From: Dubosiella newyorkensis
GTDB lineage: Bacteria > Bacillota_I > Bacilli_A > Erysipelotrichales > Erysipelotrichaceae
Length of the DNA stretch: 32,000 nucleotides
Reading direction: 5' to 3'
Assembly: GCF_001945605.1 (NCBI RefSeq)
Contig: NZ_MPKA01000139.1
Coordinates: forward strand, 30,001 to 62,000
In this document: piece after piece, positions 1 to 32,000 of the stretch
Position numbering within the stretch: the first letter of the stretch is position 1
Layout of the letters: every line of letters begins with the position of its first letter
Program-made: the position numbers and the translations under genes
The notes under the pieces: model-generated
The model's database searches: none
What the model was told of the DNA's origin: nothing
What the model saw: only the letters and a program-made list of their open reading frames with translations

Positions 1-1
1 T

Positions 2-1081
<1,080 letters not shown>

Positions 1082-1096
1082 GAATAAAATTTTCTA

Positions 1097-1123
1097 AGAG
1101 GCTCGAAAAGCCTCTTTTTTTTT
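1097..1123 (+). terminator. Rho-independent terminator after eno
   Basis: Stem AGAGGC (1097-1102) / GCCTCT (1110-1115) followed by a T-run to 1123. Confidence 0.8.
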
Positions 1124-1193
1124 GCAATTGACAAGCAAAAAACATATTTTAGTGGTTTAATGGAAAAGAATAAGTAAATATTGGAGGAAAAGT

Positions 1194-2441
1194 ATGGAAA
1201 GCTACCGTTATCTTCTCGATATTGCGATTATCTTGTTGTTCACCAAAGCATTTGGGATCTTCTCGAAAAAATTGAGGATGCCAAGTGTCGTGGGCGCTCT
1301 GATCGCGGGCATCGTATTAGGGCCTGCGGTTCTTCATATCGTAGAACCGAGCAATTTGATTTCTGCTCTTTCTGAAATTGGCGTCATCGTCCTGATGTTT
1401 TCTGCTGGTCTTGAAACGAGCATCACGGATTTAAAAAAAGCAGGGTTGAAAGCCTTTCTGATCGCTACTTTGGGTGTTTTTGTTCCATTGAGTGTTGGAT
1501 ATTTGATCGGCATGATCTATAATGTCGGACCTTCTGCATGGATCGAAAACTTGTTTATTGGTGTCATCTTTACCGCGACAAGTGTCGGCATCACAGTCGA
1601 GACGCTGAAGGAAATGCATTGCATGTCTACGGAGAGTGGCAATGTTATTTTGGCGGCTGCTGTGATCGATGATGTTCTTGGAATCATTTGCTTGACGCTC
1701 GTCACCGCCTTGGCGGATAGTTCTGTCGTGATCAGCACGGTCATGCTCAAGATCCTAGGCTTTTTTGTGTTCTCGATCGTGGTCGGTATCGCAATGCATA
1801 AAGTGTTCAAATGGTGGTTTAGTCATGATCCAAATCATGGTCTCCAACGGTATTCGATCGTATCGTTCGCGTTCGCTTTGATCATGGCGTATTGTGCGGA
1901 AGAGTTCTTTGGTGTCGCTGATATTACAGGAAGCTTTGTTGGTGGTCTGATCATTTCTGGAACGGCGCAATGTGAATATGTCACGAAGCGGATCGGGACT
2001 TTATCGTATATGTTGATCACACCGATCTTCTTTGCGAGTATCGGGCTCAAGCTTGAGCCGATCCAAGCTTCGTGGACGATGTTGGGTCTTGTTTTGATTT
2101 TGTGTGTAGCGGCTGTTTTGACCAAGATCGTTGGTTGTGGTCTTGGCGCGCTGATTTGTCGATATTCTCCTACGCAGGCATTGCGTATCGGATGCGGGAT
2201 GATTTCTCGTGGCGAGGTCGCCTTGATCATTGCGGATAAAGGGATGAGCTTGGGGATCTTGAACGAGTTCTTTGTCACTCCGATTTTGCTTTGTGTCGTA
2301 TTCACGACGGTCATCACGCCGATCTTGTTGAAGATCGTATATAAACATAAACCAGATGATCCTGATTTTACGCATCATGGAGAAACAAAAGTTGAAAAAC
2401 AAGAGATCCATGAAGCGCTCACGGATCCAATTGTCGAGTAA
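1194..2441 (+). CDS. Cation:proton antiporter, CPA2 (NapA/KefB-like) family
   Basis: 415-aa polytopic membrane protein. N-terminus LLDIAIILLFTKAFGIFSKKLRMPSVVGALIAGIVLGP is typical of Na+/H+-exchanger family proteins. GGAGG SD at 1183-1187, ATG at 1194. Confidence 0.85.
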   Translation: MESYRYLLDIAIILLFTKAFGIFSKKLRMPSVVGALIAGIVLGPAVLHIVEPSNLISALSEIGVIVLMFSAGLETSITDLKKAGLKAFLIATLGVFVPLSVGYLIGMIYNVGPSAWIENLFIGVIFTATSVGITVETLKEMHCMSTESGNVILAAAVIDDVLGIICLTLVTALADSSVVISTVMLKILGFFVFSIVVGIAMHKVFKWWFSHDPNHGLQRYSIVSFAFALIMAYCAEEFFGVADITGSFVGGLIISGTAQCEYVTKRIGTLSYMLITPIFFASIGLKLEPIQASWTMLGLVLILCVAAVLTKIVGCGLGALICRYSPTQALRIGCGMISRGEVALIIADKGMSLGILNEFFVTPILLCVVFTTVITPILLKIVYKHKPDDPDFTHHGETKVEKQEIHEALTDPIVE

Positions 2442-2445
2442 TGCA

Positions 2446-2470
2446 GGCCTGCTCTTTTAGCAGGTCTTTT
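2446..2470 (+). terminator. Rho-independent terminator
   Basis: CCTGCT (2448-2453) / AGCAGG (2459-2464), extendable by 2 bp, followed by TTTT. Confidence 0.7.
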
Positions 2471-2546
2471 ATTGTGGTAAAAAATGGCTTAAGACTTTCT
2501 AAAAAAGAATTAAAATAAAGTGGTAATTAAGAAGGAAGGAAAGATT

Positions 2547-3916
2547 ATGGGTTTGGCAGCATTGGCGCCATGGGTCGCAGGCTTTATTTTTTGTGTTCAT
2601 GTTTATCCTTGTGATCACGGAAAAGTTTGAACGTCACATCGTTACTTTAGGGTGTGGGGAGGCTGTCTTGGTGATCGTGTTTGGCTTTTGTTTGCGCTCG
2701 TGGCAGGCGGCATGGTATACGCTAAACATTCAAAATATCTTTACTTTAGATTTCTGGTATTCGGCATCTGAAAGTGCCAAGTCTTCTTCAGGAATCAACT
2801 GGGCGACGATCTTATTCATTGCGGGAATGATGATCATGGTGGAAGGGATAGCTTCGGCTGGTTTCTTTCGTTCGCTTTGTTTGCGGTTTGCGAAACTCGT
2901 CAAGTATCGTTCGACAAGGATTTTTTTTTGTTTTTATGATCATGTCTGCCATCTTGGCGATGTTTATCGATAGTATCACGGTGATCTTGTTTTTGGCGGC
3001 TGTGACTGTCGAGTTGGCGCAGCTTTTGAAATTTGATCCGGTTCCTGTGATCTTGGCGGAGATCTTTTGCGCGAATCTTGGGGGTGCGGCGACGATGTGC
3101 GGCGATCCGCCTAACATTATTATCGGAACGGCTTTAGGCTATTCTTTTTCTGATTTTATAAACAATACGGGGATGATCGCTGGAATTTCGCTGTTCTTTG
3201 TCGTACTCTACTTTTGGTTTTGTTTTGCGAAGAAATTAAAAAAGAGCGAAGCGTATTTAGAACAGATCGACTCTTTTCCAGATCCATCTCAAGCGATCTT
3301 GAATAGGATGTGTTTTATTCAATCGACTTTGATTTTTTTGCTTGCGATCGTTTTGCTTGTTTCGCATGCGTATACGCATTTGACGGTCGCTTTTATTGGT
3401 GTGTTCATCGCTTTGCTCACATTAGTTTGCGCAGGCTCTCAGGCGAAAGATTTGCTGAAACAAGTCGACTATAAGACGTTGTTGTTTTTTGTGGGGTTGT
3501 TCGTGGTCGTTGGCGGTTTGGAAGAAACGGGTGTTCTAGAAATCGTGGCGGAATGGATTGCAAATTGGTCGAATGGAAATATTTATTTGATGGTTTTGGT
3601 CATTTTATGGGTTTCTGCTGTGGCTAGCGCGGTCGTTGATAATATTCCGTTTGCGGCGACGATGATTCCGATCATTCGGATGTTGGCGCAAAGTCAATCG
3701 GTTCCTTTGACGACATTGGCTTGGACGTTGTCGATGGGTACGGATGTTGGTGGTTCTGCCACGCCGATTGGCGCAAGCGCCAATGTGGTGGGCACGGCTG
3801 TGGCGATGAAGGCGGGTTATCCGATCTCATGGGGAAAATATTGTAGATATTGTGTGACGGCGACGTTGCTTGTGGTCATGATTTCGATGGTTTGTATTTT
3901 TGTGCGGTATGTGTAG
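2547..3916 (+). pseudogene. ArsB/NhaD-superfamily (anion/citrate-transporter-like) permease, reading frame broken twice at homopolymers
   Basis: SD AAGGAAGGAAAG precedes ATG 2547 (MGLAALAPWVAGFIF...), which stops after 27 codons. The frame continues at +1 after T6 (2587-2592) as VFMFILVITEKFERH... It shifts +1 again at T9 (2921-2929) into ...IMSAILAMFIDSITVILFLAAV...ANLGGAATMCGDPPNIIIG..., ending at 3916. The joined product is ~455 aa with the family's typical layout. Confidence 0.7.
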
Positions 3917-3928
3917 AGGGAAGAGACT

Positions 3929-4517
3929 ATGATTATAACGATTTCAAGAGAGTTTGGTAGTGGGGGTCGGGATATTTCGCGGGCATTGGCTGCCCATTAT
4001 GATGTGCCGTTGTATGATCAAAATATGTTGAGCGAGATCGGGATCGATGAGAGTTATGATATCGACCGGATCAATCAATACGATGAGGCGCCTCGTTGGA
4101 TGATCCGTTCTCGAACGGTTCGGGGGTTGACGAATTCGAATATCGACAATATCGCGATGAAGGAGTTTGACTTTTTGCGCGAGAAGGCGAGGGTCAAAGA
4201 ATCGTTTATCGTTCTTGGTCATTGTGGGGAAAGCATTTTGAAAGAATATGATCCGATTTCGATTTTTGTGAACGCGAGCATGGATTTGCGGATCGAGCGG
4301 ACGATGCAAGAGTTTGAACTCGATGAAAAAGAGGCGTATGCGCTGACCAAAAAAAACGGATCGCAATCGCAAGATGTATCATAATTACTATTGCGACAAT
4401 AAATGGGATGATTCTCGGTATTATGATTTGTGTATCGAGTCTTCGACGCTTGGGGTGGACGAAACGATCGATTTTTTGATCGATTTTATTGACCGTTGTA
4501 TCGAAGCAAGAAAATAA
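3929..4517 (+). pseudogene. Cytidylate kinase-like family protein (AAA/P-loop-like), frameshifted at an A8 run
   Basis: N-terminus MIITISREFGSGGRDISRALA is typical of the family. The ORF stops at 4384, but the +1 frame after A8 (4349-4356) reads KKTDRNRKMYHNYYCDNKWDDSRYYDLCIESSTLGVDETIDFL..., the conserved C-terminus. Stop TAA 4515-4517. Confidence 0.75.
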
Positions 4518-4560
4518 AAAAACATAATTATAAAAAAATGAATCAATCTTTTCGGATATG

Positions 4561-4569
4561 TGCTATAAT
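4561..4569 (+). promoter_or_regulatory. Extended -10 promoter element (TGCTATAAT)
   Basis: Exact TGnTATAAT at 4561-4569, about 34 nt upstream of ATG 4603. The -35 is weak. Confidence 0.5.
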
Positions 4570-4602
4570 TTGTAAAACAAGCGCTTACAAGAAAGGTACA
4601 TT

Positions 4603-4695
4603 ATGGAAAGATTGACAGAAAAAAAGGGAACTACGGCCGAAAAAACGGTCATTCTTGGTCTGCTTATGATCGCATTGGTCTTAGCGAGCCTGTAA
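4603..4695 (+). CDS. Small hydrophobic peptide, 30 aa (MERLTEKKGTTAEKTVILGLLMIALVLASL)
   Basis: Below the ORF-track size cutoff. Has SD GAAAGG 4591-4596 at good spacing, its own extended -10 promoter upstream, and an intrinsic terminator starting 9 nt after the stop. Polar N-half, single TM-like C-half. Confidence 0.4.
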   Translation: MERLTEKKGTTAEKTVILGLLMIALVLASL

Positions 4696-4703
4696 AATGG
4701 AAA

Positions 4704-4731
4704 GTCATGCTCAATGATGCATGGCTTTTTT
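4704..4731 (+). terminator. Rho-independent terminator / possible attenuator
   Basis: 7-bp stem GTCATGC (4704-4710) / GCATGGC (4719-4725) with one G-U pair, 8-nt loop, T6 at 4726-4731. Confidence 0.7.
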
Positions 4732-4760
4732 CAAGAATAGAAGAGATAGAAAGGATGAAT

Positions 4761-5789
4761 ATGAAGAAATCAAAAAAATGGATCGTATGGACGATCATGA
4801 TAGTTTTCGTTGTTGGCTGCTTGATCATTTTTGTTCCGAATAAAAAAGAAGTGGTGCACGATGACTTTGATTTTTGGAAAGAAACGTATGATATTCTTGC
4901 CAAGAAAATCGGTGGGCTTAAATTTGAGGACGCCTCTTGGAAGATCGTCTTGCAGGATCGAAAGAATGCAGTGGAGGCGGAATATCCTGGTCTTTTGATC
5001 CAATATGCAGAAGACGAAAACGATCGCCAGACGAAAACGAGCTTGAGCATGAATGAAGATTCCTCAAAGGATAAAGCGGTTGAATTCGTGTATGAGGTCA
5101 GCGAATTCGATGGAGACAATTTAAAGGCGGAGAAAGAATTTGTGTTGCGCTCCACCGACTATAAAGCTGAACAATTTAAGACGATTTATCGGGTGTATGA
5201 GTATCTGAATGGCGTGTTTGATCGTACGGATACCAAGGAAGGGTCTTTGACGATCCATGGAAATGAGGTCGATTATGACGAGCTTCCCTTGATGAAGGAG
5301 GCATTTGAGCACTTCGATCTTTTACTTGAAAATATGGAAAACGAGTTTGGTGTTTCTTATGAGGGAACAAATTTTATCGGTGTTCCTACGATCGAGTTTT
5401 CGAAAGAGATAGCGCAGGATATTCAGTCGAAAGATTATTTTAGTGAAGTCCACTATAACGCGAAAGGGTATGGGATCGTGACGTTTTTGATGGTTGACGA
5501 GGATGAAAAGGTGGCTTCGTATGGCACCTATGATGTCACGCGTCAAGGATATGGATTCCGGTATGATATGGCTTTAGTGCCACGGACGATAGAACAATGT
5601 TTTGATTTGGAAACACCAGCGGATATTGAAAAAGAAATGGTTTATTTTGATGGCGAAAGAGCGTATATTTATCCCGCTGATTGGAGAGATGAGGATATTC
5701 TTTCGGATGTAAATCAAGGAGCAGAGAACGCGGTGGCTGTATTAAGTACGCAAAATAAAAGCTATACTGATTATGAAAGAATCCCCTAA
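4761..5789 (+). CDS. Hypothetical membrane-anchored (signal-anchor or lipoprotein-like) protein
   Basis: ORF-track frame 4707-5789. The 4707 start lies inside the terminator hairpin. ATG 4761 follows AAGGA (4751-4755). N-terminus is MKKSKKWIVWTIMIVFVVGCLIIFVP (basic n-region plus hydrophobic helix, possible lipobox VVGC). The rest is acidic and soluble, with no family recognised. Confidence 0.7.
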   Translation: MKKSKKWIVWTIMIVFVVGCLIIFVPNKKEVVHDDFDFWKETYDILAKKIGGLKFEDASWKIVLQDRKNAVEAEYPGLLIQYAEDENDRQTKTSLSMNEDSSKDKAVEFVYEVSEFDGDNLKAEKEFVLRSTDYKAEQFKTIYRVYEYLNGVFDRTDTKEGSLTIHGNEVDYDELPLMKEAFEHFDLLLENMENEFGVSYEGTNFIGVPTIEFSKEIAQDIQSKDYFSEVHYNAKGYGIVTFLMVDEDEKVASYGTYDVTRQGYGFRYDMALVPRTIEQCFDLETPADIEKEMVYFDGERAYIYPADWRDEDILSDVNQGAENAVAVLSTQNKSYTDYERIP

Positions 5790-5970
5790 AAATCTGGGTC
5801 GCTAAAAAACATTCTCATCAGGAAATGTGCCAGTTGATCGCATGATTTTCTGGCATTTCATATTTATACCCTATGCATGAGAGGTTGTTTTTATTCCTAA
5901 GACGTAGCTTTTCATTCTGTCTAATATTTGTTACTCTAATAATAAACAAAAATTAGAAAGGGCTTAAAAT

Positions 5971-6681
5971 ATGAAAATATTAATCTGTGATAACAATCCT
6001 GATGATATTCATCATCTATCCCATTTACTTAACGAGTATTGCGAGTATAGACAACTTGTGATTCAAGACATAAAGATTTGTCATCATTCAAATGAAGTAT
6101 TCCGTTCAATTCAGGATTGTGATCTCTTATTTCTGGATGTTGAATTAGATGACGAAAACGGAATTGATATAGGGATGCAGATCAAAACAATGAATTGTCG
6201 CATTAGGATCATTATCACATCTGCTTTTCAGGATTATCTAATTGCCGGATATAAAATCAACGCTTGTCGTTATTTACTTAAGCCGATAGAAAAAATTGAA
6301 TTTTTTATCGAAATGGATTCGATCATGAATGATTATTTTAAAAATCAGCAGGGATTTTATGAAAGAACAATTCAGCCAGGAAAGATTTTTTATCATCAGA
6401 TTCTTTTTATTGAAGCATATAATCGAAAAACACAGATCACATTAGAAAACGGAAAATCAGGTATCGTGAAGCATTCATTATCCGAGTGGATCGAAATACT
6501 AAAAGAACAGCCTTTTGATCAATCCCATAAGTCTGTTGTTGTCAATTTCAAAGCAATCCAAACAATTGGTAAACAGGACATTTATTTACACAATGGACAA
6601 ACCGTTCCGGTTTCGCGCCATTATCGAAAAAGCTTTTTGCAGAACTATATCAACTATTTACAATGCGAGGATTACGAATGA
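5971..6681 (+). CDS. LytTR-family (LytR/AlgR-type) response regulator
   Basis: Receiver domain with acceptor Asp in LLFLDVELDD, IIITSAF and YLLKP. C-terminal LytTR domain (ILFIEAYNRKTQITLENG...SHKSVVVNFKAIQTI...VPVSRHYRKSF). SD AGAAAGGG lies upstream. Confidence 0.9.
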   Translation: MKILICDNNPDDIHHLSHLLNEYCEYRQLVIQDIKICHHSNEVFRSIQDCDLLFLDVELDDENGIDIGMQIKTMNCRIRIIITSAFQDYLIAGYKINACRYLLKPIEKIEFFIEMDSIMNDYFKNQQGFYERTIQPGKIFYHQILFIEAYNRKTQITLENGKSGIVKHSLSEWIEILKEQPFDQSHKSVVVNFKAIQTIGKQDIYLHNGQTVPVSRHYRKSFLQNYINYLQCEDYE

Positions 6682-7916
6682 TATTTTTATTTTTGTTCAA
6701 CACTATTTATCTAGTCATAGCTTTTTATATAGGAAAAGAAATTATATCCGCAAGCATTTCTATAAAAAAGAACAGATTGTTTCTTATAGGGTTGTGGTTA
6801 TTCTTGAATTTGGGAAATATTCCTATGTTTAGCTCCTGGAACGAAATCTTGGTTTTTTTTGCTTCGATTGCCTTATACCGCTTTCTGTTTAAACTTCCAT
6901 GGTCAAAAGTTGTTCCTATTGCTTTTTGCTTTTTTTCAATCGCAAGTATTACAAAATATATTGGTGGATTATTATCTATATTCGAGATGTCTTTTAATGC
7001 ACAAAACGAGGTATATACGAATGTATATTTTTTGACGCTCGCTTTGGCGATTCTTACTCTTTGGGGTTTTATAAAAATACTGGTCCATACTTTCCAGTTG
7101 TTTGATCAAAAAGTGCTTCCTTCTTATAGCTGGATTTTTATATTTCTTCCACTCTCTATTTTTGCTTTATTTTTAAACGCAGAAGATTATTTCAAAGTAC
7201 TGGAATCACAACGCATAGTTATCGCACTGTTTCTCATTTTTGTCGTGTCCAATTTCATCTTGTCCTTTTTGCACTCTAAACTTACATCTGTAATGGAAAT
7301 TGAAACCGAACTTGGAATTCAAAAGGAAAAAGAAAAACAGTTACTAAATCAAATAGAATTTTTAAATCAGCAACATAAATTAAACATGTCATTTGTTCAT
7401 GAACTTTTACAAAAAGAGAATAAAATTGTCTCTTTAATAAAAGAAGGGAATGAACGCGAAGCAATATCTACACTAGAATCCTTGGCACAAAATACATTTC
7501 AGGAATTTAATGGAATTCTTACCGAATCAAACGTTTTCAATGCGATCATTACGCAATTCCATCCTCGAATTCATCAGGCAGGATTTCAATTAAGAACGAC
7601 AATTTCGATCAATGATTTTGAATTTATGAATTTATCGGAACAATATGATTTTTTTTATCATTTGATTGATAATCTCCTTCATTGCGCAGAAAAACGAATT
7701 ACTAAAACAGATCAATCAATTATTATCACTTGTAAACGCAACAAATCTTTTCGTAAAATTGAATGCTTCATTCCGTTATCCACTCAAAACTTCGATTGTG
7801 ATTTTGATGATAATTTTGCTTCTAAATATCATTTAAAAATACAGCATCAAAAACTGGAAGAGTATAAAAAAGAAAAAATAGAATTGTTATTGAGCGATTT
7901 ACAACCTGTTAAGTAA
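6678..7916 (+). CDS. HPK10/SpoOB-type membrane sensor histidine kinase homologue with degenerate ATP-binding domain
   Basis: ATGA start/stop overlap with the regulator (ATG 6678, TGA 6679-6681), GAGG SD at 6667-6670. About 6 predicted TM helices, a coiled linker, H-box-like SFVHELLQ and N-box-like LIDNLLHCAEK. The last ~110 residues contain no glycine. Confidence 0.8.
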   Translation: MIFLFLFNTIYLVIAFYIGKEIISASISIKKNRLFLIGLWLFLNLGNIPMFSSWNEILVFFASIALYRFLFKLPWSKVVPIAFCFFSIASITKYIGGLLSIFEMSFNAQNEVYTNVYFLTLALAILTLWGFIKILVHTFQLFDQKVLPSYSWIFIFLPLSIFALFLNAEDYFKVLESQRIVIALFLIFVVSNFILSFLHSKLTSVMEIETELGIQKEKEKQLLNQIEFLNQQHKLNMSFVHELLQKENKIVSLIKEGNEREAISTLESLAQNTFQEFNGILTESNVFNAIITQFHPRIHQAGFQLRTTISINDFEFMNLSEQYDFFYHLIDNLLHCAEKRITKTDQSIIITCKRNKSFRKIECFIPLSTQNFDCDFDDNFASKYHLKIQHQKLEEYKKEKIELLLSDLQPVK

Positions 7917-8052
7917 AATAAGTACCTGTTGTTCCTGATTGCTGGATATAAATAAATAGTCATTTATAATAGATTTAACAAATAATTATTTGGATAACAG
8001 AAAATCTCTCATACCGGTTTCAGAGATCCATAGTTAGAAAAGGAAAGCTATT

Positions 8053-8579
8053 ATGAATACTATAAAAAAATAAGTCAAATAATCATAACTACTATTTTTT
8101 GTGTTTCTCTTAGTTCCGAACATATTTTTGCAACCGAAAGGGTAGATCCTGAAGTTTCAGATAATCCGGAAACTTCCACAAACGCAGAACCATATAATGA
8201 AGACACGAGAATGTATTCATTGGATGAATATATGAAAACATTTTCTCAGGATATGTCTTCCAATGAAATAATCTTGCCTGACTATTCATCTTTGGATTTA
8301 GGTCTCGCACCATTGAGTTATTTACGCTATACTTCCTATATCTATGATGCGAGCGGCAATCAACTTGGTACAGTTACACTCGATGCAGAAACCGCAATAA
8401 TTGGTGGAAGACCACAATTCGTATATGATAAGTGTTACTTAGGTCATCCATCTGCTTATAACGGATGGCCTTGCGTAGACTCAAGTCTATCTTTCTCGGG
8501 AGACCGAATTGTTGTTTATGCTACATTCTCAAATGGATATTTTCAACAAAGCGGTTCAGCTGTATTTTATCCTCAATAA
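8053..8579 (+). pseudogene. Secreted hypothetical protein (~175 aa if repaired), broken at an A7 run
   Basis: SD AAAGGAAAG precedes ATG 8053, giving MNTIKK then TAA. Adding one A to A7 (8064-8070) joins it to the frame of ORF 8211-8579. The joined product starts MNTIKKISQIIITTIFCVSLSSEHIFA/TERVDPE..., a classic signal peptide with an IFA cleavage-like site. The frame is open from 8070. Confidence 0.55.
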
Positions 8580-8615
8580 ATCGTACTTCTCTAATAAATA
8601 AGATAAATTTAATCA

Positions 8616-8777
8616 ATGAAAACTAAAAAGCATATTTTTGCTATTCTTATTTTCATCCTGATTATCGTGGGAATCTTAGCAGGTTATTTTCGTTCCTTTC
8701 AAAATACCCAAAGTATAGATGATCAGAAAATGTATACCCTTGATGAGTATCAGGAAAAATTTGACCATAGCAAATGA
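8616..8777 (+). CDS. 53-aa membrane/secreted mini-paralogue of the upstream gene
   Basis: MKTKKHIFAILIFILIIVGILAGYFRSFQNTQSIDDQKMYTLDEYQEKFDHSK. Shares the M-x-T-x-KK plus hydrophobic N-terminus and the motif MY[ST]LDEY-x2-[KT]F with the 8053 gene, and the similarity is visible at nucleotide level. No clear SD. Confidence 0.4.
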   Translation: MKTKKHIFAILIFILIIVGILAGYFRSFQNTQSIDDQKMYTLDEYQEKFDHSK

Positions 8778-8792
8778 AAAGATCTTCAAAAG

Positions 8793-8819
8793 AATCGGCC
8801 TATCCCCGGTCGATTTTTT
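8793..8819 (+). terminator. Rho-independent terminator
   Basis: AATCGGCC (8793-8800) / GGTCGATT (8808-8815) with one G-U pair, and a T-run at 8814-8819. Confidence 0.6.
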
Positions 8820-9276
8820 AATTCGAAAATAGGAGGTGGCTACCCTATATTGAACACCACTGCTCTTGTATTTACGGAGATTCCTTTTTCAAAAAGAAAA
8901 GCAGGCAGTCTGATCAATTCTTCCAAAGGCAAGATTTATATCCACAATCACGCGGATCTTGAACGGGTCAGAATGATCCTGTCCTGTTTGTGAAATGTAT
9001 TTGAAGTCTGGTTTTACCGAAATGCGCAAAGGGATCAACAAATACTTTAAATGGTAAACGTTGCTTTTAGCCCAGCCGACCTGCATAGACAGTAAATGTA
9101 GGAGTCATGTTCATCCCAAGTTCTTTGCAGACAGTCGATGTAGCCATTTTTACTCATCATTTTCAACGATTCTTCTCTCCTAGCTTGGCGGCTTCTATTT
9201 AGAATCCTTAAGCATCTATCATGCGTTTTTCTTAAAAACTTTCTACAATAGAAATAGAACAAAGGAGAATAAGAAT

Positions 9277-9570
9277 ATGGCAGAAGATAAAATCATCAAA
9301 GACAATTCAAAAGAAGATCTTGAAGCGATGGAAGCATTCGATACGGCAGTTCAATTAGAACCAAAGACCGATGTTTGGGTATGCACAGTATGTGGATGGA
9401 TGTATGATCCAAAATTAGGATTGCCAGCAAAAGGAATCGAACCAGGAACAAGCTTTGAAGACCTTCCATACGATTTTGTATGTCCACTATGTCACGCGCC
9501 AAAATCCGATTTTGTGATGAAAGTCGAAGTCAATCCAGACGATGGCGGTGAATCGATCACGAACGCGTAG
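9277..9570 (+). CDS. Rubredoxin-domain protein with N- and C-terminal extensions
   Basis: [12 protein letters not shown]...[14 protein letters not shown] has the two CxxC knuckles and the aromatic core of rubredoxin. SD AAAGGAG precedes ATG 9277. Confidence 0.9.
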
Positions 9571-9608
9571 TAAAAAAAAGAAAAATAATCAATTTCATGT
9601 TTCTTTCT

Positions 9609-9640
9609 AGACGTCATTCCTTGAGTTGACGTCTTTTTTT
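9609..9640 (+). terminator. Rho-independent terminator after the rubredoxin gene
   Basis: AGACGTCA (9609-9616) / TGACGTCT (9627-9634) followed by T7. Confidence 0.8.
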
Positions 9641-9643
9641 AAT

Positions 9644-9668
9644 AAAAAAACCAGCACGAGGCTGGTTT
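9644..9668 (-). terminator. Rho-independent terminator of the 9684-9956 gene
   Basis: On the minus strand, CCAGC / GCTGG (9651-9655 / 9661-9665) is followed by T7 (plus-strand A-run 9644-9650). Confidence 0.7.
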
Positions 9669-9683
9669 AGATCAAACGATCCC

Positions 9684-9956
9684 TTATTTTTCCATGTCTT
9701 CTACGACTTTTAAGGCTTTTTCCAACAAAGCGATTTTATCGGCTTCTACTTGAGCGGCTTTTTCATCGCCGTTTTCTTTATGGCGTTTTTCCCAGCCCTT
9801 TAAAGAACCAATGCGATCATCGATGCGGTCTTTACTGTTTTGAGCGTATTTTCCAGTGGATTCATAATGCTCTACAAGATCGGCAACGACTTCATCTCCA
9901 TACTCTGTTTGGCCAATCGCTTTTTTCAAGTTGGCTTCAAAATCTTTTTTGTTCAT
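9684..9956 (-). CDS. Hypothetical small charged helical protein (90 aa)
   Basis: Strong SD AGGAGG 8 nt upstream of the ATG, with a terminator downstream. No family recognised. Confidence 0.65.
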   Translation of the reverse strand: MNKKDFEANLKKAIGQTEYGDEVVADLVEHYESTGKYAQNSKDRIDDRIGSLKGWEKRHKENGDEKAAQVEADKIALLEKALKVVEDMEK

Positions 9957-9998
9957 GGTGAATACCTCCTATTGAATGTCAACATTCTAAAATAAAGG

Positions 9999-10004
9999 AT
10001 TATA
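9999..10004 (-). promoter_or_regulatory. Candidate -10 box (TATAAT on minus strand) for the 90-aa gene
   Basis: Plus-strand ATTATA at 9999-10004 is TATAAT on the minus strand, about 45 nt upstream of the ATG. The -35 is poor. Confidence 0.3.
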
Positions 10005-10123
10005 AGAGTAAATTAATTTGACCTTGATAAATCAAGCGTCCTTCTTCTTTCTTTATCAAGCAAGGCTTTTTCTTTTTTTTAAGCAAGTGCGTATAATATA
10101 ACCGATTTAAATGGGAGGATCGT

Positions 10124-11116
10124 ATGGCTTTAGAACATTCTTTAGAAAGAATCACCTATATAAATAACGGAAAGAAAGAACAACTGCAAGTAGCCGATCT
10201 CATCTGGGCGTTCTATCATCAAAATGGACTCTATCTTATCAGCAAAGAACACCATATCTATGTCTTTGAAATCAACAAAGATAAAGTCGATTCGATTTAC
10301 GAAGCCCTTCAAAAAAGCAATCCATCGATCTATACAGGCGCATTGAAAGGACATCGCATTGGCCTTCGCTCTCTTCCCAATACGCGCGATTATGGCGGCA
10401 TGCAAACTACCGATGGACGCTTTATCCTGCCAAAAAAGCTGATTCGTTCCGGAGAACTCCATAAAGCATCCAAAGAAGACAAGAAAACGCTCTTAAATGA
10501 ATACGATCTTAAAACAATTGTTGACCTTCGCTCCGAAGCGGAAAGACTTTTGCAACCCGATCCGATCATGCTTCCCGTCATGCATTATGACGATACAGCC
10601 CGAGAATTATCTGAACTCGATCTTTTGCAGCACGATCTAAAAGCAAAAGGCATCACAGGCACGCTCTTTGAAGCAAAAGAACTCATGGAAAAACTCTATG
10701 AAGATCTTGTCGTCAGCAAACAAGGAATCAATTGCTATAAGAAGCTGTTTCGGATCTTGCTCGACCACGAAGAAGGCGCCTTTCTCTGGCATTGCACCCA
10801 AGGAAAAGATCGAACCGGCATTGGCGCGATGCTGATCTTGAGCGCTCTAGGCGTATCCAAAGAAGACATCTACAAAGACTATGAACAAAGCTCCTTATAT
10901 TTAAAAGGGCAAAAAGAAGACTTGCTGCTGAAGTGCGAAAAACACCCCGAATGGAAAGAAGGAGTCGATGCCTGGTGCGAAGCCAAAAAGAAATACCTAG
11001 ACATCGCCTATGAAAACATCAAAGACGCCTACGGAAGCGTCGATCGCTATTTGAAAGAAGCGCTCGAACTCAGCCAAGAAGATATCACCACACTACAAGA
11101 CCGTTTGCTTGTATAA
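10124..11116 (+). CDS. Protein-tyrosine phosphatase (Y_phosphatase3-like, CX5R) with an extra N-terminal domain
   Basis: Active-site loop WHCTQGKDRTGI (HCX5R), upstream NTRDYGG motif, and about 75 extra aa at the N-terminus. SD GGGAGG precedes ATG 10124. Confidence 0.85.
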   Translation: MALEHSLERITYINNGKKEQLQVADLIWAFYHQNGLYLISKEHHIYVFEINKDKVDSIYEALQKSNPSIYTGALKGHRIGLRSLPNTRDYGGMQTTDGRFILPKKLIRSGELHKASKEDKKTLLNEYDLKTIVDLRSEAERLLQPDPIMLPVMHYDDTARELSELDLLQHDLKAKGITGTLFEAKELMEKLYEDLVVSKQGINCYKKLFRILLDHEEGAFLWHCTQGKDRTGIGAMLILSALGVSKEDIYKDYEQSSLYLKGQKEDLLLKCEKHPEWKEGVDAWCEAKKKYLDIAYENIKDAYGSVDRYLKEALELSQEDITTLQDRLLV

Positions 11117-11129
11117 AAGTTATATAACA

Positions 11130-11463
11130 CCTATAACAAATAAGGGGGCTTATGGATTGCGAATACTCTATATAAATGGTAGTTTATTAACAGAGCTAGA
11201 CAGCGAAACGATTAAATTCTAAGATTAAGCCCTTCAAAGACAGTCTACCTAAATAATATTGAGTGGATTTTAATTTGGACATGGGAGTTCTTGGTGTATT
11301 AAAAATATAGATCGAATTGGAATCAATAAGGGGAAATCGTGGATTTAATAACGGGGATGTTTGCGCCAGCTTAGAAAATGGAACTTGCAGTTTTCGTTTC
11401 AATTCGAATATAGACTGTCGGAAAACACTTTCCAAATTCGAAGACCCGAAAGGGTCTTTTTTT
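11130..11463 (+). ncRNA. Candidate non-coding transcript or long structured 3' UTR ending at a strong terminator
   Basis: No credible ORF. Repeated modules AATAA[G/C]GGGG at 11138, 11323 and 11344, and [A/G]TGGATT at 11152, 11262 and 11338. A strong + strand terminator lies at the 3' end. The 5' end is undefined. Confidence 0.25.
11440..11463 (+). terminator. Rho-independent terminator (+ strand)
   Basis: AGACCC (11442-11447), GAAA loop, GGGTCT (11452-11457), then T7 (11457-11463). Confidence 0.85.
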
Positions 11464-11465
11464 GA

Positions 11466-11495
11466 TGCAAAAAAGCTTGAGATCCACTCAAGCTT
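11466..11495 (-). terminator. Rho-independent terminator of the thiT-like gene
   Basis: AAGCTTGAG (11473-11481) / CTCAAGCTT (11487-11495). On the minus strand it is followed by a T-run. It overlaps the stop codon. Confidence 0.75.
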
Positions 11496-12009
11496 TCAAC
11501 GTTTTCTTCAATACAGGCTCCAAAGCTTTATACAATAAAGGAACCAAAACCAAACCAAGGATCAGAGTTGGCAACATATAGGAAGCGTTGTAAGTGATCG
11601 AAGCCCACAATGGCGTTTCCCAACAAACGATCCCGCTGATCGTGCTCGAAACAAAACGAATCAAATTTGTGATCAGCACACCCGAATAAAAATACCCAAA
11701 ATTAGGAAACAAGCACGCCAAACCATACACGCTAAAGCCAATAAAGTAATCCAGTAAAAAACCTAACAAATTCGGCGTGTACATTGGACCTGTCACAAAT
11801 TGAGCGAACACGCTCAAGATCGATACCACAAGCCCTTTCTTCCAGCCAAGCTGATAGCTTGCCATCAACAAGGCGATCGTCGAGATCCCCAAGCTGCCGC
11901 CATTAGGCATCTGAAAAAGAGGAAGCGCGTTGACAAAAGTATCCAACACCATGAACAAAGCCACATAAAACGCCATTAACACCAATTCTCTGACCGATAG
12001 ATTTTTCAT
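11488..12009 (-). CDS. thiT: Energy-coupling-factor S component, thiamine transporter ThiT-like
   Basis: 173-aa 6-TM protein starting MKNLSVRELVLMAFYVALFMVL..., with the FQMPNGGSLG motif. It sits immediately downstream of a TPP riboswitch. The ORF-track start at 12141 runs through the riboswitch and is rejected. Confidence 0.85.
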   Translation of the reverse strand: MKNLSVRELVLMAFYVALFMVLDTFVNALPLFQMPNGGSLGISTIALLMASYQLGWKKGLVVSILSVFAQFVTGPMYTPNLLGFLLDYFIGFSVYGLACLFPNFGYFYSGVLITNLIRFVSSTISGIVCWETPLWASITYNASYMLPTLILGLVLVPLLYKALEPVLKKTLKA

Positions 12010-12130
12010 AAAAAAACACCTCCGTTTACGAGGCGTAGGAAAAAAATAGAGACTCCCTACGCTAGTATTATCTAGATCAGGTCGAAGGGACCGCATACGC
12101 ATCTCAGCCTTTCGGCGCCCCTGTCTTGAC
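12010..12130 (-). promoter_or_regulatory. TPP (THI-box) riboswitch with SD-containing terminator/sequestor hairpin
   Basis: Minus strand reads AGACAGGGGCGCCGAAAGGCTGAGATGCGTATGCGGTCCCTTCGAACCTGATCTAGATAATACTAGCGTAGGGAGTCT. P1 is AGAC/GTCT, and CTGAGA and ACCTGATCTAGATAATACTAGCGTAGGGA are the conserved THI-box cores. The downstream hairpin ACGCCTC/GAGGTGT contains the GGAGG SD and is followed by a T-run and the ATG. Confidence 0.9.
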
Positions 12131-12136
12131 ACGAAC

Positions 12137-12145
12137 ATCATACCA
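12137..12145 (-). promoter_or_regulatory. Extended -10 promoter (TGGTATGAT) for riboswitch-thiT
   Basis: The minus strand has TGnTATGAT about 7-10 nt upstream of the riboswitch P1. Confidence 0.5.
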
Positions 12146-12162
12146 TAAAAAAAGAAAAATAG

Positions 12163-12191
12163 ATAAAAAAAATAAACCAGCCAAGCTGGTT
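12163..12191 (-). terminator. Rho-independent terminator of the rnj-phosphoesterase operon
   Basis: AACCAGC / GCTGGTT (12175-12181 / 12185-12191), followed on the minus strand by a T-rich run. Confidence 0.75.
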
Positions 12192-12202
12192 AAAAAAGAA
12201 GA

Positions 12203-13054
12203 TCAACGAGAAAAAACAAGATAAATGATTTCCGGCTTCGAATTGAGCCGCGCATTGACTTTGATACACCCCGTACCACTCGAAATCATATAAGGAAAAG
12301 AAAGCTTGGCACCATCCGCCCGATTGAGCTTTTCATTGCCAGGCCATTTACGATAGCCACCATAAATCGGATACATGATCTGGGTCCCATGCGAATTGCC
12401 CGCGATCCCCAACGAAATACTATGCCCCTTCAAAGAATCATCTAAAAAAGGATCGGCATAATGAGAAACTAATAAATTATAGGTTTGATCCCCAATCCCC
12501 GTCAAAGCCTGCTCCATATTTGGATCCGGATACAATCCGATCAGCTCGATCCCTTGCGAAGATCGATTCGTGATCAGCCGATTCGTGTTGTTCAAAACTT
12601 CGAACTGCGCCTGATGATAAATATCATTCACCTGCTGCAAGCGCTCTTCATTGATCAGATCTTGTTCGCCAAGGACCGCGAATTTTCCCAACGGCGCGTC
12701 GATCGCCGAAAGGCGGGCAATCATATCCGCTTTCGCTTCCTCGCTCACCGTATAATTTTCCGCAAGCAGATCGCCGCCAAAAATAAAAATATCCGCATGC
12801 AGATCGTTCAGCTTTTTGAACAAACGATCCACCCGCCCTTTATTTTCAAAAGCGCCATATTCTAGATCCGTAAAATACGCGATCGAAACATCCTTCATTT
12901 CATCGGGGATTTTCTTTTCTTTGATCATTTTATATTGGATCACCACTTCATTGGGATCGACATAGATCGCGCGATACAAAGAGAAACAAATCGTCATCAT
13001 ACACACGCTCAAGCACGCAACGATCACAAATAAAATCTTCTGTAGTTTCGTCAT
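12203..13054 (-). CDS. Membrane-anchored metallophosphoesterase (calcineurin-like, YkuE-type)
   Basis: MTKLQKILFVIVACLSVCMMTICF TM anchor, then DLEYG, IFIFGGDL and GNSHGTQI metallophosphatase motifs. The start at 13054 avoids overlap with rnj (the ORF-track start is 13147). Confidence 0.85.
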   Translation of the reverse strand: MTKLQKILFVIVACLSVCMMTICFSLYRAIYVDPNEVVIQYKMIKEKKIPDEMKDVSIAYFTDLEYGAFENKGRVDRLFKKLNDLHADIFIFGGDLLAENYTVSEEAKADMIARLSAIDAPLGKFAVLGEQDLINEERLQQVNDIYHQAQFEVLNNTNRLITNRSSQGIELIGLYPDPNMEQALTGIGDQTYNLLVSHYADPFLDDSLKGHSISLGIAGNSHGTQIMYPIYGGYRKWPGNEKLNRADGAKLSFPYMISSGTGCIKVNARLNSKPEIIYLVFSR

Positions 13055-13085
13055 ACACCAAATTTTATCATAAAAAAGAGAAGAA

Positions 13086-14918
13086 TTATTTTTCTTCTCT
13101 TTCAATATGCTCTTTTTTTGTATGGATCGGACGTTTGGAACGCGCATGCGCCGTCCGCTTTTTCGTCAGCTCTTCCATCGTCTGCTTTGAATTCAAGATC
13201 ACAGGGATGACGATCGGATTTCGCTTCGTCTTCTTATACAAGAAAGGCTCAAGCGTCGAACGAATACAATTCTTGATCTCCGAGAACGTCGTTTTCTCCT
13301 TCATCTTTTCCTGCAAAGAAGCGTTCACGATAAATTCAGCCTCCTTGATTAGCGATTGCGAATCTTTAATAAAGACGAAACCGCGCGAAACGATGATCGG
13401 ACGCGATAAGATCTTGTTTTCCTTCGAATCGATCGCGATCACGACCGCCACAAGACCATTGTCCGCCAAAATACGACGATCCTTCAACACAGCCGTCGAA
13501 AGACCCGTAATATCGTTTCCATCGACATAGATATCATCGCCTTGATAACGCCAGTCGCTTTGAAGCACCTCATGATTGCGCAAGATCAAAATATCTCCAT
13601 TCGCGCACACGAAGATCTTATTCGGATCCATTCCCGTATCGATAGCGGTTTGCCGATGCTGCATGAGCATCTTGAACTCGCCATGGATCGGCATAAAATA
13701 ACGAGGCTTGATCAACTGAAGCATGAGCTTTTGCTCTTCACGCGAAGCATGCCCCGTCGTATGCAGGTTCGTCAAGACCGAACGCGACAAAACCGTCGCC
13801 CCAGAACGGAACAGCTTATCGATGATCTTGTTGACACTAGCCGTATTGCCAGGAATCGGATTAGACGAGAAGACGACCGTATCGCTTGGCTTCAAATGAA
13901 TATGCCGATGCGTGCCCGAAGCGATCCGAGACAAAGCCGCCAAAGGCTCGCCTTGAGAACCTGTACATAAAATACAAACCTCCGAATCTGGCGTATGCGC
14001 AAGCTGGTCTGGGGAAAGAAGATCCGAATTCTTGATCTTGATCACACCCATCTTACGCCCGATATCCACGACATTCTCCATGCTTCTTCCAAAGACAGCC
14101 ACTTTACGATGACATTTCAAAGCCGCCTCGATGATTTGATTCACACGATAGACATTAGAAGCGAACGTCGCGATAATGATCCGATGCTTGGCGTTGCGCA
14201 TGATCTCCAACAACTCATTGGCGACATCCTTTTCCGAAATAGAGAATTCCTCAACCCCTGAATTCGTCGAATCCGACATTAAAAGATCTGGCTGCATCAC
14301 GCCAATATACGCCATTTTTTGATAATCGGCATTCGTGCCGATCGGCGTCAAGTCAAACTTGAAATCGCCAGTATGGACGATCGAACCATTTGGCGTCGTG
14401 ATCAAGACCCCTAAAGAATCCGGGATCGAGTGGATCGTATTAAAGAAGCCCACCGTAAAATAACGAGTCTTAATGGAAGAATCCTCATTGATCTCAATGA
14501 TCGGAACTTTTTCCAATCCTTTGTGTTCACTTAATTTTTTTAGAATGAGCGCTTTGGCAAACCGAGGAGCATAGATCGCGTCGATCTGAACTTGCTTGAG
14601 CAAAAATGGAATACCACCAATATGATCTTCGTGACCATGCGTGATCACGAGAAATTTCCGCTTCTTATTCATACGGATCAAATGGTGATAATCGGGGATC
14701 ACATAATCGACCCCAAGAAGTTCATCGCCAGGGAACAAGACCCCACAATCGACGATACATATTTCGTTTTCATACTCATAGCAATACATATTTTTACCAA
14801 CTTCGCCAAGACCACCCAACGCGTAAATGAGCGTGTCGCCTTTTTGAACTTGGTTTTTATTATGATATGTCTTCTTGTTTGTCAAATGCCCCGAATGTTG
14901 ATTTGATTGTTTTGGCAT
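13086..14918 (-). CDS. rnj: Ribonuclease J (beta-CASP metallo-beta-lactamase RNase)
   Basis: ITHGHEDHIGG motif, beta-CASP and C-terminal domains, 610 aa with a basic C-terminal tail. SD AGAGG precedes the ATG at 14918. Confidence 0.95.
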   Translation of the reverse strand: MPKQSNQHSGHLTNKKTYHNKNQVQKGDTLIYALGGLGEVGKNMYCYEYENEICIVDCGVLFPGDELLGVDYVIPDYHHLIRMNKKRKFLVITHGHEDHIGGIPFLLKQVQIDAIYAPRFAKALILKKLSEHKGLEKVPIIEINEDSSIKTRYFTVGFFNTIHSIPDSLGVLITTPNGSIVHTGDFKFDLTPIGTNADYQKMAYIGVMQPDLLMSDSTNSGVEEFSISEKDVANELLEIMRNAKHRIIIATFASNVYRVNQIIEAALKCHRKVAVFGRSMENVVDIGRKMGVIKIKNSDLLSPDQLAHTPDSEVCILCTGSQGEPLAALSRIASGTHRHIHLKPSDTVVFSSNPIPGNTASVNKIIDKLFRSGATVLSRSVLTNLHTTGHASREEQKLMLQLIKPRYFMPIHGEFKMLMQHRQTAIDTGMDPNKIFVCANGDILILRNHEVLQSDWRYQGDDIYVDGNDITGLSTAVLKDRRILADNGLVAVVIAIDSKENKILSRPIIVSRGFVFIKDSQSLIKEAEFIVNASLQEKMKEKTTFSEIKNCIRSTLEPFLYKKTKRNPIVIPVILNSKQTMEELTKKRTAHARSKRPIHTKKEHIEREEK

Positions 14919-14970
14919 TTAAGACCTCTTTCTAAGCAAAAAACCTATTCATATTATACATTAAAACCAT

Positions 14971-15000
14971 AAAAAAAACAGAAGCTTCAATAGACTTCTG
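14971..15000 (-). terminator. Rho-independent terminator after def
   Basis: On the minus strand, CAGAAG (15000-14995) / CTTCTG (14984-14979) is followed by T8. It overlaps the def stop. Confidence 0.7.
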
Positions 15001-15547
15001 CTTCTGGATCGCTCAAGAACGGATCATTCTTATGAATTCGATCATAATATAAGATCCCCGATAAATGATCGATCTCGTGCTGGAGGCAGATCGCCAAAAA
15101 ACCAGACGCGCTGATCACGATCGACTCATCCCGCAAAAGATCATACGCTCTCACCTTGATCCGCGCATGCCGATACGAATAGCCTTGATGCTCTTCTTTG
15201 ACCGAAAGACACCCTTCGCCATGCTCTAAATACGAGTTCTGCACCGATTCCGAAATGATCTTTGGATTCACGAGCGCGAATTCAATATTTTCTTCCTCAT
15301 TGTTTGGATCCGGCACGACGACCGCGATCATGTTTTTAGGCACGCCAACTTGGATCGCCGCGATCCCGACAGCCGGCTGCAAATTTTCCGCCTCCGCTTT
15401 TTCATCATCCTGCGAATCCCGCACATAGGTAAGCATCGCCTCTAACAATTTTCGATCTTCGCTAGAAAGAGGCAAAGACACAGGTTCGCTTTTTGTCCGG
15501 ATCAGCGGATCATGATCGCTGATGATCGAATCTACTGTAATTTTCAT
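14987..15547 (-). CDS. def: Peptide deformylase
   Basis: GIAAIQVG, EGCLS and QHEIDHL motifs. ATG at 15547 lies 8 nt after AGGAGG (the ORF-track TTG at 15550 is one codon upstream). Confidence 0.95.
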   Translation of the reverse strand: MKITVDSIISDHDPLIRTKSEPVSLPLSSEDRKLLEAMLTYVRDSQDDEKAEAENLQPAVGIAAIQVGVPKNMIAVVVPDPNNEEENIEFALVNPKIISESVQNSYLEHGEGCLSVKEEHQGYSYRHARIKVRAYDLLRDESIVISASGFLAICLQHEIDHLSGILYYDRIHKNDPFLSDPEAEVY

Positions 15548-15633
15548 CAATGTAACCTCCTGTATATCTTATTGTCAACAACTCACAGCAATAGCCATGA
15601 GCCTGTAACTTCAGACATCGCATTCACTTTCAT

Positions 15634-15642
15634 ATTATAGCA
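15634..15642 (-). promoter_or_regulatory. Extended -10 promoter (TGCTATAAT) for def
   Basis: Exact TGnTATAAT on the minus strand, about 90 nt upstream of the def ATG. Confidence 0.45.
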
Positions 15643-15810
15643 TCGCATCCAAAAAAACTCATTGTTTCCAATGGATTCATAAGTAAAATGTGATAGGCAA
15701 TATTGAGCAGTGAACCAGACTCGAAAATTGAGTTTTAAAATGACTTTACCCACTCCATCTATGGATCTTGACGCTCTTTGATAATGTTTTTGTTTCCTTC
15801 CTTCGTTGTG

Positions 15811-15819
15811 TGATATGAT
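15811..15819 (+). promoter_or_regulatory. Extended -10 promoter (TGATATGAT) abutting the ftsW/rodA-like start codon
   Basis: TGnTATGAT at 15811-15819. The ATG at 15826 lies 7 nt after the hexamer, with no SD between them. Confidence 0.35.
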
Positions 15820-15825
15820 AAATCC

Positions 15826-17097
15826 ATGCCTAGGACTCGAAAAAAAACTTCAAAAAAAGAAGCCAAATATTTAAAACGGATCAAGCGCAGACAAGCGCTG
15901 CGCGATTTTCTCAATGGGATCAGCTTGCGAGAAAATAGCGATCGAACGATCAATATCTGCGTCTTTTTATTAATGTGTTTTGGAACCGCTATGATCGCTT
16001 CTGTTGCAGTGGGGGCGACAAAATCATCGATCATGACCGTCATCAAAGCGATCGTAAAGCAGATCAGCTTTTTGCTTGCTTCCTATATCTGTATCGTTTC
16101 AGCTAATAAAATCATCACCCTAAAACGCGTATGGCGATTGAGAGCGATGCTTTTATTGATCTTTGTCGCGCTGATGATCATCCCTTTTGCTTTCCCGGCT
16201 ATCGGAGGCTCCCACGCTTGGATCCAATTGCCGATCGGAGTCACGTTCCAACCTTCTGAATTTGGAAAGCCTTTGATCATTTTGTTTACCGCCAGCGCGG
16301 TATTTGCCGCCATCCGAAAACGTAAAATGCAAGAATCGTTTTGGAAAATGTTTTCATTTCCGCTCATCGCCTATGGGATCACATTGATCCTTTTAGTCTT
16401 GCAGAAAGACTTTGGAACGCTCATGATCATATCCGGGATCTTTTATTTCTGCTTGATGGTGCCTAGCTATCCAAAGATCCAAAAAGTCCAAAGGATCGCG
16501 ACGACCCTTCTTGTGGTCGGGGCGCTGAGCGCCGGGCTCTTGTTCTTTGTCAGCGACATCGGCGTCAATATGCTCAAACAAACGCCATTGGCCCATATCG
16601 CCACCCGCATCGAAAATATGAAAAACCCATTCAATGATATTTATGGAAACGGATATCAACCAGCGAATTCTTTGTATGGGATCGCCGACAGCAATATTTT
16701 TGGAAAAGGCTTTGGGAATTCCTCGCGAAAATATGGGTATTTGACCCAAGCCGACAATGACTATATTTTAGCGGTCACGATCGAAGAAACCGGCATCTTT
16801 GGCTTGGGCTTTATCCTCTTGATGTATACCTTGATCGAATATAGACTATTTTATTACGCATTAAGGACAAGGGATGTCCCCAAAAAAATCATTTTGATCG
16901 GGACAGGCGCCTATCTTTTCATGCATTTCGCGCTGAATGTCGGAGGAGTCGGCGCTTTGATCCCGATGACAGGAATCCCGCTCTTATATATTTCCAGCGG
17001 TGGCTCATCGATCTTAGCGATCTCTTTGACGATCGGGGTCGCACAACAATGCATCTCTCGTATCCGCGAACAAGAAATGAAAGGAGAATTCAAATGA
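15826..17097 (+). CDS. SEDS-family peptidoglycan glycosyltransferase (FtsW/RodA/SpoVE)
   Basis: 423 aa, about 10 TM helices, with characteristic QPSEFGKP, DNDYILAVTIEETG and GIPLLYISSGGSS segments. Has a basic N-terminal tail. Confidence 0.9.
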   Translation: MPRTRKKTSKKEAKYLKRIKRRQALRDFLNGISLRENSDRTINICVFLLMCFGTAMIASVAVGATKSSIMTVIKAIVKQISFLLASYICIVSANKIITLKRVWRLRAMLLLIFVALMIIPFAFPAIGGSHAWIQLPIGVTFQPSEFGKPLIILFTASAVFAAIRKRKMQESFWKMFSFPLIAYGITLILLVLQKDFGTLMIISGIFYFCLMVPSYPKIQKVQRIATTLLVVGALSAGLLFFVSDIGVNMLKQTPLAHIATRIENMKNPFNDIYGNGYQPANSLYGIADSNIFGKGFGNSSRKYGYLTQADNDYILAVTIEETGIFGLGFILLMYTLIEYRLFYYALRTRDVPKKIILIGTGAYLFMHFALNVGGVGALIPMTGIPLLYISSGGSSILAISLTIGVAQQCISRIREQEMKGEFK

Positions 17098-17567
17098 GAG
17101 CCGCCTTTTGCGGAAGCTTTGATCCGCCAACCTTAGGCCATCTCGATATTATCGAGCGCGCGAGCACACTTTTTGATGAGCTGATCGTTTTAGTCGCCAC
17201 CAATTCATCAAAAAGTTCCATGTTTTCCATGGAGCAGCGGCTCGCCTGGCTTCGAGAAGCTTGCCAAGACTTGCCCAACGTCACCTGCAAGATCCAAAAA
17301 GGACTGATTGTTCAAGCCTGCCAAGAACACGAGATTCATGTTCTCGTACGCGGCATCCGCAACGAACAAGACTGCGCCTATGAACAAAACATGGCCTTTA
17401 TGAACGCCTATCTAGACCCAAACATAGAGACGATCTGCCTATTTACCAAACCAGAATATGACTTGTTTTCGAGCTCGAACGTTCGGGAACTCTTAAAATA
17501 CCACCAAAACATTCAGCCTTTTGTGCCTGCTTGCGTATTCAAAAGCTTAGAAAAGGAGAGAACATGA
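17094..17567 (+). CDS. coaD: Phosphopantetheine adenylyltransferase
   Basis: MRAAFCGSFDPPTLGHLDIIERA (the GSFDPxTxGH motif). ATGA overlap with the upstream stop, AGGAG SD. Confidence 0.95.
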   Translation: MRAAFCGSFDPPTLGHLDIIERASTLFDELIVLVATNSSKSSMFSMEQRLAWLREACQDLPNVTCKIQKGLIVQACQEHEIHVLVRGIRNEQDCAYEQNMAFMNAYLDPNIETICLFTKPEYDLFSSSNVRELLKYHQNIQPFVPACVFKSLEKERT

Positions 17568-18247
17568 AAACATTGACAGAATGGATGGAAGCGCATGGTT
17601 ATCATGTCAACGATCCAAAAATCTATAAAGAAGCGTGTACGCACTCCTCGTACGCAAATGAACACCATAAAGGAGAAGACGACAACGAACGCCTGGAATT
17701 CATGGGGGATGCCGTCTTGCAGATCTGGAGCGCGCAGCAGCTCTTTGAAATGCGCCCCAAAATGCGTGAAGGAAAAATGACCACCTTGCGCGCCCAAACC
17801 GTATGCGAAGCCACCCTCGCTCACTTGAACGAGCAGCTTGGCTGGTATAAATACTTACTGCTAGGAGTCGGCGAAGAAAAATCCGGAGGGCGCAAGCGCG
17901 CCAGCATCTTGGCCGATCATTTTGAGGCGTGTATCGGAGCCGTCTATCTAGATCAAGGCTACGAGGCCGTCGACTCGATCCTTCAAAAAGTGATGAAACC
18001 CGTATTCAAAGAAGAAAAAGGCGATGAAGTCACCGACTACAAGACCCACCTGCAAGAAGTCGTCCAAGCCGATACGCGCAAGACGATCCAATACAAGCTC
18101 ATCGAAGAAGTTGGTCCAAGCAACGCGCCGACCTTCACGATGGGCGTATATCTCGACGATATTTGTTTAGGCGTAGGTGTAAGCAGCACCAAAAAGAAAG
18201 CCGAACAAATGGCCGCCAAAGATGCCTTCGAGAAAATGGCACGCTAA
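17564..18247 (+). CDS. rnc: Ribonuclease III
   Basis: ERLEFMGDAVL signature and a C-terminal dsRBD (KTHLQE...KKKAEQMAAKDA). ATGA overlap with coaD, AAGGAG SD. Confidence 0.95.
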   Translation: MKTLTEWMEAHGYHVNDPKIYKEACTHSSYANEHHKGEDDNERLEFMGDAVLQIWSAQQLFEMRPKMREGKMTTLRAQTVCEATLAHLNEQLGWYKYLLLGVGEEKSGGRKRASILADHFEACIGAVYLDQGYEAVDSILQKVMKPVFKEEKGDEVTDYKTHLQEVVQADTRKTIQYKLIEEVGPSNAPTFTMGVYLDDICLGVGVSSTKKKAEQMAAKDAFEKMAR

Positions 18248-18259
18248 GAAAGGGGAACG

Positions 18260-21200
18260 ATGCAGACAAACGATATACAAGCTTTGATCGAGTTCCTGCC
18301 ACAGGAGCTCGCCTCTTTTTTTAAGGAAGCCTCCTTTTATAAAAGACCAGAATTTCATACCAAACGACGAGAACTCGTATTAGGGATCCAGCTGCCAGCC
18401 CCTCTTGATTTTGAAGTCTACGAGAACTTGATCGATAAGATCAAACTCGCCTTTCATTGCGCTTTGGATCTTAGCATCCAAACTAAAACATCAAGCCTCT
18501 CGATCAACGAGCTCGCCCGCTATATTGCCTATTTTATTCAAAAGGACAACAAGCTCTCGTGCTTTCGACATTTAAGCCCTGTCCAAGGCGAACAATCTTT
18601 TCGCTTTATCACATCGAGCGAAGAAAAAGCCAGTGCCATGAAACGACAGCTCTCACGCCTTCAACAAGCGCTTGCCAGCGCAGGAATCGATATGGAAATC
18701 GGAATCGATTTGAGCGAAGACGACGCGCCCATCGAACAAGTCAAGATCGAGCTTCCCGCCTATGAAAAGGCGCAACCACCAAAGCCGGTCCAAAGCTACA
18801 CTCGCTATAAAAAAGAAGCCGCGCCGACCTTAAAGATCCACGAACTCCAGCAAGGATTAGAAAACGTCGCCATCGAAGCCCATATTTTCGATATCGACAA
18901 CCGTGTCACTAAAGCGGGGAAAACGCTCCAAATGCTGTATTTATCGGATTACGACGACGCGATCGTCGCTAAACGCTTCGAAGGAAAACGCCATACGATC
19001 GAATCGATCGAATCGATCCAAAAAGGAATGCAAGTCAAAGTCACGGGCGATGTCGTCTACGATACGTATTCAAAGACAAACGCCTTCATGATCTCCAAGA
19101 TCGAAGAGATCCCCGTCAAAAAGCGGAAAGACACAAGCGAAGAAAAACGGATCGAATGGCATGTCCACTCCAATTTTTCCGAAATGGACGGCGTGTGCGA
19201 TATCGAAGAATATATCCAGACCGCCTATGATTGGGGCATGGAAGCGATCGCGATCTGCGATCATCAAGTCGTGCAAGCCTTTCCGATGGCCCAACATAAA
19301 GTCAGCGCTCTATTAAAGAAAAATAAAGACCGCCCTTTCAAAATGATGTATGGATGCGAAATGAGCATGGTCGATCCAGAATACAAGATCGTCCACAACA
19401 ACGATCATCGAACTCTTGAAGACTCTGAATATGTCGTCTTCGACTTGGAAACGACCGGTTTATCCAACCGCCTCGATTCGATCATTGAATTTGGCGCCGT
19501 CAAGATCAAAGGACGCGATGTGATCGACCGCAAGCAGCTCTTTATCAACCCAAAACGCACGATTCCCGCCAACATCATTTCGTTGACAAACATCCACCAA
19601 AGCGATGTCGATACCGCCAAACCGATCGAAGAGGTCCTCCAAGACTTGCTCGACTGGATCGGGGACACGATCTTGGTCGCGCACAACGCCACATTCGATG
19701 TCGGCTTCATGAACGCCGCCTGCCGTCAAGTCGGCCTTCAAGAACTGAGTAATCCCGTGATCGATACGCTGCCGCTTGCTCATTCGCTCCTCGATCTCAA
19801 ACGCTATAAACTAGGAAACGTCTGTCGCCATTATGGAGTCAAATACGATGGCGAAGGCGCGCATAGAGCCGACTATGATGCGGAAGTGCTCTCGCTAGTC
19901 CTTTTCCATATGCTTAACGCGTTTGGTGGCGAAGCCACATTGGACGATCTGCAAAACAACCAAAAAGAAGACAGCTTTAAAAAAGTCAAGCCTTCCCATA
20001 TCACGGTTTTCGCCAAAAACAAAGCCGGCCTGAAAGAGCTTTTTGAACTCATCACGCTCTCTCATACCAAGTATTTGGCCTATAACGGAAAATCGACCGA
20101 AAACGTCGTCGCGGAACCTCGCATTCCACGCTTCGAACTCGAAAAAATGCACGCGAAAGGCAATCTGCTGTTTGGCTCCGCGTGCCAAAACGGAGAGATC
20201 TTCGACCTTGCGCATACAAGAGATCATCAGAAGCTCAAAGAAGCGATGCGCTTTTATGACTATATCGAAGTGCAACCGCTCGAGTGCTATCGAAACTTGA
20301 TCGATCGCGGCTCCATCTTGAATGGAGACGATCTACGCAAGATCATCGGCTACATTCTAGAAGCCGCGCAAGAAGAAGGAAAAACCGTGATCGCCACAAG
20401 CGACGCCCATTATGTCCATCCTTATGAAAAGAGGATCCGGGATATTTATATCAACGCGAAAGCGATCGGGAACGCGCGCCATCCACTCTATAAGTATAAA
20501 CTCCAAGATCGTCGGATGTATCCAGCCCCGAACCAACACTTGCTCACCACCCAGGAAATGCTCGACGCCTTTGCCTGGATCGGAGAAGAGCAAGCTCGTC
20601 AAATCGTCATCGAGAATCCGAAAAAGCTCGCCGAGCAAATGGAAGTGATCTATCCGATCAAAGATAAACTGTATCCGCCAGACATCGAAGGCTCTGACCA
20701 AAAGCTCCGCGACATTTGTATGGAAACCGCACATCAATGGTATGGAGACGATCTTCCTGACATCGTCGTCCAACGCCTGCAAAGAGAACTCGATTCGATC
20801 ATTGGCGCTGGTTATTATGTGGTCTACTACATTTCCCATCTGCTCGTTAAAAAGAGCCGAGAGGATGGATATCTTGTTGGATCGAGAGGATCTGTCGGCT
20901 CTAGCTTTGTGGCGACCATGTCCGGAATCACCGAAGTCAATCCGCTTTTGCCTCATTATATTTGCCATCATTGCCACCATTATGAGTTTTTAGATGGAGA
21001 GGAAGTAAAATCCGGCTTTGATCTGCCCGACAAAGAATGTCCTGTCTGCCATCATACGATGCGAGGCGATGGACAAGATATTCCATTCGAGACGTTTTTA
21101 GGCTTTGAAGGCGATAAAGTTCCCGATATCGATTTGAACTTCTCGGGAGAATATCAAGCCAACGCCCATGCCTACACGAAAGAAGTGTTCGGAGAAGATC

Positions 21201-22558
21201 ACGTCTTCCGCGCTGGCACAGTAGGAACCGTCCAAGAAAAGACCGCGTATGGATTCGTGCGCGGCTATGAAGAAGAAATGGACTTGGAGATCCCATTTAG
21301 CGAAGTTAAACGGACCGATCTTGCCAAAGGGTGCGAAGGCGTCAAACGAACGACAGGACAGCATCCAGGAGGGATCGTCGTGGTTCCTCTCGATATGGAT
21401 GTGCACGATTTTACACCTGTTCAATATCCAGCCAACAACCCGTATGCTGAATGGAAAACGACGCACTTCGATTTCCACCAGATCCACGACAACATCTTGA
21501 AATTCGATATATTAGGCCATGTCGATCCAACCGCCATGAAGATGCTCGAAAGAATGACCGGCATCGACGTGACGACGATCCCGATGAACGATCCTAAGAC
21601 GATGTCCATCTTCTCTTCGCTTGATGGCTTGGACATCAATTCGACACGCTATTCGGAAGTGACAGGAGCTGCCGGTATTCCCGAATTTGGAACGCCATTT
21701 GTCCGCGGAATCTTGGAAATGACAAAACCAAAGACATTCGCCGAACTCGTGACGATCTCAGGCTTATCGCATGGAACGAATGTCTGGCTCTCGAACGCCA
21801 AAGACCTCATTGAAAATGGGACATGTCAGCTTAATGAAGTCATCGGTTGTCGAGATGACATCATGGTCGATCTCATGGGATATGGCCTTCCGCCGAAACA
21901 AAGTTTTACGATCATGGAGAGCGTGCGGAAAGGAAAAGGTCTAAAAGACGAGTGGGAGCAGCTCATGAAAGAACACAATGTGCCAGACTGGTATATTGAT
22001 TCGTGCAAAAAGATCAAATACATGTTCCCGAAAGCGCACGCGGTCGCCTATGTGATGATGGCTGTCCGCATCGCGTGGTTCAAGGTCCATAAGCCTGTCT
22101 ATTATTATTGTCAATATTTCAGCATTCGCTGCGACGCTTATGATATCGAGACGATGATCAAAGGCGAAGAAGCGATCCGCAAGCGCATGAGCGAAATCAA
22201 GATGAATAAAGATCAAAATTCGCCAAAAGAAAAAGCGATCTACGATACGCTCGAGCTCGCCTTAGAAATGGTGCTGCGGGGTTTCCGTTTCACGAATCTT
22301 TCGATCAATCGCTCAGCCGCGACGGAATTTAGAGTCAATCCAGACAATGAAAAAGAGATCATTCCTCCTTTTACGGCGCTGGATGGATTAGGCGACAACG
22401 TAGGAAGGTCGATCGTCAAAGCAAGAGAGGAGCAGCCTTTCCTCTCCAAAGAAGATGTATTGAAACGGACCTTGATCTCAAAAACGCTTCTCGATAAGCT
22501 TTCACAAATGAACGCGACCGAAGGCCTAGATGAAAAGAATCAGCTGACACTCTTTTAA
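18260..22558 (+). CDS. polC: DNA polymerase III alpha subunit, PolC-type
   Basis: 1432 aa. Has a PHP domain, an inserted DEDD exonuclease (VVFDLETTGL...HNATFDVGF...HRADYDA), a Zn finger CHHCHH...CPVCHH and the polymerase core. Confidence 0.98.
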   Translation: MQTNDIQALIEFLPQELASFFKEASFYKRPEFHTKRRELVLGIQLPAPLDFEVYENLIDKIKLAFHCALDLSIQTKTSSLSINELARYIAYFIQKDNKLSCFRHLSPVQGEQSFRFITSSEEKASAMKRQLSRLQQALASAGIDMEIGIDLSEDDAPIEQVKIELPAYEKAQPPKPVQSYTRYKKEAAPTLKIHELQQGLENVAIEAHIFDIDNRVTKAGKTLQMLYLSDYDDAIVAKRFEGKRHTIESIESIQKGMQVKVTGDVVYDTYSKTNAFMISKIEEIPVKKRKDTSEEKRIEWHVHSNFSEMDGVCDIEEYIQTAYDWGMEAIAICDHQVVQAFPMAQHKVSALLKKNKDRPFKMMYGCEMSMVDPEYKIVHNNDHRTLEDSEYVVFDLETTGLSNRLDSIIEFGAVKIKGRDVIDRKQLFINPKRTIPANIISLTNIHQSDVDTAKPIEEVLQDLLDWIGDTILVAHNATFDVGFMNAACRQVGLQELSNPVIDTLPLAHSLLDLKRYKLGNVCRHYGVKYDGEGAHRADYDAEVLSLVLFHMLNAFGGEATLDDLQNNQKEDSFKKVKPSHITVFAKNKAGLKELFELITLSHTKYLAYNGKSTENVVAEPRIPRFELEKMHAKGNLLFGSACQNGEIFDLAHTRDHQKLKEAMRFYDYIEVQPLECYRNLIDRGSILNGDDLRKIIGYILEAAQEEGKTVIATSDAHYVHPYEKRIRDIYINAKAIGNARHPLYKYKLQDRRMYPAPNQHLLTTQEMLDAFAWIGEEQARQIVIENPKKLAEQMEVIYPIKDKLYPPDIEGSDQKLRDICMETAHQWYGDDLPDIVVQRLQRELDSIIGAGYYVVYYISHLLVKKSREDGYLVGSRGSVGSSFVATMSGITEVNPLLPHYICHHCHHYEFLDGEEVKSGFDLPDKECPVCHHTMRGDGQDIPFETFLGFEGDKVPDIDLNFSGEYQANAHAYTKEVFGEDHVFRAGTVGTVQEKTAYGFVRGYEEEMDLEIPFSEVKRTDLAKGCEGVKRTTGQHPGGIVVVPLDMDVHDFTPVQYPANNPYAEWKTTHFDFHQIHDNILKFDILGHVDPTAMKMLERMTGIDVTTIPMNDPKTMSIFSSLDGLDINSTRYSEVTGAAGIPEFGTPFVRGILEMTKPKTFAELVTISGLSHGTNVWLSNAKDLIENGTCQLNEVIGCRDDIMVDLMGYGLPPKQSFTIMESVRKGKGLKDEWEQLMKEHNVPDWYIDSCKKIKYMFPKAHAVAYVMMAVRIAWFKVHKPVYYYCQYFSIRCDAYDIETMIKGEEAIRKRMSEIKMNKDQNSPKEKAIYDTLELALEMVLRGFRFTNLSINRSAATEFRVNPDNEKEIIPPFTALDGLGDNVGRSIVKAREEQPFLSKEDVLKRTLISKTLLDKLSQMNATEGLDEKNQLTLF

Positions 22559-22567
22559 GGAAGTATT

Positions 22568-23236
22568 ATGTATAAAATTATGATTATCGAAGATGACAAG
22601 ATCATCGCTAGAGAAATGAAAACATTTCTTGAATCGTGGGATTATCAAGGAATTCTGGTCCATGATTTTCATCAAGTTCTCGAGGAATGGCAAAACACGA
22701 ATCCCGATCTGATTTTGATGGATATCTCTTTGCCCTATAAAAACGGTTATTATTGGACAGAACAGATCCGAAAGTACTCCAAAGTCCCGATCATTTTTAT
22801 ATCGAGCCGCAACGACAATATGAATATCGTGATGGCGCTCTCGCAAGGCGGGGATGATTTTATCGCTAAGCCGTTCGATCTGCAAGTCCTCCTTTATAAG
22901 ATCAAAGCGCTTTTACGACGAACCTACGATTTTTCCGGAAAGACAGAATGGCTCGAACAAAACGGGGTACGCTTCAATATGGATGAAAATCTTGTCACGT
23001 ATCAAGATCGATCTGTCGAATTGACCAAAAACGAAGGCAAGATCCTACGATTGTTGATGGAAAAAAAAGATAAGATCGTCCGGCGTGAAGAATTGATGGA
23101 ATATTTATGGAAGACGGATTATTATGTCGATGAAAACGCCTTAAGCGTCAATATCAATCGCCTCCGGAAAAAATTGGAGCGGATCGGGATCCACGACTTT
23201 ATCCAAACGAAAAAAGGATTGGGCTATCTTGTATGA
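22568..23236 (+). CDS. OmpR-family response regulator, BceR/GraR-like
   Basis: Receiver domain (MIIEDD...LILMDISLP) plus a winged-helix output domain (LTKNEGKILRLL...GLGYLV). Starts 9 nt after the polC stop. Confidence 0.9.
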   Translation: MYKIMIIEDDKIIAREMKTFLESWDYQGILVHDFHQVLEEWQNTNPDLILMDISLPYKNGYYWTEQIRKYSKVPIIFISSRNDNMNIVMALSQGGDDFIAKPFDLQVLLYKIKALLRRTYDFSGKTEWLEQNGVRFNMDENLVTYQDRSVELTKNEGKILRLLMEKKDKIVRREELMEYLWKTDYYVDENALSVNINRLRKKLERIGIHDFIQTKKGLGYLV

Positions 23237-24231
23237 AGTCGTTTTGGAAGTATCTTTCCAATCGAAAAAGGATCGTATGGATGCTGCTCAGCTTCTGGCT
23301 CACGGCTCTATTGATCACCTTTTTATATAGCCTGACATGGGAAGCGTTTTGGTATGGAAGCGCGATCGCCGCAGTCTTTCTCCTTTTATTCATGAGCGTC
23401 GATCTTTATCGCTTTCAAGAACAAAACAAAGTATGGAAGCTCGTCCTCAACCAAGAAAAGCTCCTCGATGTCGATCTAAGCAAATGCACGAGCGACCCCT
23501 TGCTGCAGGAGGTGTTTAAAAAAATCGAGAAAGAAGAGTTTGAACGGCAAGAAAACGAGCATGCCAAGTATGGGCGTTTGATCGATTACTTTACGCTTTG
23601 GACTCATCAAATCAAGATCCCGATCTCGGCGATGGAGCTTTTACTCAAAAACGATCCCGAACGGGTGGTGGATCTTAAAGAAGAAACACTTCAAATCAAA
23701 CGATATACCGATATGGTGATGGCGTATTTGCGTTTGGAGAGTGAAAGCGGCGATTACGTGTTTGAAAATGTCGATCTTGACGAGGTGATCGCCTCTGTCA
23801 TTCGGGAGTTTTCGATCGAATTCATTTATCGCAAGATCCCGATCGACTTTCAAAAGACAAATCTTATCGTACTTTCCGATCGAAAATGGCTTCGCTTCGC
23901 GTTAGAACAGTTTCTATCCAACGCGATCAAATATTCAGAAGGACAGAAGATCACGATCCGAAATATTGGCTATGATCTCTTTATCGAAGATCGAGGGATC
24001 GGGATCTTGAAGCGAGATCTTGAGCGGATACGCGAAAAAGGCTATACGGGACACAATGGCCGTCTCTACTCCAAAGAATCGAGCGGCTTAGGCTTGTATT
24101 TAAGCGACATTGTGCTCAAACGCCTCCATCATCCTTATACGATTGAATCCAAAGTTGGAAAAGGAACGACCATCATCCTCTCCTTGCAGCGACATGATCT
24201 ATTCAAAGACGACTTAGACCTTGGATCCTAA
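23233..24231 (+). CDS. Intramembrane-sensing histidine kinase, BceS-like
   Basis: Two N-terminal TM helices with almost no extracellular loop. H-box region WTHQIKIPISAM, N-box FLSNAIKYS, G-box EDRGIGI...GLGLYL. ATGA overlap with the regulator. Confidence 0.9.
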   Translation: MKSFWKYLSNRKRIVWMLLSFWLTALLITFLYSLTWEAFWYGSAIAAVFLLLFMSVDLYRFQEQNKVWKLVLNQEKLLDVDLSKCTSDPLLQEVFKKIEKEEFERQENEHAKYGRLIDYFTLWTHQIKIPISAMELLLKNDPERVVDLKEETLQIKRYTDMVMAYLRLESESGDYVFENVDLDEVIASVIREFSIEFIYRKIPIDFQKTNLIVLSDRKWLRFALEQFLSNAIKYSEGQKITIRNIGYDLFIEDRGIGILKRDLERIREKGYTGHNGRLYSKESSGLGLYLSDIVLKRLHHPYTIESKVGKGTTIILSLQRHDLFKDDLDLGS

Positions 24232-24249
24232 CATTCAAGGTCTTTTTCT
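24216..24249 (+). terminator. Rho-independent terminator overlapping the kinase stop
   Basis: AGACCTTG (24216-24223) / CAAGGTCT (24236-24243) followed by T5. Confidence 0.7.
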
Positions 24250-24255
24250 TTCGCG

Positions 24256-24283
24256 TTTGTAAGATTCTTGACTTTTTTGTAAG
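24256..24283 (+). promoter_or_regulatory. Direct repeat TTTGTAAG x2 (20-bp period), candidate BceR-like regulator binding site
   Basis: TTTGTAAG occurs at 24256-24263 and 24276-24283, upstream of TATAAT (24316-24321). That -10 has no good -35, which suggests an activator-dependent promoter. Confidence 0.35.
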
Positions 24284-24346
24284 CCAAATCGATGGGAGGC
24301 ATTTTTTGAACTCTTTATAATAAAAGCAGTTAAGGAGGAAAATCGT

Positions 24347-25114
24347 ATGCCATTATTGGAAGTTAAAAATATAAAAAAAGTGTATACATCGCGGTTAGGG
24401 GTCCATCAAGTCCAAGCGCTTGAAAACGTGAATTTTACGGTGGATGAAGGGGAATATGTCGCGATCATGGGAGAATCGGGGGCCGGAAAAACGACGCTGC
24501 TCAATATTTTGGCCGCGCTTGATAAACCGACGAGCGGCTCGATCTTGCTCAACGGAAAGGATATGACCACGATCAGAGATTCTTCGATCTCCGCTTTCCG
24601 CCGCAAACATCTAGGTTTCGTGTTTCAAGACTTTAATTTATTAGAAACATTCAACAATCAAGACAATATCTTTTTGCCACTCGTCTTATCGAATGAGAAG
24701 TACAGTCAAATGAAAAAGAAGATCCAGCCTCTTGCCAAAGAGCTAGGGATCCAAGATCTGCTCAAAAAATTTCCATACGAGATCAGTGGCGGACAAAAAC
24801 AGCGTGTCGCCGTCGCAAGAGCGCTGATTACAGAACCTGAACTCATTTTGGCCGATGAGCCTACAGGCGCCTTGGATTCAAGAAGCACAGAAGAGCTATT
24901 GCGCTTGTTTAAGCAAGTCAATGAAAGAGGGCAGACGATCTTGATGGTCACCCATTCGATCTTGGCGGCCTCGCATGCCAAACGCGTCTTGTTTATCAAA
25001 GATGGGATCGTCTTTCATCAAATCTATCGAGGTGAAAAAAACCAAGACGAGATGTATCAAATGATTTCGGATACGCTCTCCTTGCTGACAAGGGAGGAAT
25101 CTTTCCATGTCTAA
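24347..25114 (+). CDS. ABC transporter ATP-binding protein, BceA/MacB-type
   Basis: Walker A GESGAGKTT, signature SGGQKQRVAVARAL, Walker B LILADEPTGALD. AAGGAGG SD. Confidence 0.95.
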   Translation: MPLLEVKNIKKVYTSRLGVHQVQALENVNFTVDEGEYVAIMGESGAGKTTLLNILAALDKPTSGSILLNGKDMTTIRDSSISAFRRKHLGFVFQDFNLLETFNNQDNIFLPLVLSNEKYSQMKKKIQPLAKELGIQDLLKKFPYEISGGQKQRVAVARALITEPELILADEPTGALDSRSTEELLRLFKQVNERGQTILMVTHSILAASHAKRVLFIKDGIVFHQIYRGEKNQDEMYQMISDTLSLLTREESFHV

Positions 25115-27095
25115 AGGATTTTACGCAAAGCTCGCTTTTGAAAATCTGAAGAAAAATAAAAAGACATATCTACCTTTTATGATCACAAGCATGATGACGA
25201 CTATGATGTTGTATATGATCATCGCTCTTTCCGACAATCCGCAAATGAATAAAATGATTGGGGGCGGGGAGATCGCCATGATGCTAGGGCTTGGTGTCGT
25301 CATCGTCGAATTGTTCGCGATCATTTTCTTGTTTTATACCAATTCCTTTTTATTGAAGCGCAGAAAAAGAGAATTTGGTGTACTGACCGTTCTTGGGATG
25401 GAAAAGAAGCATCTAGCTAGAGTGGTTTTTTATGAACTATTTTACGTGCTGGCAGCTTCGCTTGCGCTTGGTTTATTGTTTGGGATCTTGTTCGACAAGC
25501 TGTTCTATTTGTTGATCATTAAAATGATCGGCACCGAAGTTCCTTTAGGCTTCTATATTTCGAAGCGCGGCTTGATCGAGACAGCTACGTATATTGGCGT
25601 CATCTATGGTTTGATGTGGCTCTATTCTGTTGTTCAGATCCAGACAAGCAAGCCGATCGATTTAATCAACGCCGATAAAGTTTCCGAAAAAGAGCCAAAA
25701 TCAAAATGGGTCTTGGCGATTGCAGGTTTGATCTGTCTTGCGATCGGGTATGGTCTTTCTTTATCGATCACCAATCCTGTAGAAGCGATGGTGCTCTTTT
25801 TTGTCGCTGTTGTTTTCGTAATCATTGGCACCTACTTGATCTTTACGACAGGAAGCATCACGCTGCTCAAGCTTCTTGAAAAAAACAAACACTTCTACTA
25901 TAAAACCTCTCATTTTTTGAGTGTTTCGAACATGAAGTTCCGCATGAAGCAAAATGCCGTTTCTTTAGCCAACATTTGTATATTGTCAACGATGGTCCTC
26001 GTCATGCTTTCGAGCACGCTCTCCTTATGGACGGGAATGGTCGACTCTGTCAACTCGATGCTAAAGAGAGATGAAACGATCACTGTTCATTTTGATCAAA
26101 TTGAGCAAGCGCCGCTGATCGAAGAAGCTGTTCAACGATCGATCCAAGAAAGCGGACTCGATCCCCAAGAAGCCGAACGATTTGTCTCGTATGCCACAGA
26201 TTTTAAAAAAGAAGGAAACCGATTTATCGTACAACCAGGTCATATGGCTGAAGTCTATATCGAGTTTATTCCTTTGTCCGCTTTTAATGAAGCCGAAAAA
26301 ACCGATCTGTATTTAGGGCAAGATGAATGTTATGTGTATTCCAAAAAAGGAAGCCTAGATGCCAAAGAGATCGAGGTCGACTCGATCCCGCTTCGCATCA
26401 AGGGCATCCTACATGAAACTTCTTTATTCTCGAGTACCGATACGTACATTAACGATACGCATACTTTGATCGTTCCAGATGCTCAATTCGAAGAGATCCG
26501 CTCGCATATCATTGAAACTTATGCCAAAGTCGGCATAGAATACGCGCCAAGCTTTGAATATCGTGAACAGTTCAATGTCGCCGAAGGAAAAGTCGATGAA
26601 ACAGTGTTGGATGAAGCATTGCACAAAAACCTTGAACCAATCGATGTGCTCACGTATTATGCGCGCAATTTTGATGAAATCATGCTTTCGTTTCGAAGCT
26701 TATATGCTGGCTTCTTCTTTATAGGGATCTTCTTGAGCATCTTGTTTATCATGGCGACGATCTTGATCATGTACTATAAGCAGATCTCGGAGGGCTATGA
26801 GGATGAAAAACGCTACGACATCATGCAGAAAGTCGGCTTGGATCAAAAACAGATCCAAGGCACGATCAAAACGCAAGTGCTCATCGTCTTCTTTTTGCCT
26901 CTGATCGTCGCAGGAATCCATATCGTCTTTGCTTTCCCGATGGTCAGTCGAATGTTGCGCATTCTTTCGCTGACAAATACGAATCTATTTATTTGGACGA
27001 CGATCGGCTGTTTTGCGGGCTTTAGTCTTCTCTATATTTTGATCTATTCGATCACTGCGAAAGTCTATTATGATATTGTCACAAAGCGTCCTTGA
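25107..27095 (+). CDS. ABC transporter permease, FtsX-domain BceB-type (10 TM, large extracellular loop)
   Basis: 662 aa with two FtsX-like 4-TM bundles flanking a ~220-aa soluble domain. Overlaps the ATPase gene by 8 nt. Confidence 0.9.
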   Translation: MSKGFYAKLAFENLKKNKKTYLPFMITSMMTTMMLYMIIALSDNPQMNKMIGGGEIAMMLGLGVVIVELFAIIFLFYTNSFLLKRRKREFGVLTVLGMEKKHLARVVFYELFYVLAASLALGLLFGILFDKLFYLLIIKMIGTEVPLGFYISKRGLIETATYIGVIYGLMWLYSVVQIQTSKPIDLINADKVSEKEPKSKWVLAIAGLICLAIGYGLSLSITNPVEAMVLFFVAVVFVIIGTYLIFTTGSITLLKLLEKNKHFYYKTSHFLSVSNMKFRMKQNAVSLANICILSTMVLVMLSSTLSLWTGMVDSVNSMLKRDETITVHFDQIEQAPLIEEAVQRSIQESGLDPQEAERFVSYATDFKKEGNRFIVQPGHMAEVYIEFIPLSAFNEAEKTDLYLGQDECYVYSKKGSLDAKEIEVDSIPLRIKGILHETSLFSSTDTYINDTHTLIVPDAQFEEIRSHIIETYAKVGIEYAPSFEYREQFNVAEGKVDETVLDEALHKNLEPIDVLTYYARNFDEIMLSFRSLYAGFFFIGIFLSILFIMATILIMYYKQISEGYEDEKRYDIMQKVGLDQKQIQGTIKTQVLIVFFLPLIVAGIHIVFAFPMVSRMLRILSLTNTNLFIWTTIGCFAGFSLLYILIYSITAKVYYDIVTKRP

Positions 27096-27117
27096 GTTGG
27101 ACGCTTTTGTGTTTTCG
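27085..27117 (+). terminator. Rho-independent terminator
   Basis: AGCGTCC (27085-27091) / GGACGCT (27099-27105) followed by a T-rich tail. Confidence 0.75.
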
Positions 27118-27145
27118 TGTATAGTAAAAAAAATGAGGTAGAAAA

Positions 27146-28147
27146 ATGAAAGTTATTGATATGCATTGCGATACGATCCTCGCATTGCTTGAGCAAGAAG
27201 AAAACGGCCATTCGATCAATTACTTGGAGAATGATTTGTCGATCAATTTGAACGCGTTAAAGAAAGGAAATGTTCTCGTGCAAAATTTTGCGCTGTTTAC
27301 GGATCTAAAAAAAAGAGCGATCCCTGAAGAAGAAACGATGAAGCTCTATGATCTCTATTGCCGGATGCTTGAAGAGCATTCGGATTTGATCGCCCCTGTG
27401 CTTACATATGGCGATATCGCAAAAAACGAGAAAGACGGGAAGATCTCGGGGCTTTTAACCCTTGAGGAAGGAGATGTCGTCTTCTCTTCTTTGGCCATGC
27501 TTCGCAATTATTATCGGATGGGTGTTCGAATGATCGCTTTGACATGGAACTATCCAAATCGGATCGGATCGCCCAATCTTTCCGCTTACGAATACAAAGA
27601 CTCCAAGATCCCGGATCCGCTCCAAAGAGTCGATACCGAACATGGATTGAGTGAATTTGGGATCGATTATCTTCGGGAAATGGAAAAGCTTGGAATCATC
27701 GTGGATGTCTCGCATCTTTCGGATGCCGGATTTTGGGATGTCGTGAAATACGCCACAAAACCTTTTGTCGCTTCTCACTCCAATGCCCGAAAAATCTGCG
27801 GGGTCGCCCGTAATCTCTCGGATGAAATGATCTTGGCGCTCCATGAAAAGGGCGGGGTCATGGGCTTGAATTTTTGCGGGGACTTTTTAAGCGAAGATCG
27901 AACGAACACATCAAGAATCGAGGATATGATCCAACACATCGATCATATCAAAAAGATCGCTGGCATCGATGTGATCGGGATCGGCAGCGATTTTGACGGC
28001 ATCAATTCCCAACTGGAAATCGCGGACGCAAGTCAGTTTGATTTGCTCGCCAACGCACTGTTAGAGCATGGTTATAGCCAAGAAGAGGTAGAAAAGATCT
28101 TTTATAAAAACGTGCTCCGTGTGTATTCGCAAGTGCTTCCTGAATGA
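27146..28147 (+). CDS. Membrane-dipeptidase-family (peptidase M19) protein
   Basis: The MKVIDMHCDTI start, LTWNYPN, VDVSHLSD, ASHSNAR and GIGSDFDG motifs are typical of M19 dipeptidases. Confidence 0.9.
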   Translation: MKVIDMHCDTILALLEQEENGHSINYLENDLSINLNALKKGNVLVQNFALFTDLKKRAIPEEETMKLYDLYCRMLEEHSDLIAPVLTYGDIAKNEKDGKISGLLTLEEGDVVFSSLAMLRNYYRMGVRMIALTWNYPNRIGSPNLSAYEYKDSKIPDPLQRVDTEHGLSEFGIDYLREMEKLGIIVDVSHLSDAGFWDVVKYATKPFVASHSNARKICGVARNLSDEMILALHEKGGVMGLNFCGDFLSEDRTNTSRIEDMIQHIDHIKKIAGIDVIGIGSDFDGINSQLEIADASQFDLLANALLEHGYSQEEVEKIFYKNVLRVYSQVLPE

Positions 28148-28161
28148 TTGTCTTGGATTGG

Positions 28162-28170
28162 TGGTATACT
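28162..28170 (+). promoter_or_regulatory. Extended -10 promoter (TGGTATACT)
   Basis: TGnTATACT lies about 35 nt upstream of ATG 28204. Confidence 0.4.
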
Positions 28171-28203
28171 ATAGCTATAGAACAATAAAAAAGAGGTATA
28201 GGT

Positions 28204-28536
28204 ATGGAAAATAAGGAAATGAATGTAGCGATGAATCCGAAATTACAGGATAAGTTCAACACGGTTTGCGAAGATCTCGGAATGGATCCCCAAGAAGCCA
28301 TCAATATTTTCGCTCAAAAGATGGTCAACGAACAAGCGGTTCCTTTTGAAATCAACGAGAATGACTATCCTGTCGATGAGGATGAGAAAAAGAAAGAAAT
28401 GATCGTGAAGATCTGCAAAGTGACAGGGATCGTTTCGGCGATCGTGCTCGTTTCGACATTGGTTGGAAAGCTGATCGTACATCTTGCGAAAAAAGAGATC
28501 CGTAAAGAAGAGAAGAAACTTTTCTTTTGGAAGTAA
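28204..28536 (+). CDS. RelB/DinJ-like ribbon-helix-helix domain fused to a C-terminal transmembrane anchor
   Basis: NVAMNPKLQDKFNTVCEDLGMDPQEAINIFAQKMVNEQAVPFEI matches the RelB/DinJ antitoxin fold pattern. It is followed by an acidic linker, the TM helix VTGIVSAIVLVSTLVGKLIV and a basic tail. SD AGAGG. Confidence 0.7.
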   Translation: MENKEMNVAMNPKLQDKFNTVCEDLGMDPQEAINIFAQKMVNEQAVPFEINENDYPVDEDEKKKEMIVKICKVTGIVSAIVLVSTLVGKLIVHLAKKEIRKEEKKLFFWK

Positions 28537-28542
28537 AGTGTG

Positions 28543-28570
28543 AACCCAGTTTTGGCTGGGTTTTCTTTTG
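28543..28570 (+). terminator. Rho-independent terminator
   Basis: AACCCAG (28543-28549) / CTGGGTT (28556-28562) followed by TTTTCTTTT. Confidence 0.75.
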
Positions 28571-28620
28571 TCTTGGTCAAAAAAGATTCGTTTCGTTCAA
28601 ATCGTCTTTATAATAAAGGC

Positions 28621-29538
28621 ATGATCACATTTTATCGAAACGGTGAACATGGAGAAATCATCAAGAGCGAGAAGAAAGAAGAGGCGAGCTGGGTCGATGT
28701 CGTTCATGCTTCCCGTGAAGAATTAGAACAGCTGCAAGCAGAGTATTCGATCGAGCCAACTTTTTTAGAGGCGGCGATGGATGAACAAGAAAGCGCCCAC
28801 CTAGAACAAGAACAAGATCAATTGCTGTTGATCATGGACCTTTGTAAAGAACAAACCGAAGCAAACCAAAAGATTCCGAAGTGGACGACTTTTCCTTTCG
28901 CGCTGATCGTAGTCCCACATCGCTTGATCACGATCAGCCACGAGGCGAATCCATTTTTAGAAGAAATGAAAAAGCGACGTGGGATCAAGCTCGAGGAGCC
29001 GATCCATTTTTATCTTGTGCTACTGAAGCTTGTTATTTTGAAATATCAAGAGTACCTCCGTACGATCGCATCGACTTCGAATGAAATATCCGAACGGCTT
29101 TATAAAAAGATGAACAATGAAGGTCTTCAGCAGCTCATGAAGCTCGATCAATCGCTTGTTTACTTTTCTTCCTCTTTGCAGGCGAATCAAAACGTCGTAG
29201 AAAAGATCCAGGAAATGGATCTTGCGAACGATCAAAAAGTACTGGAAACCACACTTGTCGAATGCAAACAAGCGTCCAAGATGTCAAATCTTTACCTCTC
29301 GATCAATGAGCGGATTTCAGAAGGATGCAATAATATTCTTTCTAACAGCATGAATATCGTCGTTCAAAGGCTTACTGTCATTACGATCATTCTTTCGATC
29401 CCTGCTATTGTATTTGGCTTTTATGGAATGAATGTAAAAAGTTTAAATCTTCCGCATCCGTGGATCCCGATCGCTTTGGCTTTGATTACTTCTCTTGCTT
29501 GCTGGATCTATTTTAAGCTGAGCGAACGCTACAAATAA
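28621..29538 (+). CDS. corA: CorA-family magnesium/cobalt transporter
   Basis: C-terminal two TM helices with the FYGMNV (GMN) motif. The start at ATG 28621 lies downstream of the terminator (the ORF-track start at 28540 sits inside it). Confidence 0.9.
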   Translation: MITFYRNGEHGEIIKSEKKEEASWVDVVHASREELEQLQAEYSIEPTFLEAAMDEQESAHLEQEQDQLLLIMDLCKEQTEANQKIPKWTTFPFALIVVPHRLITISHEANPFLEEMKKRRGIKLEEPIHFYLVLLKLVILKYQEYLRTIASTSNEISERLYKKMNNEGLQQLMKLDQSLVYFSSSLQANQNVVEKIQEMDLANDQKVLETTLVECKQASKMSNLYLSINERISEGCNNILSNSMNIVVQRLTVITIILSIPAIVFGFYGMNVKSLNLPHPWIPIALALITSLACWIYFKLSERYK

Positions 29539-29556
29539 GAAAAAAGGTAATATCGA

Positions 29557-30915
29557 ATGAATGATCAAAAAATTGAACAGGCCCTGAACGCGCTCCATTT
29601 TGAAGAAGCCGAAGCGCTTCTTCAAAAACAACAAGACGAAAAAAAGGATGACAACTATTGGCTCCTGCGTTCAAAGGCGGCGCGAGGATTATATCGTTTA
29701 GATGAGGCGCTTTTATGCGCGCAAAAAGCAAAAGACAAAGTCGAGATAGCCAAGTGCTTGTTCGCGCTAGGAAAGGTGGAAGAAGCGCTCCATGTCTTGC
29801 ATTCTTTGAAGAAAAACGAGGGAATCAAGCTTGTGGAAGCTTCGCTGTTAGGAGAGATCGGCCAAGTCAAGAAAGCTCTCATGCTTTTGGAGTCGATCGA
29901 TCCAGAACAGCTCAAGCCATCTGTTCGCGTAGAATATGAAACGTTGTACGCCGATCTGCTTTCGTTTCAAGAAAAGATCGAACCCGCTTTCTCGCATTAT
30001 CAAAACGCTTTGGACTTTGTTTCTTCATGCCAGGCAGATAATTGGAAGCCATTAAGAAGAATGCTCATTGAGCACAATATGGCGGATGTTTTTGAGCAAA
30101 TCGAAGAAGAAAAGCTCGCCCAGCTTCACTATGCCAAGGCCAAGGAGCAAATGACGCTCCAAAAGCAAAGCGATCTTTTGATCAGCGATCTTTCAAGCTA
30201 TGAGATCGAGCTGCTTCTTTCGAGCGCGAATTGTTTTGGGAATATGGAGGACTTTGATCAGGCCCATCAAGATCTGCATAAAGCCTACTCGCTCTGGCTT
30301 CAAAAACCGCCTTTTCAAAAAAAATATTTCGAGGCACGGATCGCCTATATTTCGGGTTTGATCTGGATGAATGAAGGAAAGGAAAACGAGGCGATCCGCG
30401 CATTTGAACATGCTTTTTCTATACAACAAGTGCTTGTAAAACAAGGCTTGGATAAAGAAGAGCATTTAGCGCGGAGCGCTTATTATTTAGCTTCGCTTCT
30501 TGATGATCAAAAAGAAAAGCTTGCTCTGTATGCGATCAGCGAGCCGATTTTTGAACAGAGAGTTGAGAAGGAGCCTTCTTTTTATCTTTCGTGTTTGGCA
30601 GATATCGAAAATGAGCGAGGGCGCTTGTTAGACCAAAGCGAATCCTACAAGAAAGCGATCGAGCTCTATACTCAGCTGTTAAAAAAGCATCCAGACGACC
30701 TTTTAGCCAAAGAATCACGACTGATCGCGATGATCAATTTATGGCAGAAAGGAGAAAAAGAATTGGAAGAAGCGATCCAGAAAGAGCTTGGAGAACTTTA
30801 TGAATGGGATGAAGATCCTTATTTTCTATATTCTGTTTGCCAATATTTAGAAGCGGATGGGCTCCCTTGGATTGCTGAGTTTCAAAAGAAGCTAAAACCA
30901 GTCTTCGACGCATAA
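29557..30915 (+). CDS. Tetratricopeptide-repeat-like hypothetical protein
   Basis: 452-aa all-helical protein with repeated A/L/Y-rich ~34-aa units. Starts 18 nt after corA. Confidence 0.7.
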   Translation: MNDQKIEQALNALHFEEAEALLQKQQDEKKDDNYWLLRSKAARGLYRLDEALLCAQKAKDKVEIAKCLFALGKVEEALHVLHSLKKNEGIKLVEASLLGEIGQVKKALMLLESIDPEQLKPSVRVEYETLYADLLSFQEKIEPAFSHYQNALDFVSSCQADNWKPLRRMLIEHNMADVFEQIEEEKLAQLHYAKAKEQMTLQKQSDLLISDLSSYEIELLLSSANCFGNMEDFDQAHQDLHKAYSLWLQKPPFQKKYFEARIAYISGLIWMNEGKENEAIRAFEHAFSIQQVLVKQGLDKEEHLARSAYYLASLLDDQKEKLALYAISEPIFEQRVEKEPSFYLSCLADIENERGRLLDQSESYKKAIELYTQLLKKHPDDLLAKESRLIAMINLWQKGEKELEEAIQKELGELYEWDEDPYFLYSVCQYLEADGLPWIAEFQKKLKPVFDA

Positions 30916-30938
30916 AAAAAGAGAAGCTTTCGCTTCTC
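30914..30938 (-). terminator. Rho-independent terminator of the GH3 gene (possibly bidirectional)
   Basis: GAGAAGC (30921-30927) / GCTTCTC (30932-30938). The T7 run is on the minus-strand side (plus-strand A-run 30914-30920). Confidence 0.75.
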
Positions 30939-30944
30939 GAATCA

Positions 30945-32000
30945 TCAATAGCTAAGACCGAATCCGAATTCGTAATAGTTTCCTTCTTGGTCTTTATAGG
31001 CGTAGCCTTTTCCGTTTTCATCTTTGAGTGAATCTGGAAGGTATTGGTCTTTTACATAGCCTGGAACATCGTTTGGCGAGATACAGACTCCTTTTTTATC
31101 TACCGCGATCACTTCATCGTTTTTAGGCAATGTGATCGGGAGTTTTCCAACAGGAGAGACTTTTCCATAGATCACTTCTAAAAGCGCTTGATCATATGTA
31201 TCAAATCCAACAAGGAGTGCATCTACATAAGGTTCGATGTTTTGAAGGATCCAAGGCATCGTGATGTTGACGGTGGCGATGATTTTTTTGCCCTCTGCTT
31301 TGGCATCTTTTGCGATTTGCATAACGCGAGCCATGTTTTTGATGGTCGTTTCTTCATGCTCTGTTTCTAAAGGAAGCCCTTCTTCTGAGAAGTCTTTTAC
31401 GATTTTTCCATCGCAAAGATCGATTTCCAGCAATCCCTTTGTGGCAGAGAAGTAGTTTCCAGAAGATGGCGACAAGACGAGGATGATCGCATCGGCTTGT
31501 TCAGGCGTAGTAGCGAGTTCGATCTTTTGGTCTTGATAAAGCTTTGTGAGCGTTTCTGTGAGCTTTTTAGTGGCTTCTTCGCTTTGATCAAAGCCTTCGA
31601 CATACACTTTTGTGTTTGCGGCTAACGGTAATGTTTCATTCGTGTTTTTGAGCAATACAACCGATTTGCGGTGAACATCCATCGCCGCGTCAAAATCGTT
31701 TTGATCGATGACTAGGTCATGGGCTTCTTCTTCGTTACGGTATGGGTTTTCGAATACACCGAGCTCGAATTTTTCTTTTAGCGTGCGTGTCACGGCGCGA
31801 TCCAAGGCTTCATCGCTCAATGTGATCTCTTCAAGCGTATACCCTGCTGGGATCGGATGATTTTTGTAGTAGTCGTTCGTTCTGCGTTCATAAGCTTCTT
31901 TGGCATAGTTGACTCCATAGCATTCTGAAATCATATCGACACCCGTATTGATGGCTAGAGCGATCCGTTCTGCGCGGTCAAGATCTTCAACGCCCCATCC
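30945..32000 (-). CDS. Glycoside hydrolase family 3 (beta-glucosidase-like), 5' end beyond window
   Basis: The frame stays open from 31934 to the window edge (GWGVEDLDRAERIALAINTGVDMISE...). Carries the GH3 C-terminal alpha/beta sandwich plus a terminal beta domain (KLPITLP...YEFGFGLSY). Confidence 0.9.
   Translation of the reverse strand, partial: GWGVEDLDRAERIALAINTGVDMISECYGVNYAKEAYERRTNDYYKNHPIPAGYTLEEITLSDEALDRAVTRTLKEKFELGVFENPYRNEEEAHDLVIDQNDFDAAMDVHRKSVVLLKNTNETLPLAANTKVYVEGFDQSEEATKKLTETLTKLYQDQKIELATTPEQADAIILVLSPSSGNYFSATKGLLEIDLCDGKIVKDFSEEGLPLETEHEETTIKNMARVMQIAKDAKAEGKKIIATVNITMPWILQNIEPYVDALLVGFDTYDQALLEVIYGKVSPVGKLPITLPKNDEVIAVDKKGVCISPNDVPGYVKDQYLPDSLKDENGKGYAYKDQEGNYYEFGFGLSY

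Follow-up and report, generated by a model that had tools for sequence, protein, structure and literature searches.

Which task could be served by a LytTR regulator and an AgrC-like receptor that are encoded next to secreted products, with neither AgrB nor AgrD nearby? This question is raised by an AT-rich island in the mouse gut bacterium Dubosiella newyorkensis, found in a 32-kb stretch of contig NZ_MPKA01000139.1 that is referred to here as the window.

An AT-rich accessory module that moves as a unit

A previous reading of this DNA from its sequence alone had described a sharp drop in GC content between about 5800 and 8830, and a backbone of 45-53% GC. A sliding-window calculation bore out the drop: the GC content of the island (5826-8820) is 31.7%, versus 43.8% in the remaining window, and 400-nt windows gave 26-34% across about 5600 to 8800. 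The backbone was lower than proposed, with a mean of 44.3% for 3-kb windows outside the island (sd 2.1, minimum 40.1), and the break amounts to approximately 6 sd. The GC content at third codon positions (GC3) is 28-31% for the regulator and the sensor versus 56% for PolC, so amino-acid composition fails to explain the low GC content. The block recurs with 87% identity at another chromosomal site, within unrelated flanks, in Erysipelotrichaceae bacterium OPF54 (L008), a sister species within Dubosiella, and in L001. This sister-species block is AT-rich as well, with 32.7% GC versus 48-50%. Homology with these copies ends sharply, on the left at 5825/5856 and on the right at 8820. The block comprises, in this order, a promoter region, the LytTR regulator, the AgrC-fold receptor, a second promoter-like region, the cargo gene, a small tethered peptide and a terminator, as listed below.

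5826..5970, + strand: conserved upstream region at the left homology end, 88% identical to L001 (from 5825) and L008 (from 5856)
5971..6681, + strand: LytTR-family response regulator, 236 aa (Pfam Response_reg, 5.6e-11; LytTR, 3e-16)
6678..7916, + strand: AgrC-fold polytopic membrane receptor, 412 aa, with His241 (fold match, motif inspection, relatives)
7917..8052, + strand: intergenic control region between sensor and cargo, conserved in L001 and L008
8053..8073, + strand: cargo start in frame 0, consisting of ATG, five codons and TAA, with an A7 tract at 8064-8070
8070..8579, + strand: rest of the cargo, read in the -1 frame; of the three frames, it alone is open and it has the lowest pN/pS
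8616..8777, + strand: 53-aa peptide with an N-terminal signal anchor and exposed C-terminal tail DDQKMYTLDEYQEKFDHSK (motif, cross-species conservation)
8794..8820, + strand: intrinsic-terminator-like hairpin with T-run at the right homology end (hairpin, comparison with L001 and L008), in agreement with the terminator predicted earlier behind the two tandem genes
8850..9057, + strand: decayed IS66-family fragment just outside the island (nucleotide and protein matches)

The IS66 fragment is made up of a C-terminal portion of orf1 and codons 1-20 of orf2/TnpB, with protein matches at E-values of 9e-11 and 2e-5. It also has a 38-nt match to the IS66 copy that adjoins the island in L008, where an intact element (DDE_Tnp_IS66 and TnpB_IS66 domains) is located at the left end. 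The earlier statement that neither an integrase nor a transposase marks the borders is therefore incorrect for the transposase. An integrase, a tRNA or a target-site duplication was not found at the island borders. This would fit the possibility that the block is not foreign, and that its low GC content reflects AT-rich core genes for membrane and secreted proteins that were rearranged between the species; the presence of the block in both Dubosiella species, whose divergence here could be usual within the genus, would fit as well. We consider this very unlikely in view of the GC3 values, the sharp homology ends within unrelated flanks, the presence of IS66 at one border in both species, and the finding of relatives of both module halves among IS elements, plasmids and conjugative elements. 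In the comparison of the two species, every module gene shows purifying selection (dN/dS 0.03-0.2 at a dS of ~0.5). We conclude that 5826-8820 is a self-contained AT-rich accessory module of Dubosiella that moves as a unit; a foreign or mobile character, of which foreign origin had been suggested before, is supported by the different location of the block in the sister species, where it is again AT-rich.

The LytTR regulator and the AgrC-fold receptor

The regulator gene is preceded by a ribosome binding site (GAAAGGG, 5956-5962) and overlaps the receptor gene by ATGA at 6678-6681, confirming the regulator-first order noted earlier. In an alignment with the partners of related sensors, residues D56, T83 and K104 are present, and D7-N8 takes the place of the acidic pair, which is normally [DE]-D. 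The regulator shows a dN/dS of 0.09 relative to the sister species. The receptor (dN/dS 0.13) gave no Pfam or NCBIfam match at E<=1, and no HATPase match. Its AF2 model (pLDDT 87) best matches the cytoplasmic module of AgrC (6e52) in the PDB, with Spo0B (1f51) at rank 37 among the fold matches. The earlier identification of the pair as a LytTR regulator with an AgrC-like partner is supported. Motif inspection showed no N, G1 or G2 ATP-binding motif in the C-terminal alpha/beta domain, in which only these are missing while the histidine of the receptor is kept, in line with the previous impression of a catalytically dead sensor. We found 124 relatives of the receptor. H241 is invariant across 71 of these and only 8 of the 71 gave a HATPase_c_5 match; NLLDNAIEA and HGxG motifs were seen in the canonical members of the alignment, and other members are without them. 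Loss of the ATP motifs is common to most of the ~120 detectable relatives, and the dead-looking kinase is the ancestral state of the whole AgrC-like family, not local decay. Histidine kinase-like proteins without kinase activity are known from the phosphotransferase Spo0B, the pseudokinase DivL (PMC4211667, 10.1101/812529) and C. difficile PtpA-C. The receptor resembles these in having a DHp-type helical hairpin followed by a catalytic-like alpha/beta domain without a working ATP site, but those are either soluble proteins or members of different kinase subfamilies, whereas the module combines a seven-helix AgrC-type receptor with a LytTR regulator. In the literature, we found no description of such an AgrC-type kinase-dead receptor family paired with a LytTR regulator.

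As remarked before for the island, neither AgrB nor a C39/ABC exporter is encoded there, and none was found elsewhere in the 32-kb window. No AgrD was found in the window, and neither the island nor the remaining window contains a recognisable bacteriocin or immunity family. Two receptor relatives adjoin AgrB in AgrB-regulator-sensor operons, one of them also with an AgrD-like 47-aa ORF. The sequence-only reading had left the choice between a stripped-down and a new kind of LytTR system, and the former, as a stripped-down agr locus, fits better than the latter because the dead-kinase family elsewhere sits in AgrB(+AgrD) loci. The module shares with the staphylococcal and clostridial AgrB-AgrD-AgrC-AgrA systems the LytTR regulator, the polytopic receptor with an AgrC-fold cytoplasmic part, and, through the receptor relatives, a link to AgrB and, in one case, to an AgrD-like precursor. 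It differs in the missing agrB and agrD, the regulator-first order, the lack of N, G1 and G2, the D-N acidic pair and the absence of AgrA-type repeats. AgrC/AgrA-like pairs that are unlinked from agrBD have been described for C. difficile (RgaS-RgaR) and C. perfringens (VirS-VirR), where they control a small regulon via direct repeats; RgaS and RgaR need conserved phosphoryl-transfer residues, and RgaS is treated as a kinase (PMC10602386). The separation of sensor and regulator from the signal-making agrBD is the same in our module, but its receptor has no ATP-binding motifs, and both genes lie side by side on a mobile block. Another comparison is with LytTR-controlled class II bacteriocin loci of the ComCDE, BlpRH and PlnABCD type. 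These also have a LytTR pair beside genes for small secreted products, which are followed by a gene for a small membrane protein, and the module is likewise strain-variable and tied to mobile elements. However, it lacks a double-glycine leader, a C39-ABC exporter and a recognisable bacteriocin or immunity family, and its cargo carries a Sec-type signal peptide and is ~150 aa when mature.

In the control region between sensor and cargo, a sigma-70-like site (TGGATA-16-TATAAT, 7943-7970) is followed by a conserved hairpin in the 5'-UTR (8004-8027) and a ribosome binding site (AGGAAAG, 8041-8047), and no terminator was predicted between the two genes. It had been proposed to look in both upstream regions for shared 9-bp repeats with a 20-21-bp period. 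Such repeats were not found in both promoters; the scan gave only a weak pair with a 21-bp period on the regulator side, TTTTTATTC (5888) and TTTTCATTC (5909), which is at chance level. An AgrA-consensus repeat pair was not found in 5826-5970, nor were LytTR-type direct repeats found before the cargo. Since nothing beyond this chance-level pair was detected, it is synteny that connects the regulator to control of the cargo.

The cargo reading frame is set by the length of an A tract

The ORF that starts at ATG 8053 encodes MNTIKK and stops at TAA 8071-8073, after six codons, because the A-run at 8064-8070 counts seven A's. The A8 allele restores a 175-aa protein with a Sec-type signal peptide; thus, the cargo frame is set by the length of the A tract six codons in, with A8 in frame and A7 out of frame. 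The island had been described as carrying two tandem genes for signal-peptide or transmembrane proteins. This stands as far as their shared leader-proximal motif is concerned, but the cargo is not intact here and needs either A8 or a -1 shift. The predicted protein consists of the signal-peptide h- and c-regions (..IFA|TE), an acidic linker, a MYSLDEYMKTF motif and a conserved C-terminal domain of ~95 aa with the pattern GTVTL..T.I.GGRPQFVYD.CY..FSGD.I.VY. Searches gave no Pfam, PDB, PHROG or PADLOC match and no detectable similarity to a bacteriocin, toxin, adhesin or solved structure; the previous reading had also left the family unknown. The cargo is a Sec-type exported protein of ~17 kDa and represents an undescribed family, of which we found ~90 clusters.

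The A7 tract is present in the window, in strain OPF54 and in 12 of the 12 D. newyorkensis loci examined (L011-L022, approximately ten distinct contigs), and A8 is present in L010, L039 and P0249 (140 contigs). In the sister species, A7 occurs on 143 and A8 on 140 contigs, with an identical downstream protein. The D. newyorkensis-type 175-aa protein was absent among 15 billion proteins, and shortened cargo gene calls of 122 aa and 115 aa were found on 373 and 234 contigs, respectively. A8 was not observed in D. newyorkensis, in which every assembly examined had A7, and such fixation is unusual for a freely switching locus. Homopolymer contingency loci are known from phase-variable surface and secreted genes of Neisseria, Campylobacter, Helicobacter and Mycoplasma, and -1 frameshifting on A_AAA_AAG sites from dnaX and IS elements. 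The cargo resembles these in that the reading frame changes with the length of a poly-A tract near its start, in that this tract forms a heptamer, A_AAA_AAA, that fits the slippery-site rule, and in that both tract lengths occur in natural sister-species populations; it differs in that only the out-of-frame length is seen in D. newyorkensis, in that switching within a culture is a candidate property, and in that no stimulatory element was detected.

The A7 tract might be a site of programmed recoding, either by a -1 frameshift on the heptamer before the 0-frame TAA or by insertion of an A by RNA polymerase, resulting in constitutive low-level cargo synthesis without an ON/OFF switch. Its retention in two species that differ by 13% in their DNA, the match to the X_XXY_YYZ rule with a stop codon directly 3', the identity of the shifted product and the A8-encoded protein, and the strong purifying selection on the downstream frame would all be compatible with this. 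We regard it as possible but rather doubtful, since the sister species has A7 and A8 at similar frequencies and with an identical flanking protein, a signature of tract-length variation, and no stimulatory RNA structure or internal Shine-Dalgarno sequence was detected at the slippery site (z = 0.05). In addition, A7-A8 runs are common in the Lys-rich n-region of in-frame homologues (L002, L075, L009), so the A tract may be incidental.

The A7 frameshift could also be taken as one of several signs that the locus is the functionless remnant of a degraded agr or bacteriocin locus that lost agrBD. The absence of AgrB and AgrD from the window, the sensor without ATP-binding motifs and the IS66 remnant agree with such decay, as do an IS256-type insertion at 8017 in L019 and the splitting of the sensor by homopolymer indels in L011 (T8 to T9) and L013. 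Shortened sensor versions are present in many assemblies, and the splitting suggests that the sensor is dispensable. Decay is nevertheless an unlikely explanation, as all four genes show low dN/dS values. The cargo is the most constrained of them, with values of 0.028 over 8211-8579 and 0.20 over its signal-peptide part. Moreover, within-species SNPs are all synonymous (3/3 in the cargo, 2/2 in the sensor), no further lesion is present in the cargo of either species, and the degenerate catalytic domain is an old, family-wide trait with an invariant histidine and not a recent lesion.

Most cargo homologues are located away from LytTR systems. Homologues were found 3' of a LanT-LanA-LanM cluster carried by a conjugative element and at a distance of 0.8 kb from a canonical agr locus, and a 7-kb mobilisable replicon has one as its sole obvious payload. 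In L001, the cargo has been lost precisely, from ATGAA to ATGAA, and the small peptide was kept. Based on these contexts and the loss in L001, our best guess is that the secreted cargo serves in competition, as a bacteriocin-like factor, or in surface interaction.

The 53-aa peptide and a proposed mechanism

The tail of the small peptide repeats the cargo motif as MY[ST]LDEY..F. It is invariant between the two species (5 synonymous and 0 non-synonymous changes), the middle part varies, and the dN/dS of the small ORF is 0.21. A regular-expression search with the motif in a six-frame translation of 554 kb retrieved only cargo genes and small ORFs, besides two isolated matches that look like chance. 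The pairing of cargo and motif peptide was seen in three lineages, with lipoprotein-type counterparts 3' of the cargo in Allobaculum (L023) and in L040. The earlier conclusion that no pheromone or immunity gene is recognisable holds for known families, but may be too strong, because the 53-aa gene encodes a conserved, selected and motif-bearing partner of the cargo.

Our preferred explanation, put forward tentatively and with slightly more doubt than confidence, is that the module is a stripped agr-type sensing arm that drives a secreted effector, gated by slippage, together with the tethered partner of this effector. The regulator and receptor would form an agr-type sensing arm that was parted from the signal-producing genes, which may be located elsewhere in the genome or in neighbouring bacteria, or may have been lost, and this pair would control the operon. 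As ATP binding of the usual kind would not be possible, the receptor most likely serves in phosphotransfer, as a phosphatase or as a scaffold, and not as an autokinase. Cargo output would be gated stochastically by slippage of the A tract, i.e., slipped-strand phase variation, or, in the fixed-A7 copy of D. newyorkensis, by -1 slippage of the ribosome or during transcription at a low level. Through the shared LDEY motif, the 53-aa peptide would act as the cell-bound partner of the cargo, for immunity or as an anchor. Several results speak against this reading: the absence of LytTR-type repeats before the cargo, the lack of cargo similarity to known bacteriocins, toxins or adhesins, the location of most cargo homologues away from LytTR systems, the split sensor of some strains, the fixation of A7 in D. 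newyorkensis and the missing stimulatory RNA structure.

Alternatively, a LDEY peptide derived from the 53-aa precursor and/or the cargo pro-region, and exported by Sec, could itself be the ligand of the receptor, so that an AgrB or ABC exporter would not be needed. The invariant tail next to a variable middle part, the 1-4 tandem motif copies in cargo homologues, as in a multi-copy peptide precursor, the retention of the small ORF directly behind the sensor in L001, and a 420-aa HTH_3 regulator, the size of RRNPP peptide receptors, adjoining the Allobaculum pair are in line with this. Yet such a circuit seems improbable. The motif pair is found with unrelated regulators or none (LysR, plasmid, conjugative element) and so goes with the cargo and not with the sensor; the presence of AgrB and an AgrD-like gene beside the sensor family elsewhere implies a cyclic-peptide ligand, and the small protein looks like an uncleaved anchor, a lipoprotein in relatives, which suggests tethering over release. 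An example of such a candidate LDEY peptide is MYTLDEYQEKFDHSK.

Composition, borders and mobility of the island

Dubosiella newyorkensis, a member of the Erysipelotrichaceae of the mouse gut, is an abundant and immunologically active mouse commensal. The block at 5826-8820 has a GC content of 31.7%, versus 43.8% in the remaining window, and 400-nt windows give 26-34% from about 5600 to 8800. For 3-kb windows outside the island, the mean is 44.3% (sd 2.1, minimum 40.1). This bears out the sharp drop that the sequence-only reading had placed at about 5800-8830, although the 45-53% that it quoted for the backbone was somewhat high. Third-codon GC (GC3) is 28-31% in the regulator and sensor genes versus 56% in PolC, therefore amino-acid usage does not explain the low GC content. 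The block and its right border contain the following features:

5971-6681, LytTR-family regulator gene
6678-7916, sensor gene
8053-8579, secreted-protein (cargo) gene
8616-8777, gene for a 53-aa protein
8794-8820, terminator-like hairpin after the 53-aa gene
8850-9057, decayed IS66 orf1/orf2 fragment just past the right end of the island

As found by alignment, positions 5856-8820 are 87% identical to a locus in the sister Dubosiella species OPF54, with one single-base gap across the alignment, and a metagenomic relative of OPF54 (L001) aligns with 5825-8057 plus 8616-8820. The flanks of both loci are unrelated to those of the window, and the OPF54 block has a GC content of 32.7% within DNA of 48-50%. 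A non-foreign origin of the island is contradicted by GC3, by the sharp ends of the homology and by the alternative locus. In OPF54, an intact IS66 element (orf1, TnpB_IS66, DDE_Tnp_IS66) adjoins the left end of the block, and the window carries the IS66 remnant at the right border, therefore the earlier statement that no transposase marks the borders was incorrect. No integrase, tRNA or target-site duplication was found at the borders, and candidate target-site duplications and inverted repeats at the island ends were rejected as chance-level 8-mers. With its deviant GC content, its different locus in a relative and an IS66 element at one border in each species, the island has the marks of a mobile accessory module. 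We count its anatomy, its mobility and the selection on all four of its genes as established rather than inferred, along with three features described below: the AgrC fold of the sensor, which retains the His and has no ATP site, the A7/A8 polymorphism, and the conserved pairing of cargo and tether. In a metagenomic strain (L019), homology to the island begins only at the equivalent of position 8017, behind an IS256-type transposase (Transposase_mut/MULE), and this insertion displaces the regulator and sensor from the cargo gene. Several further contigs end within the sensor gene.

The receptor-regulator pair

The sensor gene encodes a 412-aa polytopic protein that gave no match to Pfam or NCBIfam, HATPase_c and HATPase_c_5 included, even at E<=1, and none to the PDB by sequence; a UniRef name, "NatK C-terminal domain", reflects another profile version that picks up remote similarity. 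When 1.84 billion representative proteins were scanned in full with HMMER, 124 relatives were recovered, almost all 400-420 aa long, and the ATP-site-less AgrC-like family comprises no fewer than 60 clusters at the 50% identity level. Alignment of 71 relatives shows H241 (FVHELL; family consensus FLHDLLH) as the sole invariant residue, and HATPase_c_5 is matched by only 8 of the 71. A few canonical kinases at the bottom of this alignment contain NLLDNAIEA and HGxG, whereas the rest, including the window protein, lack both. Beyond residue 300 the sensor has no HGxG motif and a single Gly, in QAGF at the start of that stretch, and the N-box Asn is not conserved even among relatives that are 39-43% identical.

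From the alignment of relatives, AF2 produced a confident model of the sensor (pLDDT 87); the model from the single sequence was unusable (pLDDT 54). The alignment-based model contains seven helices in the membrane, one long helix of the DHp type and a small alpha/beta domain; its helices are at residues 2-23, 33-45, 53-70, 75-104, 115-144, 149-166 and 171-255. The closest fold in the PDB is the cytoplasmic module of Staphylococcus aureus AgrC (6e52), followed by DesK and other kinases, with Spo0B lower in the list. With its polytopic N-terminus (6-7 helices) and a DHp helix that carries the conserved His, the modelled sensor matches the HPK10/AgrC type. It has no GHKL catalytic domain with an N box and the G1 and G2 glycine motifs, and these absent ATP-binding motifs and the lack of a HATPase match support the earlier suggestion that the sensor is catalytically dead. 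Judged from the alignment, the motif loss is an old family trait rather than local decay, and the dN/dS of the sensor between the two Dubosiella species is 0.13.

The sensor gene contains two T8 tracts (6853-6860 and 7649-7656). In the D. newyorkensis locus L011 the first of these is T9, which splits the gene into 71 + 309 aa, and in L013 an additional A at 7438 splits it into 258 + 144 aa; many shortened sensors of 196-368 aa from D. newyorkensis assemblies are present in NCBI. The sensor may be slippage-prone or dispensable, or the split versions may be assembly errors. The disruption by homopolymer indels in some strains is a weak point for the mechanism proposed below.

Relatives of the sensor at 43% and 27% identity are encoded in AgrB-regulator-sensor operons. 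Near the 27%-identity relative (locus L037) lies a 47-aa ORF at 142-285 (- strand), MKKINRLILNSFVFVLTALTVFTVNSSCTLMLGQSKEPESLKRFKNI, with a leader, a Cys+4 ring and an EP tail, which we consider convincingly AgrD-like (..NSSCTLMLGQSKEPE..) and which adjoins genes for an HTH protein, AgrB, a LytTR regulator and the ATP-site-less sensor relative. In contrast to an agr locus, where the AgrB peptidase and the AgrD precursor sit beside the sensor and regulator, neither is present in the window, and AgrB is missing from the OPF54 locus (L008) and from L001 as well. Searching with two AgrB queries by tblastn gave no match in these three sequences, and no Pfam AgrB was present among the neighbours. 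Neither was there an ABC, C39 or double-glycine leader, in line with the earlier remark that no pheromone gene or exporter is recognizable.

Sensing of agr-type peptides is a textbook quorum-sensing pathway of Gram-positive bacteria and is assumed to run on autophosphorylation of AgrC. A sizeable family with the AgrC fold that keeps the His and has no ATP site, located beside LytTR regulators and AgrB in gut Firmicutes, raises the question of how such circuits are powered, and a signalling specialist would be surprised that the ATP site of AgrB-linked receptors is lost family-wide.

The regulator matches Pfam Response_reg (5.6e-11) and LytTR (3e-16), both over gathering scores, and this receiver-plus-LytTR arrangement is that of response regulators of the AgrA/ComE type. 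Its position in front of the sensor was borne out, including the ATGA by which the sensor frame overlaps it. D56, T83 and K104 are invariant across the compared regulators. The second residue of the acidic pair is Asn (D7-N8) in the window, OPF54, L030 and L033, while the more distant L037 partner has E-D; partner regulators of the Dubosiella clade have Asp-Asn at the usual two-acidic position of receivers. Two D. newyorkensis haplotypes differ at 19 regulator sites, 10 of them non-synonymous, and in each of the sensor and cargo genes by only 2-3 differences, which are synonymous. At regulator residues D33, F44, D61 and C99 the window allele is derived relative to the other haplotype and the sister species.

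The regions before the regulator (5826-5970) and between sensor and cargo (7917-8052), scanned in three lineages, contain no conserved AgrA-consensus repeat pair with a 19-23-bp period, for a consensus that is that of AgrA and may not be the one of this subfamily. De novo searches yielded a single chance-level 8/9 repeat with a 21-bp period, at 5888/5909, in the first region and low-complexity A/T-rich near-repeats (7-8 of 9) in the second, so the 9-bp direct repeats that had been envisaged in both promoters did not materialize. Within the 136 nt between sensor and cargo, a sigma-70-like site lies at 7943-7970 and a conserved hairpin at 8004-8027, and no terminator was predicted there. The terminator expected at the end of the island has a counterpart in the hairpin predicted at 8794-8820.

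The secreted protein, its A-tract and its tethered partner

The earlier reading treated the gene at 8053 as intact, which proved not to be so. Its ATG is followed by AAT ACT ATA AAA AAA TAA, and the run of seven A's at 8064-8070, in codons 4-6, brings a TAA in frame after MNTIKK. With one A more, the gene encodes 175 aa, starting with a standard Sec signal peptide (MNTIKK / ISQIIITTIFCVSLSS / EHIFA|TE), and the sister species encodes a 175-aa protein with 89% identity to it over the full length. The A7 form occurs in the window, in the isolate genome of OPF54 and in 12 further D. newyorkensis loci, which represent about ten different contigs, and a sequencing error at the tract was rejected on this ground. 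In D. newyorkensis, A7 is the only tract length observed; the 175-aa form of this species is absent from a collection of 15 billion proteins, and the gene is called in truncated form as 122 aa on 373 contigs and 115 aa on 234. In the sister species, the A7 form (P0248) occurs on 143 contigs and the A8 form (P0249) on 140, with identical downstream sequence, and A8 with the same downstream sequence as the A7 form is also found in two other loci (L010 and L039), therefore the tract length is a genuine polymorphism. An alternative start was sought in the window, and no ATG, GTG or TTG is present in the -1 frame before 8211; the TTG of a 196-aa gene call in OPF54 was rejected, as it sits in a 5'-UTR hairpin and is not conserved.

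Of the three frames, only the -1 frame at 8070-8579 is open, and its pN/pS is the lowest. Between species, dN/dS is 0.20 for the signal peptide and linker (P = 7e-4 versus neutrality) and 0.028, at a dS of 0.58, for 8211-8579 (P = 6e-18), and 3/3 within-species SNPs are synonymous. An open, conserved frame under purifying selection indicates that the protein is made now or was until very recently, and the dN/dS values contradict the reading of the locus as a decaying remnant. The 5' homopolymer, whose length varies among isolates and which would toggle an otherwise intact ORF, gives the gene the features of a contingency gene, and slipped-strand phase variation is the reading that we prefer. 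The main alternative is low-level programmed slippage or frameshifting in a species with a fixed A7. The tract does form a textbook slippery heptamer (A_AAA_AAA, of the type X_XXY_YYZ) followed by a 0-frame TAA in both species, next to which in-frame A8 alleles exist as well. With respect to a stimulatory element, as would accompany a programmed -1 frameshift or transcriptional slippage, the fold of 8036-8135 was no better than that of shuffled sequence (z = 0.05), and no internal Shine-Dalgarno sequence was detected upstream. In-frame A7-A8 runs are also present in the Lys-rich n-region of the signal peptide of three distant homologues (L002 at 8009, L075 at 419, L009 at 9707), thus the tract may have arisen incidentally; homopolymer switching could be recurrent in the family, or such runs could be a simple by-product of AAA Lys codons.

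Searches of Pfam, NCBIfam, PHROGs, PADLOC and PDB sequence profiles gave no similarity for the cargo, consistent with the earlier view that it belongs to no known family, and tblastn against PLSDB plasmids and GenBank phages gave no match. A profile search gathered about 90 clusters of homologues from Allobaculum, [Ruminococcus] torques, other Lachnospiraceae, Hungatella and Anaerosporobacter. In these, a signal peptide is followed by a motif some 12 residues long ([FLM]x[ST][LI]xEYNxxY[SA]; MYSLDEYMKTF in the window), which is present 1-4 times, and then by a C-terminal domain of about 95 aa with the pattern ..VGT[IV]TLQYQT.I.GGRPQF.YD.CY...FSGD.I.VY...F.P. The locus does not appear to be of the class II bacteriocin type, since the signal peptide is Sec-type (..IFA|TE) and there is no GG leader and no ABC/C39 gene.

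The homologues occur in accessory, mobile settings. A mobilisable replicon of about 7 kb (MobC, relaxase) apparently carries one as its payload, another lies directly 3' of a LanT(C39-ABC)-LanA-LanM lanthipeptide cluster on a conjugative element, and yet another sits behind a LysR gene. In one Clostridia group (L065-L069), the cargo is located 0.8 kb from a complete canonical agr locus with AgrB, a HATPase_c_5 kinase and a LytTR regulator, therefore the LytTR/agr association recurs once independently and is not general. In 12 loci (L002, L009, L065-L076), the gene directly after the homologue encodes a double zinc-ribbon protein of 105-115 aa (DZR/Zn_Ribbon_1) that has no obvious membrane segment, a conserved partner different from that in Dubosiella; a zinc-ribbon partner for the window cargo was rejected, as the island has no counterpart. 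The [R. torques] 14-kb record CP146723.1 (L024-L026) contains twice a unit of about 7 kb that encodes a MobC/NikA-like protein, a relaxase, DUF6040 and a cargo homologue of 240 aa in which the motif is repeated four times. This record probably represents a small mobilisable plasmid that was assembled as a dimer. The homologues on three human-gut contigs (L061-L063) are true pseudogenes, unlike the otherwise clean Dubosiella copy: the frame is shifted between the motif repeats and the core domain, and there is an internal stop.

At its N-terminus, the 53-aa protein carries a long hydrophobic anchor that lacks a signal-peptidase site, and its exposed tail, DDQKMYTLDEYQEKFDHSK, repeats the cargo motif. 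This tail is identical in both species, with 5 synonymous and 0 non-synonymous changes (P = 5e-4). In a six-frame search of 554 kb, the matches to the motif were cargo genes, cargo fragments and such small ORFs, plus two isolated chance-looking ones. Small lipoprotein-type ORFs follow the cargo in Allobaculum (cargo 46% identical; MLNLDEYNSVW) and in a third lineage, L040 (cargo 45% identical; LIPISEYNDRF), thus a membrane-tethered copy of the cargo pro-region motif is conserved in three lineages. The pair adjoins different regulators, namely the LytTR pair in the window and a 420-aa HTH_3 protein in Allobaculum. On these comparative grounds we take the 53-aa gene to be a real partner of the cargo. 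In the metagenomic relative, the cargo has been deleted exactly, from its own ATGAA to the ATGAA of the small gene, which is left behind the cargo ribosome-binding site. An orphan immunity gene would be expected to show such a pattern, though other readings are possible, and we hypothesize an immunity role for the 53-aa protein. Its identification as AgrD was rejected, as it has no Cys/Ser ring plus EP tail, AgrB is not present, and its motif recurs in the cargo and the lipoprotein counterparts. A self-contained signalling loop with an LDEY peptide (MYTLDEYQEKFDHSK as candidate) may exist, but the motif goes with the cargo rather than with the sensor.

Proposed mechanism and a speculative two-part module

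In the explanation that we favour, the regulator-receptor pair would be the sensing arm of an agr-type circuit that has become separated from its signal genes, as in RgaS-RgaR of Clostridioides difficile and VirS-VirR of Clostridium perfringens (PMC10602386). The receptor would then work by phosphotransfer, phosphatase activity or sequestration instead of autophosphorylation, for which Spo0B and DivL are precedents (PMC4211667). The operon would be driven by the regulator, the A-tract would randomise cargo output, and the tethered 53-aa peptide would bind the cargo, as immunity or as anchor. A weak point for control of the cargo by the regulator is that the scan of the region in front of the cargo found no regulator-binding repeats. 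That the cargo is a competition factor is a guess from genomic context.

Combined, these elements could form a two-part module of a new type, for self-recognition or competition, consisting of an ATP-blind AgrC-type receptor and a tether-restrained effector, a reading that we put forward as speculative and rather unlikely. On the receptor side, the protein, with a regulator whose Mg2+ pocket is altered, may signal without autophosphorylation, by reverse or phosphatase-type signalling or by direct sequestration. On the effector side, a secreted effector may be restrained by a copy of its pro-region motif that is tethered to the membrane, as an "LDEY" toxin-tether or ligand-decoy pair whose production may be randomised by the A-tract. 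The receptor module may respond to the secreted effector, or control it. If this reading is right, the ATP-site-less AgrC-like family, often encoded with AgrB, would represent a way of agr signalling in gut Firmicutes that has not been described so far.

Taken singly, an agr-like LytTR pair, a genomic islet and a homopolymer switch are all familiar elements; their combination is new. A literature search found no description of the ATP-site-less AgrC-like family, the cargo family or the motif-sharing tether. The module ties an ATP-site-less receptor to an uncharacterised secreted family that is widespread in gut Firmicutes and would here be homopolymer-gated, and a stochastic secreted factor of D. 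newyorkensis could matter for strain competition or host interaction.

Left of the island, a gene at 4707-5789 encodes a 360-aa protein without a family match, whose N-terminus (..FVVGC) is lipoprotein-like. The gene is situated in a smaller drop of the GC content (35-39% at 4200-4800) and was rejected as part of the module, as the sister-species copies have an unrelated 555-aa neighbour. Further upstream, a CitMHS-type transporter gene looks split into two overlapping frames (2593-2973 and 2888-3916) and a cytidylate-kinase-like gene into two pieces (3929-4384 and 4374-4517), and in another assembly (L006) both are split at other points. A TPP riboswitch (Rfam RF00059, 68.5 bits) is located at 12037-12132 (- strand), upstream of a gene for a ThiT/YuaJ-type thiamine transporter.
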